The position numbers were made by a program, and so were the translations under genes. From the IMG/VR virus record IMGVR_UViG_3300020420_000671: a stretch of DNA of 64,000 nt; one strand, 5' to 3'. Each line of letters starts with the position of its first letter. Position 1 is the stretch's first letter. The notes below the pieces were generated by a model that did no database searches, was not told where the DNA came from, and saw only the letters and a list, made by a program, of their open reading frames with translations. The stretch comes from a virus (taxonomy: Duplodnaviria; Caudoviricetes). Positions 1 through 64,000 of this stretch are shown piece by piece.

Positions 1-1
1 C

Positions 2-793
2 ATGGCAGGTATATTTGATATTTTTAAACGTGCTGTTCCAAAAGATTTTAAAGGATTTTTCAAAGGAGATTTATTATATTATAAGACTCCTAAAGTAATT
101 GATAATAATTTTGTGTTTAAGCCTAATCCAGGGGGTGTTGAATATGCTGTAGATGTGTCAAGTGATTTAGGAAAACGTATTGCTAATTCACAAACAGCAG
201 TGGTCATTCATAGAATGGTAGACATAGATGGAACTGAATCAGCATTAAAAGACTTAGGTATGTTCCAAGGAAATGATTTATTAGTAGTACCTCCAATGAG
301 TGTAGAAACTCCACCAGAAGTTCCTAATGCTGAAATAGATAGATTAGCACAAATAATAAAAAGTGATAGTTCTGATCTTGATAGTTTGTTAGATAAAAAT
401 AAATTAAGAACAATGAAGCTAACTAATTTTTCAGATATTTTATATAACTATGTAAACCAAAGTGTAGATAGAGGTACTTTAGATAGTATCGGAAGAGATT
501 TTATGAAATGGTTGATGAGCCACGAAAAGATAAGTGATGTAAAGAAAAACAAAATAGCAGATTATATTAAACAGAACATGAAAGCATTTAAAAGTTTATG
601 GGAAGTAGTTGGTGGTATTATGAAAGTAAAGAATAATATAATAGCACAACTAGATTCACAGTCAGGATCCGTAAAGGCAACCACAGCTGGTAAGCCTGGT
701 GGAGAAGGTTATGTCCTAGCACACCCTGGTGGGGATATGAAACTAGTAAATAGAGCAGGGTTTACAGCGGCCAACAGAGCCGTACAACGATAG
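2..793 (+). CDS. Conserved phage hypothetical protein, probably the C-terminal part of a gene starting upstream of the window
   Basis: 263-aa ORF at the window edge; KGDLLY...GEGYV motifs recalled from hypothetical proteins of large marine phages. Confidence 0.6.
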   Translation: MAGIFDIFKRAVPKDFKGFFKGDLLYYKTPKVIDNNFVFKPNPGGVEYAVDVSSDLGKRIANSQTAVVIHRMVDIDGTESALKDLGMFQGNDLLVVPPMSVETPPEVPNAEIDRLAQIIKSDSSDLDSLLDKNKLRTMKLTNFSDILYNYVNQSVDRGTLDSIGRDFMKWLMSHEKISDVKKNKIADYIKQNMKAFKSLWEVVGGIMKVKNNIIAQLDSQSGSVKATTAGKPGGEGYVLAHPGGDMKLVNRAGFTAANRAVQR

Positions 794-802
794 GAGAACG
801 TT

Positions 803-1222
803 ATGAAAATGACAGAAATGATGGACAGCGATCAGTTTGGTACAATAAAAGCTGATATGCCGTTAGAGGCTATGCCTGCTAAAGGTGGCAGTCCATACGA
901 TATGACAGATAGTCAAAAAAAATACGCAAAGATGGGTCAACAAATTAAAGCATCATTGAGTCCAAGAAGCAGTGATATAAAATGGCCTGATGATCAACAA
1001 TGGTTAGATGCTTTGAAGTTTTCAGAAGCATTGATAGACGCAGGACCAGAAGATAAAATCGCAGATATTATGCGAAAAGTTCCACAGTTAAGTCCTGAGG
1101 GAGCAAACGAAATCATTGAAAAAGTAAAAGCAGGTAATGTTGATATAACTAAATCAGTTCCAGATCCAGATGGAGATTCAGATGGAATTGACAAATTGGC
1201 ACAAGCGATTAAAAAAGCCTAA
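803..1222 (+). CDS. Hypothetical acidic protein, possible head internal protein
   Basis: SD AGGAG upstream; N-terminus MKMTEM fits the shared M-x-h-x-E-h motif of this cluster. Confidence 0.6.
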   Translation: MKMTEMMDSDQFGTIKADMPLEAMPAKGGSPYDMTDSQKKYAKMGQQIKASLSPRSSDIKWPDDQQWLDALKFSEALIDAGPEDKIADIMRKVPQLSPEGANEIIEKVKAGNVDITKSVPDPDGDSDGIDKLAQAIKKA

Positions 1223-2094
1223 TGGATTTTATCAAAGAGATACACGAAGCACGTCTGACAAGAGGTAACGGAGTAAGATCCCTAACCTATACAGACTGTT
1301 GTGAGAGAGCTTATCTTACAATGTTAGTGCTGGAAGTTCTTAGAAAGTTTCCAGGTACTACTCCTATCGTACAGCAATACGCAAGGAATACTTCAGGATA
1401 TGATAGTTACAAACATTTTAGATTAAGTGGCTCAGACTTATATAACTTCGTGTATTTCATTGTAGGTGATGAAGACGCACATAAAAAACTAAAGGATCCT
1501 GGTGCGGCAAGAAAAATGAGAGAACGTACACAATTTCCTTTGATGAACTTTAATCGTTATATTGAAAGATTAAGATATAACAGATCTCCTCAAGCCGATG
1601 ATCAAAATCTTTTTATAAGACTAGAAGGTGTTCTGAGAATTACCAACTCTGATTACAAAACTGTAAGAAGAAATATTTTTTCTTTTCAAAGAATCTCTAC
1701 TAGAGAAAAACAAAGTACCATTACTAGATTACTATTAGCCGCAAGAGCTAAACTTAGAACCAGTGACGTGATAGGTTATATAGAAGAATTAAGTGCACTT
1801 AAAGACTTAGAAATATTTAAGGTAACAGATCCTGAACCTAAAGTTAGTGTGCCTGATATTGATGTTACAGGTAAAGACTTAGGTGGATATCGCTACCTTG
1901 TAGGTGCTAAGAACCTTTTGTTAACAAAAAAGTTTTTAGAATTAGCAAAAGATAATAAAAGTATACCCGCTAATGTGGTACAAGCATACATTCCTGCTAT
2001 AGCAACTATAGATAATATAGTTAAAGCAGGCCCTGGTTTCGTACAAATGCTTAGAACACTAGAAAATCGAGCCAAAAAACACCCTAAAAGCTAG
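1222..2094 (+). CDS. Hypothetical phage protein
   Basis: 290-aa ORF, translationally coupled (TAATG) to the upstream gene. Confidence 0.7.
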   Translation: MDFIKEIHEARLTRGNGVRSLTYTDCCERAYLTMLVLEVLRKFPGTTPIVQQYARNTSGYDSYKHFRLSGSDLYNFVYFIVGDEDAHKKLKDPGAARKMRERTQFPLMNFNRYIERLRYNRSPQADDQNLFIRLEGVLRITNSDYKTVRRNIFSFQRISTREKQSTITRLLLAARAKLRTSDVIGYIEELSALKDLEIFKVTDPEPKVSVPDIDVTGKDLGGYRYLVGAKNLLLTKKFLELAKDNKSIPANVVQAYIPAIATIDNIVKAGPGFVQMLRTLENRAKKHPKS

Positions 2095-2111
2095 TTATTT
2101 TCCTGTTTTGG

Positions 2112-2117
2112 TAAATA
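2112..2117 (+). promoter_or_regulatory. T4-like late promoter box TAAATA
   Basis: TAAATA 59 nt upstream of the 2176 gene; the same box recurs upstream of many genes on both strands. Confidence 0.6.
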
Positions 2118-2175
2118 CATATAACAACTTCTTAGAGTAAAGAAGTATGTCATTAAGAGAAAATAGGAGAAAACA

Positions 2176-2520
2176 ATGGCAGGAATAACAAAAGTAAACC
2201 CAACAGCAACTACATTGGGTTATGAAGTAATTGGTAAAGACGCTCAGTTCTTTACAGTTGATTACATTAACGCAATCAATGGTTCAGCAGGACCAAACGG
2301 CGCACAAAAAGCAGTATTAGACACAATCTCTACTACAGCTACAATTTTGTCAGCAGGTCCATTAGGTAACTCAAACACAGAGCAGACTTTCATGACTGAA
2401 GGTACAGACTCAGTGGTTGCGGCTACTTTACAAGCGGCTATCAGAGCATTAGGTACAGTTGACTCAGTTGACTTATCAGGCGCTACTGTAACAGCAAAAA
2501 CTTTATACATTGCTGTATAA
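2176..2520 (+). CDS. Small Ala/Thr/Gly-rich protein, probable virion structural (head decoration-like)
   Basis: Strong SD (TAGGAG), own late promoter and terminator, composition typical of structural proteins; function inferred. Confidence 0.65.
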   Translation: MAGITKVNPTATTLGYEVIGKDAQFFTVDYINAINGSAGPNGAQKAVLDTISTTATILSAGPLGNSNTEQTFMTEGTDSVVAATLQAAIRALGTVDSVDLSGATVTAKTLYIAV

Positions 2521-2552
2521 TAACAGTAATTAAGTTTTTTACTAAAACAATT

Positions 2553-2588
2553 AAAAGGGCTCATTCACATTGTTTGAGCCCTTTTTTT
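2553..2588 (+). terminator. Rho-independent terminator
   Basis: AAAAGGGCTCA-loop-TGAGCCCTTTT followed by a T run. Confidence 0.85.
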
Positions 2589-2606
2589 ATGACCGGTAAA
2601 TAGAGT

Positions 2607-3014
2607 ATGCTCAAAGTATACACATTAATAGACATCACCGAAACAAAGAGCTATAGAAGTGCTGATCAAAAATTAAATCACCAGCAGGCAAACTTTATGA
2701 CTTTTCTACAGACTTTGATGTTGACAATGAACTTTTTTTATGATAAAGCACCTACTTTAATTGAGTGCGATGAAAAAAAATTAAAGGAGCTAGGCTTTGG
2801 TTCAGATTACAAAGGAAGCCATAACGTGTGGTGCCTAGAAGCAAGGGTTGACGAAGGCAGACAGATACCTGATGTCGAAACTTTACAAAATGATTTTGAT
2901 TTAGTACCGGTGATACCAAACCTTAATGAGACTATATTGATAAATAATAATGTATTTAGAGCAAAAGATAAAAAGGCAACGAACATAACATTTAACAAGG
3001 CAAACATTACATAA
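2607..3014 (+). CDS. Hypothetical phage protein
   Basis: 135-aa ORF; ATG 4 nt after TAAATA (2597-2602), no SD. Confidence 0.65.
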   Translation: MLKVYTLIDITETKSYRSADQKLNHQQANFMTFLQTLMLTMNFFYDKAPTLIECDEKKLKELGFGSDYKGSHNVWCLEARVDEGRQIPDVETLQNDFDLVPVIPNLNETILINNNVFRAKDKKATNITFNKANIT

Positions 3015-3069
3015 TCAGGCAGAGATTAAAGGCCCCTTCCGAGAGACAAGAGGAATGGAGATTTAGATT

Positions 3070-3306
3070 ATGGCAAGAGCCACAAAATTAGAGCGTGAGA
3101 GCTTAGAAGCACATGTTGATTTGTGTGAACAGCGTTACATTAATTTAGAAACACGCTTAGAAAAGATTGAAGTAAAAGTTGAACACATTCATGCTGATAT
3201 TACCAGCGGTAATAAAGCAATGATGAAGGTAGTTCTTGGTGCTACCGGTACCATCGTAGCTGGTTTGTTGTCAACTATAGTAGTCCTCTTAATATCATTT
3301 AACTAA
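3070..3306 (+). CDS. Small coiled-coil protein with C-terminal transmembrane helix (XhlA/holin-like topology)
   Basis: Heptad segment RYINLETRLEKIEVKVEHI, then hydrophobic VVLGATGTIVAGLLSTIVVLLISF; SD GGAG. Confidence 0.65.
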   Translation: MARATKLERESLEAHVDLCEQRYINLETRLEKIEVKVEHIHADITSGNKAMMKVVLGATGTIVAGLLSTIVVLLISFN

Positions 3307-3315
3307 AACAATCTA

Positions 3316-3323
3316 TATAAATA
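3316..3323 (+). promoter_or_regulatory. Late promoter TATAAATA (exact T4 late consensus)
   Basis: Exact TATAAATA 5 nt before ATG 3329. Confidence 0.7.
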
Positions 3324-3328
3324 CTGTT

Positions 3329-3613
3329 ATGCTAGTAACAGACATCACATCTACGGACCTAAACGAAAAACAGATCTGGGGCAGACGAGGTAAAAAACTT
3401 GTCAGAAAGTATAGATGTACCTCTGGACGTCGTAAAAATAGGATCGTCGCTAACATGTCTCAGTGCTTTGCCGCACCTAATATGAAGGCAAGGATGTCAA
3501 TGAAAAGAACCAGAGCTAGACTAGGCGCAAGGATTGTTAGAAAAGCACAGAGAACGAAAAGAACAAACCCAGCATCAATAGCATTAAAAAGACTTAACAG
3601 GAGAATCAAATGA
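3329..3613 (+). CDS. Small highly basic protein, paralog A
   Basis: RKYRCTSG-R-K-x-RIVA...C motif shared with the next ORF. Confidence 0.75.
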   Translation: MLVTDITSTDLNEKQIWGRRGKKLVRKYRCTSGRRKNRIVANMSQCFAAPNMKARMSMKRTRARLGARIVRKAQRTKRTNPASIALKRLNRRIK

Positions 3614-3930
3614 TAATTTCCGAAATAGTTGATGAAGGTGCTGTACAGATATTCGGTAGGAAAAAAGGAAAAGTTGTTCGTAAATATAGATGTACCAGTG
3701 GACAGAAAAAAGGCAGAATTGTCGCAAAACCACAAACCTGTAGTAATCCTATAAGGGTTTCGAGCAGGATAAGTATTAAAAAGGCAAAAGCTAGACGTAG
3801 TCCGTTAATTAAAGTAAAAACAAGATTCACTAAAAGGACAAGTCCTACAAGTCAAAGGTTACAAAGATTAAATGTATCTAGACTTAAACCAACAAAGCGT
3901 TCTATCAAAAAAACAAAGAGAATGAAATGA
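3610..3930 (+). CDS. Small highly basic protein, paralog B
   Basis: RKYRCTSGQKKGRIVA...C; ATGA overlap with the upstream gene. Confidence 0.75.
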   Translation: MIISEIVDEGAVQIFGRKKGKVVRKYRCTSGQKKGRIVAKPQTCSNPIRVSSRISIKKAKARRSPLIKVKTRFTKRTSPTSQRLQRLNVSRLKPTKRSIKKTKRMK

Positions 3931-4418
3931 GATTGAAAGAATTCAAAATAGATGAAAGACAATATCTAAAAGAAAAATATCCTCATTTGACTGAAGAACA
4001 ATTGGACGAAATACTTCCGGCAATAGGAGCCGCGGCAGGAATGGCAGGAAGATTAGCTGTCAAGGGTGGCATGGCCGCAGGCAGATTGGGAGCTAAAATG
4101 GGTAAAGGAGCTCTTTCATATGCTACAAAAGGAGCCGGTAAGTTACTTACAAAAGGAACTAACCTAGCCAAACAAGTAACAAAAAATGTTACCAAGGCTG
4201 GACAACAAATTGCCACTGATGTAGCAGACAAAGCCGGACAAACTATGCTTAAAGTTGGATCACAGATACCTATCGGAGGACAGACTGTCAAAGTTGATAA
4301 GTTACAAGGTGACGAAGTAACCTTTGCTGATCCTAAAAAACCAGATGCTCCTAAAACCGTAGTAAAGAAAAATAGTCCTATTGTAAAAGCGGCGTTGAAC
4401 GCCTTGATTCCAAGATGA
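3927..4418 (+). CDS. Gly/Ala-rich hypothetical protein, possible head internal protein
   Basis: ATGA coupling; MRLKEF N-terminus; LDEILPAIGAAAG segment. Confidence 0.7.
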   Translation: MRLKEFKIDERQYLKEKYPHLTEEQLDEILPAIGAAAGMAGRLAVKGGMAAGRLGAKMGKGALSYATKGAGKLLTKGTNLAKQVTKNVTKAGQQIATDVADKAGQTMLKVGSQIPIGGQTVKVDKLQGDEVTFADPKKPDAPKTVVKKNSPIVKAALNALIPR

Positions 4419-4624
4419 AAATAAACGAATTAATTACAAGTTTCGAAATACAAAGAAGCAACGAAGAAAAAAGAGTATTAGAAAAATGCTCAAAACAACC
4501 AATACCAATACGTAATTTCGCTGAGAGAGATAGATTCATATTAGATGGCCTAATCCGAAAGGCATTAGTAAGTAAAATAATAGAAGATGATGGATCTGTA
4601 TTGGTAATTGTTAATGAAATATAA
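4415..4624 (+). CDS. Small hypothetical protein
   Basis: ATGA coupling; MKINEL N-terminus. Confidence 0.6.
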   Translation: MKINELITSFEIQRSNEEKRVLEKCSKQPIPIRNFAERDRFILDGLIRKALVSKIIEDDGSVLVIVNEI

Positions 4625-5042
4625 CCCACTTTACGTAAAACAGCTAGAAGAAATAATTAGTGCTGGATTAAAAGAAGTTCCTATTCCTTATCAAAAGGGG
4701 AACAGTATTAGAATAAAGCATATGATTGTTAGAAAACATACGAATGGATACAGAGTGTTTGATTGTAGATGTAATAAACATATTGAGACAGTATTCTGTA
4801 AAACTGCGGCTGTTGCTATAGCAAAAGGCCTAGCTGAAAACAAGAATTATCGCATTGATCCTGTGTTATCATTAGATCATCAAGTATCTAAACACTACAA
4901 TGACGCTTTATATGCCAAAAGATCTATGAAAAACGCCGAAAATGAAGATACTAAAACTACAGCAGAGATTAAATACGATATAGCTGTTGATAAGGCTTGG
5001 TCCTGTTTAGACCAATTAGAAAAGTTTATCTTTGATAAATAA
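4614..5042 (+). CDS. Hypothetical phage protein
   Basis: ATG at 4614 preferred over the track's TTG at 4608. Confidence 0.65.
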   Translation: MKYNPLYVKQLEEIISAGLKEVPIPYQKGNSIRIKHMIVRKHTNGYRVFDCRCNKHIETVFCKTAAVAIAKGLAENKNYRIDPVLSLDHQVSKHYNDALYAKRSMKNAENEDTKTTAEIKYDIAVDKAWSCLDQLEKFIFDK

Positions 5043-5071
5043 ATATGTAGTTGCAATACAAGGAATAAAAC

Positions 5072-5857
5072 ATGCTAATAAATGAGTTTTCAAAACCAGT
5101 CACGCTTGAATCCTTAAATGAGAATCTAGCACAAAGATTTGGACAAAAAATAGATGTATCTAAGTTCACACGTGAGCAACTTGAAGATGCCCGTAACAAA
5201 CTTAGAACACAAATATCACAAATAGAAACTAACGAAAGTTATGAAGCTGTAAACACAGACTCATATCAGAAAAGCAAACTATTCCTTGATATCATAAATC
5301 AAGCAATTGATGAAATGGACAGCTCATCAGAAAACACAACTCCTGAAACAGAAGAAAAAATAGTTGAAGGCGCAGAGGAACAATCAGCTCTTGTTATGGC
5401 CGCAAAGGACATGGTAGACAGAGTTACAGGCTGGATGGAAGACACAGCAGAAATGCAGACTGAATCTATGCTAGAAATAGGCGATAAGATTAGAGATGAA
5501 TATGGCATTGACAAATCCGAAGAGTTTATTAATACGGTAAAACCGGCACTCGAAGGATTGTTTACTTCATTGGAAAGCACTAGAGACTCCTTGACAGGTG
5601 GCGTAGCTATTTTGACAGGAGAAGGCGCACCACAAACAATGGGCGATGAAGTTCCTGCGGAGGAACCAGAGATGGAACCTACAGTAGATGATGAAGCAGG
5701 AGCGGAAGCAGAAGACCCAGTAGGCGACGAGTTTGGAGCATCAGGCCCAGCGGCAGGTGAGGACGAAGAGGCGGATAGGCCCAAACGAGAAAGTGTAGAA
5801 TTAAGTAAAAGATTAGGTTTGCTCTTAGCAGACTCAAAAAAAAAGGCTATAGATTAA
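5072..5857 (+). CDS. Acidic coiled-coil protein (scaffold/core-like); ends just past a slippery A9G run
   Basis: SD AGGA; late box at 5036-5045; E/D-rich C-terminal half; ends ...DSKKKAID*. Confidence 0.75.
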   Translation: MLINEFSKPVTLESLNENLAQRFGQKIDVSKFTREQLEDARNKLRTQISQIETNESYEAVNTDSYQKSKLFLDIINQAIDEMDSSSENTTPETEEKIVEGAEEQSALVMAAKDMVDRVTGWMEDTAEMQTESMLEIGDKIRDEYGIDKSEEFINTVKPALEGLFTSLESTRDSLTGGVAILTGEGAPQTMGDEVPAEEPEMEPTVDDEAGAEAEDPVGDEFGASGPAAGEDEEADRPKRESVELSKRLGLLLADSKKKAID

Positions 5858-6150
5858 GCGAAGACGTCAAAGACAATCTTACCCAGATATTACATCTTAA
5901 GCACAAAGAAGGCGCAACCAGTATAAGCTGGGATGACCTAAATAATTTCCTAGACAACGTAGGCAGTGAACATTACGACAGAGAAAGTTTTGTCAAGGCT
6001 TATAACAATGATCCAAGAGTACAGGAATTGGTATCAAGTTTTGATGAAAATGGTGTGGTGCTTAAAGGGGGCGAAGCACCACAGTCAGAACCAGAAGACG
6101 ATACAGTGGACCAAATGGCTTCAAGAGCCGCAAAATCAGCTTTAAAATAA
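5845..6150 (+). CDS. Start-less 101-codon ORF in the -1 frame (GYRLSEDVKDNLTQ...DQMASRAAKSALK*), probably a frameshift extension of 5072..
   Basis: Not in the track. Frame open from 5809 (after TAA 5806) to TAA 6148-6150, with no ATG/GTG/TTG in its first ~70 codons. Fills the gap exactly to the next promoter. Confidence 0.7.
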   Translation, partial: GYRLSEDVKDNLTQILHLKHKEGATSISWDDLNNFLDNVGSEHYDRESFVKAYNNDPRVQELVSSFDENGVVLKGGEAPQSEPEDDTVDQMASRAAKSALK

Positions 6151-6153
6151 CAC

Positions 6154-6182
6154 TTGACAATTAAGATAAATTAGTGTAGTAT
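6154..6182 (+). promoter_or_regulatory. Sigma70-type promoter
   Basis: TTGACA-17nt-TAGTAT. Confidence 0.7.
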
Positions 6183-6199
6183 CTTAAAAGAGAAATATA

Positions 6200-6487
6200 A
6201 TGAGCGAACGAACAAAAGAAGAAATAGTAGAAAATATTAATTTCATTGTAGATAAACATATTCAACCTGCTGTAGCACAGCATGGAGGAGTGGTCAAGCT
6301 AGAAGATTTTGATTTGGAAACAGGCGATGCCCTTATGCTTTTATCAGGTGCCTGCTCTGGTTGTGCCAGTAGCAGTATCACACTCAAGTTAGGTGTTGAA
6401 AATATGTTGAAGCATTACATTCCAGAAGTTCAAAAAGTCACTGGTATGGACGATCCAAATTCTACAGTAGATCCTTATTATGTTTAG
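6200..6487 (+). CDS. nifU: NifU/NfuA C-terminal-domain Fe-S scaffold protein
   Basis: IQPAVAQHGGVV...LSGACSGCASSSITLKLGVE (CxxC) NifU signature. Confidence 0.85.
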   Translation: MSERTKEEIVENINFIVDKHIQPAVAQHGGVVKLEDFDLETGDALMLLSGACSGCASSSITLKLGVENMLKHYIPEVQKVTGMDDPNSTVDPYYV

Positions 6488-6501
6488 AAGTAGGAACATA
6501 A

Positions 6502-7110
6502 ATGGCTTTAATAAACAAAGTAAATGACATAGAGTTTTATGCCGTGCCAAATCAGCATTGGGTGGTATCGGCTTTTTATCCTGACTATAAGGATTTAGAA
6601 AAGTTTTTTGATTTCACAGATATAGATATCAGTGAAAAGACTGCTACAGTAAATGGCCTACAGCGTCCTATCAAGAACGAAGAATGGACCGAAGAAAGAT
6701 CCAAATATATGGATTGGATCTTAGATACATGTAAACAAGCACAAATTCCTGTAACTGCTATTAAAGAAAGACAAAGCAAAGACCAAAGTGGTTGGAACTC
6801 TGCTTGGACTATTAATTATTTTCCAGGCGGTTGGCAGGCAGGACATTTTCATTCTACAGATAGAGCGGCACAATCTAACAAACGTTTTATATCAACAGTT
6901 ATGTTTTTTGATGACATAAAACCTACAAAAGATAATCGTTGGAATGGATGCTTGTATACCTTATTACAAAATCCTTATGGATATACATATGATCATAAGT
7001 TTCACCCAAAAGCAGGACAAGTAATAATGATGGATGATAGGGTATGGCATGGAACTTATCCTACAGAAGACAATCGTAGAGTTTTTGTAAGCGATTTTGA
7101 TGTAGAATGA
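6502..7110 (+). CDS. Putative 2OG-Fe(II) oxygenase superfamily protein
   Basis: GHFHS...DDRVWHGTYP...RRVFV pattern of the DSBH oxygenase fold. Confidence 0.55.
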   Translation: MALINKVNDIEFYAVPNQHWVVSAFYPDYKDLEKFFDFTDIDISEKTATVNGLQRPIKNEEWTEERSKYMDWILDTCKQAQIPVTAIKERQSKDQSGWNSAWTINYFPGGWQAGHFHSTDRAAQSNKRFISTVMFFDDIKPTKDNRWNGCLYTLLQNPYGYTYDHKFHPKAGQVIMMDDRVWHGTYPTEDNRRVFVSDFDVE

Positions 7111-7289
7111 CAAAATTAGTTTTTATATTGATGCTTATGAATGGAACCGAAGTTGAAGGGGAAAAGCAATATCCCAGTATGCAAAAGTGTAGTTGGTATG
7201 CTAAAAGTATTAATCAAGAAAGTGATAGATTAGCAGGAAGATATTCTGCTTGGTGTAAACCAAAAATAGTAACAGTGAATGAAAATTAG
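7107..7289 (+). CDS. Small Cys-pair family protein
   Basis: Hydrophobic N-terminus, YPSMQKC...WCKP; ATGA coupling. Confidence 0.6.
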   Translation: MTKLVFILMLMNGTEVEGEKQYPSMQKCSWYAKSINQESDRLAGRYSAWCKPKIVTVNEN

Positions 7290-7527
7290 ATATTACAAAG
7301 ATTTAAGTGGTTTAAGATGGGTTGGATTTGCTTTGGCAATGATCGGTGCTTTTATCTTATCAAACGCAGATGTGAATACACAATGGATGGGTTGGGCAAT
7401 AGCAACTATGTCTTGCTCCATTTGGGTTTACATGGGAATGAGAGACGGAGACATTCCAAGAGCATTAATGGAATTTTGTTATCTCTGTCTTGCTCTTAGA
7501 GCAATTTATAACTGGGTGTTAGCATGA
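7279..7527 (+). CDS. Small multi-pass membrane protein (PnuC-like fragment)
   Basis: Three hydrophobic segments, Trp-rich. Confidence 0.55.
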   Translation: MKIRYYKDLSGLRWVGFALAMIGAFILSNADVNTQWMGWAIATMSCSIWVYMGMRDGDIPRALMEFCYLCLALRAIYNWVLA

Positions 7528-8201
7528 CATTAATTAAAAACAAATATGACTATCAAGAGATCAAAAAGAAAAGTGTTGAAGGCAAAAGACTATATGCTTG
7601 TCCAGATGGCAATGCAGTCGCGAGTGTCACAACAATATTAGATGCTACTAAAGATAAAACACATCTTATAGCATGGCGAAAGAGAGTGGGCGAACAGAAA
7701 GCTAAGGAAGTAGTTACAGAAGCATCTGGGGTTGGTACAAGAATGCACAAGTACCTAGAAGATTATGTTGAATCAGGAAACTGGGGGCAACCAGGATCTA
7801 ATCCTTATGCGAAACAAGCACACAGTATGGCAAAACAAATTAAAGATAATGTAATGAGTGATGTAGAAATATGGGGGAGTGAAGTACAGCTTTATCATCC
7901 AAAGATTTATGCTGGCACTACAGATTTAGTTGGTACATATAAAGGACAACCAGCAATAATGGATTTCAAACAAACAAACAAACCTAAGAAAGAAGAATGG
8001 GTTGAGGATTATTATCTACAGCTTACAGCATACGCCCTGGCTCATAATGAGCTCTATGGTACAGAAATAAAAGAAGGACATGTATTCATGTGTTCTAGAG
8101 ACTTACAGTACCAGCAATTTGATCTATTGCCAGAAGACTTTGCTAAATGGGAGTCTAAATGGTGGGATAGGGTTTATGAGTATTACGACAAATACGCATA
8201 A
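7524..8201 (+). CDS. PD-(D/E)XK exonuclease (RecB/MGME1-like)
   Basis: SVTTIL...GTRMHKYLE...YAGTTDLVG...IMDFKQT...QLTAYALA motifs. Confidence 0.85.
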   Translation: MTLIKNKYDYQEIKKKSVEGKRLYACPDGNAVASVTTILDATKDKTHLIAWRKRVGEQKAKEVVTEASGVGTRMHKYLEDYVESGNWGQPGSNPYAKQAHSMAKQIKDNVMSDVEIWGSEVQLYHPKIYAGTTDLVGTYKGQPAIMDFKQTNKPKKEEWVEDYYLQLTAYALAHNELYGTEIKEGHVFMCSRDLQYQQFDLLPEDFAKWESKWWDRVYEYYDKYA

Positions 8202-8204
8202 ATA
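8199..8204 (+). promoter_or_regulatory. Late promoter box overlapping the upstream stop codon
   Basis: TAAATA whose TAA is the exonuclease stop codon. Confidence 0.6.
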
Positions 8205-8226
8205 CTATTGAATTAAGGAGTATACA

Positions 8227-9846
8227 GTGGCAGTCGTACAGATATCCAGAATACAAGTAAGAAGAGGACAAAAGAATCAAGGTTCAGGTGTCCCTCAACT
8301 ATCTGGCGGTGAATTTGGTTGGGCAGTAGATTCAAGAGAGTTATATATAGGAAATGGATCAGTTGCTGAAGGATCACCAGCGGTAGGTAACACAAAAATA
8401 ATTACAGAGCACGATGATCTTTTTACATTAGCTAATACATACACGTATTTAGGAGGACAGACTGTACAAACAGGACTTACTTCTACATCACCTGTAAAAA
8501 GAACATTACAACAAAGATTAGATGAACTTGTATCTATAAAATCATTTGGAGCTCCTGGTGATGGTTCAGACCAAACCATAGCAATTCAACGTGCTATAGA
8601 CCAACTGTATATTAATAGCTCTACAAAAGGCACAGAAGAAAGCAGAGCGACACTTTACTTTCCTCCAGGAATATACAAAATTACAGCAACTATTTACATA
8701 CCACCGTTTGCTACGATAGTAGGAGCAGGTAAAGATAAAACAAAATTTAATGTAACAAACAACGTTGTAGCATTTCAGACAGTAAATGAATCAAGCACAC
8801 CTGGTAACTATGCTAACGATAGTTCTAGCACAACAGTAAACCAACCAAGACAAATTGTATTGAAAGACTTTACAGTTGCCACTACACAAACAACACAACC
8901 CGTATTAAAATTACAGAGTTGTAAAATGAGTAATTTTGAAAATATAAGAATCACAGGACCTTGGACGACAGGAACAGCTATTACCCGAGCAAACGCAGGT
9001 TTAGAATTAAGTTCATTAAGTACAGTGGTTTGTACACAAGAAAATAAATTTGATCATGTAAGTGTAAATGGAATGAGTGTTGGTGTTGTCAGCGACGATG
9101 ATGCTTACAATAATCATTTCCATTGTTGTTACTTTACAAACTTAGGACAAGGTGTTCAATTTGGACAAAACACTACACTTGGTTCCCAAGGACAAACAAC
9201 AGGTCCAAGTAAAAATAAATTTGGATTCAGTGAATTTAAGAACATAGATAGAGAAGCCATTGCTATTCAAAATGGCTCAAACAATTTCAGCACCCATAAT
9301 AATTTTGAAAGCGTGGGTAATGTTGGAGGCACAGAAGGCAACGCTCAATATAGTGTTATTGATTTTGTTGTTCCTGGTAATTCTTCAGTTGAAGATTCAT
9401 TTACAAGGACAGCAGATCTTTCCTATGGACAAACTTTTATAACAAACAAACCGTACATTTCTGAAATAAAAGGTTATGTCAACGCAACTTTAGGCGGGTT
9501 TCATAACTTGGAAGTATCAGAAACTTCTAGCTACACATACTTTTTCAGGCTACCAGGCGACTATACTAGGACTTATGAAGTGGATTACTTTTACAACAGC
9601 TCATTGGTAAACGCACAACGAAGTGGTAAAATGACTTTTCAACTAGATCAATCTACTAGTTCTGTAAATTTTATAGATGACTACGATTACCAAGGAGATA
9701 GCAATTACGAAACTGCTATGAAGTTTCAAGCTAGTTTGGTAAACACAGATGGCATATCTTCGGTTGACACAATCGTGGTTTCTGTGTTAAACTCTGTTAC
9801 AAATGATACAGGAAGATTCACTTTTAAGATCAAAGTATTGGGATAG
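8227..9846 (+). CDS. Tail/receptor-binding protein with Mtd-type N-terminus and pectate-lyase-like beta-helix
   Basis: GTG start with SD AAGGAG; IQVRRG...LSGGEFGWAVDSRELYIGNG; SIKSFGAPGDGSDQTIAIQRAID...LYFPPGIYKI. Confidence 0.8.
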   Translation: MAVVQISRIQVRRGQKNQGSGVPQLSGGEFGWAVDSRELYIGNGSVAEGSPAVGNTKIITEHDDLFTLANTYTYLGGQTVQTGLTSTSPVKRTLQQRLDELVSIKSFGAPGDGSDQTIAIQRAIDQLYINSSTKGTEESRATLYFPPGIYKITATIYIPPFATIVGAGKDKTKFNVTNNVVAFQTVNESSTPGNYANDSSSTTVNQPRQIVLKDFTVATTQTTQPVLKLQSCKMSNFENIRITGPWTTGTAITRANAGLELSSLSTVVCTQENKFDHVSVNGMSVGVVSDDDAYNNHFHCCYFTNLGQGVQFGQNTTLGSQGQTTGPSKNKFGFSEFKNIDREAIAIQNGSNNFSTHNNFESVGNVGGTEGNAQYSVIDFVVPGNSSVEDSFTRTADLSYGQTFITNKPYISEIKGYVNATLGGFHNLEVSETSSYTYFFRLPGDYTRTYEVDYFYNSSLVNAQRSGKMTFQLDQSTSSVNFIDDYDYQGDSNYETAMKFQASLVNTDGISSVDTIVVSVLNSVTNDTGRFTFKIKVLG

Positions 9847-10272
9847 ATGCTAGGAAACAAGTTAGAAGATAAGATAAAAGTCTGGAAAAATCTAAGAAAC
9901 AAATTAGAAGACCATCCAAGACCATTTGATGCTTTGGTACAATATTGTAACAAGCTACATGTTTCTGCTAAGAAAACTAATGCCTGGGATCCAAAGGCGA
10001 AGATAGAACCTTGGCACTTGATAGAGAAAGATGAATTTACTGAGTATGAAATCGCACAACTTATGGCATATACTTTACAGTTAACCGATAGGTTTAGTAG
10101 TGCGAACATTGAGATACATATCAGTAAGGATACACAAAAAGACAAATTGGTGTACCTTGTATATCTAGACAGAGGAATTATTTTGGGATACTACAACGAA
10201 GCAATTACTGTTGATGAACTTCCAAAACATGTTGTCTCACAAAAGATATACAAGTTGCCACCGCTCCACTAA
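9847..10272 (+). CDS. Hypothetical phage protein
   Basis: 141-aa ORF starting immediately after the upstream stop. Confidence 0.6.
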   Translation: MLGNKLEDKIKVWKNLRNKLEDHPRPFDALVQYCNKLHVSAKKTNAWDPKAKIEPWHLIEKDEFTEYEIAQLMAYTLQLTDRFSSANIEIHISKDTQKDKLVYLVYLDRGIILGYYNEAITVDELPKHVVSQKIYKLPPLH

Positions 10273-10298
10273 ATATTTTTTATTATGAAGGAAGTATA

Positions 10299-12638
10299 AT
10301 GAAGGAAGATATACATATCAAAAAGCGAGACGGAAGCAGAGTTCCGTTAGATATACAAAAGATTCACAAGGTTGTAAATTTTGCCTGCGAAGGATTAGCA
10401 GGAGTATCAAGCAGTTTAATACAAATGAACGCAGGTATACAATTTGCTGACGGAATGACATCAAGAGAAATACAAGATTTATTAATAAGATCAGCAAACG
10501 ATCTAATCACATTAGAAAATCCCAACTATCAATATGCCGCGGCAAGATTATTATTGTACGGAATTTATAAAGATGTGTTTGGTGGATTCGAAAAGATTAC
10601 ATTATATGAAATGGTTACAAGAAATATAGAAAGAAAAGTTTACGACTCAGCTATTCTTGATATGTACACAGAAGAAGAGTTTGACAAGATGGAAAAATAT
10701 ATCCATCACGGAAGAGATGAAAACTTTACCTATGCTGGACTTAGACAGATAGTAGATAAGTATCTTTGCCAGGATAGAAGTTCATCAGAGATATATGAAT
10801 CACCGCAACACATGTATATGATGATTGCCGCTACATTATTTGCTAGGTATCCTAAGGAGGATAGGTTACACTATGTAAGGAGATATTATGACGCGACCTC
10901 ACTTTTTAAAATTAATATCCCAACGCCAGTCATGGCCGGTGTCAGAACGCCTATTAGACAGTTTGCTTCGTGTGTCCTTGTTGACAGTGACGATACCCTT
11001 GATAGTATCTTCGCAAGTGATATGTCGATTGGTAGATACACGGCACAGAGAGCAGGCATTGGAATCAACGCAGGGCGTATCAGAGGAATCAACTCTAAGA
11101 TCAGGGGAGGAGAAGTAGCACACACAGGAGTAGTCCCGTTCCTAAAAAAGTTCGAAGCTACTGTAAGGTGTTGTACTCAGAATGGTGTACGTGGAGGAAG
11201 TGCTACAACTCATTTTCCTTTTTGGCATCAAGAAATTGAAGACATCCTAGTCTTAAAAAATAACAAAGGCACTGAAGATAATAGAGTACGTAAGTTAGAT
11301 TATTCTATTCAGCTTAATAAAACTATGTATGAGAGGTTGCTCAACCAGGGCGACATTACTCTTTTCTCGCCACACGATGTGCCAGGCTTGTACGAAGCAT
11401 ACTTTGGAGATGCTGATGAATTTAAAATTTTATACGAAAAGTATGAAAAAAATACAAAGATAAAGAAGACAAAGATCAGTGCTATGAATTTGTTTTCAGC
11501 ATTGGTAAAAGAACGTGCTGAAACAGGACGTATCTATATTATGAATGTTGATCATGCCAACAACCATAGTTCATTTAAAGATACTGTATACATGAGTAAT
11601 CTTTGTCAAGAGATTACACTTCCAACCAAACCCTTACAACACATCGACGATGAGCAAGGTGAAATAGCACTTTGTATTCTATCAGCAATCAATGTAGGTG
11701 TAATTAAAGAGTTAGATGACATGGAGGATCTTTGTGATCTAGCAGTAAGAGCATTAGATGAAATTATTGATTATCAAAAATATCCTGTAAAAGCCGCAGA
11801 AATATCTACAAAGGCAAGAAGAAGTCTTGGGGTAGGATACATTGGTTTAGCACACTATCTTGCGAAGCATGGATGTAAGTATTCAGATAAGAAAGCATTA
11901 ACAAAAGTACATGAGCTTACAGAAGCATTTCAATACTATTTGTTGAGAGCAAGTAATCAATTAGCACAGGAAAAAGGTCAATGTGAGTATTATGATCGCA
12001 CTAAATATAGTGATGGCATACTGCCTATTGATACATACAAAAAAGAATTAGATGATATATGTTCTATAACATTAAAATATGACTGGGATGATCTTCGCAA
12101 GAGCATTGGACTTTACGGCCTTAGGCACTCAACATTGTCCGCACAAATGCCATCGGAGAGCAGTTCCATTGTGTCGAACGCAACCAACGGAATCGAACCA
12201 CCTAGAGGGTTCTTGTCCGTTAAGAAGTCAAAAAAAGGGCCTCTTAAGCAGATTGTTCCACAGTATACTACGTTAAAGAATAACTACACATTACTTTGGG
12301 ACATGCCAAGCAACGATGGTTATATCAATATAGTAGCAGTAATGCAAAAGTTCTTTGATCAAGCTATTTCAGGAAACTGGAGTTATAATCCTACACATTT
12401 TGATAATAATGAAGTGCCTATGAGCATAATGCTCAAAGACTTGTTAAATACATACAAGTACGGTTGGAAAACTTCTTACTATCAAAACACTTACGATTAT
12501 AAGACTGATGGTGATGTAGAAGAACCACAACATCCTTTGGGCTGGCACGACAACGTGAAAGAGAATCCAGTTGAAAGGACAGAATTTAACGGTACCGATG
12601 AGGAGTATGAAGAATATTGTGACAGTTGTGCTATTTAG
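10299..12638 (+). CDS. nrdA: Ribonucleotide reductase class Ia alpha subunit with N-terminal ATP cone
   Basis: KKRDG ATP cone, TPVMAG, FASCVLV, SNLCQEI, PSESSS, NGIEP, C-terminal CDSCAI. Confidence 0.97.
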   Translation: MKEDIHIKKRDGSRVPLDIQKIHKVVNFACEGLAGVSSSLIQMNAGIQFADGMTSREIQDLLIRSANDLITLENPNYQYAAARLLLYGIYKDVFGGFEKITLYEMVTRNIERKVYDSAILDMYTEEEFDKMEKYIHHGRDENFTYAGLRQIVDKYLCQDRSSSEIYESPQHMYMMIAATLFARYPKEDRLHYVRRYYDATSLFKINIPTPVMAGVRTPIRQFASCVLVDSDDTLDSIFASDMSIGRYTAQRAGIGINAGRIRGINSKIRGGEVAHTGVVPFLKKFEATVRCCTQNGVRGGSATTHFPFWHQEIEDILVLKNNKGTEDNRVRKLDYSIQLNKTMYERLLNQGDITLFSPHDVPGLYEAYFGDADEFKILYEKYEKNTKIKKTKISAMNLFSALVKERAETGRIYIMNVDHANNHSSFKDTVYMSNLCQEITLPTKPLQHIDDEQGEIALCILSAINVGVIKELDDMEDLCDLAVRALDEIIDYQKYPVKAAEISTKARRSLGVGYIGLAHYLAKHGCKYSDKKALTKVHELTEAFQYYLLRASNQLAQEKGQCEYYDRTKYSDGILPIDTYKKELDDICSITLKYDWDDLRKSIGLYGLRHSTLSAQMPSESSSIVSNATNGIEPPRGFLSVKKSKKGPLKQIVPQYTTLKNNYTLLWDMPSNDGYINIVAVMQKFFDQAISGNWSYNPTHFDNNEVPMSIMLKDLLNTYKYGWKTSYYQNTYDYKTDGDVEEPQHPLGWHDNVKENPVERTEFNGTDEEYEEYCDSCAI

Positions 12639-12641
12639 AGA

Positions 12642-12670
12642 TTGACATATAAGTCTTATGATAGTATAGT
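12642..12670 (+). promoter_or_regulatory. Sigma70-type promoter
   Basis: TTGACA-17-TATAGT. Confidence 0.75.
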
Positions 12671-12696
12671 AGTTACACACGTAGAGGAAAATAAAA

Positions 12697-13800
12697 ATGG
12701 CAAAAACAGTATTTAATAAAGAAAAAGTGGATTTCACAAAGAGCACGATGTTCTTTGGTCCTGACCAGAACACACAGAGATATGACGTATTCAAGTTTCC
12801 AGAGTTTGATAAACTTAACCAAACCATGTTAGGTTACTTTTGGAGACCTGAAGAAGTTTCATTACAAAAGGATAGAGCAGACTTTGCTAACTTTAGACCG
12901 GAACAAAAACATATCTTTACTGCCAACTTGAAATACCAAACTTTATTGGATAGTGTACAAGGAAGAGGACCTAGTCTAGCATTCCTACCTTATGTTTCAT
13001 TGCCTGAGTTAGAAGGTTGTATTGTTACTTGGGACTTCTTTGAAACAATCCATTCACGTTCATATACACATATTATAAAAAATGTATACTCAGACCCAAG
13101 TGAAGTATTTGATACAATATTAGATGACAAAGAAATTTTGAAACGTGCTCAGTCAGTAACTAAAAACTATGACAGTTTCACCCTAGCGGCTGATGATTGG
13201 TTTCATCGTAAACAAGGAACTATGTATGATGTTAAGAAAAAACTTTTCTTAGCTATGATGAATGTAAACATACTAGAAGGTTTACGTTTTTATGTATCAT
13301 TCGCTTGTACATTTTCTTTTGCTGAATCAAAAAATATGGAAGGCTCAGCTAAAATTGTTTCACTCGTAGCTAGAGACGAAGCAACACATCTAAATTTATC
13401 AACACATGTTCTTAAGAACTGGATCAAAGGAAACGATGACCCAGACATGAAAAAAATTGCTCGTGAATGCGAAGACGAAGTTTTAGAAATGTGGAGAACC
13501 TGCGTTGATGAAGAAAAGGCCTGGGCAAATTATCTTTTCAAAGACGGAGCAATAATTGGTTTGAACGAAGAACTATTACATCATTATGTAGAGTTCATTG
13601 CTAACAAAAGACTGAAAGCATTAGGATACAAAACCATTTATGACCGTCCACTTAACAACAACCCGTTACCTTGGACACAACATTGGCTTTCGAGCTCAGG
13701 ACTTCAAGTAGCACCACAGGAAACAGAAGTAGAAAGTTATATCATTGGTGGTATTAAACAAGATGTTGACAAGGATGTACTGAAAGGTTTCAAATTGTGA
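12697..13800 (+). CDS. nrdB: Ribonucleotide reductase class Ia beta subunit
   Basis: FWRPEE, LDSVQGR, ETIHSRSY, LEGLRFYVSF, RDEATH, APQETE. Confidence 0.97.
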   Translation: MAKTVFNKEKVDFTKSTMFFGPDQNTQRYDVFKFPEFDKLNQTMLGYFWRPEEVSLQKDRADFANFRPEQKHIFTANLKYQTLLDSVQGRGPSLAFLPYVSLPELEGCIVTWDFFETIHSRSYTHIIKNVYSDPSEVFDTILDDKEILKRAQSVTKNYDSFTLAADDWFHRKQGTMYDVKKKLFLAMMNVNILEGLRFYVSFACTFSFAESKNMEGSAKIVSLVARDEATHLNLSTHVLKNWIKGNDDPDMKKIARECEDEVLEMWRTCVDEEKAWANYLFKDGAIIGLNEELLHHYVEFIANKRLKALGYKTIYDRPLNNNPLPWTQHWLSSSGLQVAPQETEVESYIIGGIKQDVDKDVLKGFKL

Positions 13801-14072
13801 TGAAAGCATTAATCTATAGTAAAACTCATTGCCCTAGTTGTTTAAAGGCAAAGGCAGAGTTTAAGAAATTGGGTGTCGAATATGATGAAAAACTTATTGG
13901 AACTGACATCCAACCTCAAGAATTGTTTACCATTTTCGAGGAAAAAGGATTAGCACAGCCAAGAACAGCACCGCAGATCTTTATAAGTGATACTTATATA
14001 GGAGGATATGAAGCATTGTTGAAATATATTGAAGATACAGGCTTCAACGGAACAGGAGCGTCAGTAGGCTAA
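13797..14072 (+). CDS. Glutaredoxin
   Basis: CPSC active site, TAPQIF, YIGGYE; follows nrdB. Confidence 0.9.
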   Translation: MMKALIYSKTHCPSCLKAKAEFKKLGVEYDEKLIGTDIQPQELFTIFEEKGLAQPRTAPQIFISDTYIGGYEALLKYIEDTGFNGTGASVG

Positions 14073-14365
14073 TGTTAATTGAAAAACCATACGGTATTGG
14101 AGATACCGTTACGTTTAAGACTGGGGCCGGCGAAGAAGTAGTAGCCAGAGTCACAGAAGTAAAAGATGATTCTATAAAGGTTAGAAAGCCCATGGTATTG
14201 ACTATGACGGAGAAGGGAATTGGAATGGTTCCTTATGCTTTGACAGTCAGCATGGATACTGAGATGCTTATTAATTTAGCTAACATAGTATTCATTGCTA
14301 AGACAAGTCCAACAACCTCCAAGCAATATGTAGAATCAACGACAGGACTAAAGGTAGTCAACTAA
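14072..14365 (+). CDS. Conserved phage hypothetical protein (Sm/SH3-like beta fold suspected)
   Basis: GDTVTFKTGAGEEVVARV; TAATG coupling. Confidence 0.6.
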   Translation: MLIEKPYGIGDTVTFKTGAGEEVVARVTEVKDDSIKVRKPMVLTMTEKGIGMVPYALTVSMDTEMLINLANIVFIAKTSPTTSKQYVESTTGLKVVN

Positions 14366-14375
14366 AGGAGATAAT

Positions 14376-14555
14376 ATGTCAGATATACACGAACAAATAA
14401 AAGCTCATTACGAAGCATACTTGGCTGAGGCAGAGTCTTTTGATACAAAAGGTGTAAAGGCCGCGGCCGCTAGAGCAAGAAAAGCTCTTGGCGAAATGGG
14501 CAAATTGGCAAAAGCTCGAAGAGCTGAGATCCAAGAAAAAAAGAATAATATGTAA
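14376..14555 (+). CDS. Histone H1-like (Hc1-family) small basic protein, 59 aa
   Basis: Below the track cutoff; SD AAGGAG; MSDIHEQIKAHYEAYLAEAESFDTKGVKAAAARARKALGEMGKLAKARRAEIQEKKNNM. Confidence 0.8.
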   Translation: MSDIHEQIKAHYEAYLAEAESFDTKGVKAAAARARKALGEMGKLAKARRAEIQEKKNNM

Positions 14556-14565
14556 ATAAATATAG

Positions 14566-14589
14566 TTAAGGAGGAGAAATCCTCCTTAA
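14566..14589. other. Perfect 10-bp stem with GAAA tetraloop
   Basis: TTAAGGAGGA-GAAA-TCCTCCTTAA, no U tract; lies in the Csp leader after TAAATA. Confidence 0.8.
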
Positions 14590-14606
14590 TCTTAGAAGGG
14601 CAAACT

Positions 14607-14825
14607 ATGGCACAACAAGGTAAGCTAAAATGGTATAATCATGTCAAGGGGTACGGCTTCATTTCAAGAGAAGAAGACCAGAAAGACCTCTTTTGTCACG
14701 TGTCTGAATTTAGAAAGTCAGGCATCAAGAAAGTTAAAGAAGGTATGATTATTGAATATGAACTTTCAGACCATAATGGCAAACCAGTAGCAGTCGATAT
14801 CAAAGTAGTTCACATTCCAGAATAG
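14607..14825 (+). CDS. Cold-shock domain protein
   Basis: GKLKWYNHVKGYGFI (RNP1), DLFCHVS (RNP2). Confidence 0.92.
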   Translation: MAQQGKLKWYNHVKGYGFISREEDQKDLFCHVSEFRKSGIKKVKEGMIIEYELSDHNGKPVAVDIKVVHIPE

Positions 14826-14834
14826 GAGAGGTAG

Positions 14835-15203
14835 ATGGCGGAAGCCATGTTGTTATTCATGTTGGTTATAAAACATGCCCTAGCTGATCTGGTACTACAG
14901 AGCAGACTTACTTCTGGAGACAAAAGCAATCTAAAGAGTTGGAAAGGTTACATACACGCAGGAGACCACGGCCTTCTTACGTTCGTTGTTCTCTTGTTCT
15001 TTACTACCTTTGAAAATTCTGTAATCATAGGCATGTTGGATTACGTGCTTCATTTCCTTATAGACTATATCAAAACTGTATTAGTAAGACGTTTTGGTGT
15101 AGTACAGAATAGCCGAACATTTTGGATTGTACAAGGTGTTGATCAAATAGCACATTATTCTTGTTATTTTCTTTACGTTCTTCTCTTGACAAATCTATTA
15201 TAA
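14835..15203 (+). CDS. DUF3307-like membrane protein
   Basis: KHALADLVLQ...HAGDHG...LHFLIDYIK...GVDQIAH. Confidence 0.75.
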   Translation: MAEAMLLFMLVIKHALADLVLQSRLTSGDKSNLKSWKGYIHAGDHGLLTFVVLLFFTTFENSVIIGMLDYVLHFLIDYIKTVLVRRFGVVQNSRTFWIVQGVDQIAHYSCYFLYVLLLTNLL

Positions 15204-15216
15204 GATGCTATAAATA
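15186..15216 (+). promoter_or_regulatory. Composite sigma70 and late promoter for the tmRNA
   Basis: TTGACA-17-TATAAA; the -10 extends to TATAAATA. Confidence 0.75.
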
Positions 15217-15220
15217 ATAC

Positions 15221-15283
15221 TACAACGTTGAAGCAATTCAAACGCTGGACAGGACCTGGGGGCAGTACCCAGCAGGTCCACCA
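15221..15283 (+). ncRNA. ssrA: Two-piece (circularly permuted) tmRNA, acceptor piece
   Basis: GGAC-CTGGG-GGCAGTA-CCCAG-CAGGTCC-A-CCA: alphaproteobacterial-type T-arm plus 3' acceptor strand with encoded CCA; 5' end approximate. Confidence 0.9.
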
Positions 15284-15296
15284 TAAGGACATTGCT

Positions 15297-15485
15297 ATGG
15301 AAGTCATTTGGCATATTCTACTTACGGTTTGTTTAGGTTCGACCTGCCTAGAGCAAGACGTACAAAGGTTTGAGTCCAAGGTAGAATGTTACAAAGTATT
15401 GAAATACTATGAAACAACACCAGCAGATGGTCGTTGGGACACAGTAGAATATATTTGTAAGCCAGTTGGCTCAGTGTCTTTATGA
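15297..15485 (+). CDS. 62-aa Cys-pair family protein inside the tmRNA intervening segment
   Basis: SD AAGGA just after the CCA; ATG 15297; MEVIWHILLTVCLG...FESKVEC...YICKPVGSVSL*; stop 1 nt before the tmRNA 5' G. Confidence 0.75.
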   Translation: MEVIWHILLTVCLGSTCLEQDVQRFESKVECYKVLKYYETTPADGRWDTVEYICKPVGSVSL

Positions 15486-15486
15486 T

Positions 15487-15711
15487 GGGCCTGAAATAGG
15501 ATCGACTGACGGATTAGTAGAAGAGTGGAGTTGTCCGGATGTAAGCTCGGTTAACGCGAACAAACGTTATAAATGCAAACGATAATGCATCAAACGTATT
15601 TTCTTTCGTAGATTTTTCTAACGCGAGAAAGTACGTGAATGAGGATTTCGCCTTAGCGGCTTAATCGCTCGGGGTTGGCAACTTACCTAGCAACAGAAAA
15701 GTTGCTTTTTT
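15487..15711 (+). ncRNA. ssrA: Two-piece tmRNA, coding piece
   Basis: 5' GGGCCTG pairs 7/7 with CAGGTCC including G3:U70; AAATAGGATCGAC D-loop region; resume context ATAAAT-GCA; ends in GCAACTT...GCAACAGAA...AAGTTGC-T7. Confidence 0.9.
15575..15664 (+). other. tmRNA tag reading frame ANDNASNVFSFVDFSNARKYVNEDFALAA*
   Basis: Translated by hand from resume codon GCA 15575 to TAA 15662-15664; ANDN start and ALAA end. Confidence 0.85.
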
Positions 15712-15723
15712 ATGGGAGCTAGT

Positions 15724-16554
15724 ATGAATATTGGAGTTAGAGGTAGCAAACTAGCAATTGAATATGCTAAACAAGTAGAAGCACAATGTTTTAACAGTTT
15801 CCATACCAATCTCATTACAATCAAAACAGACGGTGATATCTTTGAGAATAAAAGCATACAAGACATAGGCGGCAAAGGTGTTTTTGTTTCTGCTATTGAA
15901 CAGCAATTATTAGATAAAAAGATAGATGTTGCTGTACACTCTTTCAAAGATCTTCCTGCGGTAATGGATTCAAGATTAGAAATATCAGCAGTATTAGAAC
16001 GCAATGATCCGAGAGATTGTTATATTGGAACGTTGTTTCCGAAAGCTAAAGTAGGTACAGGTAGTCCTAGACGTATTGCCCAACTACAAACAAACTTCAA
16101 TGTAGACTTTGATATACAGCACATAAGAGGCAATATAGATACTAGAATAAAAAAGCTAGAACAAGGAAAGTATGACGCTATTGTTTTAGCAGTAGCAGGA
16201 CTAGAAGCATTGGGTTTACAACACAAAATTACAAAGATATTTCCATTTGATAAAATGTTGCCTTGTGTAGGACAAGGAGTAATAGCAATACAAACTAGAA
16301 AAGGATCATCGCATAGTGAGGTTGCGAAACTAAATAATCACTGGAATACATACTATTCTGTGATGGCTGAACGTGCTATGTTACAAGAGATAGACGGAGA
16401 CTGCCATACTGCCGTAGGTGCTATTTCTACTCTAGTTGGAGGCTGTATAAATTTAAAAGCAATAAATTATAATACAGGAAAACAGTTTGAGTCAACCAGT
16501 AAACTGTTAGAGTATAAATTATTAGGTGAGGAAGTAGGTAAACAGTTAAAGTGA
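15724..16554 (+). CDS. hemC: Hydroxymethylbilane synthase (porphobilinogen deaminase)
   Basis: GVRGSKLA, KTDGD, GGKGVF, AVHSFKD, VGTGSPRR, IRGNIDTR, GQG, AERA...GDC cofactor Cys; SD GGGAG before ATG 15724. Confidence 0.93.
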   Translation: MNIGVRGSKLAIEYAKQVEAQCFNSFHTNLITIKTDGDIFENKSIQDIGGKGVFVSAIEQQLLDKKIDVAVHSFKDLPAVMDSRLEISAVLERNDPRDCYIGTLFPKAKVGTGSPRRIAQLQTNFNVDFDIQHIRGNIDTRIKKLEQGKYDAIVLAVAGLEALGLQHKITKIFPFDKMLPCVGQGVIAIQTRKGSSHSEVAKLNNHWNTYYSVMAERAMLQEIDGDCHTAVGAISTLVGGCINLKAINYNTGKQFESTSKLLEYKLLGEEVGKQLK

Positions 16555-17531
16555 ATAAAAAATTTGAAAACGCCTGTAATAGGAAGAGCCAAAAAGTTCC
16601 TCCTATTTGGTTTATGCGACAAGCAGGTAGATATCATTCTCATTATAGAGATCTTAAAAAAGTAAACACATTCGAACTTTTATGTAAAACTCCGGAACTA
16701 GCCGCTGAAGTGGCATTAGGTCCTATAAAAGAATTTGATTATGATGTTTCAATATTATTTTCTGATATACTATTTCCTTTGGAGGGACTAGGCTTACCAT
16801 TAAGATTCGATCCAGGACCTAAGTTTCAGTTTAATCTTAGCAAAGATAATGTTAAACATCTGAGAGATGTTGATAAAGCAATTGAATTCCTTTCGTTTCA
16901 GAGAGATGCTCTTATAACAACAAGAGCAATACTGCCCAAAAGAAAAAGTCTAATTGGTTTTGTTGGAGGACCTTGGACATTAATGAACTATGCTTGTGGA
17001 AAAGCAAAAGTAACAGATAAGTTTAAATTAGATTATATGAAGTCTACTCTTATACCGTTACTAAAAAGAAATATAGAGTTACAGATAAATGCTGGTGCTG
17101 AGAAGGTTATGATTTTCGATAGCGGACTTCAAAACATGACGACTAAATTTTTTAATTCTAAATATTCTCCTTTATTGATGTCTTTGGCCATGCCACAAAC
17201 TGCTTACTATAGCAGAAACCTGCCCAGAAAATGTATCAATAAAGTAGTAGAAGGAGACTGGGGTGGCATAGGCGTTGATAGTAAGATAGACATAATAGAC
17301 TGTTTAGAAACTGTAGATAAAGGTTTTGTTCAAGGAAACTTTGATGAACGTAAAATGCTTTTACCTAAGTACAAGTTTATGTATGAAATAGAAAGATACT
17401 GTGACGATATTAGAAAATCAAAAGTTGACACAACAGGTTGGGTATGTGGATTGGGACATGGTATAGATAAGACGACTCCGGAAGAACACGTACATTTATT
17501 CATAGAAACTGTTAGAAACAGATTCTCATAA
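16551..17531 (+). CDS. hemE: Uroporphyrinogen decarboxylase
   Basis: PPIWFMRQAGRY, ILFSDIL, LIGFVGGPWTL, VQGN, GLGHGI; GTGA overlap with hemC. Confidence 0.93.
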   Translation: MNKKFENACNRKSQKVPPIWFMRQAGRYHSHYRDLKKVNTFELLCKTPELAAEVALGPIKEFDYDVSILFSDILFPLEGLGLPLRFDPGPKFQFNLSKDNVKHLRDVDKAIEFLSFQRDALITTRAILPKRKSLIGFVGGPWTLMNYACGKAKVTDKFKLDYMKSTLIPLLKRNIELQINAGAEKVMIFDSGLQNMTTKFFNSKYSPLLMSLAMPQTAYYSRNLPRKCINKVVEGDWGGIGVDSKIDIIDCLETVDKGFVQGNFDERKMLLPKYKFMYEIERYCDDIRKSKVDTTGWVCGLGHGIDKTTPEEHVHLFIETVRNRFS

Positions 17532-17660
17532 TTTCTTTTTTTTATTCATGCCCATGTAATGCTCAGATGGTTCGTAATCCCATCTTTTGCCATGGTGGCC
17601 ACGTATGTCTGCGTACCACATTCTCATTCGGACAATGAACTTTCTAAGTCCAAGACTCAC
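17526..17660 (-). CDS. Small hypothetical protein (44 aa)
   Basis: GTG start overlapping the stop of 17660..17857; MSLGLRKFIVRMRMWYADIRGHHGKRWDYEPSEHYMGMNKKKKL. Confidence 0.5.
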   Translation of the reverse strand: MSLGLRKFIVRMRMWYADIRGHHGKRWDYEPSEHYMGMNKKKKL

Positions 17661-17857
17661 TAGATGCTCCTATAAGATTTAGGAATACCATCCCTTCCGC
17701 GTATCATTTCACCTGTATCAGAATAAGCACCACACATTCTACCGTTTGCTCCAGGTCCATAATATCTTACTGGCTTTACTTCAATCGCTTCTCCATCTCT
17801 CATTGCTGTCTTTTTATGATTGACGGATATTACTCCTCTTTGCTTTATGCCAGCCAT
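17660..17857 (-). CDS. Small hypothetical protein
   Basis: 65-aa ORF in a short minus-strand operon. Confidence 0.55.
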   Translation of the reverse strand: MAGIKQRGVISVNHKKTAMRDGEAIEVKPVRYYGPGANGRMCGAYSDTGEMIRGRDGIPKSYRSI

Positions 17858-17858
17858 A

Positions 17859-18062
17859 TTACTTTCCTATCTTCTTAGATCTTCCTAATGGCAACTTTAT
17901 CTTCTTAGTCATGTCTTTACCTTTTTTACCGATCCAGCTTACAACAGTTTCAGTAGCTTTGGCTCCTCCTTGGAATGACTTTACAGCCTTCTTCCAACCA
18001 AGAGCTGTGACTTCCTTGATTTCTTCCCCATTAGTGAATTTAAATATACGTTTTTTGGACAT
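17859..18062 (-). CDS. Small basic hypothetical protein
   Basis: SD AAGGA and minus-strand ATAAATA box upstream. Confidence 0.6.
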   Translation of the reverse strand: MSKKRIFKFTNGEEIKEVTALGWKKAVKSFQGGAKATETVVSWIGKKGKDMTKKIKLPLGRSKKIGK

Positions 18063-18128
18063 AGTATTTCCTTTTGGGTTTATTTATATGTATTTAATAA
18101 ATATACGTATATAATATGGAGGAATACA

Positions 18129-18272
18129 ATGGCAAAGATGTTCACTACGTCAACTCATGAAACTACCAAGAAGAAAACCAGCATTGGTAATAAGAAATCC
18201 ATGACGAAGACTAGCTCTATGAATAAGAGCAAACGCAGAAGCTATAAAGTATATCGCGGACAAGGGAGATAA
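18129..18272 (+). CDS. 47-aa basic protein ending in YRGQGR
   Basis: Below the track cutoff; SD GGAGG; TAAATA 18098; MAKMFTTSTHETTKKKTSIGNKKSMTKTSSMNKSKRRSYKVYRGQGR. Confidence 0.7.
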   Translation: MAKMFTTSTHETTKKKTSIGNKKSMTKTSSMNKSKRRSYKVYRGQGR

Positions 18273-18274
18273 AG

Positions 18275-18706
18275 ATGTATGAGTATAAATGTAAAATATT
18301 AAGAGTGGTCGATGGTGATACAGTAGATGTTGATATAGATCTAGGATTTGGTATGTGGATGCATAAGGAAAGAGTACGCATCATGGGAATTGATACACCA
18401 GAGTCTAGAACGAGAGATAAGATAGAAAAGAAGTTTGGTTTGGCAAGCAAGGCAAGACTAAAAGAACTTTTACCCATAGGATCTAAACAGGTTTTACACA
18501 CTCAAATAGATAAGTCTGGAGAAGATAAAAAAGGAAAGTTTGGACGCATTCTAGGAGACTTCATGATAGACACAAAATTTGCTACTAGCATTATGATAGA
18601 TGAAGGATATGCTGTAGCTTATAACGGCCAAAACAAAGACGCAGTTGAACAAGCTCACTTAAATAATAGGGAACGTCTTATAAAGGAAGGAAAGGTCCAA
18701 GTATGA
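18275..18706 (+). CDS. Staphylococcal-nuclease (thermonuclease) family protein
   Basis: RVVDGDTVD...RVRIMGIDTPESR...KFGRILG. Confidence 0.88.
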   Translation: MYEYKCKILRVVDGDTVDVDIDLGFGMWMHKERVRIMGIDTPESRTRDKIEKKFGLASKARLKELLPIGSKQVLHTQIDKSGEDKKGKFGRILGDFMIDTKFATSIMIDEGYAVAYNGQNKDAVEQAHLNNRERLIKEGKVQV

Positions 18707-18999
18707 ATGTAGCATACATTTTTCTAGCAACAATTTTTTATATCGCAACTCCAAACATTCAAGAAAACTTATACAGTTGGCAAATATCGTTTAATAGTTT
18801 TGAAAAGTGTGAACAGTTTTTTGATCTATATGGAGCTAGTTTGATGAATGGTGTCATAGATCACGGAACAAACAAATATGGACAACAAGTAGGATTGGAT
18901 TATCTAGCTTGTGCCAAAGTAACAATAGATCCTCAATCTTTAATAGATGGAGATACACATCCAAAAATTTTAGATCAACGGGTCATGTATAAAAGGTAA
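18703..18999 (+). CDS. Small Cys-pair family protein
   Basis: Hydrophobic N-terminus; FNSFEKC...LACAK. Confidence 0.6.
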   Translation: MNVAYIFLATIFYIATPNIQENLYSWQISFNSFEKCEQFFDLYGASLMNGVIDHGTNKYGQQVGLDYLACAKVTIDPQSLIDGDTHPKILDQRVMYKR

Positions 19000-19005
19000 A
19001 AATAA

Positions 19006-19266
19006 ATGAAAGTACTAATAGTAGCTTTAATGGCAATAACTATGACAGACGGAAGTAGAGATATTTTCGTATTTACAAAACCACAATTCCAAAATACAAC
19101 TCAATGTGTCGAATATGTACAACAAAACTCACGAGCATTGATGTATAGATTGTATAAAGAGTATCCTGGAGATAAATTGGACAGAATTATGTGTATTCCT
19201 GAAGAGAATGTAGAGAAGATACTTGAGATGTCTGTGCCAAAATCCAAACCTGAACTAGGTGCTTAA
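19006..19266 (+). CDS. Small Cys-pair family protein
   Basis: Hydrophobic N-terminus; FQNTTQC...IMCIP. Confidence 0.6.
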   Translation: MKVLIVALMAITMTDGSRDIFVFTKPQFQNTTQCVEYVQQNSRALMYRLYKEYPGDKLDRIMCIPEENVEKILEMSVPKSKPELGA

Positions 19267-19275
19267 CCAAAACAC

Positions 19276-19304
19276 TTGACAGAACCTGCACTTTATTATA
19301 TAGT
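19276..19304 (+). promoter_or_regulatory. Sigma70-type promoter containing the TGCACTTTATTA motif
   Basis: TTGACA-17-TATAGT. Confidence 0.75.
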
Positions 19305-19379
19305 GTTACTATGTTTATAAAAGATAAACTTAAAACAACTAGAGTTCTTTTGAGCTCTATTTTCAATAAAGGAGGCCCA

Positions 19380-19640
19380 ATGATGGCAACAATAAACAAA
19401 GGTTCTACTTACTATAGAGTAGGTTCACAAAACCAACAAATCCTAGCAAACTACTGGGGTACTGGTAAAACTTTCACCTTAGAAGGTTTGAAGGCTAAAT
19501 TAGACATAGCATCGCCAGGTGCTAGAATCTCTGAATTAAGAGAAAATGGTTTCAACGTAAAAGCAAAACCACAAAATGATGGTAACGTTGGAAGACCAGT
19601 TCTTGAATACCAAATTTCAAGAAGAAGAACTTTTGCGTAA
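19380..19640 (+). CDS. Winged helix-turn-helix DNA-binding protein
   Basis: SD AGGAGG before ATG 19380 (track start 19311 lies in the leader); SPGARISELRENGFNV. Confidence 0.7.
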   Translation: MMATINKGSTYYRVGSQNQQILANYWGTGKTFTLEGLKAKLDIASPGARISELRENGFNVKAKPQNDGNVGRPVLEYQISRRRTFA

Positions 19641-19654
19641 TTAACCAAAAGAAC

Positions 19655-19683
19655 TTGACATTTGCGCCTGTGAGTGCTATAAT
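19655..19683 (+). promoter_or_regulatory. Consensus sigma70 promoter
   Basis: TTGACA-17-TATAAT. Confidence 0.85.
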
Positions 19684-19714
19684 ATTATATATTAATTAGG
19701 CAGGAGCAGGCGCA

Positions 19715-20164
19715 ATGACAATGCATTTACAAAGAGGACTTACGACTCTTAATACAAAAAAACGTAAAGCATCTAAAAGAAAGCCAGACAGTCACTATAT
19801 GGATGGCTGGCGTAAACAAAATAAGTTTTACAAACAAAAAAATCTTCCTACAATGACACTTACAGAATATATTGATTATGTTCACGGTGTGTACAAACCT
19901 AAGACTGAGCCTCGTGCGATATCTACGCCATGGCATCATGTGGATTCAACCTACAGAAGAGAAACTCCTAATGTTCCTAGTTCTAATAGTGAACATAGTT
20001 TTGCTCCTGCTACAAAGAAAGAGTCATTACAATACACGGGAGAGAGACGACTTGTTGGTATAGCAATGATGCATAAGAGTAATTTGGTTCCTGTATTTGC
20101 TGATGATGACGATAAGACTGGTTCAAAGCAGGCAACAGAGATAGCACAGATGAGGAGAAACTAA
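19715..20164 (+). CDS. Conserved T4-like phage hypothetical protein
   Basis: YTGERRLVGIAMMHKSNLVPV motif. Confidence 0.7.
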   Translation: MTMHLQRGLTTLNTKKRKASKRKPDSHYMDGWRKQNKFYKQKNLPTMTLTEYIDYVHGVYKPKTEPRAISTPWHHVDSTYRRETPNVPSSNSEHSFAPATKKESLQYTGERRLVGIAMMHKSNLVPVFADDDDKTGSKQATEIAQMRRN

Positions 20165-20784
20165 TGTTGGAGTATTACAATCTCATTAACCAATTTAAAT
20201 ATTATATGAAACTAGTATCTAAATTCTTTCTTACTTTAAGTTTAATCTTCATAAGCATTCCTATGTCGTTTGCTTCTGCTATTACATTACAGAACGCAGT
20301 TGAAGGTGAATTATACACAGAAAAATCACAACCAGAATTATATTGTATGGCTATGAACATTTACTTTGAAGCCAAATCAGAACCAAAGGCAGGACAATAT
20401 GCTGTCGCTGACGTTACTTTAAATCGTGTAAATGATAGTAGATATCCTAATTCTATCTGTGAAGTTGTATTACAAGGACCTACTCGTGAGAGTTGGAAAA
20501 CAAGACAAAACGAAACTCTAACAGAAGACGAAAGAAAATTTTATCCTGTAAAACACAGATGTCAGTTTTCCTGGTATTGTGACGGTAAAGCTGATAAAGT
20601 TAGAGATGGAGATGCTTGGAGGAAAGCACAGGAGTATGCCTATAGAATTGTTGTAGAAGGCAAGTATAGAGGTATTACTGAAGGAGCGACTCACTACCAT
20701 GCCACTTATGTTAGTCCCAAATGGGCACCGCAATTGGATTTGGTTGGAAGAGTAGGAAGGCATATATTTTATAGATGGCCATAA
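20164..20784 (+). CDS. Cell wall hydrolase (SleB/Hydrolase_2 family) with export signal
   Basis: CMAMNIYFEAKSE...VADVTLNRV...ICEVV...CQFSWYCDG...GATHYHATYV.P.WA. Confidence 0.92.
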   Translation: MLEYYNLINQFKYYMKLVSKFFLTLSLIFISIPMSFASAITLQNAVEGELYTEKSQPELYCMAMNIYFEAKSEPKAGQYAVADVTLNRVNDSRYPNSICEVVLQGPTRESWKTRQNETLTEDERKFYPVKHRCQFSWYCDGKADKVRDGDAWRKAQEYAYRIVVEGKYRGITEGATHYHATYVSPKWAPQLDLVGRVGRHIFYRWP

Positions 20785-21458
20785 AACTTTGGAAAAAAAT
20801 TCCGCAAAGAATAAGAACCATATTTTTATTGACCTTATTTTGGCTCGTTACGGTTAGTGGAGCCTACATGATAGGCACTACCCAACCCAATAAATGGGTA
20901 GTAGCTGATATTACCAAAGCAGTTCAAAATGATGTTCAGTCTGAATGGAAAGAGTACGGATTCTTTGAACCAGACATGAGTTATAGTAATAATACTAGCT
21001 TTATAAAAGCAGTTACAAAATGTATTGACTATGTGAATCTTACAACTCCTGTTGAACTACGAGTACCACGTGAAATAATAGTAGCAATGGCTGTATTAGA
21101 AACTGGGTACGGATCAAGTAGATTTGCTCTAAAAGGAAATAATCTCTTTGGGATTAGAACTTGGAACAAAGATGAAGCACAACTGAAACCAAAAGACAAT
21201 CCTGACGTAGAATGGGGCGTAAAACAATACATTACTAAATGCCAATCTGTAAAGGATATGGTTTCTATTATTAATAGGTTACCAGTTTATGCTGATTTCA
21301 GAGAAGCAAGAGCAGAACAATTGAAGACCGGTGATCGTGATGTGTTTGCTCTTGTGCCTCTTTTGAGTGAATGGAGTACCAATCCAAACTACTCAAACCT
21401 AATAATATCAAAGGTTAAAAAGATTCAAAAGATTTTGGCAAAAAAAGTTTCCAAATAG
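20775..21458 (+). CDS. Glucosaminidase-family (Bax/FlgJ-like) peptidoglycan hydrolase with signal anchor
   Basis: AMAVLETGYGSSRFA...NNLFGIR...WSTNPNY. Confidence 0.85.
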   Translation: MAIKLWKKIPQRIRTIFLLTLFWLVTVSGAYMIGTTQPNKWVVADITKAVQNDVQSEWKEYGFFEPDMSYSNNTSFIKAVTKCIDYVNLTTPVELRVPREIIVAMAVLETGYGSSRFALKGNNLFGIRTWNKDEAQLKPKDNPDVEWGVKQYITKCQSVKDMVSIINRLPVYADFREARAEQLKTGDRDVFALVPLLSEWSTNPNYSNLIISKVKKIQKILAKKVSK

Positions 21459-21460
21459 TC

Positions 21461-21489
21461 TTGACATTTGCACTTTATTATCGTATAAT
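21461..21489 (+). promoter_or_regulatory. Consensus sigma70 promoter containing the TGCACTTTATTA motif
   Basis: TTGACA-17-TATAAT. Confidence 0.85.
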
Positions 21490-21529
21490 GTAATTATAAA
21501 TGTAACTCGTTCACAATGAACGCAATGAA

Positions 21530-22054
21530 ATGGAGGCTTTGATGAAAGGCATTTTAAAAATAGGCGCATTAGTAACAATAGTAGGTATGCTACAGGCATG
21601 TTCAGGTATGGTTACAATCGCTGAACGTGAAGACTATGCTCAACCAAAATGGTACGCCAACTGTGTTGAGAGTGGAACTACTGGCTGGTTCTGGTGGAAA
21701 GAAGAATATGCTTATGCTTGTGGAGCAGGTGAAAGTGTTTTCCAACAAGCCGCAGAAGAGCAGATGTATGCTATAGCAATGAATAATTTTGCTAAAAGAA
21801 TTAACAGTGAAGTAAATTCTAACACTAAACTAAAGTTTGTAGATAATAACGGCAAAGAATCTAGAGCAACAAGCACTACGATTTCTTATGTAGTTAAAGA
21901 CACAACTATTAGAGAGCATATTGCTAAAGAAACAGGTACTTTTAAATACCAAGGTAAAATGTTTACCTTTGTAAAACTAAGGATGCCAAAGACTATCTTT
22001 GACGAACTCATCCAGGAGGCAAAAAGTGCGAAAGTTTCAGTGGCAACTAATTAA
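21530..22054 (+). CDS. Lipoprotein (LPP20-like)
   Basis: Lipobox MLQAC; PKWY...ACGAG. Confidence 0.7.
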   Translation: MEALMKGILKIGALVTIVGMLQACSGMVTIAEREDYAQPKWYANCVESGTTGWFWWKEEYAYACGAGESVFQQAAEEQMYAIAMNNFAKRINSEVNSNTKLKFVDNNGKESRATSTTISYVVKDTTIREHIAKETGTFKYQGKMFTFVKLRMPKTIFDELIQEAKSAKVSVATN

Positions 22055-22379
22055 TCCAATAATTATCGTAGGAGCAGTCATGGCTTTGAGTGCCTGCTCT
22101 TCGCACAACAAACCTGTGATGTCACAGTTCCAACCACAGTATTGCCATACAGATAGCAATCACACATTGGTTGACGGGAACAAAGCATCTAGCAGAGTGG
22201 ATGTCAGATGTACTGATAATCCTAAGGATAAACACTTCTTGGCTTACAGTGGTATTGCCAAGACATGTAGGGAGCATTATTATGAAATTTGGCTTAACGG
22301 AAAGGCTGTTAAACAACGTGGCTTTGTATGTCAAAAACTCGACGGTAGTTGGGAAATCGTTAATCATCCTTACAATTAG
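22026..22379 (+). CDS. Lipoprotein, Cys-rich
   Basis: GTG 22026 with SD AGGAGG; lipobox ALSAC. Confidence 0.65.
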   Translation: MRKFQWQLINPIIIVGAVMALSACSSHNKPVMSQFQPQYCHTDSNHTLVDGNKASSRVDVRCTDNPKDKHFLAYSGIAKTCREHYYEIWLNGKAVKQRGFVCQKLDGSWEIVNHPYN

Positions 22380-22782
22380 TTTATTTTTGACTGCTTGTGG
22401 GGCGACATCCCAACAATATTCGTCCACAAGTATAAGCACAGGAGCAAGTACGGCTCAATACTATCATTCAAAAAACAGTATGCTAGGATTGGGTATAAAT
22501 TATTTTAAATGGACCTATCATATGATGGAACCTTATGATAGGGAGCAACAACAACATGCGATATTCTTCGCACTTAACAATCTACAAAACGGCGAAACAA
22601 CACGTTGGTATAATGGAAATACTGGCGCCAAAGGTGCGGTTCAAGTAGCAATGACTTATCCGCAAGGAAGTGGTTATTGTAGGGTTTTAATGAGTCAAAT
22701 CTACTATAAAGGTAAGCAAAGAGACTTTAAAGAGACAGCTTGTATTAACTCTGTTGATAACACCTGGCGTTTCGTCCGATAA
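22282..22782 (+). CDS. Lipoprotein of the 17-kDa surface antigen (RT0821/Lpp0805-like) family
   Basis: Lipobox FLTAC; ALNNLQNGETTRWYN.NTG..G.V.....YPQGSGYCR...ETAC; start uncertain (ATG 22282 has SD AGGGAG). Confidence 0.7.
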   Translation: MKFGLTERLLNNVALYVKNSTVVGKSLIILTISLFLTACGATSQQYSSTSISTGASTAQYYHSKNSMLGLGINYFKWTYHMMEPYDREQQQHAIFFALNNLQNGETTRWYNGNTGAKGAVQVAMTYPQGSGYCRVLMSQIYYKGKQRDFKETACINSVDNTWRFVR

Positions 22783-22806
22783 ATATTAAATTAATAAAGG
22801 ACGATT

Positions 22807-24807
22807 ATGGCATTAGGTATATTAGTATTATTATCTGCTTTAAGTATTTCAGCAGTAGCGATTTATTACAGTATAGCAGGACTCGTAGCAATATTTGCCG
22901 CGGCCGCTATTCCCATCATGGTTATGGGAACTGTATTAGAAGTAGGTAAACTTGTAACCGCGGTATGGTTACATAAGTATTGGGGTAAGGCAGTATGGTG
23001 GCTGAAAACTTATTTAAGTGTTGCCGTTGTCGTCCTTATGTTTATTACAAGTATGGGTATCTTTGGATATCTATCAAAAGCACATATCGAACAAACATCA
23101 GCAAGTATTGAAACAACTGAAAAAATAACACAACTAGAAACAGAGATTGCTCGTTATACAGGAATTGTTGAAAGAGCAGAACAAAAGATTGATAAGGCTG
23201 AAAACGCCGGTGCCAATAAAAATGATACAATACAGGATCAAATAGATAGAGAACAAAAACGTATTGATACTGCCTACGATAGAATACAACCTTTAGTACA
23301 AGAACAACAAAACCTAATACAACAGGAAATTATTAGAAAAGATAAGAAAATAGAACCTTATCTTGCCCAAGTGTCTAATATAGATGCTGACTTACAAACA
23401 CTTTCAGATTTGCTTAATAGACGTGATAGGGAAAGTATTAGACGTTTACAAAGTATTGTTGGAACTAGAGTGGATGGCACATATGGTAGTAGAACTGCTA
23501 AACAGGTTGAAAATTATAGAGATGGCCTTATCGCTAAACGTGAAAGCATACTAGAAACAATAGCCCAATTAGAAGAAAAAGATTCTCCTATTATTACTGC
23601 GGCAAACGAAGAAATAAAAAGATTACGTAACATTGCTGAACAGGAAATAGCAGATTCAAATAAAGTTATTAACAAATTAAGAAGTGAGATTGGCAATGTT
23701 GTTACTACTGACAGCACAGATTTTATAGATGCTGAATTACTTAAAATTAAAAATGCTAACGTAGAAATAGAACTTCTTACAGAAGAAAAGTATAAAATAG
23801 AAGCTGAGTATAGGAAACTAGAAGCTGAAGTAGGTCCTATTAAGTACATAGCTGAATTTGTATACGGTGAAGAAGCCGATAGAGATTTATTAGAAGAAGC
23901 CGTAAGATGGGTAATAATTTTAATTATATTTGTATTTGACCCATTGGCTGTTTTGTTGTTAATCGCAAGTCAATATACATTTGACTTTGCTAACCCTAAA
24001 CGCAGGGGGTTAGCCTGGCGTGAGTACGAACAAGCCAGGGCTAAAAAAATTATGGAGAATGTAAATGATACATCAGATACTACAGTACCAGTTCAAGAAT
24101 CTACAGATGATGGACCAGATGATGGGGACGAAAAACGAAATGATCTACAAGAAATTAATGTGGCAGATAATGAACGAGATGGAGAAGCCGGTAATGAAGC
24201 AGATATTCAGTCAGGGCCGGAAGTGGAGAAGATTGAAGAACAAGTTCCTGACACCGAAGTAGAATCAGACACTATCGAAAAAAAAGATACCGCATCATCG
24301 GAAGAGTCAAAAACAGATTTAGATAATTGGAATGAATGGGTAGAGGCCGCAAATAAAGAAGCTGAAAAAGAAGTAGAAAAAGAACCAGAAGTAATCACAG
24401 GTATAGGAGCAGTGAAAGGTACTTTCAAACAAGCAGAAGTAGAAAAACAAAAACAAGAGGAGATGTTGGCCGGTGACGACAATCCTAAAAAGACAGAAAT
24501 AAAAGAACGGGCTTCACTTGTACAAAAGTATGATCAAGATAATGCTTGGTCTGAGGCGAAAAGAATATGGAAATCTAAGAATCCAGAACAAAACATTAAA
24601 GATTGGAAACATGCTTTCATTTCAGGCAGGATACATGAATTACCATGGCAACAATACTTAGATTATCAAGATAAAGAAGTACAAGACGCATTAGAAAGTA
24701 GAATCAAGCCCGATTTAACCGAAGTAATTGAACCAGATGGATACAAACAAAATGCTGAACAAAGTGATAAGTCAGTATGGAGCAAGATACGTGACAATGA
24801 AAAATAA
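22807..24807 (+). CDS. Membrane-anchored long coiled-coil protein with a PG-binding-like motif
   Basis: Three N-terminal TM helices, coiled coil, LQSIVGTRVDGTYGSRT, second TM (IFVFDPLAV), acidic tail. Confidence 0.7.
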   Translation: MALGILVLLSALSISAVAIYYSIAGLVAIFAAAAIPIMVMGTVLEVGKLVTAVWLHKYWGKAVWWLKTYLSVAVVVLMFITSMGIFGYLSKAHIEQTSASIETTEKITQLETEIARYTGIVERAEQKIDKAENAGANKNDTIQDQIDREQKRIDTAYDRIQPLVQEQQNLIQQEIIRKDKKIEPYLAQVSNIDADLQTLSDLLNRRDRESIRRLQSIVGTRVDGTYGSRTAKQVENYRDGLIAKRESILETIAQLEEKDSPIITAANEEIKRLRNIAEQEIADSNKVINKLRSEIGNVVTTDSTDFIDAELLKIKNANVEIELLTEEKYKIEAEYRKLEAEVGPIKYIAEFVYGEEADRDLLEEAVRWVIILIIFVFDPLAVLLLIASQYTFDFANPKRRGLAWREYEQARAKKIMENVNDTSDTTVPVQESTDDGPDDGDEKRNDLQEINVADNERDGEAGNEADIQSGPEVEKIEEQVPDTEVESDTIEKKDTASSEESKTDLDNWNEWVEAANKEAEKEVEKEPEVITGIGAVKGTFKQAEVEKQKQEEMLAGDDNPKKTEIKERASLVQKYDQDNAWSEAKRIWKSKNPEQNIKDWKHAFISGRIHELPWQQYLDYQDKEVQDALESRIKPDLTEVIEPDGYKQNAEQSDKSVWSKIRDNEK

Positions 24808-24815
24808 GTATTAGG

Positions 24816-25205
24816 ATGACTGATACTCTTATTAATTTGATCACATATCCAGATAAACTTTTTAATGATAACAAAAGTCTAATATTTGTTAACCCTAGCG
24901 ATATTTTAAAAAACCATTTTAACGAATTAGCTAAAGATCTAAAAAGTCCTATAAATGTATATCTATATGAAAACAATAAGGACGAAATAGAATGGTTACT
25001 AGATGTAAGCCAAAACGTAGATAATATCATATTAGATATTGATAATACCAAAATAGAACAATGGGTAATTGGTTATCTACTTAACTTTGGCAAAACTTTT
25101 TACTTGACAAACCAGGTGAGTATGCCTTATAATATAATTAATTCAAATAGAATATATGAGTTAAAACAATTTATGGAAGGAGTAAAATATTTTGAGATAC
25201 AATAA
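24816..25205 (+). CDS. Hypothetical phage protein
   Basis: 129-aa ORF; contains an internal TTGACA-18-TATAAT (25104-25133) upstream of rpsU. Confidence 0.6.
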   Translation: MTDTLINLITYPDKLFNDNKSLIFVNPSDILKNHFNELAKDLKSPINVYLYENNKDEIEWLLDVSQNVDNIILDIDNTKIEQWVIGYLLNFGKTFYLTNQVSMPYNIINSNRIYELKQFMEGVKYFEIQ

Positions 25206-25458
25206 ATTTAATAGAAGGCATGACAGGAATAAAGAAAAAGAAATTGGTAAAGGCATATATGTAGAAGTACGTGGCGGTGATGCTACAAAAGCTATTAGAA
25301 TTTTTAAAAAGAAAGTTCAAGACGCAGGCATTATACAAGAATATAGAGAACGACAGTATTATGTCAAGCCCAGCGAGAAGAAGAGAAAAGCCAAACAAGC
25401 TGGTAGAAAACGTTGGGAAAAGAAACAAGAAAAAGATAAATTAGAGCGAGGATATTAA
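25192..25458 (+). CDS. rpsU: Ribosomal protein bS21 with N-terminal extension
   Basis: VEVRGGDATKAIRIFKKKVQDAGIIQEYRERQYYVKPSEKKRKAK. Confidence 0.9.
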   Translation: MRYNKFNRRHDRNKEKEIGKGIYVEVRGGDATKAIRIFKKKVQDAGIIQEYRERQYYVKPSEKKRKAKQAGRKRWEKKQEKDKLERGY

Positions 25459-25461
25459 TCA

Positions 25462-26037
25462 ATGCCACTAAAGGCAGAAGCATGGTTTCCTAGTCTTATC
25501 TGGTCTGGATTACTAGACAATACTCATAACGACAAAATCAAAAAATTTGCTTATGAAAGAAAAGAGCAAGACGAAGGGGTTGAGTTATCTAACTACATAG
25601 GCTGGCAAAGCAGTTCTATTAGGCAAGGAGATAATGAAACATTTGATAGACTAGTTGAATCCATATCTTCTAATGTTGAAGATTGTAGAAACCTAGTTGA
25701 ACTTCCTGAATTACAACTTTATAATATTTGGATTAACATTAACACACCTGGAGCATATAATGCCTTACACAATCACCCAGGAAGTGTTTTAAGTGGTGTT
25801 TACTATGTAGAGAGTACTGAAGAACAAGGTAACATATTTTTTGAAAGAGGTGATAATGCTGAATATTTTTTACCTCCCGTGAAACAAACTAATTACTTCA
25901 ATGGTACTGCTACGTCATATAAAGCTATAACAGGTGCTATGTATGTGTTTCCTAGCTGGTTAAAGCATAGTGTACAACCTAATAAAACAGATAAAGATAG
26001 AATATCAATATCATTTAACTACGGAGTGAAAAAATGA
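25462..26037 (+). CDS. 2OG-Fe(II) oxygenase (TIGR02466-like)
   Basis: WININ...HNHPG..LSGVYYV...FPSWLKHSV..N....RISISFN. Confidence 0.88.
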   Translation: MPLKAEAWFPSLIWSGLLDNTHNDKIKKFAYERKEQDEGVELSNYIGWQSSSIRQGDNETFDRLVESISSNVEDCRNLVELPELQLYNIWININTPGAYNALHNHPGSVLSGVYYVESTEEQGNIFFERGDNAEYFLPPVKQTNYFNGTATSYKAITGAMYVFPSWLKHSVQPNKTDKDRISISFNYGVKK

Positions 26038-27083
26038 GAATCGAACAGGATATTAAATTAGATTACCAAGACGTGCTTTTTAAGCCAAAGCGATCTACTT
26101 TAACATCAAGAAAAGATGTAGATCTTACAAGAACATTTAAATTTTACAATAGCGGAAAAGAATGGACAGGCATTCCTATCATGTCAAGCAACATGGACGG
26201 AGTAGGAACATTCGCTATGGCTAAAGTTTTACAAGAACAAAAGATGATTACTGTGTTGAGAAAACACTACACACTAGACGATTGGAAAGTAGCCATAGGT
26301 GACGGTGTAAAGATGAAGTATCTTTCTGTGTGTACAGGTACAGGCGTGATATGGGATAAAGATGCTTTAGATTATAACACTATGAAAAAGGTATTAGAAA
26401 AATATCCAGATGTGCCTTTTATCTGTGTTGACGTAGCAAATGGCTATCATGAAAATTACGGTGACTTTATAGAAAAATTAAGATACGAATACCAAGATAA
26501 AACAATTATTGCTGGCAATGTAATCACAGCCGAAATGACTGAGGAACTGATCCTACGAGGTGCTGATATTGTTAAATGCGGAATTGGTCCTGGATCTGTA
26601 TGTACAACTAGATTAATGACTGGTGTTGGTGTTCCACAATTATCTGGTATTATTGAATGTGCTGATGCGGCCAATGGCGTAGGAGGACACATTATTGCTG
26701 ACGGTGGTTGTGTGTATCCAGGAGATGTAGCAAAGGCATTTGGAGCAGGAGCACACTTTGTAATGCTAGGAGGCATGTTAGCAGGACATGATGAAGCAGA
26801 AGGTGAAGTTGTTAATGGCAAGGTACAGTTTTATGGCATGAGTTCAAATGCGGCAATGTCCAAGCACGGATCACGTAAAGACGGTTATAGAGGTGCTGAA
26901 GGTAAAGTTGTAGAGTTGCCACATAAAGGACCAGTAAGAGATACAGTTACAGAAATACTAGGCGGTGTTAGATCAGCGGCAACATATATTGGTGCTAAAC
27001 GTATAAAAGACATGCCAAAATGTACTACCTTTGTACGTGTGAACAATGTAGTAAATCAGGTATACAAATCATTTGAAGCATAA
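26034..27083 (+). CDS. guaC: GMP reductase
   Basis: KLDYQDVLFKPKRSTL, SSNMDGVGT, DVANGY, GIGPGSVCTTR, ADGG, GMSS, GGVRSA. Confidence 0.95.
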   Translation: MRIEQDIKLDYQDVLFKPKRSTLTSRKDVDLTRTFKFYNSGKEWTGIPIMSSNMDGVGTFAMAKVLQEQKMITVLRKHYTLDDWKVAIGDGVKMKYLSVCTGTGVIWDKDALDYNTMKKVLEKYPDVPFICVDVANGYHENYGDFIEKLRYEYQDKTIIAGNVITAEMTEELILRGADIVKCGIGPGSVCTTRLMTGVGVPQLSGIIECADAANGVGGHIIADGGCVYPGDVAKAFGAGAHFVMLGGMLAGHDEAEGEVVNGKVQFYGMSSNAAMSKHGSRKDGYRGAEGKVVELPHKGPVRDTVTEILGGVRSAATYIGAKRIKDMPKCTTFVRVNNVVNQVYKSFEA

Positions 27084-27110
27084 ATTGGTTAAAAACATAG
27101 GAAAAATCAC

Positions 27111-27158
27111 TTGACTTTTAGCCTAATCATGCTTATATTAGTATTAGTATGATAAATA
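27111..27158 (+). promoter_or_regulatory. Sigma70-type promoter plus late box upstream of hsp20
   Basis: TTGACT-17-TATATT (27111-27139) and TAAATA (27153-27158). Confidence 0.6.
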
Positions 27159-27162
27159 CTAT

Positions 27163-27246
27163 TGTTGAAGATATGCCAGGGTTGGGTATTTTCAATAGGG
27201 CATGTAGCCCAAATAACGTTAACTTGCTTAATATAAGGAGAAAACA
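27163..27246 (+). promoter_or_regulatory. ROSE-like RNA thermometer in the hsp20 leader
   Basis: Three hairpins; the last, CTTGCTT-AATAT-AAGGAG (27223-27240), pairs the SD with U(U/C)GCU and a bulged G. Confidence 0.7.
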
Positions 27247-27687
27247 ATGACAAGAGTAACTACACTAAACCTACCCACTTTTCACAGATCAATGATTGGC
27301 TTCGACAGCTTGTTCGATGAGATGGACAGAATGTTCGAAAACAGTTCTAATGGATCAGGTGGATACCCTCCATACAATATTGCTAAAATCAACGAAGATG
27401 AGTTTATGATCTCAATCGCAGTTGCTGGCTTTGGTATGGATAACCTAAAGATTGAAAAGGACAAGAATGTGCTTACAATCGAAGGAACACAGCCTAAAGG
27501 CGTTGATGAAGTAAACTATGTTCACAGAGGTATTGCTGGACGTAACTTTACTAGACAATTTACATTAGCAGAACACGTTGATGTAAAATCAGCTAAACTA
27601 GAAAAGGGCATGTTAAATGTTCACCTAGTTAGAGAAGTTCCAGAAGAACTTAAACCAAAAACAATTGATATTGTTGAGGCTGAGTAA
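27247..27687 (+). CDS. Small heat-shock protein Hsp20 (IbpA-like)
   Basis: IGFDSLFDEM, YPPYNI, IAVAGF, HRGIAGRNFTRQFTL, LEKGMLNV. Confidence 0.95.
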   Translation: MTRVTTLNLPTFHRSMIGFDSLFDEMDRMFENSSNGSGGYPPYNIAKINEDEFMISIAVAGFGMDNLKIEKDKNVLTIEGTQPKGVDEVNYVHRGIAGRNFTRQFTLAEHVDVKSAKLEKGMLNVHLVREVPEELKPKTIDIVEAE

Positions 27688-27699
27688 CAGAGGTAAGTT

Positions 27700-27719
27700 T
27701 AGGGGGTGAAAACCCCCTA
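27700..27719. other. GC-rich intergenic hairpin
   Basis: TAGGGGG-TGAAAA-CCCCCTA; no U tract on either strand. Confidence 0.7.
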
Positions 27720-27736
27720 GACAGACAGGATTTATT

Positions 27737-28051
27737 ATGACTGAGATTATTTTAGAAAAAGAAATAAACGTAAAAGAGCAGATTGAAGAAGTTACTAAAG
27801 AACCTTCAAAGTATAAGGTCATATTTATGAATGATAACGAAACTCCTATGGACTTCGTTGTTGCTCTTTTAATAGAAATATTCAAACATTCAGAAAAAAC
27901 CGCCCAAGAGTTGACCATGAAAATACATGCTGATGGTCAGGCAATAGTAGGTATATACTCGTTCGAAATAGCAGAACAAAAGGCAGTAGAGGCCACTAAA
28001 TTATCACGTGAAAATGGCTATCCACTACAGATAGCAATAGACAAAGAATAG
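27737..28051 (+). CDS. clpS: ATP-dependent Clp protease adaptor ClpS
   Basis: PSKYKVIFMNDNETPMDFVV..LIEIF...IHADG.AIVG...EIAEQK. Confidence 0.92.
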   Translation: MTEIILEKEINVKEQIEEVTKEPSKYKVIFMNDNETPMDFVVALLIEIFKHSEKTAQELTMKIHADGQAIVGIYSFEIAEQKAVEATKLSRENGYPLQIAIDKE

Positions 28052-28094
28052 CATAAATACTTTGTTGAATGATAATTTTTACAAGGAGTAAAGC

Positions 28095-28676
28095 ATGAGT
28101 TTAGAATCTTTAACACAAGCGGCAAAACAAAATGCTGACAGAACGGAATTTGCTCGAGTAATGACAGCAGGTAATCTATCAGAGGACAAGTATAAAACTT
28201 TCCTTTGGAATGCTTATTTGGTGTACGATATCCTAGAAGATGTTGCGGCAAGTATGGGTGCATTTGCGCCTATGGATCCTTCAATGCCAGCTGATGATTT
28301 ACCACTTGATGGACTTAAACAAGCAGATGATATATTAGCAGACTTTGTTGAACTAGGTGGCGATCCAGATAATCCTCCAGCAGTAGTACAAGCTACTGAG
28401 GATTACAGAAGTCACGTCGTGAAAAATATACAACACGACAAGCAGAAGCTTATAGCTCACTTATATGTTAATCATATGACGGACTTAACTAACGGACCAA
28501 CATTAGAGAAAAAAGTACCAGGTTCAGGAAAAATGTACAAGTTTGAAGAAATGTCTCACTCTATCGAGGAGATGAAAGAACTTGTTTCAAGACGTTTTTC
28601 TGATGATGATGCTATTGAAGCTAACATTGGTTTTGGTTACAGAACACAACAGTACGAACAGTTAAACGCACTATAA
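28095..28676 (+). CDS. Heme oxygenase-like protein with degenerate heme-binding motifs
   Basis: Overall HO pattern (LT...NADRTEF...Y..FL.N.Y.VY..LE...AHLYV.HM.DL..G...KKVPGSG.MY.F), but Lys replaces the proximal His and GDLSGG is TDLTNG. Confidence 0.75.
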   Translation: MSLESLTQAAKQNADRTEFARVMTAGNLSEDKYKTFLWNAYLVYDILEDVAASMGAFAPMDPSMPADDLPLDGLKQADDILADFVELGGDPDNPPAVVQATEDYRSHVVKNIQHDKQKLIAHLYVNHMTDLTNGPTLEKKVPGSGKMYKFEEMSHSIEEMKELVSRRFSDDDAIEANIGFGYRTQQYEQLNAL

Positions 28677-28677
28677 G

Positions 28678-29361
28678 ATGATTTGGGACAAACTGGTTGA
28701 ATGCCAGGACCAAATCATTAAACTGTTCGATCATCATGGGACTGAGATAAATGAACCAGGAATGGATCATTTTAATCAACCCGGAAGCGGATGGATTAAC
28801 AGAGTCTGGGCAAACGACGACATCAGAAGAGCTCACATAGACGTGGTAGATGCTAGAGATACAAAAGGTCTCTGGATGATGCACGTTTGTGTTTTACCTC
28901 AACTTAACAACGATGGACCTATATACGGCTTTGATGTTATAGCAGGTAAAACAAAAATGACAGGAGCATTCCACGATTTTTCAGCAAGTTCAGGTGGCGA
29001 AGACCATCCAATGGTTCAATGGTATCAGGATGAGGTAAAAGATTTTATTCCGGAGAAAAAAAGAGAACTTCCGGAATGGGCAACAAATATTTTTACTCCT
29101 AGCATGATTGCGGCAAGTAATGTCAAGGAAGAAGAAGCATCAGTTATCATTCAAATAGCTCTTGATAATCTTTTCGAGTATCTTGATACCATTGGTGAAT
29201 ACACAGGACAAGGCGATAGAGATCTAACTCTAGCAAGCCAAAATTATTATTGTCATAATCAGCAACAGAACCCACATACGCCTAGAGTTATGAAATCCTT
29301 AGGATTAAATGAAGCTGACGTAGAAAAGTTCTGTACTGATATGTTATTTCCGAAAAGTTAA
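28678..29361 (+). CDS. pcyX: Ferredoxin-dependent bilin reductase, PcyX-type
   Basis: INRVW...RRAHIDVVD...WMMHVC...YGFDVIAG...GAFHDFS...QQQNPHT; adjacent to an HO-like gene. Confidence 0.82.
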   Translation: MIWDKLVECQDQIIKLFDHHGTEINEPGMDHFNQPGSGWINRVWANDDIRRAHIDVVDARDTKGLWMMHVCVLPQLNNDGPIYGFDVIAGKTKMTGAFHDFSASSGGEDHPMVQWYQDEVKDFIPEKKRELPEWATNIFTPSMIAASNVKEEEASVIIQIALDNLFEYLDTIGEYTGQGDRDLTLASQNYYCHNQQQNPHTPRVMKSLGLNEADVEKFCTDMLFPKS

Positions 29362-29870
29362 TTAGCCTTTACAGGATTATTCAATGGATTGTCTAATGCT
29401 CTCTGTATCTTAAGATCTAACTGTTCTTCAAGTTCATCGATCTTCTTATCCAGTCTATCTAGTTTGCTATCCATTCTTAATTCAAATGTATTGATAACAC
29501 CTCTAACTGTGTCAACATTAGCCCTGTTTCTTTCGTCCTGTTTGTCCATGCTGTCATGTAAATCTCCTACATCATCTTTGAGTTCTATCTTTATATCATG
29601 AACATCACTTTTTGTATCACCTAAAGTCTCTTTGAACATACCTATTTCGTCTTTCATTAAGATATAGTCCTCTTTAAGTATTGCTAGGTTTTTATCAAAT
29701 TCGCTAAGGTCGGGAGCCACATAAGCATCTATCTTTTTCTCCATCATAAGATATCTGTTATAAAGTTCAAAGCCTCCCCAAAGTCCACCGATAATGGTAC
29801 CCACTAAAGGAATGACAAGTAACAATTTACTGCCGCCTACTTTGATACCTTTATATTCTATTTCTGCCAT
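29358..29870 (-). CDS. Membrane-anchored coiled-coil protein
   Basis: N-terminal TM (LLLVIPLVGTIIGGLWGG) then heptad repeats; SD AGGAG and minus-strand late box. Confidence 0.65.
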   Translation of the reverse strand: MAEIEYKGIKVGGSKLLLVIPLVGTIIGGLWGGFELYNRYLMMEKKIDAYVAPDLSEFDKNLAILKEDYILMKDEIGMFKETLGDTKSDVHDIKIELKDDVGDLHDSMDKQDERNRANVDTVRGVINTFELRMDSKLDRLDKKIDELEEQLDLKIQRALDNPLNNPVKAN

Positions 29871-29893
29871 GTGTTTCTCCTATTAAATAGTAT

Positions 29894-32077
29894 TTATTGT
29901 AAACCAAGTCCATATCCTGGTTTATACTGTTCATTTATCATATCGTTCATCAGGTTGTCCTGTGCTGAACCAAATAAAGCACCGTATGGATCGCCCAACA
30001 TCTGTTGATCTCTGTACACTTGTTCATCAGAATACCACATCAAAGCGTCTTCATTCTGTTTTTGTATGTATTTTTTGTAGTTTTCTGTATCGGCTAAAGA
30101 CTGTATTAGGGCTATTTTAGTTGTTTCATTAATAGCACTATAAGTATCAGCCATAGCACTTAAAATTCTGTTGGCTATTTTTTGTTTAGCCTTTGCTATT
30201 TCGGTCTTAATTCTTTCCTTAGTCTGCTTCGATTTTGTGCCGGACTTAGATTTTTTATTTCCTCCTTTTTCTTTAGCATCTGTTTTTTCTCCTCCAGACT
30301 CTTCTCTCCCGACATCATCTCCATCTTCCGCATTGGTCTCATCTGTTCTGCTATCTCCGGCTTCGGATTCGGCTTCTGATTCACTGGTATTTTCTCCAGA
30401 ATCAGAGTCTCCATCGGACTCTGTCCTAGATTCTGTTTCAGTGTTATTTTCTTCCACTGACTGTTCAGCATTACTATCGGACTCTTGTACACTTTCTTGG
30501 TTAGACTCAGAAGTGGACGAATCTGTACTGCTTTCGGTTTCGGAAACTTCCGCTTCCACACTGGCATTTTCTGTTGCTCCCTCTTCTACAGTATTTACTT
30601 CAATATCAACTGTGGCTTCTGTTGTTGGCTCTACGTTAACTTCCATTTCAACGTTTGTAGAACCTGCGTCAGCAACCTCTATGTTAGTGTCTGGCATATC
30701 TATTTCTATTTCTATTTCACCAACAGCATCTGCTACCGCTGTATCAATTTGTGAACCAATGTCTGCTTCTATTTCTGCTACAGTAATTTCTGGAAGTTCT
30801 GTTGGACCTACATCTAAGTCAAAGTTTAGATCTATTTCAGCAATAGTTTCTACTTGTACAACTCCTGTGTCTAAGTTTGTTGAAGCCATTTCAACTGTAG
30901 TAACATTTGATGTTTCGTCTACTTCTACTGTAAACTCCATTTCAATACCGCCGCCTGTTTCTTCGTTTACTATTTCTATCTCGAATGAATCAACTTCTGT
31001 GTAATCTATAGGCTCAACTACTATTGTGTCTTGTATAGGATCACCTATGAACACACTTGTTAATGTATCTTCGCTGGTATTATAAACTGTTGTTTGGTTG
31101 CTTAATATAATTTGTGTTATTGTTTCTGTAATAGTTGTTATAGCATCATAAGTAAGTGTCATAAAAGGATTACTAAACACAGGACCATAATAACCTGAGT
31201 GGTATCCTGCATCAACTCCCCACAGTTCCATCTGTCCCCATACTTCTGTTATAGAATTGGTGCTTAATGTTTGTGCCAAGATATCCTGCGTGAATGAATG
31301 TGTTTGTGTGCCGTTGTAAGTAAGTGTTACGGTATTTGAATATTCAGCAAAGTTGGTTATATTATTACTTGGACCGCCATAAAGTCTTGTAGTGATTCTA
31401 AATACATCTTTACAGTCACCATTGGTGTTGGCACATAAAGGCACAGAAGTATTTGATTTGTGTGATTGTACATCAACACCATAGTTTAGTGTCATGCCTG
31501 ATTGTATCTCCGCTATGGTCAAGTCGTGTGTCATTTCAAATCGTTCTGAAGTTATTTGTCCGCCACCCAATGCCGTGAAGTTATAATTATTACCATCTTG
31601 GATAAGACTGTTATTGTTATTGTGTTGGTAACCTGTACAGGCTTGACCTGCACCAACAGTTGCATTTGATCCGCCTGTTCTACATTGTGTTTGACCTTCT
31701 AACTTTATTCTACCTTCAGTTGACCAATCACTTGAATTAATAGTTGGCACAAAGTTTGAAGTTGTTGTGGCTGTTATCTGTGATGTTTGTTGTGTAGTAG
31801 TTGTAGATGTGGCAATCTCTTCAACCACTGTTTCAGTCCAGTTAGTTGTAACTGTCGTATCTTCGAAGCCACCATTGAGTGTTACCTCTGTATTTGTAAC
31901 AACAGATGTGACTGTGCTGGAGGTTACAGTACCTCCGTTAGGTCCAGTATCGCCAACGTTATATTGTTGTGTGTATGCTTCTAATGGATTAGAGTAAGAA
32001 CAACAGAAGAGCACCAATACCAATGCTCCAAGTAGTTGCTTTATTCTGCCACTCTTTTTCGTATGCTTCAAGATCAT
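29894..32077 (-). CDS. Large secreted/surface protein with beta-rich domain and long acidic tract
   Basis: Signal-like LLGALVLVLFCC, Thr-rich region, Cys pairs, E/D/S-rich linker, basic C-terminus; start uncertain. Confidence 0.65.
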   Translation of the reverse strand: MILKHTKKSGRIKQLLGALVLVLFCCSYSNPLEAYTQQYNVGDTGPNGGTVTSSTVTSVVTNTEVTLNGGFEDTTVTTNWTETVVEEIATSTTTTQQTSQITATTTSNFVPTINSSDWSTEGRIKLEGQTQCRTGGSNATVGAGQACTGYQHNNNNSLIQDGNNYNFTALGGGQITSERFEMTHDLTIAEIQSGMTLNYGVDVQSHKSNTSVPLCANTNGDCKDVFRITTRLYGGPSNNITNFAEYSNTVTLTYNGTQTHSFTQDILAQTLSTNSITEVWGQMELWGVDAGYHSGYYGPVFSNPFMTLTYDAITTITETITQIILSNQTTVYNTSEDTLTSVFIGDPIQDTIVVEPIDYTEVDSFEIEIVNEETGGGIEMEFTVEVDETSNVTTVEMASTNLDTGVVQVETIAEIDLNFDLDVGPTELPEITVAEIEADIGSQIDTAVADAVGEIEIEIDMPDTNIEVADAGSTNVEMEVNVEPTTEATVDIEVNTVEEGATENASVEAEVSETESSTDSSTSESNQESVQESDSNAEQSVEENNTETESRTESDGDSDSGENTSESEAESEAGDSRTDETNAEDGDDVGREESGGEKTDAKEKGGNKKSKSGTKSKQTKERIKTEIAKAKQKIANRILSAMADTYSAINETTKIALIQSLADTENYKKYIQKQNEDALMWYSDEQVYRDQQMLGDPYGALFGSAQDNLMNDMINEQYKPGYGLGLQ

Positions 32078-32531
32078 TTTCTTTTAACCATTTCTCATAG
32101 TCTGGACGCTTCTCTGGATTTTCTGCCCAGGCTTTAGCCGCTTCAATACCAATCTTGCCTTTGTAAGGACAAGGAGTACCTGCCATCTCCATGGCTTCAA
32201 ACACTCTTGCATCTTGACATAACAAACTGACCGCCGCAACCTTCATACCCATACCATATAATGATCTAGATAGTTTTAGTCTTTCACAGTTTAGATCTCT
32301 GATTGTTGTACCACCGGCAATACCCAACACCTGTGTTTGTACTGCGGCACTGGTTCCTGTAGAACATACATCTTGATTGTTAATCATCACATTAGGAGCA
32401 GAAGCAGTAGGTGGTGTTTTGTCCACTGTTGTTGTTCCTGTGACAGTTGATGTCACTGTATTCGTTTCTGCTTGTAAGGCCATAGGCCAGAAGAATGCGA
32501 TTAATGATATAATAATTAAGATTTTTTTCAC
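31989..32531 (-). CDS. Exported Cys-rich protein
   Basis: Signal peptide; VDKTPPTASAP...DVC...RDLNCERLK...LLCQD.RV..AM..AGTPCP. Confidence 0.7.
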   Translation of the reverse strand: MKKILIIISLIAFFWPMALQAETNTVTSTVTGTTTVDKTPPTASAPNVMINNQDVCSTGTSAAVQTQVLGIAGGTTIRDLNCERLKLSRSLYGMGMKVAAVSLLCQDARVFEAMEMAGTPCPYKGKIGIEAAKAWAENPEKRPDYEKWLKENDLEAYEKEWQNKATTWSIGIGALLLFLL

Positions 32532-32592
32532 TGTGTTTTGCCCTCTAAACTTTCTTTTTAAGTCAAATTTGCTTCAGTGTTATTTATCACCT

Positions 32593-32612
32593 GGTGTAAA
32601 AATTTTTACACC
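32593..32612. repeat. Perfect 20-bp palindrome
   Basis: GGTGTAAAAA|TTTTTACACC between divergent genes. Confidence 0.9.
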
Positions 32613-32649
32613 TAGTATTATAAGAGTGTATTATAGAATAAATAAACGT

Positions 32650-32916
32650 ATGGACGACAGCAACGCACAGATGAAAAGAGAGCAAGAAGAGTTCAATCAA
32701 GCATTCGACGAATTATGGGGTCCTATAACACACCATATTAACCCGGTCACTTTACCAGAAGAAATAGCAGATTTAGAAAGAAAAAGAATCATTTTAGCTT
32801 TAGATGTTAATGACGGAAATAGAACACGGGCGGCTGATCAATTAGGTCTAGGAAGAACTAATTTGATAGCAAAATTGAAAAAGTATGAATTGGATGAATA
32901 CTTAGAAGCTTGTTAG
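32650..32916 (+). CDS. Fis/NtrC-type HTH_8 regulator
   Basis: LERKRIILAL...GNRTRAADQLGLGRTNLIAKLKKY; ATG 5 nt after TAAATA (track start 32377 is an artefact). Confidence 0.85.
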   Translation: MDDSNAQMKREQEEFNQAFDELWGPITHHINPVTLPEEIADLERKRIILALDVNDGNRTRAADQLGLGRTNLIAKLKKYELDEYLEAC

Positions 32917-33027
32917 AGCCCTCACGCTCTGCAATTTTATTTAGCTTAGATTTCACTTTTAAGCTGACCAGCCTTTTGTCCTGGTATATACAACAAAGCA
33001 GATATTGCTAATTCAAAAAAAGGATAT

Positions 33028-33561
33028 ATGATGATTGAAGGATTTGTGATACCAAAAGTCACATTTAGAACTAGAGTGTTTGACAACACCAAAATGGAAA
33101 ACAGCTGGCAAGACGTCACTACTGATGATTACCTCAAAGGGAAGAGAGTAGTTCTGTTTAGTTTACCAGGTGCGTTTACTCCTACATGTTCAACTTATCA
33201 ATTGCCCGGCTTTGAAGAAAATTATGATGCTATTCGTAACCAAGATATAGACGAAGTGTATTGTATTTCAGTAAACGACGCATTTGTAATGAATGCTTGG
33301 GGCAAAGATCAAAAAATTCAAAACGTGAAGATGATACCAGACGGATCGGGAAACTTTACTAGATACATGGGAATGTTGATAGGTAAAAATCACCTAGGCT
33401 TTGGTATGCGTAGTTGGAGATACATGGCAATTATTAATGATGGCATCGTAGAAAAATGGTGGCAAGAGCCCGGTATCAATAATGATGGATCCGACGATGA
33501 TCCGTATATCGAAACCACTCCAGAAAACTGTATAAGTTATCTGAGAACTAAATTATCTTAG
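33028..33561 (+). CDS. Peroxiredoxin (Prx5/redoxin family)
   Basis: VVLFSLPGAFTPTCS, CISVNDAFVM, DGSGNFT, RSWRY. Confidence 0.93.
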   Translation: MMIEGFVIPKVTFRTRVFDNTKMENSWQDVTTDDYLKGKRVVLFSLPGAFTPTCSTYQLPGFEENYDAIRNQDIDEVYCISVNDAFVMNAWGKDQKIQNVKMIPDGSGNFTRYMGMLIGKNHLGFGMRSWRYMAIINDGIVEKWWQEPGINNDGSDDDPYIETTPENCISYLRTKLS

Positions 33562-33570
33562 GGAGAAAAT

Positions 33571-33771
33571 ATGTATAAATTAATTATGATCATTTCAGCT
33601 GGACTGATGCTCACAGCCTGTGGTACAAGTTATATAACCAATGATGGCAAAAGACTATTAGAAAATAGTGCTTTAGGTTGTGTAGCAGGTGAAGTATTGT
33701 TTGGCGAATGTGCCAAAGGTGCGGCAGTCGGTGCTGGTGCTACTGTAATTTCTGATCAAAAGAAGGATTAG
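33571..33771 (+). CDS. Small lipoprotein with glycine-zipper-like segment
   Basis: Lipobox MLTAC; AKGAAVGAGA. Confidence 0.65.
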   Translation: MYKLIMIISAGLMLTACGTSYITNDGKRLLENSALGCVAGEVLFGECAKGAAVGAGATVISDQKKD

Positions 33772-34171
33772 ATTTTATCGACATCTCAATGAAGTCGCCT
33801 AAGAAGTCAAAATGATATGCCAACTTGCCAAACAGCTCTTGGTGTAACACTTCTGAAACAATTTCATAACTAGATTTTCCTATCTGAGAATAATAACTTT
33901 TCTGTATTCCGTAACGTTTTCCGTAATTAGGAAATACACCCCTAACAAATAAGCAAGTATCGCCGAGAGTTTTAGCATCATACTTTTTTTGTTCTTGTAA
34001 AGTTAGATAACATTGAGCAAATGTTTTCTGAGGTAGGAAATTAGGTTTATCAATGAAAGAAGCCAACAACATTACGATGTAAGACTCGATCTCTAAAGGG
34101 AGTTCGTAACCAGACTTACATTGTGTTTCTTTTACGACATCGTAAAAGGCTGAAGAGTAAGCATCTTCCAT
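33740..34171 (-). CDS. Hypothetical phage protein
   Basis: ATG 34171 lies 5 nt after a minus-strand TAAATA (34182-34177). Confidence 0.6.
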   Translation of the reverse strand: MEDAYSSAFYDVVKETQCKSGYELPLEIESYIVMLLASFIDKPNFLPQKTFAQCYLTLQEQKKYDAKTLGDTCLFVRGVFPNYGKRYGIQKSYYSQIGKSSYEIVSEVLHQELFGKLAYHFDFLGDFIEMSIKSNPSFDQKLQ

Positions 34172-34193
34172 AAAAATATTTAGCAAAAAACAC

Positions 34194-34222
34194 TTGACAG
34201 TTGTATGGATAGATGTTAAAGT
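34194..34222 (+). promoter_or_regulatory. Sigma70-type promoter for tRNA-Trp
   Basis: TTGACA-17-TAAAGT. Confidence 0.65.
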
Positions 34223-34233
34223 TTAAAAACATT

Positions 34234-34308
34234 ATGGGTGTAGTGTTAATGGTAGCACGTCGGTCTCCAAAACCGAAAGTAGGGGTTCAAATCCTCTCAC
34301 CTATGCCA
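34234..34308 (+). tRNA. tRNA-Trp(CCA)
   Basis: ATGGGTG/CACCTAT acceptor stem, anticodon arm TCGGT-CTCCAAA-ACCGA, GTTCAAATC T-loop, encoded CCA. Confidence 0.95.
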
Positions 34309-34330
34309 ACTGAAGGAGTAAATAGAACGT

Positions 34331-34816
34331 ATGAAAATATTCGGAAAAAAGTTAGAAGACTTTTACAAATGGGTAAAAGGCACAGAACTTGTAATACTAG
34401 AAGACATTGATGTTAAAGAAGATCCTGTGAGACCAGAACTAACTTTAGAATGGCGTAAGGAATACGGTAGACAAATATACGGTTTAAAATATGAAGACAG
34501 CATAGAAGGAGTAGTATGTGTTGCTTATACTAAAGGCGTTCCCTATAGTGTTCGAGAACTTGAATTGATGAGTGAGAATGCCAATATGAAAAGTGATGCT
34601 GATACTGCCGTTGCTTATACAGTATGGTCACGTAAGAGGGGTGCTGGTAAGGAAATTATAGCTAAACTGTTGGAACATGTTCAAAAAAAGACCGAACTAA
34701 AACGTATGGTCACACTTTCACCTTTGACCCCTATGGCAACACACTTTCACATAAGAAATGGTGCCAAATTGATAAAACATAACCCGGATACACAAAATTT
34801 CGAGTACAAACTGTAA
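34331..34816 (+). CDS. Hypothetical protein with GNAT-like C-terminal motif
   Basis: AYTVWSRKRGAGKEII...VTLSP...HFHIRNGA. Confidence 0.6.
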   Translation: MKIFGKKLEDFYKWVKGTELVILEDIDVKEDPVRPELTLEWRKEYGRQIYGLKYEDSIEGVVCVAYTKGVPYSVRELELMSENANMKSDADTAVAYTVWSRKRGAGKEIIAKLLEHVQKKTELKRMVTLSPLTPMATHFHIRNGAKLIKHNPDTQNFEYKL

Positions 34817-34887
34817 ATACGGTTAAATCGACCAAAAATTTCTACAATTAACTACAGCTTTAATTGGCAAATCACCCACCAAAAAAG

Positions 34888-34916
34888 TTGACAAACTGAT
34901 TAAATATTGTTATAAT
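34888..34916 (+). promoter_or_regulatory. Consensus sigma70 promoter
   Basis: TTGACA-17-TATAAT. Confidence 0.85.
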
Positions 34917-34945
34917 ATATTTAATTATTCATAGCGGAGATCAGA

Positions 34946-35431
34946 ATGCATATTACTACTAGAGGCGGTTCAAAAACACAGAAGAAATATGTCAAAAGCA
35001 TGGCTGATTTCTGTGGTGAAAAATTACTTGGTTCAAGATTATATCCAAAAATTGAATTGAGAATAGAACTTGTTAAAGACCTAATGAAAAAAGAAAAGAT
35101 CTATGGTGATGCTATTTGGGAAGACGATGAACGTTATCCAAAAGAGTTCCATATCAGAGCAGATGCTTCGCAACCTTTAAGACGTGTGTTAGAAACTATA
35201 GCACACGAAATGGTACATGTCAAACAGTATGCTAAGAATGAATTACATGAATACACAATGAAAAAAGGACATAGATATAAAGGAAAATTCTTTTCTGATA
35301 AACTAGATTACTGGGATGAGCCATGGGAAATAGAAGCTCATGGTAGAGAAACTGGTTTGTTTGTACGTTGGGCAGAAAAAAATAAACTTGGTAAAAGAAA
35401 ATGGACCCAAGATCCTGGAGAAGCCCAATAG
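34946..35431 (+). CDS. Zn-metallopeptidase-like protein (HExxH)
   Basis: ETIAHEMVHVKQY...PWEIEA. Confidence 0.75.
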   Translation: MHITTRGGSKTQKKYVKSMADFCGEKLLGSRLYPKIELRIELVKDLMKKEKIYGDAIWEDDERYPKEFHIRADASQPLRRVLETIAHEMVHVKQYAKNELHEYTMKKGHRYKGKFFSDKLDYWDEPWEIEAHGRETGLFVRWAEKNKLGKRKWTQDPGEAQ

Positions 35432-35435
35432 AAGC

Positions 35436-35528
35436 ATGGATATACTTCTTGCTTTTCTTCCGCTAATTGGTATTTACGGATTTGTAATTTGGTTACTGGT
35501 TATGTGGAACAACGAAAAAATCTCTTGA
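35436..35528 (+). CDS. 30-aa single-TM peptide
   Basis: MDILLAFLPLIGIYGFVIWLLVMWNNEKIS. Confidence 0.4.
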   Translation: MDILLAFLPLIGIYGFVIWLLVMWNNEKIS

Positions 35529-35553
35529 CAAATTAGCTTTTCTTTGTTATATT
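35525..35553 (+). promoter_or_regulatory. Sigma70-type promoter
   Basis: TTGACA-17-TATATT. Confidence 0.7.
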
Positions 35554-35586
35554 AGTAGTATGACATTTATAACAAAAGAGGCACCC

Positions 35587-36273
35587 GTGACACAGGCAAT
35601 CCAAACACAAACTGCTTTGGCAGTAGCATTTATGGCAGATAGACTCAATAAAGGCTATATCAAAGAAACAAGAAGATTTTCAGAAGATACGCCAACACAA
35701 TTTGCTAACAAAGAAATTGTAAAATTTTATTTTAACGAAGAGCATAGCTTTACACCAGAGGATTACGTGAAGGCTATTCCTACAGATGAAGACTTTGATA
35801 GTGTAGATTTAGCCCTTACACATTTCAAAAGATATTCCATGGAATTACTAGGCGACGGCTTATCTGATTTCCAAAAGAGTGTGTTTGGTTCTATTCAAGG
35901 TACAACTGTACAGAAAAATCAACTAGGACTAGTTTCTTATGTTCCTGAGTTAGTAAGAAGAGAAATATCAGACGCAAAGCTCAAAAAATTATTAAGAATA
36001 GAGTACAGAGATAGCAAACCAATTGGTCAGCATGGTGAAGGATGTTATGGTAACCTTAAGATACTAGACAGAAAATGGAGCCAAAACTGGGAAAGCTATA
36101 ACTATGTTGCTGACTTTGGAGGTAACATTGTAAGTTTTATGAATAAAATTAAATTTAATATAGATCAAAGATTGAACTTCAAAGCCAAAATAAAAGCACA
36201 TCAAGAAAATAATTTGTTTAAAGTTCAAGAGACAAGATTGAACTATCTGAGAATTACGAAAAATGCAAAATAA
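35587..36273 (+). CDS. Hypothetical phage protein
   Basis: GTG 35587 with SD GAGG (alternative ATG 35560). Confidence 0.65.
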   Translation: MTQAIQTQTALAVAFMADRLNKGYIKETRRFSEDTPTQFANKEIVKFYFNEEHSFTPEDYVKAIPTDEDFDSVDLALTHFKRYSMELLGDGLSDFQKSVFGSIQGTTVQKNQLGLVSYVPELVRREISDAKLKKLLRIEYRDSKPIGQHGEGCYGNLKILDRKWSQNWESYNYVADFGGNIVSFMNKIKFNIDQRLNFKAKIKAHQENNLFKVQETRLNYLRITKNAK

Positions 36274-36760
36274 CATTAAAATTATTAATGAGACAACTTT
36301 ACAAAAAATAGGTTTTAGAACTGACCTTGATGAAAAATGGGTTGAAGCTTACACAAAATTATCTAGACTTGAGCCTATGTTAGTAAATGTAACCAAGGTT
36401 CAAAGCAATATCATCACAATGGAAAATCTTACAAAAAGTCATGAGATGTCATTTAGAATGTTTTTGGACACTATGATAGCAAACTCTACAGAAACAAACC
36501 AAAATTTTATATCCAATTTCTTTACTTTAATCAAAAACTTGTGTATATTCGCTGAAAAGTATAACTTTTTCCACAACGACTTAAACGATGCTAATATACT
36601 GATAGATAGTAAAGGAAATATTAAACTTGTCGATCCTGACTCATTTGTCTTTATTAATAAGTTTGAGAGGTATAGATGTCAATGGAAATATACACAAATA
36701 ACAAAAGAATTTTTTGATGCTTTTTTTGAAAGGAAATATCATGAAACCTACGTACGATAA
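36263..36760 (+). CDS. Minimal protein-kinase-like (APH/RIO-type) protein
   Basis: FFHNDLNDANILID...IKLVDPDS catalytic and Mg-binding loops. Confidence 0.7.
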   Translation: MQNNIKIINETTLQKIGFRTDLDEKWVEAYTKLSRLEPMLVNVTKVQSNIITMENLTKSHEMSFRMFLDTMIANSTETNQNFISNFFTLIKNLCIFAEKYNFFHNDLNDANILIDSKGNIKLVDPDSFVFINKFERYRCQWKYTQITKEFFDAFFERKYHETYVR

Positions 36761-36974
36761 CAAATGTATGATTACCTGTACAGACAACGATAATGTTGCT
36801 GAAGCAGAAGTTGATAGATTTGAAGAAAAGAAATTTTTAGATGTATTTTTAGCACAAAATAAAATACACATGGAATGGAACGGTAAAGTGTTTGTGGGCA
36901 ATAAACTAGGAATGGAATTCACAACACCAGGACCAGAAGAATTAGCAATACTGAAAGGAAGAGGAGATGCCTAA
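36741..36974 (+). CDS. Hypothetical phage protein
   Basis: SD AAGGA before ATG 36741. Confidence 0.6.
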
Positions 36975-37551
36975 TCTAGTACCAGTCATTATAGAAAAAG
37001 AAGCAAGAGGAGAAAGAAGCTACGACATATATAGTAGACTTCTCAAGGACAGAATCATTATGTTAGACACTGATGTGAATAGCACCAGTGCCAGTTTAAT
37101 TGTAGCACAGATGCTTTTCTTAGAATCAACATCTCCTGGAAAACCTATTAATTTTTATATTAATTCACCAGGTGGTAGTGTAACTGCTGGAATGAGCATA
37201 TATGACACAATGCAATTTATAAAATCACCAATACATACAACAGTGATGGGAATTGCGGCAAGTATGGGAAGTTTTCTTGCTATGGCAGGAGAGCCAGGTA
37301 AAAGAGCGATATTACCTCATGCTAGACACATGATTCATCAGCCTAGTGGAGGAGCATCTGGACAGGCAAGTGATGTTGAGATAAGATACAAAGAATTACA
37401 GTATTGGAAAGAAACACTCACTGACTTGTATGTGAAACACATAGGTTTAGATAGAGAAAAGGTAGCCAAAGACATGGATAGAGATTTCTTTATGAGTGCT
37501 CAGGAATCTATCGATTATGGGTTAGCAGATTACATAGCAGAGAAAAAATAA
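36967..37551 (+). CDS. clpP: ATP-dependent Clp protease proteolytic subunit
   Basis: [26 protein letters not shown] (Ser), MIHQP (His), DRDFF (Asp). Confidence 0.96.
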
Positions 37552-37694
37552 TGGATAAGAAACATTGGGAACAAATAGAAAAAGAAAACGAATATATCAT
37601 GGAGAGAATGCATCCAGCAGTAATGATACCTGGATTCTTCATAGGAATTATGGTTTTAGTAGGATGCCTATTTAAAGGATACATGGGGTGGTAA
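37551..37694 (+). CDS. 47-aa membrane peptide
   Basis: Coupled on both sides (TAATG); MHPAVMIPGFFIGIMVLVGCLF. Confidence 0.5.
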   Translation: MDKKHWEQIEKENEYIMERMHPAVMIPGFFIGIMVLVGCLFKGYMGW

Positions 37695-38125
37695 TGAAAA
37701 TTAAATTAGACTTAGAAAAAGTGAATAGCAAACTGCATTGGACAACATTGTACAGTGAAAAAATATTGCTGGCGGTGATAGGAACATTAACTATGTTAGC
37801 GGCCGGCATGGATATTTATAAAATGGTGTTAACACTTAATATTACACTTGCGGATTTATTTTTACTTTTTATCTATGCGGAAATCGTAGGTATGGTAGGA
37901 GCATTTTATATCAGTAATAGGATACCTGTTACTTTGCCAATTGTTATTGCTATGACGGCATTATGTAGATTAATAGTGCTACACAGTAAAGATGCTGATC
38001 CGTGGGTGCTTATCGCAGAAGCAGGTGCTATTTTAGTATTAGGTGGAGCCGCTTATATAATGAGCTACAAGGATAAATTGAGTTTGGAAAAAGAACAGTT
38101 AAGGAAACAAAATGAATCTAGTTAA
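37694..38125 (+). CDS. psiE: Phosphate-starvation-inducible PsiE family membrane protein
   Basis: LADLFLLFIYAEIVGMV..FY...RIPVTLPIVIAMTALCRLIVL. Confidence 0.85.
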   Translation: MKIKLDLEKVNSKLHWTTLYSEKILLAVIGTLTMLAAGMDIYKMVLTLNITLADLFLLFIYAEIVGMVGAFYISNRIPVTLPIVIAMTALCRLIVLHSKDADPWVLIAEAGAILVLGGAAYIMSYKDKLSLEKEQLRKQNESS

Positions 38126-38399
38126 AGAAAAAGTTGCTGAAATGAAAGGTATTCCAGAAGAGAAGGAACTTGTGGAAGCATTACAAAAGGCAATATTTGA
38201 AATCACGTTTAATAAGTTGGACGGCGAAGAAAGAATTATGACATGTACGAAAATTACAGATATGATTCCAGAAGATAAAAGACCAAAAACAGATAAGCCT
38301 GGTAAAGAAGGTACTATTACTGTTTGGGATATTAAAGCTGATGGATGGCGAAGTTTTCGTTACGACCGTGTTACTAAGGCAGTAGCATGTGTGTTCTAA
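38112..38399 (+). CDS. SH3/WYL_2-like small phage protein
   Basis: ITFNKLDGEERIMTCT...VWDIKADGWRSFRYDRV. Confidence 0.75.
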   Translation: MNLVKEKVAEMKGIPEEKELVEALQKAIFEITFNKLDGEERIMTCTKITDMIPEDKRPKTDKPGKEGTITVWDIKADGWRSFRYDRVTKAVACVF

Positions 38400-38402
38400 A
38401 GA

Positions 38403-38479
38403 CTTCTCGTAGCTCAGCTGGATAGAGCGTCGGTTTGCGGAACCGGAGGCCACAGGTTCGAATCCTGTCGGGAAGGCCA
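38403..38479 (+). tRNA. tRNA-Arg(GCG)
   Basis: CTTCTCG/CGGGAAG acceptor stem; anticodon arm TCGGT-TTGCGGA-ACCGG, anticodon 38437-38439; A20-type D-loop; GTTCGAATC; CCA. Confidence 0.92.
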
Positions 38480-38494
38480 TTATAAGGAGATAAA

Positions 38495-38758
38495 ATGACT
38501 AAAAAGAATAAAGATTTTTCCGGTAACTTAATTAGGATATCAATACTGGAGAAAGAAATAGAGTTTGCTAGAAGCCAACTACAACCACATGATACTGGAC
38601 ATATTCATACAGCCATAAGCTGGTTAGAATCAAGACTAAATCATTTGAAAGGTATTAAAGAAGAAGAAATAGATTATCCTGATGGATATTCAAATGAATG
38701 GCGACAGCAACAACAAGATCCAAGACATAATCAATCTGCTTTTAAAGGAAACATTTAG
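38495..38758 (+). CDS. Hypothetical phage protein
   Basis: SD AAGGAG; RSQLQPHDTGHIHTAISWL. Confidence 0.65.
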   Translation: MTKKNKDFSGNLIRISILEKEIEFARSQLQPHDTGHIHTAISWLESRLNHLKGIKEEEIDYPDGYSNEWRQQQQDPRHNQSAFKGNI

Positions 38759-39348
38759 TGAACAACACTTTTAACAATGTTTTTCCTACACTAGTTGGCA
38801 CTTTTGAATTAAAAACTGTCAACAACGAAACACTTATGAACAAGATGGACATGGCAGGTAACGTAGGGCATGGACTGATAGAAAATGGAGTAAGCAGTTA
38901 TGTTGGTGGAGAAGATTGTTTCTTAACAAGATTGAATATTGAAGACTTAAAAAAAGAAATACTATATCATTTGAATGAATACTGTTTTCAAGCAGGTATT
39001 GCTCCTAACTATATCATAAACAGTTGGGCTAATGTGCTTGAACAACAGGGATTAGTAAAAAGGCATAGGCATGAAAAATCAATCATTAGTGGTGCTTACT
39101 ATCCGAATGATAGTGATGCTAATTTAATTTTAGAAAATCCTAATACAATATTTCAAATGACACAAACGAATGTAAACGATAGCATTTACAATTCAGAAAA
39201 AATTTCAATTAAACCTAAGGCAGGTTTGTTGGTAATGTGGCCTAGTCACATCTATCATTATACAGAAAGCAATGATAAAAATAAAAGATACACGGTAAGT
39301 TTTAATACTTTAGACGAATCTTACAAAAGTGCACTAAATAGAAGATAA
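38758..39348 (+). CDS. 2OG-Fe(II) oxygenase (TIGR02466-like)
   Basis: SWANV...HRHE...SGAYYP...WPSHIYHYT..N...RYTVSFN. Confidence 0.85.
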   Translation: MNNTFNNVFPTLVGTFELKTVNNETLMNKMDMAGNVGHGLIENGVSSYVGGEDCFLTRLNIEDLKKEILYHLNEYCFQAGIAPNYIINSWANVLEQQGLVKRHRHEKSIISGAYYPNDSDANLILENPNTIFQMTQTNVNDSIYNSEKISIKPKAGLLVMWPSHIYHYTESNDKNKRYTVSFNTLDESYKSALNRR

Positions 39349-39377
39349 TTTAGATTAATCAGTAAAGGAGTAAAATT

Positions 39378-39578
39378 ATGTTAGCAGGATTTATAGTCAT
39401 GGTCACCGCGTTGTGGTCAATGGACAACAAGGAATATATAGATACAATGAACGAACAACTTGCCAAAGGATATAGTTGGGAACAGATAGAGTGTAGAGCT
39501 CCAACACCAGGAGTACCACATATTGCTATTGAGACTCCTTTAGGCAATAAGTATGTCTGTAACAAGCTAATCAAGTAA
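39378..39578 (+). CDS. Small membrane-anchored hypothetical protein
   Basis: SD AAGGAG; N-terminal TM; two Cys. Confidence 0.6.
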   Translation: MLAGFIVMVTALWSMDNKEYIDTMNEQLAKGYSWEQIECRAPTPGVPHIAIETPLGNKYVCNKLIK

Positions 39579-39579
39579 T

Positions 39580-39655
39580 GCTGGCATAGCTCAGCTGGTA
39601 GAGCAACTGATTTGTAATCAGTAGGTCCGCGGTTCGAATCCGTGTGCCAGCACCA
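39580..39655 (+). tRNA. tRNA-Thr(TGT)
   Basis: GCTGGCA/TGCCAGC acceptor stem; ACTGA-TTTGTAA-TCAGT anticodon arm; CCA. Confidence 0.96.
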
Positions 39656-39874
39656 TTAATGGTCATAGACGTGCGGACCATCCTGTGTCTTAATAGGTTT
39701 ACAATAAGCAGTCACTCTGTGTTCTAGAGGAACTAAATTGCTATAGGAATAGTTTCCATACTGTCTTGGAATGCGTTGAGCATAGTATTGACAAACATCT
39801 ATACTTCTAAATATCATAGGATCTTTCTGTTGGGTCTCGCCTATCAAGACCACTAAGAGAAAGGCGTGGATCAT
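39656..39874 (-). CDS. Small Cys-pair family protein
   Basis: MIHAFLLVVLIG...FRSIDVC...TAYCKP; stop codon abuts the tRNA-Thr CCA. Confidence 0.6.
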   Translation of the reverse strand: MIHAFLLVVLIGETQQKDPMIFRSIDVCQYYAQRIPRQYGNYSYSNLVPLEHRVTAYCKPIKTQDGPHVYDH

Positions 39875-40350
39875 TAGTAGCCTCTATTTACGTAAAGATA
39901 TGCTATTCCGATTACAAAGCCACATATGGTTACCCCCAACAAAATAACCGCACATATTTCTAACACCTTTTGTCTACGTTCTTCTTGAGCATAAATCATT
40001 GCCTGACGTTTTTTACGTATGTCACCTTCGGTCTTTAGAAGTTCATCCCAGGCACTTAATCCACGTGTCATTATTATTATCTGTTTCAATTGGTCCCGCA
40101 TGTCTTCTGCTTTTTTCTTTGCCATAAAGACTGCCATGGCTTCTTCTTCTACCGAACCTGAAGCAAATAATTTTTTAAATAATGGAGGTTTTTTGTTGTA
40201 TTCTTCAGCTTTCTTAATATCAGAAACACAATTCATCCAACGGCCTAAATCTCCTGCCATAGACTCTATGTCTCGGCCGACCGAAAATCCTGCTTTGATG
40301 GTGTTGAAAGCGGCTGTGGCCCCTGCCAATGCGGTTACTGGATCTATCAA
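39874..40350 (-). CDS. Hypothetical protein with C-terminal TM helix
   Basis: TTG start; DPVTALAGATAAFNTIKAG...; hydrophobic C-terminus. Confidence 0.7.
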   Translation of the reverse strand: MIDPVTALAGATAAFNTIKAGFSVGRDIESMAGDLGRWMNCVSDIKKAEEYNKKPPLFKKLFASGSVEEEAMAVFMAKKKAEDMRDQLKQIIIMTRGLSAWDELLKTEGDIRKKRQAMIYAQEERRQKVLEICAVILLGVTICGFVIGIAYLYVNRGY

Positions 40351-40444
40351 TTTATTAGCCCTATTCTGTAACTTGTGGCCCTACTTTGGGTCTTCAAAGT
40401 ATTTATATGATAACCGTTTTGGTTATATAAGTATAAAATAATGG

Positions 40445-40473
40445 TTGACTAATAAAGTGCAAGATGTTATTAT
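40445..40473 (+). promoter_or_regulatory. Sigma70-type promoter overlapping an inverted TGCACTTTATTA motif
   Basis: TTGACT-17-TATTAT. Confidence 0.55.
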
Positions 40474-40502
40474 TAGTTATAATTAAATTTTGAGAGGCAC
40501 AA

Positions 40503-41840
40503 ATGAGAACACAACCACAAGAAGTTATTACAAAATTAGAGGCAGATAATTCAAGGCTAGCAAAAGAATTGGTTTTGGCAGGAGCCATGAACGAAGGATT
40601 GGATGAATTTTTTGAAGGAGTCAAAATGGCACTTGATCCTTTATATACTTTTGGTGTAAAGAAGGTTCCAGAATCCAAAGTTGATGGACAAGGACTTAAA
40701 TGGGAAGTATTTAAAAAACTAGCAGACCAATTACATGACAGAGAACTTACAGGACATGATGCCAGAGATGCTATTCTGCTAACAAGAGACATAGCAACAA
40801 TAGAGCAATGGAATAAGTTTTATAGAAGAATTTTAATTAAAGATCTACGTTGTGGAGTCAGTGAAAAAACTGTAAACAAGGTAGCAAAGGATTTCCCACA
40901 GTATTCAATTCCAATTTTTACTTGTCCACTAGCACACGATTCAGCTAATCATGAAAAGAAAATGATTGGTAAGAAACAGGTAGAGGTAAAACTTGACGGT
41001 GTTAGGGTAATTACTATTATACAAGGTGATACAAGCCATGGTAATTTTAGCAGGGTAGAGATGTTTAGCAGAAATGGAAAACAGTTTCATAACTTTGGAC
41101 ATATCATTTCCGAAATAGAAGAAGTGATAAAAGATAATCCTCCACCATATGATTTGGTTTTGGACGGAGAAGTAATGAGTGCTAACTTCCAAGACCTTAT
41201 GAAACAGGTTCATAGAAAGAGTGGTGGTGTTGCCAAAGACGCAGTTCTACATTTATTTGATATGTGTCCATTATCCGAATTCCAAAAAGGTGTTTGGGAC
41301 AAGCCACAGTCATTTAGAAGCCAAGCAGTTAAGGCTTGGGTAGACCAGCATAGAAGCATTTTAAAGCACGTACAAACACTGGATTGGGAAGATGTGAACT
41401 TAGATACCCAAGAAGGTCAAGATCGCTTTGTAGAGCTTAATAAAGCGGCTGTAGACGGTGGTTATGAGGGGGTTATGATCAAAGATCCTGAAGCTGTCTA
41501 TGAATGTAAAAGAACACATAGTTGGTTGAAGGCAAAACCATTTATTGAAGTAACATTAAAGGTAGTTGCGGTTGAAGAAGGCACAGGCCGTAATGAAGGT
41601 AGATTGGGTGCCGTAATATTAGAAGGAGAAGATGATGGATACAATTATAGCCTTAACTGTGGGAGCGGCTTCACTGATGCTCAACGTGATGAGTACTGGA
41701 CTGAACGTGATAGTCTCATTGGTCAGCTAGTAGAAGTAAGGGCTGATGCTAGAACGCAGTCTCAAGATTCTGAAACGTATAGTCTCAGGTTCCCAAGATT
41801 CAAGTGCTTCCGAGGTTTCGAAGCAGGCGAAAAAGTTTAA
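40503..41840 (+). CDS. lig: ATP-dependent DNA ligase (T4 gp30-like)
   Basis: EVKLDGVR (KxDG), VLDGE, YEGVMIKD, Y..KR...WLKAK, RFPRF. Confidence 0.95.
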   Translation: MRTQPQEVITKLEADNSRLAKELVLAGAMNEGLDEFFEGVKMALDPLYTFGVKKVPESKVDGQGLKWEVFKKLADQLHDRELTGHDARDAILLTRDIATIEQWNKFYRRILIKDLRCGVSEKTVNKVAKDFPQYSIPIFTCPLAHDSANHEKKMIGKKQVEVKLDGVRVITIIQGDTSHGNFSRVEMFSRNGKQFHNFGHIISEIEEVIKDNPPPYDLVLDGEVMSANFQDLMKQVHRKSGGVAKDAVLHLFDMCPLSEFQKGVWDKPQSFRSQAVKAWVDQHRSILKHVQTLDWEDVNLDTQEGQDRFVELNKAAVDGGYEGVMIKDPEAVYECKRTHSWLKAKPFIEVTLKVVAVEEGTGRNEGRLGAVILEGEDDGYNYSLNCGSGFTDAQRDEYWTERDSLIGQLVEVRADARTQSQDSETYSLRFPRFKCFRGFEAGEKV

Positions 41841-41932
41841 TCCTCGCGAACGTAAGGACGGCGAAAAAATGACGGACAAAGAAAAAATGGACGCAGGATA
41901 CAAGGGTAAAACATTCACAATTAACGGTATAG

Positions 41933-42136
41933 ATGGAGATTTTTGATATGTATTGGTTAGTAGTTGTGTTAAGTATAGGAGGATATCCAGAAATGAATTT
42001 ACAGTTTGAATTCAGTAGAAGTTATTATTGTAATTTAGCTAAAGATAAATTTATACAAGCAGATCCGCCTACTATGAAAATTGGAGGTAAGAGTGTATCT
42101 TCAAAGATTAAGAGTATTGAGTGCGAAAAAAGATAA
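41933..42136 (+). CDS. Small Cys-pair family protein
   Basis: MYWLVVVLSIG...FSRSYYC...IECEK. Confidence 0.5.
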   Translation: MEIFDMYWLVVVLSIGGYPEMNLQFEFSRSYYCNLAKDKFIQADPPTMKIGGKSVSSKIKSIECEKR

Positions 42137-42152
42137 TTGAAAGGGTTTTAAA

Positions 42153-42533
42153 ATGAGGAGATTTATTTACGATTGTTGGAATCATATAATGGATGCTGAG
42201 GTTAATCCATTAAGACACATTCCAGATTTAAATGTTAGACACATGATTATGCAGGTTTTAGCTTTTATGTGGTCAGCAGTATTTTCAATTGCCATAGCAG
42301 ACAGTATTATGGCATTTGGTATAAGTGCTATGGTACACGTATTTTTTGTTGCGGCTGTGGTAATAACGGTAGCAACATTCAAAGTGGCAGAATATAAACC
42401 GGGTGTGTTCACTTGGAGAACAGGCTACCATTCTCATGGTAGAGGTAGAACATATACAATTTATAGGGATAAAAAAGGGAATGCCCATAAGGTAGAATTA
42501 CCTGAAGGTGATCCCGGCGGTGAGCATGAATGA
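42153..42533 (+). CDS. Membrane hypothetical protein
   Basis: Two TM helices; NPLRHIPD...RHMIMQVLAFMWS. Confidence 0.65.
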   Translation: MRRFIYDCWNHIMDAEVNPLRHIPDLNVRHMIMQVLAFMWSAVFSIAIADSIMAFGISAMVHVFFVAAVVITVATFKVAEYKPGVFTWRTGYHSHGRGRTYTIYRDKKGNAHKVELPEGDPGGEHE

Positions 42534-43209
42534 TATTAAATTTATAAGTCATGATAAACACGTATTAAAACACTTTCCTATCGTTCCCGCCAAAGATTGC
42601 TTACCGAAATGGTATGCTGATTTAAAGGCCACCGATCCTAATATTTCTAAATGTATGCCAGTACGTGATATGATCACTGCTGGCTACATTATTCCTAATC
42701 CTTATGAACAGGTAGTAGGTATATTAAGTGAAGATGATATAGAGAATCCGGAAGTGATTTTTCCGGTAGAAAGACCTGGAGAGTTTTTCACTGCTATGAA
42801 TCATATGACTGCTCCTAATGCCTTTCATACCCATGACCAATGTCCTGTTCACATTGACGGTAACAAAAAGTCTTATTACAAAATTAAATTGCCTTGGAGA
42901 ATTATTACTCCAAAAGGGTACAGTACACTTTTTATTCAACCTTTTTATCAGTTTACAACTGATTTTGTAATGTTACCTGCTATTATAGACACAGATGAGT
43001 ACGATCATAGTAATTTAATTTTTCCTTGTTACTTCAAAAAAGAAGTTGACATCAAACCTGGATCACCTCTGGTACAAGCAATACCGTTCAAGAGAGATCA
43101 GTGGCAACATTCATTATCATATGAAGAAGAAGGCACTTCGAGCAAGATGAATTTCTTCCTTAATAACATGTACAAGAGAGCTTTTCATCAGAAAAAGACT
43201 TTCAAATAA
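42526..43209 (+). CDS. Conserved phage hypothetical protein
   Basis: PKWY...CMPVRD...GYIIP...PWRIITPKGYS.LF...G.PLVQAIPFKR. Confidence 0.7.
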   Translation: MNDIKFISHDKHVLKHFPIVPAKDCLPKWYADLKATDPNISKCMPVRDMITAGYIIPNPYEQVVGILSEDDIENPEVIFPVERPGEFFTAMNHMTAPNAFHTHDQCPVHIDGNKKSYYKIKLPWRIITPKGYSTLFIQPFYQFTTDFVMLPAIIDTDEYDHSNLIFPCYFKKEVDIKPGSPLVQAIPFKRDQWQHSLSYEEEGTSSKMNFFLNNMYKRAFHQKKTFK

Positions 43210-43210
43210 A

Positions 43211-43239
43211 TTGACTTTTATATATAAAGAATATATACT
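43211..43239 (+). promoter_or_regulatory. Sigma70-type promoter
   Basis: TTGACT-17-TATACT. Confidence 0.65.
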
Positions 43240-43265
43240 ACTAAAAAATCACAGTTGGAGCTACC

Positions 43266-44540
43266 ATGGCAAAGAAAAGAAAAGGTAATATTTTTAAGAC
43301 AAAAGCCACTGAGCCTAAGTGGGACGATGCTAAAGATCTTACAGGTGAACAGTACAGTCGTAGAATGCATGCCGCACAAGAACATTATAGGATGGATTTT
43401 AAGACTGATGCTTATAAAAAATGGATAATAGAATACTGTAAAAGATCTGATAAATGGAAAGATGATGTTAAAACAATATCAAAATGTCCAGACAGAGAAT
43501 TTAGATCTGCTTTGGCAGGACTATGTAGATTGGCAAATATGGGTTGTCCTGATTACCATAAACCGTATGCCGAATACTGGAGAGGTTTGGCAGGCACTAT
43601 GGGAGAGGTCAAGCCACATTCTGAAACAATAGACAAATGGATACAAGAAATTGTAAACGTAGGTAGTACAATTAAAAAGACTGAAGATAAGAAAAAAGAA
43701 GCCGAGAAGAAGAAAGGTAATGTATACAAACCTAGTATACAAGAAAGAATTAAAGAACAAGCACATCTACAATCAGAAGCTATTGAAGACTGGTTAGAAA
43801 AGTGGACAAAGGATCCTAAAAAATTCAAAAAAGACGAGTTTAAATTTAGTAAACATTTTATATCAGCTAAAGTTACCCAAGCTCATGCTAGAGTCATGCT
43901 TGGTTGGTATGAACCTATGGCCGTTGAATTAAATGAAGTATTGAATCCTCCTACAAAAGCTGAATATGAAAGGATGACAGAAAAAGAAAAAGACCTTGCT
44001 GATCAACTGATAGAAGGATATTCAATATATGAAAAGAAGGATCTACAAAATCTATATGAAGGTTATACTAACTTATTAGGTGCTTTGAATATGCTGATAG
44101 ATATGGCTAAAGCTAGTAGAAAAACACGAAAAAGAGTGCCTAAGAGCAAGGACAAATTAGTACAAAAACTTAAATTTAGAATATCCGATGACAAGTATAA
44201 AGTAGCAAGTATCAACCCAATCGATATTATAGGCTGTAACGAGCTATGGGTATTCAATGTTAAAACAAGAAAGATAGGAAAATATGTGGCAAGTCAAATT
44301 GATCCGCTGAAACAAGAAAGAGAAGGCACTGGGTTGAGTGTGAAAGGGACAACTATTACACAATTTAAAGAATCACAGAGCATACAAAAAACTATTAGGA
44401 AACCGGAAGATAAACTTAAAGAATTCCATGACGCAGGTAAGGTTAAATTAAGAACCTATTTGGAAGACATTAATGCTGTGGAGATCAAGCTGAATGGTAG
44501 AATAAACAACGAAACTATTCTTCTTAAGGCAGTAAGATAA
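43266..44540 (+). CDS. Conserved large-phage hypothetical protein
   Basis: 424-aa ORF; C-terminal LWVFNVKTRKIGKY...LSVKGTTI...KTIRKPE...NGRIN. Confidence 0.75.
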   Translation: MAKKRKGNIFKTKATEPKWDDAKDLTGEQYSRRMHAAQEHYRMDFKTDAYKKWIIEYCKRSDKWKDDVKTISKCPDREFRSALAGLCRLANMGCPDYHKPYAEYWRGLAGTMGEVKPHSETIDKWIQEIVNVGSTIKKTEDKKKEAEKKKGNVYKPSIQERIKEQAHLQSEAIEDWLEKWTKDPKKFKKDEFKFSKHFISAKVTQAHARVMLGWYEPMAVELNEVLNPPTKAEYERMTEKEKDLADQLIEGYSIYEKKDLQNLYEGYTNLLGALNMLIDMAKASRKTRKRVPKSKDKLVQKLKFRISDDKYKVASINPIDIIGCNELWVFNVKTRKIGKYVASQIDPLKQEREGTGLSVKGTTITQFKESQSIQKTIRKPEDKLKEFHDAGKVKLRTYLEDINAVEIKLNGRINNETILLKAVR

Positions 44541-44548
44541 ATACTTGC

Positions 44549-45613
44549 ATGGATCAGATAACAAACATTAGAGAAGGTCTCGCTAAACTAACATCAGCAT
44601 TAGAGACTATTGTAACAAAGGATACACCAGCTACACCTGATGCGACTGTAAACAGTATCAGTGGTAATGCTATTCACGGTGGCAAAATCACTTTGTTAAG
44701 AAGCACAGGAATAAGAGATCAAGCAACTAGAACATCATTGCTTGTAGAAGATGATAAAATTACGGTAGGTAGTGCTGATATAGATAACGTAATGGGCGAT
44801 TTAACTGTTGAAGACAATCTTACAATAGGTGGCGAAATAAAAGCTAAAACATTAAGAGTAGACGAAACATATACAGATCAAAAACACAACACATCATTAG
44901 ATTTTCAAGTAGAAGGCGATACACGTTTAATTGGTTTACAATGGCGTAAGAAAGGTGAAGCAACTAAACAATTAGTTTGGCGTGATGATAGATTTTACAT
45001 AAGCAATACTGTTGATCTTCATAGAGATGCTTCATATAGTATTGATAACATTCCTGTAATTACACAGGACTCATTAGGTGCTACAGTAACTAAAAGTAAC
45101 CTTTCAACTGTAGGTAGATTACAAAATTTACAAACAGATGGTGATCTTACTGTGGACGATTATATTTTTTATGAAAGTGGTACAAGTAGATTAGGAATAG
45201 GAACAGAAGCACCAAACGGACAATTAAGTGTTTCTAGCGATGAAGCAGAATTCGTCGTTGATCCAGATTTTGACCACTTAAGAGTAGGTGCTTGGACGAC
45301 AAGTAAAATGTCTTTGATTACAGATAACAAAGAAAGAATTGTAATCAAACAGCACGGAGGAGTTGAAATAAAAGATAAGCTAGGAATCAACACAGCATAT
45401 CCTGGCGAAGATGTTGACTTAGAGGTCAAAGGTAATATAAGATTTAATGCCAAGAAGTTTACAGTTGGCGAATTTCCTCCCACAGAAGGTAATTATAATT
45501 TGGGAGACATACAGTATGATACAAATCCAAGACAAGGTGGATTCATCGGATGGGTTTGTATTATTCCAGGTAATCCTGGTACATGGAAGGGCTTTGGAGC
45601 GATAGAAAAATAA
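44549..45613 (+). CDS. Probable virion fibre-like protein
   Basis: Late box 5 nt upstream; beta-rich; RLGIGTEAP; C-terminal YNLGDI...GWVC...PGTW. Confidence 0.65.
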   Translation: MDQITNIREGLAKLTSALETIVTKDTPATPDATVNSISGNAIHGGKITLLRSTGIRDQATRTSLLVEDDKITVGSADIDNVMGDLTVEDNLTIGGEIKAKTLRVDETYTDQKHNTSLDFQVEGDTRLIGLQWRKKGEATKQLVWRDDRFYISNTVDLHRDASYSIDNIPVITQDSLGATVTKSNLSTVGRLQNLQTDGDLTVDDYIFYESGTSRLGIGTEAPNGQLSVSSDEAEFVVDPDFDHLRVGAWTTSKMSLITDNKERIVIKQHGGVEIKDKLGINTAYPGEDVDLEVKGNIRFNAKKFTVGEFPPTEGNYNLGDIQYDTNPRQGGFIGWVCIIPGNPGTWKGFGAIEK

Positions 45614-46029
45614 TGACAAAACTTTTTAATATTGATATTCAAGCTATTTCTGAAATAAAGTCAGGATTAAATGATCTTTCAAATTGGATTCTTACAATGG
45701 AAAGATTAGCCGGCACAAGTAATTCTAAACTGTCAATTGATAGTAAAGGAAGACTACACGTTGCTGGCAAGGAAGATACTATAATCCACGGTAATCTTGG
45801 TGTCGGAGTTGACACCGTACCAAATGATGTAGCTATAGAAACAAGTTTGCCAGTACGATTTCAAGGAAAGAAATTTGAAGTGAACAGTGATGTTCCTCGG
45901 ACTGGACTTTATAACAAGGGTGATATTATATGGAATGACGATCCTGTACCAAACGGTATTGTTGGTTGGATCTGTATAAGAACAGGCACCCCTGGAGAGT
46001 GGCGCACATTTGGGATGATTGGTGGATGA
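45613..46029 (+). CDS. Short paralog of the C-terminal domain of 44549..45613
   Basis: YNKGDIIWN..P...VGWICIRTGTPGEW. Confidence 0.65.
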   Translation: MTKLFNIDIQAISEIKSGLNDLSNWILTMERLAGTSNSKLSIDSKGRLHVAGKEDTIIHGNLGVGVDTVPNDVAIETSLPVRFQGKKFEVNSDVPRTGLYNKGDIIWNDDPVPNGIVGWICIRTGTPGEWRTFGMIGG

Positions 46030-46352
46030 AGAAAGACGTAGATAAACAGGTAAACGCTTGGTACATGTTAGGCAGAGTTGCTCCGATAGGAGCTTTATTT
46101 TTACTTTGTCTAGTATTGATATTTGATGTATCAGGTTGGTTAGAACATACACTTATATTTTTAGGTACTGTATTTGCTGTTATTGCCTTTACATGGTGGT
46201 GGTGGGTTTTAGATACTGTCAAAGAACTTTTCAATTTACTAAAAGGTGCTCATAATAGATTTGACACAATAATCACTGATATCCAAGAAATCAAAAAAGA
46301 AATTAATGATAGTAATAGGAAACGGAACAAGCAGGACAACGATAAATCTTGA
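46026..46352 (+). CDS. Two-TM protein with C-terminal coiled coil
   Basis: ATGA coupling; two hydrophobic helices. Confidence 0.6.
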   Translation: MKKDVDKQVNAWYMLGRVAPIGALFLLCLVLIFDVSGWLEHTLIFLGTVFAVIAFTWWWWVLDTVKELFNLLKGAHNRFDTIITDIQEIKKEINDSNRKRNKQDNDKS

Positions 46353-46875
46353 CCGTTATCCTGAAACAAAGATAGGTTGTAATGCTATCTTTAGAGATAT
46401 TTACGTAGACCATCTGGTTTGTTGTGATAAGAAGATGGTCAAACAAGCCATCGGTGCTGGAGCTTCTCCAATTTATACACGACATAGATGGATAGCTGAT
46501 TTTCCAAAACAACAGGTAATTGCTTTACCAGAACTACCTTACAAAGGTGACAAAAGGCAAGATGATCCTTTTCATTGGGGTAGTGGGCCATATGCGTTAT
46601 TGTTAGCAACTACTTTGTCTAAATACATTAAGATTGTTGGATTTGATCTTTACGGAACTGAAGGCGGTAACACAAATAACGTTTATGTCAACACTGATGG
46701 ATATAAAACTTTACATGATGACGCTGTTGATTGGTCTTATTGGGTGTATCAAATCGCAAAACTTTTTGAATATAATCCAGACACAATATTTCATTTCTTT
46801 AATTTGGAGAACTGGAAGTGTCCAAAACAATGGGATTTTAAAAATATAAAGGTTGACAATATTAACAAATTATAA
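46306..46875 (+). CDS. Maf/sialyltransferase-like Rossmann-fold protein
   Basis: VIGNGTSR...IGCNAIFRD...DHLVCCD...GSGPYA...VGFD. Confidence 0.6.
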   Translation: MIVIGNGTSRTTINLDRYPETKIGCNAIFRDIYVDHLVCCDKKMVKQAIGAGASPIYTRHRWIADFPKQQVIALPELPYKGDKRQDDPFHWGSGPYALLLATTLSKYIKIVGFDLYGTEGGNTNNVYVNTDGYKTLHDDAVDWSYWVYQIAKLFEYNPDTIFHFFNLENWKCPKQWDFKNIKVDNINKL

Positions 46876-46881
46876 TATAAT
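46853..46881 (+). promoter_or_regulatory. Consensus sigma70 promoter
   Basis: TTGACA-17-TATAAT. Confidence 0.8.
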
Positions 46882-46905
46882 GTAATAAACTTGGAAAGGT
46901 AAACT

Positions 46906-47355
46906 ATGGGAAAATACTATTCTACTAAAACATACGGACACAATATAGGATTAAGTGCTGTATTTAGACAGCCAAATGCTGATCATTCCCATTGTCATTT
47001 GCTACACGGATATAGTTTACAATTTAAATTTACTTTTGGTTGTAAAGAACTTGACAACAAAAATTGGGCAGTTGACTTTGGTGGATTGAAACCTTTGAAA
47101 GCATGGTTGGAAGACAACTTTGATCACAAATTATGTTTAGATAATAATGATCCACACATTGGAAAATTTAAAGAACTTGAAGCATTGGACCTCGCTGAAC
47201 TTAGAATGTTTGATGGTGTTGGTGCTGAAAAGTTTGCCGAACACGCATTTAACTTTGCTGACAAACTTATCAGGGAAAAAACAAATGATAGATGTTTTGT
47301 AGTGAGTGTTGAATGTGCTGAGCATGGTGCTAATTCTGCTATATACGAGAAATAA
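46906..47355 (+). CDS. queD: 6-carboxytetrahydropterin synthase / PTPS family
   Basis: HSHCHLLHGYS, VDFGGLK, FDH, AEKFA, VE..E. Confidence 0.85.
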   Translation: MGKYYSTKTYGHNIGLSAVFRQPNADHSHCHLLHGYSLQFKFTFGCKELDNKNWAVDFGGLKPLKAWLEDNFDHKLCLDNNDPHIGKFKELEALDLAELRMFDGVGAEKFAEHAFNFADKLIREKTNDRCFVVSVECAEHGANSAIYEK

Positions 47356-47369
47356 GGCTACCATGTACA

Positions 47370-48251
47370 ATGGCAAAAATAGATAAATCACAATATACAA
47401 AAGAACAGTGGAAAGTCATTCGTGAGCAGAGGCGTAGGCAAAAAGCCGCAGATAGAGCTAAAAAGGCACAAAAGAATACTTTAGAAGCAAAAGACACAGA
47501 AAGAGCAGTTAAAGTAGCAGTTAATGAGCCTGTAGTAGATAAACGAGATAATTACATCGTTTGTTTGAAACACGGCACAAAGTACAGCTCACAATATGTA
47601 AACAATCTATACAACATGGTTAAGCGCCATTGTACTGTTCCATATGAATTTGTGTGTTTCACAGATGACATACGTGATATAAATCCAAACATCAAAACGA
47701 TTACACTAAAACACTTGGGAGTAAGTGGTTGGTGGTACAAGCCTATCTTCTTTGATAAAAATTTTCCTTTAGATGGCAATATACTTTACTTCGATCTTGA
47801 TGTTGTAATACACGAAAATATAGACAATCTTTTTTCTTATAATCCTGGAAAGTTTTTAATTTGTAGAGACTTCAACAGAAGCATTAGGCATGACTGGAGT
47901 AGAATGAATAGTAGTGTATTTAGATTAGTTTCAGGGTCATTGCCTTTTGTGTATGATGAGTTTATGGAAAACGCCGCAATGAACATGAGAAGGTTTCACG
48001 GTGACCAAGACTGGATATATGAAATGATGAGTGATAAAAAAAGTTTATGGATGTTTTGGCCAGACGAATGGATACGCAGTTACAAATGGGAAATGAGAGA
48101 TAGAGCCCATTTGGATAGGATCGGCGGTATAAGAAACTTTAAGGTAAAGGCAGATCCTATAGTACATCATCTATGTAATGTTGCTGTATTTCACGGAGAG
48201 CCACATCCACATCAAGTCGAGGACGATTGGGTAAAGGAGAATTGGAGATGA
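47370..48251 (+). CDS. Glycosyltransferase (GT-A fold, DxD)
   Basis: VCLKHGTKY...YVNNLY...FVCFTDD...GWWYK...YFDLDVVI...NSSV...GDQD...VFHG.P.P. Confidence 0.8.
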   Translation: MAKIDKSQYTKEQWKVIREQRRRQKAADRAKKAQKNTLEAKDTERAVKVAVNEPVVDKRDNYIVCLKHGTKYSSQYVNNLYNMVKRHCTVPYEFVCFTDDIRDINPNIKTITLKHLGVSGWWYKPIFFDKNFPLDGNILYFDLDVVIHENIDNLFSYNPGKFLICRDFNRSIRHDWSRMNSSVFRLVSGSLPFVYDEFMENAAMNMRRFHGDQDWIYEMMSDKKSLWMFWPDEWIRSYKWEMRDRAHLDRIGGIRNFKVKADPIVHHLCNVAVFHGEPHPHQVEDDWVKENWR

Positions 48252-48463
48252 CAAACGAAGACTATAAAGTAGACCCGGGCTCTATTAATGTCGATCAACG
48301 TAAACAAGACACAAGAAGAGATGCTTGGGATAGAGACTACATGCCTGCTGATTGGAAAAAGCCTGAGCCAACAACTACAAAAAAAATATCAAATGCGGCA
48401 CCAGTTTTTGTGTTTGCATTTTTTTATGTTTGTGTATTGGTAATGATGGGTAGTATTAGATGA
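48248..48463 (+). CDS. Small protein with C-terminal TM helix
   Basis: ATGA coupling. Confidence 0.5.
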   Translation: MTNEDYKVDPGSINVDQRKQDTRRDAWDRDYMPADWKKPEPTTTKKISNAAPVFVFAFFYVCVLVMMGSIR

Positions 48464-48630
48464 TTAGATTATGGCACTATTGGTGCAAAGCTATGGGAAG
48501 TCGTGCTTATGATAACGACAGGAAAGACGATCATATACACAATATTATTAGAACATTTTGGTTTTTACTACATATTATAACTTGTTGTATGATTATAGCA
48601 GGTAACGGAAGGATGTTGAATATATGGTAG
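48460..48630 (+). CDS. 56-aa membrane protein
   Basis: Below the track cutoff; MIRLWHYWCKAMGSRAYDNDRKDD...RTFWFLLHIITCCMIIAGNGR. Confidence 0.55.
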   Translation: MIRLWHYWCKAMGSRAYDNDRKDDHIHNIIRTFWFLLHIITCCMIIAGNGRMLNIW

Positions 48631-49334
48631 ATAAATTTATTTTTGATGTTGACGGAACACTTACACCTAGTAGACAAGAAATTGATATGGACTTTGCTGT
48701 TTTCTTTACAGACTTCTGTGCTGAAAATGATGTATATCTTGTTACTGGTAGTGATAGAGAAAAAACAATAGAACAGGTAGGCGAGGAAATATATAGCTTG
48801 GCTGACAGAGTTTACAACTGTTCAGGTAGCGATGTATGGGATGGAAATGTTAATGTTTACACAAGTGATTGGAAGATTCCTGAAGAAGCAGAACAATGGT
48901 TAAAGGCAGAATGTAGATGTAGCGAGTTTCCATTGAGAACAGGTTTACATATTGAAAAAAGGCCTGGCATGATAAATTTTAGTGTAGTTGGTAGAAACGC
49001 AACTATGGGTGAACGAAAGTTATATGTAGAATACGATAACAAAACAAAGGAAAGAATTAAAATTGCCAAAGAATTCCAAAAGTTTTTTCCTGCCATACAA
49101 GCAGTGGTTGGTGGCGAAACTGGTATTGATATCTTTCCTTATGGCAAAGACAAGGCCCAAATTATAAATGATTTTGATGAACTTAATGATACTTTACACT
49201 TTTTTGGTGATAGAATGGATCCAGCAGGAAATGATTATCCTTTGAAAAGAGTAATACTTGACAATGATTTGGGTATGTGCTATAGTGTTAAAGACTGGAA
49301 ACACACATGGAAGTTATTAAAAAAACATGACTAG
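48624..49334 (+). CDS. HAD-IIB phosphomannomutase (eukaryotic PMM-like)
   Basis: FDVDGTLT, VTGSD, IEKRPGMINFS, GGETGID, FFGD...GNDYP. Confidence 0.9.
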   Translation: MVDKFIFDVDGTLTPSRQEIDMDFAVFFTDFCAENDVYLVTGSDREKTIEQVGEEIYSLADRVYNCSGSDVWDGNVNVYTSDWKIPEEAEQWLKAECRCSEFPLRTGLHIEKRPGMINFSVVGRNATMGERKLYVEYDNKTKERIKIAKEFQKFFPAIQAVVGGETGIDIFPYGKDKAQIINDFDELNDTLHFFGDRMDPAGNDYPLKRVILDNDLGMCYSVKDWKHTWKLLKKHD

Positions 49335-50343
49335 AAGAATAGGCTTCGCATGTAAATACATGCATGAAGATCAAACACAAAAGAAAAAGCTTCTGGAAGA
49401 AATTCAAAGGCCTTTGAATACAAGGTCCACAACTGTTGCTTGGTTAAATAGACAGACAAAAGAAGTAGCAGAAGAAAGACTATGGGATATTTGTAAACAC
49501 AACATTCAATCCTATTACAATTTAATTAAGTACGTGGGAGGACTACAACATGATTTACGAATGGTTAGACTTGGTTCCGATGTTTTGCCTGTTTACACTG
49601 AGCCTACTTGGGGCTATTTCTGGAAGCTACCTGATGTACGTAAATATTGCGAACAGGCTTTGGCACCAGTCGGTGAGTTGGCTCGCAGTCTTGATGTACG
49701 CCTTAGTATGCACCCTGGTCAGTTCACTGTCCTTGCTAGTGATAGTGACGATATAGTAAATAGAAGTGTAGAGGAGTTTGAATATCATGTTGATGTCGCA
49801 AGATGGATGGGGTACGGTAGACAATTCCAGGACTTTAAGATCAATGTCCACATCTCCGGCCGTAAGGGTCCAGCCGGTATCCTCAACGTCCACCCAAGAT
49901 TATCTCCGGAGGCGAGAAACACAATTACAATCGAAAACGACGAAAACTCGTGGGGTATCGACGCAAGTTTGGAGTTACGAAAACACCTCGCATTGGTGCT
50001 TGACATACACCATCACTGGGTCAAAACAGGTGAATATATTCAGCCTACCGACGATAGATTTTCTCGCATAATAGACAGTTGGCGTGGTGTGCGTCCTGTC
50101 ATACATTACTCTGTATCACGAGAAGACATACTAATTGATCATGATATAAACACACTACCAAACATGGAGAAGTTACTTGAACAAGGATACAAAAAACAAA
50201 AACTACGTGCTCATAGCGACTATATGTGGAATACTGCTGTTAACGATTGGGCTTTATCTTTTAGAGATTACGCTGATATAATGGTAGAAAGCAAGGCAAA
50301 GAATTTAGCGAGTATAAAACTCTTCGAATCGGCCAATAAATAA
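49327..50343 (+). CDS. uvsE: UV damage endonuclease
   Basis: IGFACKY, RLSMHPGQF, INVH, TIENDE, LDIHHH, HYS, RAHSD, MVESKAK. Confidence 0.93.
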   Translation: MTRRIGFACKYMHEDQTQKKKLLEEIQRPLNTRSTTVAWLNRQTKEVAEERLWDICKHNIQSYYNLIKYVGGLQHDLRMVRLGSDVLPVYTEPTWGYFWKLPDVRKYCEQALAPVGELARSLDVRLSMHPGQFTVLASDSDDIVNRSVEEFEYHVDVARWMGYGRQFQDFKINVHISGRKGPAGILNVHPRLSPEARNTITIENDENSWGIDASLELRKHLALVLDIHHHWVKTGEYIQPTDDRFSRIIDSWRGVRPVIHYSVSREDILIDHDINTLPNMEKLLEQGYKKQKLRAHSDYMWNTAVNDWALSFRDYADIMVESKAKNLASIKLFESANK

Positions 50344-50365
50344 ATTTACGACAAAGGAGAAAACT

Positions 50366-50527
50366 ATGAAATGGTTAAAATCTAGAATCAGTGAAAGAAC
50401 ATCATGGGACGGAGCAGTATGTATCGCTCTAGGTCTTATGATATTATTCATGGCTCCCTTGGCAAAAATCGCGGCAGGATTAGCGATAGCTTGGGGTGTC
50501 TGGACTATTTGGAAGAAAGAAAAGTAA
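50366..50527 (+). CDS. 53-aa two-TM protein (holin-like size)
   Basis: SD AGGAG; MKWLKSRISERTSWDGAVCIALG...WKKEK. Confidence 0.65.
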   Translation: MKWLKSRISERTSWDGAVCIALGLMILFMAPLAKIAAGLAIAWGVWTIWKKEK

Positions 50528-50815
50528 TTATAGTTCATCAATAGTAATATCGGCGTCGACAGGGATATTAAGTTTTCTTCTTTGTTCGACGCCCTTTTTT
50601 TGGGCAAAGCGTTTAGGATCACAATCAGGGCAGACGTGAACATATAAATCATCTAATCTTTTAGGATCAACTTTACCTTTTTCACGTTTAAATTCTATAT
50701 GACACTCATCGCACTTGAAAACGGCATAACTACGTAGACGCTTGTAAGGATGGCTCTTACCAGATTTGCTTTGTCTTACATAAAAACGCATTTCTTTTTC
50801 AATTCTTAAGAACAT
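50528..50815 (-). CDS. Zn-finger-like protein
   Basis: CDEC...CPDC; minus-strand TAAATA 4 nt upstream. Confidence 0.65.
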   Translation of the reverse strand: MFLRIEKEMRFYVRQSKSGKSHPYKRLRSYAVFKCDECHIEFKREKGKVDPKRLDDLYVHVCPDCDPKRFAQKKGVEQRRKLNIPVDADITIDEL

Positions 50816-50869
50816 AATGTATTTATTTACATTCGGATTGTAAAAGATTATATAAATACTAAGGAGCAG

Positions 50870-51199
50870 ATGATGTCAAACATACTATTTTTAACTGATC
50901 AAGCAAAGGAACAAATGGTTACAATGCTTGAAGAACATGATAAAAAAGCAGTTAGATTGTCCTTAAAGGGCGGTGGCTGTGCTGGTTTTAAATACGATTG
51001 GACATTGGCAGATGAAGCAGAAAAAGACGATGAAGTGATAGAACTTCCAAAAGGAAAGTTTTTAATTGACCCAGCGAGTATTATGTACTTGATTGGATCA
51101 AAAGTAGACTACAAGAAGGAAGTATTCGGTTCATATTTTTCAATTGAAAATCCAGCTTCAACATCAAGTTGTGGTTGTGGAGAGAGCATAGGATTTTAA
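50870..51199 (+). CDS. iscA: A-type Fe-S carrier (IscA/HesB/SufA family)
   Basis: GGGCAGFKY, GSKVDY, CGCGES. Confidence 0.92.
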   Translation: MMSNILFLTDQAKEQMVTMLEEHDKKAVRLSLKGGGCAGFKYDWTLADEAEKDDEVIELPKGKFLIDPASIMYLIGSKVDYKKEVFGSYFSIENPASTSSCGCGESIGF

Positions 51200-51202
51200 T
51201 AC

Positions 51203-54200
51203 ATGGCTAGACAAGATATTTATTTAGGGGTTGAAGGTAACGACGGTACTGGTGATAGTATTCGTGAAGCATTTAAAAAAGCTAACGAAAACTTTACTGA
51301 ACTTTATGCTGTATTTGGACAAGGCGGAACAATCAGCTTTACAGCATTAAGTGATACACCCACAGCTATTACACCAAACGGACTTCTAATAGGTAACACG
51401 ACCGGAACAGAATTAATACAAAAAACATTAACAGGTGGTACAGGTATATCAATTGATAATACAAGTGCTACAAACATTACAATAACAAACACTGGTGCTA
51501 ATATTAATGCTGACACTAGTCCTATACTAGGTGGACCATTAAGTGGTAATGCTGTTTATCCTATAGGAAAAATTAACACATCTACTGCCGCTGTAGCAGA
51601 ATTTAATCAAACTCATGCTTCACAAATTACAATAGATGACCTTGTAACAGATAAAAAATATCAAGATAAAAATTACGCACCTCATACAGTCACACAAACT
51701 AATAAATCTGTGTATGCTAGATCTGAACCGACTAATGATGCGGAATACACACAAACAATTACAGAATATAGATCAGGTAACGTTGTAATATCCAACCATG
51801 GATTTGATAACAGCTTCAATGGTACACAATGGAAATATTCGACTACAAATACAGCACCAAATGGATTGACAAACAACACTGATTATTTTGTTAGATTTGT
51901 TTCTTCAGATCAACTCAGTCTACACACAACTAAAACTGAGGCACAAAATGATGACGATCTTACAAGAGTAAAAGTCAACATAGGTTTAGGATCAACAACT
52001 GCCGTAACAGGTACAGATGTAATTAAAGATCAAAGTTATAATGAAAGTTTATATGGTAATTACAGAATTGACGAAGTCATGCCGAGAAATGCTTCAGTTA
52101 GAAGACAGGGAGATGAATTAGCAGGACCTTTATATCTTTCAGACCATCCTGGTTATCTACAAGGCACTACAGGCCCTATAGAAGATAGACAAGCGGCTTC
52201 AAAACTTTATGTTGATAATTCTTCTTATGCGAGTACTGAAGATCTTTTTGTAACAAAACAAGGTGATGATACCCAAGCTAATACTCCAGTTGGTTTTGAA
52301 GGAAGAGGATTAAGCTATGCTTTTGGAAGTTTAAAAGCGGCGGCTTTAAAAGCACAAGAGATAATGGAGTCAGCACCAATAGAACCTGGTGCTTATAGAC
52401 AAACTATTACGTTCAATGCCGGCGACGGAATTTCATTAGTTACAAAATCTGAAACTAAAACACCTAACTCTGCGGCATCGAGTGCTATAAAATATTTACA
52501 AGGAAGTAAAAAGTTTGTACAAAAATCTGTAGTAGATTATGTAAAAGATAATTTTCCTACACACAGTTTCTTTGATACAAATGTTATTAATACAAACACA
52601 GAAAGTTTGTTATTTAAAAATAAAAAATTTATACAAGAAGAAGTTACAGCCTGGATTAATTATCAAATCAACACAGGAGCAACTGTAAGCTATAGTGATG
52701 GTACTGCTGACTTTACAGGATTCAAATACAGTTCAGCAAAATGTAAAAGAGATGTAGGATACATTGTTGACGCTTGGGAAAATGATTTAGCCAGAGGCGG
52801 AAACATTGAAACACGTAGAATAGCTTCAAGTTATCTAGCTGGTGCTGTGAATGCTGTAAACAAAAATACAAGTAACGCAGGTAATACTGTCAACCAAATA
52901 GCCCAAACAAATGCCGCAATCGAATTTGCTAGAGATTTAGTTAAGGATTATATTTTAACAGGAACAGCTTATCCTACAAAACAGGGATACTTCCAAGTTA
53001 ATGCTTCTAACTTAACTGGTACTGGTTTTAGATTTTATATTGGTACATCATCATACGCCAATGCTTATGTAAATGGTGGACTAGTTACCAAATCAGATGG
53101 AACACAACTTAACGTAAGCACATTCACATATGATTATACAACAGGATTTGCCGATGTAGTTACAACTACGACACATGGATTATCAGCAGGTAATACAGTA
53201 CAGCTAACTGGTATAAATGTTTCCTGTACATATGAAGGTTCAACACAGCAAAAAGTATATCCAGAACTTGTAAGTCAAGCAAACTGTTATAAATTTACAG
53301 TACAGAACACGGGTTACTTAGGAACAGCTCCTACATCAAATCAATTACAAATTTACGTAGGTCCAAGTAAGTACGGACACACTTATGTAAGTGGTGGTAC
53401 CATAAAAGGAACTTTAACAGAATTTTCTCCAACAGGAGCAACTTACAATCCTGCGACAGGAGATATGGTAATTACCATAGGTAACCATACCCTCACTACT
53501 TCTAACACAATTGAAATAGAACCAAACAGTTTTACGTTTACATGTGCCAAAGATAACAATGCTACATTACATTCTTATCCTAGAAAAGAATCTGTAACAT
53601 CATCGCCAAGCAGTGATCCAGCATACAATACAGCTTTAGCTATTACGGCAGTAGGCAGTACAACAATAACAGTTAATGTAGGTATATCTTCTGATACAAG
53701 TGTACACACTTTCGTAGGAGCAAGAACAAATGCTGTCAAGTATTACTCAGAAAGTAACACAATTACTGGTTTCAATTATAGTAACACAACAGGTTATGCT
53801 ACAATAACAACTTCAAATACACATAGTTTAGTAGCAGGAAACAAAGTCGAATTAGCTGACATTTATCTATCTTGTACAGCACCAACAGCAAGTAATACAT
53901 ATTACCCACAACCAATTTACGCAGATTACGGAACTGGTAACAAAGATATTCCTGGTAGAGCAAATACTCTTACAGAACTTATTGTAGATGTGATTGCTAA
54001 TGGATTAGGAAAAGTGCCTGCTCCAGTACAACCAGAAAAAGCTAACAACACTTGTGAAAGAGATTTGGGACTTATAATCGATGGTATGATAATCGATATT
54101 AGAAACGGAACAAATTCAAACTTCAACGCATTACAAGCGGCCAAGAGATATTTCAGTACACCTAGTGGAGCAAAAGCAAGAATAAGTCAAAAGACAGAAA

Positions 54201-57200
54201 CACTTGCGGCTATAACAAAAGCAAAATCCTATGTTAGAAGCGTTGTTTCTAATACAGATTTAAAAAGACAATCAAGATTATTCACAGTTGAAAGTGCTAA
54301 TTTATCAGGCACACAATTCCAAGTTGCCGTAGGTACTTCTAATACAGTTCATACTTACATCAGAGGTGGTACTGTTACTTTTGGAAATCAACAGTTTGCT
54401 ATAAACAATTTTGCTTATGATAATGTTACAGGAAAAGGTTTAATAACTACTACAACCACACACGGATTAACCACAGGTAATGTTGTTCAATTAGACGGTA
54501 TTGTATTTGAATGTAATACCGGTATCAAGGAGTATCCAGGAGAATTTTCAACAGACATTCCACAATACTTAGATAGCACTCTTTCAACAGTATCTGATAC
54601 AATTAAAAACGCATTAGATAATCAGTTTGATATTATTTTAGATATTTTAACAAACGGCTTTACAGCAGTAGATACTTATACAGTGGTTGAAGGTAGTACA
54701 TACAAGATTCAATTTAGTAATGGTGGATCAAACTACTACACTGACCAAGGTATAAACAGTAACGTAGATATTCTTCCAGGAAAAATTATTGTAGGTAAAA
54801 CTACCGGAGCAAGAGGTAGAATTGTAAAATATACAAGTGGTGTAGATTTAGGTAACGTTGCTTACGACGAAGTTGAAGTTGTATTAGTTGAGCCAAAAGA
54901 ATTTAGAATTGGTGAAGAACTAGAATATGGTAACGGAACAAAAGAGAAACAAATTTGTATCCATGTTGAATCAGGAATATACTACGAAGATTATCCTATT
55001 AAAGTTCCTGACAACGTATCAATTAAGGGAACAGACTTTAGACGTTGTCAAATCAGACCGGCACCGAGAATTTCTCAATCACCTTGGGCTAAAACTTATT
55101 TTTATAGAGATAAACTTTTAGACAATCTACAAATTACAGACTTTACCGGAGCAGACATTGCTACGGCACAAGATATTACAATTACAGGTACTAATGAAGC
55201 AGGCGGAGTTATTACTGTTACTCCAGCAGACAATATCGCTCCTATTGCTTGGGACGGTGCTTGGTTCTATACAGACAACGGCGCAGTTGGATTAATTTCA
55301 AACGCTGATGGTGGAAGTGACTTCAATGTTACTTTGACTGTAGATATTTTACCAAACTTGTCTAATATAAGTTCAGGTGCTTGGCATGTTAAGAAAACTG
55401 TCAATTACGGATATCACTATCTAACTGATCCAGGTGACGCAACTAGTGTGGCCAAACGTAACGACCAAATGGATGTATTCTTAATGAATGATGCTACAAG
55501 GTTAGCAAACATGTCATTCCAAGGACACGGTGGTTTTGCTCAGGTACTTGATCCAGCAGGACAAGTTCTTATTAAATCTCCATACACACAGGTTTGTGGA
55601 TCATTCTCAGGAAGTGTTAACAAACAAGCATTTAGAGGTGGTATGTTTATTGACGGTTTCTCAGGAAACTTAGAAACTGTTATCACAAGCAAAGATGACA
55701 ATTATACATTGAATGTTCAATCAGCTGTCGGAACAGGTTTGAGAATAAGAAAACCACAAACACCTGCTCCGTTCTTTATTAACGGTGTACGTTATCAGGT
55801 TGATGCTATATCAGAATATGATGGTGGAGCAGGAACAGGTAAACTTTTAATCAACAAACTTTCAAACGAAGGAAACGGCTACACTGATGCTATTCCAGGA
55901 AGTGGTACAGCTATATTCATTCAGACTGCTGGTAATAGGTCAATGTTGGCAAATGACTATACTCAGGTTAACGACTTAGGTTACGGATTATTTGTTAACA
56001 ACGCAGGTCTTTCAGAACAAGTTTCAACATTCACATACTACAACCACATAGCGTTCTTTAGTAACAACGGTTCAGAGATTAGAGCTCTTAACTGTTCTAA
56101 CGCAAATGGTAACTTTGGTTTAGTTGCGGCAGGATCAGATCCAAATGAAACTGTTGATGCTATTACTTCATTAAGAACTATGCAACAGCCTGCTAAGGTT
56201 TACAATGATGCTAGTAACACATACGGCTTCGGTGCTATTTCACATGCGGCTGGTGTTAACACAATCCATTTATATGATTGTGATTACCATCCATATCCTA
56301 ACAGTTTAATTGATGTTTACACTAGGGATGGAAGCGGAAACATCACAGCATTGAACACATATGAAGTCACAGCGGTATCGGCACTATCTGTTCCTACTTC
56401 TAACTCAGGAGGATACACGGGTGCTACAGGTCCTACAGGACGTAAAGGTGCTAACCAAACAATTTACAGATGTAACATATCAGGTGATACTGGATTAGCA
56501 AGTGCCATTACAGGTGACCATAATGTAAACTTGGCATCAGATGCTTCTCCTTACGTGATAATGAGAATGAATAAAAACCACTTGTTCTCAGGAGTATCAG
56601 GTGTTACAAGTATTAGACCATCAACAGCTTTGATATTTGATGAAAACTTAGATCAAGTTTATAGAACAATTAGCTTCAACAATCAAGACTCTGATAACAG
56701 TGCACTTGCGGCTGATAGGTTCCAAATAGTTTTTGATTCAGGATTTAAACATCTAAACCTTACAGTAAATCAAACAGAAGCTGTGAATAACACATACGCT
56801 GGTGCTGGTACAACAATGGGAGCAACGGTAGGTGACGTTGTAATTGCTATTGAAAAACTAACAGCGGCAGGTATTGCTAGAATCAATAATAACGATATGA
56901 TATTTGCTTGGGGAGGTAAACTTCACCAAGTATCAAACTACACGGATAGAACAACATTCGCTACAATTAATTTGTCCGATGTTGCGGCTTCTAATATTAA
57001 TAGTAATAACGGATTGTACACTGGTTCTGGTATAGCTAAAAAGGTTTATAGTGCTGGCGGAACTACAGCGATTACATTGACACTATCATTAGCGTCAAAT
57101 GAAGCGGCTAACATAACAGTTGGTATTTCAACATTAAGAGCAAACGGACATGACTTTGATAAAATTGGTACTGGTGGATTTAATACTACTAACTATCCTA

Positions 57201-59089
57201 GCATTATTTACGGTGAACCAGTTAACTCAGCTACACAGGCAAATGAAGTAAACGAAAGAGGAAAAGGTAGAGTATTCTTTGCTTCTACAGACCAAGACGG
57301 ATTCTTTAGAGTTGGTAAGTTCTTCAGTGTTGACCAAGGAACAGGTACAGTTACTTTTGCGGCATCGATTGCTATTAGTAACTTAGATGGACTAGGCTTT
57401 AAGCAAGGTGTTAGAATTACAGAATTTAGTAACGATGATACAATGGCAGATGCTGATCCAGCCGCGGTACCTACAGAATTTGCCGCTGAAGCATTCTTGA
57501 CAAGAAGATTACATTTCGATAGAACAGGAGCTTTACAAACAGTTGGTACAATAGGTCCTGGTGCGTTAGCAAGAGACGGTACAACACCTTTAACAGGAAA
57601 TTTAAATGCTGGTGGAACTAATAAAATATTTAACATGGCGGACCCAACCAATCAACAGGATGGGGCAACTAAATCATATGTAGATGCTAGAACTCCATTT
57701 GGCTCAGAAGCTATAGGAGTTAACATTGCCAACAGACAAACAAATGACTTCTTGGCATATACTGGTTCTAGTTACGACAACGTTACTCCAGCAGGTGACA
57801 TTGGCATTAGTGTCACAGGAAATATCGCTACATTTTCAATTACAGCAGATTCTATTGTAAACGCTGATGTAAACACAAACGCCGGTATAGCTCAAAGCAA
57901 GTTGGCAATGAATGCGGCAACTACAAGAGCTAATTCTACAGGCATTGCTCAAAGTGATTTAGGACTAGCAAGTTTTGACTCAGGTGACTTTACTGTAACA
58001 AATGGTTTTGTAACTTTAAAAGAAGGTAGTGTTGATTACGCAGACTTACCTGATATGGCGGCAAAAACTGTACTAGCAAATATAACCGCAGGCACAGCAG
58101 ACACAGTTGCAGTTACTATTGATGATTTAATTGACAACTATAGTAAATTCACAACTACTGGTGTTGCTTCTAGAATTGTACAAACTGGTACAGATGGTAG
58201 TATAGACGCACAGAAATTTAAACTTGATAACTATGATATCTTAGACCAAACTAACTTAACAATGACTCTTAAAACACCTGGTGGTGCTAAGGTATTTGAT
58301 ACTGTCGGATCAGTAGCAAGTAACACAACTACAACATTCCCAGGTACTATACAGATAGGTGACACAGATACTGCGGCATCTTTCTTCCAAAAGAATAGTA
58401 GCTATGGAGATCCAAGTGATGCTACACTTAACGAACCAAGATTAGCAAGTGATTGGGTATACACTTCATTTATAGAAGCTCCAGGAGAAAAGGGAGCATC
58501 TTCAACAGGTATAGCTGTAGGAGCAGGTACAGGATTTACAGCCGCAGGTGAAATAGCAGTCATAGCAAACAACAATGTGGCGGCTATTAAATTTACACAA
58601 ACAGCGGCAAGCCCTTCAAGTAATAATGGATATGCTTTAGGAACATCTGCTTTAAGATATTCTACAGTTTATGCTACAGCATTAGATGGTTTGGCAACTT
58701 CAGCAAAATACGCTGACTTGGCAGAAAACTATCTAGCAGATAATGATTACGAAGTAGGAACCGTGCTTATATTTGGTGGTGAACAAGAACTTACTACAAC
58801 AAATATTAAGGGAGATACCAAGGTAGCAGGTGTTGTTTCAGAAAATCCAGCACACTTAATGAACAGCCAATTAGAAGGTGACCATGTTACGCCATTGGCA
58901 CTACAAGGTAGAACTCCTTGTAAAGTAATTGGCACAGTCAAAAAAGGTGACATGATTGTTACAAGTGCGGTAGCAGGATACGGTATGGTAAACAACGTAC
59001 CAGGTATAGGAACAATAATTGGTAAAGCAGTGGGCACAAAAGATGATGACGGACATGGCATTGTTGAAGTTGTGATAGGGAGAGTATAA
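51203..59089 (+). CDS. Giant (2628 aa) tail/baseplate fibre protein
   Basis: gp9/gp10-type N-terminus (GNDGTGDSIREAFKKANENFTELY), internal repeats, beta-helix-like region, C-terminal ADLAENY..D..YE.GTV...ALQGR.PCKV chaperone-like domain. Confidence 0.85.
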   Translation: MARQDIYLGVEGNDGTGDSIREAFKKANENFTELYAVFGQGGTISFTALSDTPTAITPNGLLIGNTTGTELIQKTLTGGTGISIDNTSATNITITNTGANINADTSPILGGPLSGNAVYPIGKINTSTAAVAEFNQTHASQITIDDLVTDKKYQDKNYAPHTVTQTNKSVYARSEPTNDAEYTQTITEYRSGNVVISNHGFDNSFNGTQWKYSTTNTAPNGLTNNTDYFVRFVSSDQLSLHTTKTEAQNDDDLTRVKVNIGLGSTTAVTGTDVIKDQSYNESLYGNYRIDEVMPRNASVRRQGDELAGPLYLSDHPGYLQGTTGPIEDRQAASKLYVDNSSYASTEDLFVTKQGDDTQANTPVGFEGRGLSYAFGSLKAAALKAQEIMESAPIEPGAYRQTITFNAGDGISLVTKSETKTPNSAASSAIKYLQGSKKFVQKSVVDYVKDNFPTHSFFDTNVINTNTESLLFKNKKFIQEEVTAWINYQINTGATVSYSDGTADFTGFKYSSAKCKRDVGYIVDAWENDLARGGNIETRRIASSYLAGAVNAVNKNTSNAGNTVNQIAQTNAAIEFARDLVKDYILTGTAYPTKQGYFQVNASNLTGTGFRFYIGTSSYANAYVNGGLVTKSDGTQLNVSTFTYDYTTGFADVVTTTTHGLSAGNTVQLTGINVSCTYEGSTQQKVYPELVSQANCYKFTVQNTGYLGTAPTSNQLQIYVGPSKYGHTYVSGGTIKGTLTEFSPTGATYNPATGDMVITIGNHTLTTSNTIEIEPNSFTFTCAKDNNATLHSYPRKESVTSSPSSDPAYNTALAITAVGSTTITVNVGISSDTSVHTFVGARTNAVKYYSESNTITGFNYSNTTGYATITTSNTHSLVAGNKVELADIYLSCTAPTASNTYYPQPIYADYGTGNKDIPGRANTLTELIVDVIANGLGKVPAPVQPEKANNTCERDLGLIIDGMIIDIRNGTNSNFNALQAAKRYFSTPSGAKARISQKTETLAAITKAKSYVRSVVSNTDLKRQSRLFTVESANLSGTQFQVAVGTSNTVHTYIRGGTVTFGNQQFAINNFAYDNVTGKGLITTTTTHGLTTGNVVQLDGIVFECNTGIKEYPGEFSTDIPQYLDSTLSTVSDTIKNALDNQFDIILDILTNGFTAVDTYTVVEGSTYKIQFSNGGSNYYTDQGINSNVDILPGKIIVGKTTGARGRIVKYTSGVDLGNVAYDEVEVVLVEPKEFRIGEELEYGNGTKEKQICIHVESGIYYEDYPIKVPDNVSIKGTDFRRCQIRPAPRISQSPWAKTYFYRDKLLDNLQITDFTGADIATAQDITITGTNEAGGVITVTPADNIAPIAWDGAWFYTDNGAVGLISNADGGSDFNVTLTVDILPNLSNISSGAWHVKKTVNYGYHYLTDPGDATSVAKRNDQMDVFLMNDATRLANMSFQGHGGFAQVLDPAGQVLIKSPYTQVCGSFSGSVNKQAFRGGMFIDGFSGNLETVITSKDDNYTLNVQSAVGTGLRIRKPQTPAPFFINGVRYQVDAISEYDGGAGTGKLLINKLSNEGNGYTDAIPGSGTAIFIQTAGNRSMLANDYTQVNDLGYGLFVNNAGLSEQVSTFTYYNHIAFFSNNGSEIRALNCSNANGNFGLVAAGSDPNETVDAITSLRTMQQPAKVYNDASNTYGFGAISHAAGVNTIHLYDCDYHPYPNSLIDVYTRDGSGNITALNTYEVTAVSALSVPTSNSGGYTGATGPTGRKGANQTIYRCNISGDTGLASAITGDHNVNLASDASPYVIMRMNKNHLFSGVSGVTSIRPSTALIFDENLDQVYRTISFNNQDSDNSALAADRFQIVFDSGFKHLNLTVNQTEAVNNTYAGAGTTMGATVGDVVIAIEKLTAAGIARINNNDMIFAWGGKLHQVSNYTDRTTFATINLSDVAASNINSNNGLYTGSGIAKKVYSAGGTTAITLTLSLASNEAANITVGISTLRANGHDFDKIGTGGFNTTNYPSIIYGEPVNSATQANEVNERGKGRVFFASTDQDGFFRVGKFFSVDQGTGTVTFAASIAISNLDGLGFKQGVRITEFSNDDTMADADPAAVPTEFAAEAFLTRRLHFDRTGALQTVGTIGPGALARDGTTPLTGNLNAGGTNKIFNMADPTNQQDGATKSYVDARTPFGSEAIGVNIANRQTNDFLAYTGSSYDNVTPAGDIGISVTGNIATFSITADSIVNADVNTNAGIAQSKLAMNAATTRANSTGIAQSDLGLASFDSGDFTVTNGFVTLKEGSVDYADLPDMAAKTVLANITAGTADTVAVTIDDLIDNYSKFTTTGVASRIVQTGTDGSIDAQKFKLDNYDILDQTNLTMTLKTPGGAKVFDTVGSVASNTTTTFPGTIQIGDTDTAASFFQKNSSYGDPSDATLNEPRLASDWVYTSFIEAPGEKGASSTGIAVGAGTGFTAAGEIAVIANNNVAAIKFTQTAASPSSNNGYALGTSALRYSTVYATALDGLATSAKYADLAENYLADNDYEVGTVLIFGGEQELTTTNIKGDTKVAGVVSENPAHLMNSQLEGDHVTPLALQGRTPCKVIGTVKKGDMIVTSAVAGYGMVNNVPGIGTIIGKAVGTKDDDGHGIVEVVIGRV

Positions 59090-59370
59090 TGGCTATTCTA
59101 ACTATAAACATAGGAACAAGTGCTAACAAGGGCGATGGCGATCCGTTAAGAGTTGCGTTCGATAAAATTAACAAAAACTTTGCTGAACTTGATCTTACTA
59201 ATACTAAAAGAGATGTTGTTGGTTCAGTGTTCGCAGATGATTCTACTTTATTAGTAGATGCTGTTAATGGAGTGATACCAGGTTATGTAAGTTTACAAAC
59301 TTTAAAAACTGTGGCGGCGGCAAGCACAGACTTTGCTGATTTTAAAACAAGAATAGCGAACCTGACATAG
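59089..59370 (+). CDS. Mini baseplate protein (stand-alone gp9/gp10-type N-terminal module)
   Basis: INIGTSANKGDGDPLRVAFDKINKNFAEL. Confidence 0.7.
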   Translation: MAILTINIGTSANKGDGDPLRVAFDKINKNFAELDLTNTKRDVVGSVFADDSTLLVDAVNGVIPGYVSLQTLKTVAAASTDFADFKTRIANLT

Positions 59371-59385
59371 AGAGGATGATTAAAT

Positions 59386-61425
59386 ATGGCAAATAGATTT
59401 CCAATTATAGTTGACAGAGATGATCAAAACAAGCTAAAAGAATTACCGTCAGGTGATAATCTCGATCTTACAGGATCAGGTATAGTTGGTGCTGGAAATA
59501 TATCAGCAACTGGGCTTACAATTAATAATATTAGCTATAATCCATTTAGCGGTAGTTGGAACGATCTAGCAGATAAACCAACAGTAGCGGCAACAACAAC
59601 GGACTTACCAGAAGGCACTAATCAATACTTTACCAACGAGCGAGTAGATGATAGAGTTGCGGCAGTCCTAAGAGAAGGTACTGGAATAGATATCCAGTAT
59701 GACGATCTTAATGGCACTATCACAATTACAAATACAGGAACAAGCAGTGGAGGTAGTGGAGGACTTGCTCCAGCAACAAACTTTGACGGATTAGCAAATA
59801 ATCAAATTATTAAATATTCAACAACAGGTAATACCGATGGCGGAGCGGCATGGGTAAACGGAAGCATTAACTACAGTGAAATTGTTGGAACACCTAGTCT
59901 TGCTACTGTAGCTACCACTGGTAGTTACACTAATCTTACAAATAAACCTACTTTGGTAGATGACATAAGTGATTTAGCTGATGTAGATACTATTTCTAAT
60001 CCTCCAGCAACAGGACAAGTCTTAAAATGGGACGGTGGCAAATGGGCACCAGCAGATGATATTACAACAGGAGGTTCAGGCCTAAACGCAGATACACTAG
60101 ATGGATTTGATGGATCTTATTATTTAAATTATGTTAACTTAACAAATAAGCCAACCTTATTCGATAGTCAGTTTAGTTCATTAACAGGAACTCCTACAAC
60201 TTTATCAGGTTATGGAATTACAGATGCCATTAGTTCTAATCAAAGCTATACGCAAAACGGATCCATTACAATTAATGATGACAATGGATTACAAATCGGC
60301 GGCAGTTCCATAAGTAAGGTTTCATTAGGTATTACAGGCGGTAATGTTGTTTTACAAAATTTAGTTAATGAACAAGACTTTGAAATAAAAGTCAAACCTA
60401 TTGCTGGTGTAACTACAGCATTAAAAGTTGATACAGGTTCTGGTAGAGTAGGTATATATAAAACTACACCAACAAGAACACTAGACGTTGGAGGCGACGT
60501 TGGCGCTACAAACTTCTTTGGTGGCGGATCAAACTTAACAGGTATTACTCTTACACAGGTTACTACAGCTGGATCAGAAACAACTAACAGCGTGAGTTTT
60601 GGAAACGTAAATCCATCAGCTGATAGTGCTTATAGTTTAGGGTCTAACACTATTAGATGGGCAAACACTTATACAGATAACTTATCTATTGACGGAGGTT
60701 CAACATTCGCAGATGGAGCATTAAGTATTAAAACAGGCACAGGTAGTGTAGCTAGGATTGATTTATATTGTGAAACAAACAATGTCCATTACGTAAGAAT
60801 AGAACCACCAGCACATGCCAACTATACTGGAAATGTCACACTTACATTACCCAACACTTCAGGTACTATTGCTCGTACAGCAGATATTCCTACTGTACCA
60901 TCAACTATAAGTTCATTCACAAATGACTCAGGTTATATTACAGATATTACAGCACAAAGTATTAACAGCCTTAGTGATGTTACGATTACAAGTGTACAAA
61001 ACGATCAAATTTTAAAATACAATAGCTCATCAGGAAAATGGGAGAACGGCACAGGCGGTGGCCAGGTTGGAAACTTTACATTATCTAGTAGTGTAATTGA
61101 TACTGACGATAGTTCACAAATTGTTATGACACCAAGTGTTAGAATGAGCAGTGACTTAACTGTTGACGGAAATCTAACTGCTCAAAGATTTACAGCAGAC
61201 AGTTTTGAAAGTTCAGGAGTAGGTACGCCTCAAATAGATAGTGCTAGTTCAATAGAACTTATAGCACAGGATCAAGTTAAAATAACTAATAGTCCATTGA
61301 GATTGGCAAGTTTCACTACTACCCAAAGAGATGCATTAACGGCCGGCAACGGAGATACTATTTACAATACAACGACCAATAAGTTCCAAGGATATGCAAA
61401 CGGTGCTTGGGTTGATTTACATTAA
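59386..61425 (+). CDS. Tail fibre protein
   Basis: T/S/G-rich; repeated SYTNLTNKP and LSDLADV.../LKWDG..W motifs. Confidence 0.8.
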   Translation: MANRFPIIVDRDDQNKLKELPSGDNLDLTGSGIVGAGNISATGLTINNISYNPFSGSWNDLADKPTVAATTTDLPEGTNQYFTNERVDDRVAAVLREGTGIDIQYDDLNGTITITNTGTSSGGSGGLAPATNFDGLANNQIIKYSTTGNTDGGAAWVNGSINYSEIVGTPSLATVATTGSYTNLTNKPTLVDDISDLADVDTISNPPATGQVLKWDGGKWAPADDITTGGSGLNADTLDGFDGSYYLNYVNLTNKPTLFDSQFSSLTGTPTTLSGYGITDAISSNQSYTQNGSITINDDNGLQIGGSSISKVSLGITGGNVVLQNLVNEQDFEIKVKPIAGVTTALKVDTGSGRVGIYKTTPTRTLDVGGDVGATNFFGGGSNLTGITLTQVTTAGSETTNSVSFGNVNPSADSAYSLGSNTIRWANTYTDNLSIDGGSTFADGALSIKTGTGSVARIDLYCETNNVHYVRIEPPAHANYTGNVTLTLPNTSGTIARTADIPTVPSTISSFTNDSGYITDITAQSINSLSDVTITSVQNDQILKYNSSSGKWENGTGGGQVGNFTLSSSVIDTDDSSQIVMTPSVRMSSDLTVDGNLTAQRFTADSFESSGVGTPQIDSASSIELIAQDQVKITNSPLRLASFTTTQRDALTAGNGDTIYNTTTNKFQGYANGAWVDLH

Positions 61426-61434
61426 GGAGCAGAC

Positions 61435-63039
61435 ATGAGTGAAAAAGAATATGTTGTTACCTTAAACAAAGGTGTAGACTACTCACAATTCAATCAAGAA
61501 ATGATTGCTTCGACTGGAGCAGGAGATATTCCAGATAGAACTGTTGATGTAGCTAACGCTAGACACTTGTCTACAAGAAACACACACTACGCCTTAACAG
61601 ATGCTGAAGCTGTAGCATTAAGAAATGACGCAAGAGTGACTGACGTACAACTTCGTCCAGAAGACAGAGATGATATTGAAATTGGATATGATGCTATACA
61701 GACGGCAGATTTTAACAAATCATCTGCAGACTCAGGAGATTACAGAGACTGGGGTAAAATAAGACATAGCTTTGTAGAAAACAAATATGGAACATCAACT
61801 TCTTTAAGTTCAAATCCATTTGATAGACCTTATTCAATGGATGGAACTGGTGTAGACGTTGTTATACAAGATAGCGGTCTACAGGTAGACCATCCTGAAT
61901 TTAGAGATGCTGACGGAAACAGCAGAGTACAATTAATTGATTGGTTTGCTGAATCAGGAGTTACAGGATCACAAGATGCTAACCATTATAGAGATTATGA
62001 TGGACACGGTACACATTGCGGAGGAACAGCAACCGGATTAAATTTTGGTTGGGCCAGTAACGCTAGAGTGTATAGTGTTAAGGTAGGTGGATTGGAAGGT
62101 AGTGGAGATTCAGGAACAGGTATAAGTATCAGTAGTTGTTTTGATGTAATCAAAGGCTGGCATCAAAACAAACCGATTGATCCAAAGACAGGATATAAAC
62201 GTCCAACCATTGTAAATGCTAGTTGGGGTTACAGTGGAAACATAGGAAGTAGTTTTAGCAACATAGAAAGCTATGTGTATAGAGGAGTAACTTATAACTC
62301 AAGCACAGCAGGCTGGTCAAGCACAACAGCATATCATAGAGACACATATGGATTTTATCCTTATTATAGATTTCCAGTTTACAGATATCCATTAAGGGTA
62401 GCTGATGTTGATGCTGATGTACAAGATTGTATAGATGCTGGTGTACATATTTGTATAGCCGCAGGTAATAATAGTTTCAAAGCAGATACTTCCGTAGGGC
62501 CAGGAGTTGATTACGATAATGTAATTTTTTGGAGTGGTGGTTCAAACAATTACTATCACAGAGGCAGTTCACCTTTTGATGAAACAGCTAACATGGTAGG
62601 TTGTACAGATAGCACTCCTGAAAACGCAACAACAGAAAGAAAGACTAGTTTCAGCACAACAGGACCTGGGGTGTCAATATTTGCCGCTGGTGAAAATATT
62701 ATGAGCTGTTTCAGTACAACAAATAGATATACTGATGGTGCGTACTTTGGAGACAGCAGTTTCAGAGTAGGAAATATAAGCGGAACATCAATGGCATCAC
62801 CACAGGTATGCGGAGTGGGTGCTTTATATTTACAAGCTGATCCTAGCTTAACTCCAGCCCAATTGAAAAATAAATTAGAAAATGATGCCTTGGCAGTTTT
62901 GAAAGATGAATCAAACAACGCTAACTACGGTGACACAACAGATATATGTGGTGCTGAAAACAGAATGTTGTTTAATAGATACAATAGAGCAAATCCTTAT
63001 ACTAGTAACATATACGGTATGAGAAAAAAGAATAGGTAA
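61435..63039 (+). CDS. Subtilisin-like (S8) serine protease
   Basis: Triad motifs VIQDSG, HGTHCGG, GTSMASP; AAGN oxyanion Asn; prodomain-like N-terminus. Confidence 0.92.
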   Translation: MSEKEYVVTLNKGVDYSQFNQEMIASTGAGDIPDRTVDVANARHLSTRNTHYALTDAEAVALRNDARVTDVQLRPEDRDDIEIGYDAIQTADFNKSSADSGDYRDWGKIRHSFVENKYGTSTSLSSNPFDRPYSMDGTGVDVVIQDSGLQVDHPEFRDADGNSRVQLIDWFAESGVTGSQDANHYRDYDGHGTHCGGTATGLNFGWASNARVYSVKVGGLEGSGDSGTGISISSCFDVIKGWHQNKPIDPKTGYKRPTIVNASWGYSGNIGSSFSNIESYVYRGVTYNSSTAGWSSTTAYHRDTYGFYPYYRFPVYRYPLRVADVDADVQDCIDAGVHICIAAGNNSFKADTSVGPGVDYDNVIFWSGGSNNYYHRGSSPFDETANMVGCTDSTPENATTERKTSFSTTGPGVSIFAAGENIMSCFSTTNRYTDGAYFGDSSFRVGNISGTSMASPQVCGVGALYLQADPSLTPAQLKNKLENDALAVLKDESNNANYGDTTDICGAENRMLFNRYNRANPYTSNIYGMRKKNR

Positions 63040-63057
63040 ATACAGTAGGAAACAGAT

Positions 63058-63756
63058 ATGGCAATACAAACAGTAAACATAGGAACAATAGCAAACGACG
63101 GTACAGGTGATGACCTACGTGAAGCGTTTGTAAAAGTAAACAACAACTTCGCAGAACTAGATGCTAGAGATCCTGAAAAAACCACAGGTGCTAATCTTGG
63201 CACATCGGGTGAAGGAGTATTTGCTCAAGTAAGTGCCGCAGAGATGCAGTTTAAAAAATTAGTAGCTGGCACGGCCGTAAGTTTAGCAAGTGACAACAAC
63301 ACTATTACAATTAATTCTACAGCAACTGGCTTACCGCAATTACAGGTGTTTGCTGATAATACTAATGCTACTTTTGACGCTAACAATACAGCATTAACAC
63401 TAGCAGGTGGAAATTTAGTTACAACAAATTTAGTTGGAAGCACAATAACTATTACTTCAGAAACTTCGTTGTTTACAGACACAACTCCTAAACTTGCCGC
63501 AAACTTAGATGGACAACAAAAAGAAATCATTAATACAAGTGATATTAAAAGTACAATATATGGCGTCGATATTAGAAATATAAAAGATGTTGCTCCATAT
63601 TTAACTTTTGATCAAGGTCTTGCTTTTCCAACATCTTTCAGTAGTTCATTAGACTACCTAGTTGACGCCTTAAGCGTTGACTTTGACAACGGAACATCTA
63701 CATTTACAGCATCAGCATTACCTACCGCAGATATGGGTACACTTCCTACAGCATAA
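63058..63756 (+). CDS. Baseplate/tail structural protein
   Basis: VNIGTIANDGTGDDLREAFVKVNNNFAEL N-terminus; late box 63037. Confidence 0.8.
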   Translation: MAIQTVNIGTIANDGTGDDLREAFVKVNNNFAELDARDPEKTTGANLGTSGEGVFAQVSAAEMQFKKLVAGTAVSLASDNNTITINSTATGLPQLQVFADNTNATFDANNTALTLAGGNLVTTNLVGSTITITSETSLFTDTTPKLAANLDGQQKEIINTSDIKSTIYGVDIRNIKDVAPYLTFDQGLAFPTSFSSSLDYLVDALSVDFDNGTSTFTASALPTADMGTLPTA

Positions 63757-63776
63757 ATATAGTATAGGAGTACAAA

Positions 63777-64000
63777 ATGTCTGAACTATGGACTGTAAAC
63801 ACAGGGCACAATCTCGGAACATATAACGAAAGCATTACGCAAACTATTGCTTTACCTATCAATACCGTAGATAGTCTAACATTAATAAGTGGCTCTCTTC
63901 CTGGCGGTTTACGAATAGCAAATAATAATAGTTTGATAGGAACTCCATATGAAGTAAAATCACTAAAAGAATTTCAGTTTGTTCTACGTGCTAGAAAAGG
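63777..64000 (+). CDS. Structural protein, 3'-truncated by the window edge
   Basis: SD AGGAG, late box 63754; MSELWTVNTGHNLGTYNES...ISGSLPGGLRI. Confidence 0.6.
   Translation, partial: MSELWTVNTGHNLGTYNESITQTIALPINTVDSLTLISGSLPGGLRIANNNSLIGTPYEVKSLKEFQFVLRARK

Follow-up and report, generated by a model that had tools for sequence, protein, structure and literature searches.

A heme oxygenase homolog with a remodelled heme pocket is maintained beside an intact pcyX in marine T4-like phages

The hemO-pcyX cassette in the 64-kb window (the whole stretch of phage DNA analysed here) encodes a heme oxygenase (HO) homolog in which three features of the heme pocket are altered, while its fold, remaining surface, expression signals and coupling to an intact pcyX are under purifying selection. 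On balance, the protein is probably a selectively maintained pseudo- or non-canonical HO that serves the bilin cassette, that is, an ortholog of the PcyX-feeding hemO whose heme-iron site, to judge from its residues, has been dismantled.

The HemO-like gene, its pocket and its neighbours

The HemO-like ORF matches the Pfam family Heme_oxygenase (PF01126, E 1.4e-11), and the profile of the HemO-like family matches HO-2 in the PDB with an E-value of 1.4e-24. An AlphaFold2 model built with 59 homologs has a mean pLDDT of 94.8 and a pTM of 0.91. Its top Foldseek matches are human HO-2, HmuO, Synechocystis HO-1 and human HO-1, with TM-scores of about 0.8. By sequence and by predicted fold, the protein is a member of the HO family. 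The features of the locus are as follows:

27737–28051, plus strand: clpS (Pfam PF02617), conserved neighbour 5' of the HemO-like gene
28052–28059, plus strand: CATAAATA, a T4-type late-promoter-like box, read from the sequence, directly 3' of the clpS stop
28083–28088, plus strand: ribosome-binding site AAGGAG, 6 nt 5' of the ATG, kept in relatives
28095–28676, plus strand: HemO-like gene, 193 aa, HO fold with a remodelled heme pocket
28125–28127, plus strand: Lys11 codon AAA, in the column of the proximal, iron-ligating His (HO-1 His25)
28137–28139, plus strand: Asp15 codon, aligned with HO-1 Glu29, the hydrogen-bonding partner of the proximal His in HOs
28479–28502, plus strand: distal-helix residues Thr129–Thr136, TDLTNGPT replacing GDLSGGQM in the alignments
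28587–28589, plus strand: Ser165 codon, Arg in intact relatives, aligned with the heme-propionate anchor Arg183 of HO-1
28678–29361, plus strand: pcyX, 227 aa, ferredoxin-dependent bilin reductase (Pfam PF05996), 1 nt 3' of the HemO-like stop

The proximal His of canonical HOs is replaced by Lys11, which falls on the His column both in HMMER pairwise alignments with human HO-2 and HO-1 and in a 59-sequence profile alignment to HO-2 and HmuO. This column holds His in 49 of 49 intact-type sequences and Lys in 20 of 20 members of the window's sublineage. Helix A (residues 3–15 of the translation) contains no His, Cys, Tyr or Met. In the glycine-rich distal helix, which in HOs touches heme-bound O2, the canonical G-D-L-S-G-G signature (HO-1 Gly139, Asp140, Gly143 and Gly144) reads T-D-L-T-N-G, with HO-1 Gly139-Asp-Leu-Ser-Gly-Gly-Gln-Val aligned to Thr129-Asp-Leu-Thr-Asn-Gly-Pro-Thr; in this segment Asp130 (HO-1 Asp140) and Gly134 are retained and Gly129, Ser132, Gly133, Gln135 and Met136 are substituted. 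In a MAFFT alignment with 120 database relatives nearly all sequences carry His and HMGDLSGGQM, and Lys together with TDLTNGPT or SDLTNGPT occurs only in the query and in relatives 95–96% identical to it. Thus, the residue loss is not an effect of alignment or chance.

An earlier note, made from the DNA alone, had claimed the loss of both the proximal His and the distal glycine motif. The alignments bear out both losses, and they indicate that the note understated the change, because a third pocket feature is altered as well. Of the pair of residues anchoring the heme propionates, Lys161 (HO-1 Lys179) is kept and the equivalent of Arg183 is Ser165; both pairings come from the HO-2 pairwise and profile alignments and have moderate posterior confidence within the helix. 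Among intact sequences, 94% have Arg at position 165; the seven variant lineages described below have S, S, E, N, D, E and D in its place. Tyr44 (HO-1 Tyr58) and Tyr124 (HO-1 Tyr134) are also retained. We also considered, and set aside, a di-iron HO-like oxidase: none of the changes supplies a new His or carboxylate ligand, and bona fide HOs have the same invariant His, Glu and Asp.

The surroundings of the gene are conserved. The ORF, its ribosome-binding site and the 1-nt gap to pcyX (stop TAA, a single G, then ATG) are as the earlier note described them, and the late box that it reported is present in a conserved position, with the letters CATAAATA and not TATAAATA. This box is a putative T4-type late promoter. 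All 25 inspected relatives, variant or intact, have a [T/C]ATAAATA counterpart at the corresponding site, mostly TATAAATA in intact-type relatives and mostly CATAAATA in the subclade that contains the variants. Upstream of the gene, every lineage retains the box in its [T/C]ATAAATA form, along with a GAATGATAA element and the ribosome-binding site. Pfam identifies ClpS, Hsp20, a GMP-reductase-like protein and a 2OG-Fe(II) oxygenase on the 5' side, and the order hsp20-clpS-hemO-pcyX (27247–29361 here) recurs in relatives. In Pelagibacter phage Mosig (L001), four 2OG-Fe(II) oxygenase genes and a putative ferrochelatase gene are found 5' of hemO-pcyX (36479–44883), and hemO overlaps pcyX by 14 nt.

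The partner gene is intact. Against the solved PcyX structure 5OWG, the window's PcyX scores an E-value of 8.9e-81 over residues 1–225, and it has Asp55, Met67, His69 and Asp86, of which Asp55, His69 and Asp86 are catalytic; the same four residues are present in PcyX of every lineage, variant or intact. At each of the 58 related loci a hemO homolog lies directly 5' of a co-oriented pcyX, and in the fetched loci the gap is mostly 1–16 nt and never more than about 51 nt. In locus L027 a one-base deletion in an A-run (4860–4865) frameshifts pcyX relative to the 99.9% identical L028; this is probably an assembly or sequencing error.

Variant lineages, their origins and selection

A search of 5.8 billion proteins yielded about 57 marine relatives at 56–96% identity, below which identity drops to 40% and less. 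Among 50,697 phage records the sole match was Mosig, which has His and HMGDLSGGQM or a close form. The loci compared comprise 51 metagenomic and five distinct viral-contig loci. About 45 of the 57 close marine relatives retain His, GDLSGGQM and Arg. The exceptions are seven variant groups, all within one well-supported 17-member subclade, which is further marked by an Arg-to-Asn change at the position of HO-1 Arg136:

D1 (window): residue 11 Lys, distal segment TDLTNGPT or SDLTNGPT
D1': residue 11 His, distal segment ADLTDGPT
D2: residue 11 Asn (His in one member), distal segment GDLENGLA
D3: residue 11 His, distal segment RDLTDGPS
D4: residue 11 Lys, two-residue deletion in the distal segment, His at position 10
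D5: residue 11 Gln, two-residue deletion in the distal segment
D6: residue 11 His, distal segment NDLDKAND

Columns at least 85% conserved in the 49 intact-type sequences were compared with the seven groups. Positions 132, 135, 136, 137 and 165 are changed in seven of seven, Gly133 in six and His11 in four, and conservation holds in the other columns. Outside the pocket positions, long stretches are invariant in intact and variant proteins alike, including an acidic loop (residues ~64–84) and the VPGSGKMY segment. At the level of these alignments, the change is specific to the pocket. An acidic loop at residues 54–84 (28254–28346) is mostly unstructured, contains the motif M-P-x-D-D-L-P-L-D-G-L and is nearly invariant among intact and variant members of the clade. 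Neither the Mosig HemO nor HO-1 has this loop, a candidate docking surface.

The origin of the variants was followed on a maximum likelihood tree from which the trait columns had been masked. On this tree the variant label requires four changes (bootstrap range 4–4; at least three are forced by strongly supported branches) and loss of the His requires three. In AU tests, placing all variants in one clade is rejected (p 0.021), and so is doing this for the His-less variants (p 0.0115), whereas a joint clade of D1 and D3 is not (p 0.26); these two groups share an identical stretch of 12 nt. The DLTDGP motif common to D1 and D3 may therefore come from recombination, and because of the shared patch and the AU result we claim at least three origins and not four. 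Judging from these phylogenies, the pocket remodelling arose independently at least three times. The order of the changes can also be read in part. The His is still present beside an altered distal helix and an altered Arg165 in L002 and its cluster (D1) and in one D2 member that stands beside members with Asn. Since these D1 and D2 sequences retain His, the distal helix and the Arg anchor appear to have changed first in two lineages, with the His lost later. The step from a His codon to Lys11 takes two nucleotide changes, and the Lys11/Asp15 pair arose in D1 and separately in D4, with different codons.

Selection on the variants was estimated as pairwise dN/dS by the Nei-Gojobori method on codon alignments. 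The window's gene and L002 have a dN/dS of 0.10 at a dS of 0.68, and pairs within D4 and D5 have 0.06–0.16 at a dS of 0.4–1.6. The median for variant-variant pairs is 0.10–0.11, compared with 0.113 for 222 intact-intact pairs in the same dS range. In D5 the remodelled pocket positions have a dN/dS of 0.11 and the rest of the protein 0.15, and the pocket residues Gln11, Glu132, Lys136 and Glu165 are conserved across dS above 1. In D1, the window's lineage, the pocket positions have a dN/dS of about 0.7, with small counts, and the rest of the protein 0.14; the D1 pocket value is equally compatible with relaxed constraint on the pocket and with a new ligand site. No frameshift or internal stop is present in 17 variant DNA sequences from the seven lineages. 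Maintenance of the gene, which the earlier note had set against decay, is thus upheld (about 0.10 in variant versus 0.11 in intact lineages).

The variant is abundant: a single 90% cluster holds 77 database members, and one member (P0130) occurs on 33 contigs. Several contigs indicate large genomes. Related fragments of 35–78 kb are 15–22% complete according to CheckV, which implies phages of roughly 220–360 kb. A gene of the Lys11 type is located on a 327,255-bp NCBI contig (CACRQD010000001.1, GCA_902651215.1, our locus L069), a contig about 90% identical to the window, and a relative with a variant hemO (P0170) on a contig of 372,109 bp. Together, the CheckV estimates and the 327–372 kb contigs point to a marine jumbo T4-like phage lineage. 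One D4 protein (P0169, in the cluster of P0035) is deposited as 'MAG: hypothetical protein [Euryarchaeota archaeon]' from a 75-kb contig, which is most likely a phage contig misbinned into an archaeal MAG.

Possible functions beside PcyX

In the reading we favour, the protein is an ortholog of the hemO that normally supplies biliverdin to PcyX in marine phage cassettes. Canonical, His-ligated cleavage of heme to biliverdin, CO and iron would have been lost, and the protein would be retained to assist the bilin cassette, either without catalysis or with altered catalysis, most likely as a tetrapyrrole- or bilin-handling protein or as a protein that supports PcyX. The earlier note had likewise proposed a pseudo-enzyme kept for a new role. 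Its maintenance under selection, the coupling to an intact pcyX and the repeated remodelling are in favour of that proposal, with the loss of activity being read from the residues. Remodelling that recurs in this way is better explained by a new or changed role than by accident. At the same time, the acidic residues that replace Arg165, and the different solutions that the lineages have reached, argue against a single shared new ligand site. As far as the residues tell, the acidic side chain at position 165 in four lineages argues against binding of heme or biliverdin propionates in the old pose, and the divergent pockets would fit a role that relies mainly on the conserved non-pocket surface, for example support of PcyX. 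A predicted complex of the HemO-like protein with PcyX scored 0.00, a value obtained without controls that counts neither for nor against binding.

The residues speak against a supply of biliverdin IX-alpha by the HemO-like protein. Under this reading, biliverdin for PcyX would come from another HO, either a second phage copy or that of the host. A six-frame scan with the family HMM found no second HO in the 64-kb window, and in each of four related IMG/VR fragments (15–22% complete) the cassette copy is the sole HO. Against this reading, a 262-kb relative whose hemO is intact carries a single HO and no TonB-dependent receptor, so the cassette copy is normally the sole phage source of biliverdin. 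If an intact second HO occurs only in genomes of the variant type, redundancy would explain the freedom of the cassette copy to change. A distant HO class on long contigs (P0119) was considered as a second copy and rejected, being another hemO-bilin reductase cassette from a different T4-like phage group. The hemO-bilin reductase cassette of a separate T4-like phage group (L064–L067) encodes a 206-aa HemO with HFGDAHGGQ and lies just upstream of the genes for gp59, gp32, UvsX and a DnaB-like helicase.

Among the alternatives, a still-working HO that makes biliverdin for PcyX through a non-canonical active site is unlikely, although several observations are in its favour. Heme could bind with no His ligand, or Lys11 could serve as the axial ligand, and the Pro-containing distal helix could keep a kink of the glycine type. 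The strict linkage to intact pcyX, the conserved expression signals, the retained Asp130, Tyr44, Tyr124, Gly134 and Lys161, and the single HO of the 262-kb relative all agree with activity. Several His mutants of HO-1 are reportedly active inside E. coli. With the HO-1 H25R structure containing biliverdin (5BTQ) and this in-cell activity in mind, loss of the His alone is no proof of inactivity. However, in the phage protein three features fail together, namely the His, the equivalents of Gly139 and Gly143, and that of Arg183. Bulky replacements of Gly139 in HO-1 abolish its oxygenase activity. Sister lineages moreover place dissimilar residues at the same positions, up to a two-residue deletion and an acidic residue 165, which is unlike the preservation of one catalytic geometry.

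A new ligand or chemistry apart from heme cleavage, such as binding of metal-free porphyrin for photoprotection or buffering, binding of the phycoerythrobilin (PEB) product, or regulation, seems rather improbable as well. AtHO2 is said to bind protoporphyrin IX. The conserved pocket residues of D5 and the convergent Lys11/Asp15 pair of two lineages would agree with a new ligand, as would two precedents: the HO homolog AtHO2, though inactive, takes part in photomorphogenesis (PMC11634067), and 5-ALA overproduction led to photoactive porphyrins in a study of phage AlaS (PMC11480375). Nevertheless, the seven lineages share no common new pocket (residue 165 varies among S, E, N and D, and the distal segment varies too), and the pocket dN/dS in the window's lineage is the high value given above. 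Simple decay, i.e. a pseudogene-to-be kept open by chance or because its translation helps pcyX, is highly improbable: the catalytic residues are gone, the pocket positions of the window's lineage evolve fast and the 1-nt gap could mean translational coupling, but such coupling would not constrain the amino-acid sequence, and the abundant variant genes carry no disruptions, keep long invariant stretches outside the pocket and conserved upstream signals, and have, over dS up to 1.4, the dN/dS of intact copies.

The favoured reading, a maintained pseudo- or non-canonical HO, can be extended to the clade as a whole, albeit tentatively. In one clade of marine jumbo phages, the cassette HemO may have been turned, repeatedly and under selection, into a non-iron-ligating protein of the HO fold with a new job beside PcyX; the protein could carry biliverdin or phycoerythrobilin, buffer porphyrin or activate the reductase. 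Since the HO half of the cassette has repeatedly lost its heme-iron site and the reductase half is intact, with both under selection, the picture of a conversion of host heme to phycoerythrobilin would be incomplete for these phages.

Comparison with known heme oxygenases and pseudo-heme-oxygenases

The hemO-pcyX cassette, active phage HemOs and the pseudo-HOs of plants and apicomplexans are already known. The cassette and an active vHemO have been described, and the role of the cassette in phages of non-photosynthetic marine bacteria was left as an open question (PMC11480375). The text of that paper contains no His-less phage HemO, with zero occurrences of 'histidine', 'proximal' or 'His'. 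In the literature searched, we found no HemO of a phage cassette that is His-less, remodelled in the distal helix, repeatedly arisen and under selection. If this extended reading of the clade holds, the protein would be the first viral pseudo-heme-oxygenase, and its lineages would form a natural stepwise series from enzyme to pseudoenzyme, in which the distal helix and the Arg anchor change first and the His later. The intact forms, those altered only in the distal helix and those that additionally lack the His make up a natural comparison set, usable to dissect which HO residues are needed in cells. The variants also call for caution in annotation, since metagenomic pipelines call all these genes 'heme oxygenase'.

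The closest known system is the HemO of phage hemO-pcyX cassettes (marine PhiHemO/PhiPcyX, the freshwater CB_2 vHemO and gene 54 of Mosig). It belongs to the same family and occupies the same place directly 5' of pcyX; a T4-like marine phage background is common to both, and the window's protein nests in the HemO clade. The difference is in the pocket: Mosig and the majority of close relatives have His, GDLSGGQM and Arg165, whereas the window's gene has Lys, TDLTNGPT and Ser. The human HO-1 mutant H25R (PDB 4WD4, 5BTQ) similarly has a basic residue in place of the proximal His and was crystallised with biliverdin bound. However, it is a single mutant made in the laboratory, with its distal helix and Arg183 intact, both of which are changed in the phage protein.

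AtHO2 and PfHO are proteins of the HO fold without a His ligand that are retained for non-catalytic roles (PMC11634067). The phage protein likewise combines the HO fold with the absence of a His ligand and is maintained by selection; heme-degrading activity is presumably absent from it. As in the phage protein, the proximal His of AtHO2 is replaced by a basic residue (Arg in AtHO2, Lys in the phage), and AtHO2, which is retained alongside active HOs, is linked to bilin (phytochromobilin) biology (PMC11634067). The two have independent origins, the nearest relatives of the window's protein being intact phage HemOs. AtHO2 is a long-standing paralog, whereas in the phages it is the cassette ortholog itself that has changed, several times. 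PfHO of the Plasmodium apicoplast also is without the His ligand, carries bulky charged residues in place of the distal Gly-Gly and has an essential non-catalytic role (PMC11634067). PfHO, however, has diverged strongly, carries an N-terminal extension and works in the expression of organelle genes, whereas only a few substitutions separate the phage protein, which is tied to a bilin reductase, from active-looking enzymes.

Follow-up and report, generated by a model that had tools for sequence, protein, structure and literature searches.

Ferredoxin-dependent bilin reductases (FDBRs) are familiar as auxiliary genes of T4-like cyanophages, which carry PebS or PcyA with ho1 (pcyA of P-SSM4, for example). 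PebS makes phycoerythrobilin (PEB) in one enzyme, and the phycobiliproteins of the cyanophage host accept the bilin. We know of no bilin acceptor for SAR11-type hosts. In marine viral metagenomes, the PhiPcyX/PhiHemO cassette has been described (Ledermann et al. 2016, 2018, as cited in PMC11480375), in which hemO lies directly upstream of a pcyX gene with Asp55, His69, and Asp86 in a marine, non-cyanobacterial phage setting. The closest cultured phage to the one analyzed here, Mosig (EXVC030M, MT647606), is a T4-like phage of SAR11 with a 141-kb genome, in which hemO and pcyX are adjacent and preceded by ferrochelatase and 2OG oxygenase genes, and in which no hemC or hemE was found. Finally, viral alaS-hemO-pcyA/X cassettes on pelagimyophage-like marine contigs join tetrapyrrole synthesis to heme-to-bilin genes (PMC11480375, Nat Commun 2024). 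Earlier publications thus cover the hemO-pcyX cassette and its activity as well as Mosig and viral alaS (PMC11480375 and works cited there). Porphobilinogen deaminase and uroporphyrinogen decarboxylase are not mentioned as phage genes in PMC11480375, and our search of the literature for hemC/hemE as auxiliary genes of phages yielded no relevant paper.

The locus described here lies in a 64-kb stretch of phage DNA (hereafter, the window) and resembles all of these systems in part. Like PhiPcyX/PhiHemO, it encodes a PcyX protein with Asp55, His69, and Asp86, and a hemO homolog sits directly upstream in a marine phage that is not a cyanophage. Unlike PhiPcyX/PhiHemO, its hemO homolog has neither the proximal His nor the distal glycine motif, hsp20 and clpS precede the cassette, and the phage adds hemC and hemE. 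The adjacent hemO-pcyX pair and the T4-like background are shared with Mosig, from which the clade of the window differs in genome size (approximately 340–350 kb by CheckV scaling, with related contigs of 275–372 kb) and in ferrochelatase, found on 0 of 39 related contigs. Compared with the alaS-hemO-pcyA/X cassettes, the same joining of synthesis and breakdown is seen, but steps 3 and 5 of heme synthesis come in with hemC and hemE, which lie 11 kb outside the cassette. Cyanophage FDBRs are only 24–30% identical to the PcyX of the window. The features considered below are collected in Table 1. Elsewhere, the window encodes a gp9/10-like baseplate protein, class I RNR, DNA ligase, and tail-fibre-like proteins, which make it T4-related. 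Its genes related to iron comprise the class I RNR, three 2OG-Fe(II) oxygenases, a NifU-like protein, an IscA/HesB-like protein, and a glutaredoxin.

Table 1. Positions of the pcyX locus, the heme-synthesis genes, and associated elements in the window.
Feature	Position	Strand	Description
tmRNA, two-piece (permuted), alpha-type	15182..15708	+	RF01849 91.5 bits (gathering 50), E 1.5e-23; RF04321 91.2 bits; ARAGORN permuted call
hemC	15712..16554	+	Porphobilinogen deaminase (hydroxymethylbilane synthase), short 280-aa phage form; PF01379 E 4e-63, PF03900
hemE	16551..17531	+	Uroporphyrinogen decarboxylase, GTG start; PF01208 E 4.6e-56
sigma70-like promoter	27111-27139		Upstream of hsp20; TTGACT, 17 nt, TATATT
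hsp20	27247..27687	+	PF00011 E 1.8e-16; first gene of conserved block
clpS	27737..28051	+	PF02617 E 6.9e-28
HO homolog (hemO)	28095..28676	+	PF01126 at 45 bits, profile positions 7-140 only
pcyX	28678..29361	+	227 aa; PcyX-type ferredoxin-dependent bilin reductase; PF05996, 5OWG match

To establish the identity of the pcyX product, we compared it with Pfam and with solved structures. The match of the ORF to the Fe_bilin_red family (PF05996) scored 59.2 bits, above the cut-off of 31 bits, which places the protein among the FDBRs. The solved PcyX_EBK42635 (5OWG) aligned over residues 1–225 of the protein (E 9e-81, 274 bits), whereas the best of the cyanobacterial PcyA chains reached an E value of 1.2e-12 and 51 bits only, so that the protein is nearer to the characterized PcyX than to PcyA. 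Because the alignment with 5OWG is gap-free to approximately residue 103, with a chain offset of 8, the numbering of the window protein is PcyX numbering in this part. Within it, the motifs HIDVVD with Asp55, MMH with Met67 and His69, and GFD with Asp86 were found. Asp55 is the PcyX-specific catalytic residue that replaces the Glu of PcyA, and a phage FDBR without it makes PCB and is a true PcyA (PMC11480375). In an alignment of 39 homologs encoded next to hemO on IMG/VR contigs, Asp55, His69, and Asp86 were all invariant, as were His69 and Asp86 across a larger set of 82 sequences. The original prediction, which had read PcyX-type residues from these three motifs, was confirmed by the 5OWG alignment and by this invariance. 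The window PcyX is accordingly annotated as PcyX-type, and we predict from its residues that it converts biliverdin IXalpha to PEB. The regiospecificity of FDBRs has surprised before, in that the CB_2 'PcyA/X' protein turned out to be a PcyA (PMC11480375).

PcyX is also under very strong constraint. Its dN/dS across diverged contigs was 0.03–0.06, indicative of purifying selection, 92 positions were invariant among the 39 sequences, and the identical protein was encoded on 14 contigs from different samples. In 31 relatives the gene is full length and starts at non-ATG codons.

The pcyX gene is the last of a conserved block, and its start codon follows the stop codon of the HO homolog after 1 nt. 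When 81 pcyX loci were searched by tblastn, the HO homolog was found in 76, clpS in 75, and hsp20 in 71 of them, and a GMP-reductase-like gene and a 2OG-Fe(II) oxygenase gene were present further upstream in 50–53. The two minus-strand genes downstream of pcyX are restricted to the closest relatives. Contigs with 98–99% identity from four marine metatranscriptome libraries, belonging to four studies, span the 3' end of clpS, the HO homolog, and pcyX (bridging contigs cover, for example, positions 27980–28994 and 28180–29083). This fits the presence of clpS, the HO homolog, and pcyX on one transcript, with DNA carry-over in the RNA libraries a possible contribution. These data are assembled contigs, from which genes cannot be ranked by expression. 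They leave most of hemC/hemE and of the minus-strand genes downstream of pcyX uncovered, and gaps of this kind between contigs do not mean silence. Enrichment of the T4 late-promoter motif TATAAATA was not seen in the window, where 6 matches were found and 9 were expected.

The gene next to pcyX is the most intriguing detail of the locus, because it encodes an altered HO homolog beside a tightly conserved PcyX. In an alignment with human HO-2, Lys11 occupies the position of the proximal His, and the first helix contains no other His; in the phage relatives of the protein this column is a His in 68 of 72 sequences. The distal helix reads MTDLTNG instead of the MGDLSGG found in at least 58 of 76 relatives and departs from the G-D-x-S-G-G pattern: the Asp is kept and both key Gly residues, which are Gly in 69–73 of the 76 relatives, are replaced. 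With its proximal His and its distal glycine motif both missing, the homolog had rightly been called degenerate. It is not alone in this. The homologs of the four closest contigs are all altered, although in different ways: that of contig L002 has His at position 11 and a distal helix reading ADLTDG, those of L003 and L004 have Gln at position 11 and GDLEG with a deletion, and that of L017 has Lys at position 11 and GDLE with a deletion. The sister clade of this altered subclade has canonical HO residues.

The fold and the constraint on the protein are retained. The AF2 model of the HO homolog had a pLDDT of 94 and an HO fold, and Foldseek aligned it with HO-2, Synechocystis HO-1, and HmuO at TM scores of 0.77–0.83. 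The dN/dS of the homolog was 0.10 between the window and L002 and 0.07 between L003 and L004, and over the altered subclade it was approximately 0.07–0.24, resembling the 0.08–0.18 of the canonical copies. These values bear on whether pcyX and the HO homolog are functionless relics on their way out. The missing canonical residues would agree with such decay, as would the Pfam HO scores, which are 42–55 bits for the altered proteins and 65–87 in their relatives. Nevertheless, both ORFs are intact, the HO homolog evolves at a dN/dS of approximately 0.1 and PcyX at its far lower value with 92 invariant positions and identical copies on 14 contigs of different samples, and the region is found in RNA libraries of four studies. 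Decay is thus a very improbable explanation of this pair.

Judged from its residues, the HO homolog of this genome probably no longer cleaves heme, and Lys11 might conceivably still ligate it. PDB entry 5BTQ is, by its title, human HO-1 H25R with biliverdin bound. By analogy, and going by that title, loss of the proximal His may leave an HO fold able to hold a bilin, so that the degenerate HO may be the acceptor, a role the original prediction had allowed for. A complex prediction for PcyX and the HO homolog scored 0.28, with the mark at 0.32, and speaks neither for nor against binding. As PcyX is strongly constrained even beside an HO homolog without catalytic residues, PcyX does not depend on the catalysis of its neighbor.

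The two heme-synthesis genes form a separate pair. They were read as hemC and hemE upstream of pcyX in the original prediction, and Pfam and residue comparisons bear this out: both are real and intact, and hemE ends 11.1 kb upstream of pcyX. Compared with the E. coli enzyme (1AH5), HemC keeps the equivalents of R11, S13, K83/D84, R131/R132, R149, and R155, and the cofactor Cys242, and with them its substrate-binding arginines and catalytic Asp; both of its domains are present, and the R11, K83/D84, R131/R132, R149, R155, and C242 equivalents are invariant in 18 sequences. In HemE the motifs RQAGRY, SDIL (with its Asp), PWTL..Y, and LGHGI are conserved (compared with 3CYV). The stop codon of hemC overlaps the GTG start of hemE in the tetranucleotide GTGA, as read directly from the DNA. 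Directly upstream of hemC lies the alpha-type tmRNA, which provides context and a clue to the host and is not part of the pathway.

In a HemC tree the phage clade clustered with Pelagibacteraceae (SH-aLRT 100), and a long branch separated this group from all other bacteria, including other Alphaproteobacteria. The phage hemC appears, from this tree, to derive from SAR11; the grouping is possibly inflated because the two share an unusual (AT-rich) amino-acid composition, which was flagged in the tree analysis. The hemE tree showed no SAR11 affinity, and a donor cannot be assigned because the branch leading to the phage clade is very long.

These genes fall well short of the near end-to-end route from tetrapyrrole to bilin that had been proposed. 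The window contains hemC, hemE, the altered HO homolog, and pcyX only, that is, 2 of approximately 8 biosynthetic steps joined to bilin reduction by an HO homolog without the catalytic signature, and it is not a self-contained pathway. Neither further tetrapyrrole genes nor a ferredoxin gene were found in the window by Pfam searches of all ORFs of at least 90 aa and some smaller ones, and hemB, hemD, and hemH (ferrochelatase) were found on 0 of 39 related contigs. Because the HO homolog beside pcyX lacks catalytic residues, the proposed heme-to-bilin route would be broken at its key step. In addition, hydroxymethylbilane cyclizes spontaneously to the dead-end isomer I when HemD is missing, so that host HemD must keep pace with the phage HemC. 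The expectation that no bilin acceptor would be evident held, in that the Pfam searches detected no bilin-binding family among the same window ORFs.

To analyze how the heme genes are distributed, we searched IMG/VR contigs. Close relatives of the window hemC were present on 7 contigs and those of hemE on 16. All 4 of the contigs of at least 45 kb selected by hemC/hemE carried pcyX, including one with a divergent hemE lineage at 52% identity. In the opposite direction, 9 of the 33 pcyX contigs tested had hemC (6 of 28 long ones and 3 of 5 more), 5 of the 28 long ones had hemE, and 7 of 39 related contigs had alaS; alaS, hemC, hemE, hemO, and pcyX occurred all together on two contigs. The co-occurrence that the original prediction had called for is therefore seen in other genomes. 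On the contigs of the two most complete relatives (262 and 275 kb), hemO-pcyX was accompanied by alaS and by neither hemC nor hemE, so PcyX does not depend on hemC/hemE. The latter two genes are accessory, and their co-occurrence with pcyX may reflect the shared ancestry of one phage clade with a near-core hemO-pcyX and not functional coupling. Matches to hemC/hemE in the GenBank 'phage' collection turned out to lie on contigs of bacteria or on fragments without annotation that had been filed as phage, and among genuine GenBank phages, Mosig included, no hemC or hemE was found.

This distribution also bears on whether the heme genes serve specifically to supply precursor for bilin, in which case flux raised by alaS, hemC, and hemE would run through heme and biliverdin to PEB, the PEB itself being wanted (as an antioxidant, signal, or chromophore, for instance). 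The steps encoded by the three genes are plausible flux-control or branch-point steps of heme synthesis, as such a supply would demand. Every long hemC/hemE contig has pcyX, two related contigs have all five genes together, PcyX is very strongly constrained, and the published alaS-hemO-pcyA/X three-gene cassettes physically link synthesis and breakdown (PMC11480375). However, the HO homolog beside pcyX lacks its catalytic residues in this lineage, the two most complete relatives do without hemC/hemE, and these accessory genes are located 11 kb away behind the tmRNA and outside the cassette. Moreover, no acceptor or lyase gene was found in the five longest relatives. Dedicated supply is hence a possible explanation, and one that we do not expect to be correct.

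Several lines of evidence identify the phage and its likely host. CheckV completeness of related IMG/VR contigs was 22% for a contig of 78 kb, 73% for 262 kb, and 77% for 275 kb, the short phage-type hemC sits on contigs of 340–372 kb, and 2 of the 14 contigs with the identical PcyX measure 0.2–1 Mb. Together, these values point to an uncultured marine jumbo phage of about 340–350 kb, of which the window covers part. The best isolate match of PcyX was that of Pelagibacter phage Mosig (54.6% identity over 100% of the length). Searches of the five longest relatives, all of them fragments and together 838 kb long, detected neither psbA/D, phycobiliprotein, CpeS, or CpeT genes nor a second HO, plant-type ferredoxin (Fer2), or cytochrome b gene. 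Together with the grouping of hemC with Pelagibacteraceae and the alpha-type tmRNA, itself a weak clue to the host, this bears out the earlier designation as a non-cyanophage, which is well supported, and makes SAR11 (Pelagibacterales) the most likely host. FDBRs are classic cyanophage genes and the weaker PcyX matches are cyanophage pcyA at 24–30% identity, which could be taken to mean that PcyX feeds host phycobilisomes as PebS does. We give this almost no credence, because the best isolate match at 54.6% comes from a SAR11 phage, hemC groups with Pelagibacteraceae, the tmRNA is alpha-type, and photosystem, phycobiliprotein, and lyase genes are missing from the 838 kb of relatives.

A further explanation concerns iron. 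HO and PcyX could free the iron of host heme for the iron enzymes of the phage, with PcyX clearing the biliverdin, slow release of which is the rate-limiting step of HO; the heme genes would then be unrelated housekeeping for respiration. The wealth of iron-dependent and iron-handling genes in the window, from the class I RNR and the three oxygenases to the NifU-like, IscA/HesB-like, and glutaredoxin proteins, agrees with this, and in Mosig hemO-pcyX stands behind four 2OG-Fe(II) oxygenase genes and ferrochelatase, a ferrochelatase-oxygenase linkage reported for pelagiphages (PMC9599517). On the other hand, the catalytic residues through which iron would be freed are lost from the HO homolog in this genome, and making heme while destroying it for iron would be at cross purposes. 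We regard iron release as unlikely to account for the locus.

The explanation we favor, at a probability of roughly 55%, is that the phage combines a tetrapyrrole toolkit that boosts selected host steps with an active PcyX that synthesizes PEB and an HO homolog that does not cleave heme. The intact pcyX is the last gene of hsp20-clpS-hemO-pcyX, with a host-type promoter-like site upstream of hsp20, and hemC-hemE are a separate, translationally coupled pair 11–13 kb upstream of pcyX. The toolkit of alaS, hemC, and hemE, present in differing combinations among pcyX phages, would add capacity at steps 1, 3, and 5 of the host heme pathway; with hemB, hemD, and ferrochelatase not found in the clade, it would never have replaced that pathway. 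Phage HemC and HemE would thus raise the tetrapyrrole flux in the infected cell, where HemB, HemD, and the late enzymes would come from the host, and host ferredoxin would feed PcyX for the conversion of biliverdin to PEB. The HO homolog may have been kept for binding or handing over tetrapyrroles, or its catalysis may have been taken over by another oxygenase.

A more specific and decidedly speculative version, which we consider improbable, is that in the altered subclade the HO homolog has given up catalysis and become a tetrapyrrole-binding partner of PcyX, a carrier or acceptor of biliverdin or PEB, with alaS, hemC, and hemE driving bulk PEB formation in infected SAR11 cells. If this were true, no earlier case would be known of a phage encoding a bilin-binding protein for a host free of phycobiliproteins.

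The locus bears on the question of why a light-harvesting pigment is made by phages whose marine bacterial hosts are not photosynthetic. The jumbo clade with pcyX, in which alaS, hemC, and hemE vary and hemB, hemD, and hemH never occur on the contigs searched, would show which host steps are limiting for the phage, and the SAR11-like hemC of the phage would link this clade with the most abundant heterotroph of the sea.

Of the 81 related pcyX loci from IMG/VR, 31 lack the ATG start of the bilin reductase gene (locus position approximately 10001; for example, L018, L027, L066, and L075), and the first aligned pcyX codon in these relatives encodes Leu, Ile, or Val. Their sequences suggest that pcyX starts there at TTG, ATT, or GTG, in tight coupling with the stop codon of the heme oxygenase homolog gene hemO. 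Two related contigs, G014 and G024 (the records of loci L031 and L066, respectively), carry alaS, hemC, hemE, hemO, and pcyX together. On G024, alaS, hemE, and hemC span 8 kb or less and lie approximately 31 kb from hemO-pcyX, and on G014 hemC and hemE are 33 kb apart.

The hemO-pcyX pair is linked to hsp20-clpS in 71 to 75 of the 81 related loci. Hsp20, ClpS, and ClpP form the phage proteostasis set of the window, which also carries the phage tmRNA. The tmRNA, called by ARAGORN, is permuted and located directly 5' of hemC; its loop contains a long insert, and its tag is unusually long (29 residues, beginning with ANDN and ending with ALAA).

The minus-strand gene pair 3' of pcyX is confined to the closest relatives. 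In one product (170 aa), charged heptad-like repeats come after a hydrophobic stretch at the N-terminus, as judged by eye; the other (727 aa) is rich in Ser, Thr, Glu, and Asp, has a hydrophobic N-terminus, and gave no Pfam match. Similarly, no Pfam match was obtained for the 2628-aa ORF, which is followed by genes for tail-fibre-like proteins and a subtilase.

Features of the window (positions in nucleotides)
Feature	Position	Strand	Remarks
NifU-like domain protein	6200-6487		
2OG-Fe(II) oxygenase-type ORFs (3)	6502-7110, 25462-26037, 38758-39348		
Histone H1-like Hc1 protein, then cold-shock domain protein	14376-14825		59 aa (PF07432), then 72 aa
tmRNA, two-piece, alpha-type	15182-15708	+	RF01849, 91.5 bits; RF04321, 91.2 bits (Rfam)
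GMP-reductase-like protein	26034-27083		IMPDH family; auxiliary
Hsp20 and ClpS	27247-28051		
Gene pair 3' of pcyX	29358-32077	-	
ClpP	36967-37551		full
6-Pyruvoyl-tetrahydropterin synthase	46906-47355		QueD-like; auxiliary
UvdE UV-damage endonuclease	49327-50343		auxiliary
IscA/HesB-like Fe-S assembly protein	50870-51199		
ORF of 2628 aa	51203-59089	+	
Subtilase	61435-63039		

The NifU-like protein, the IscA/HesB-like protein, and the three 2OG-Fe(II) oxygenase-type ORFs constitute an iron-handling set. Beside this set, the window also encodes a class I RNR, a glutaredoxin, and a peroxiredoxin, and taken together these genes make it notably iron- and redox-centred.
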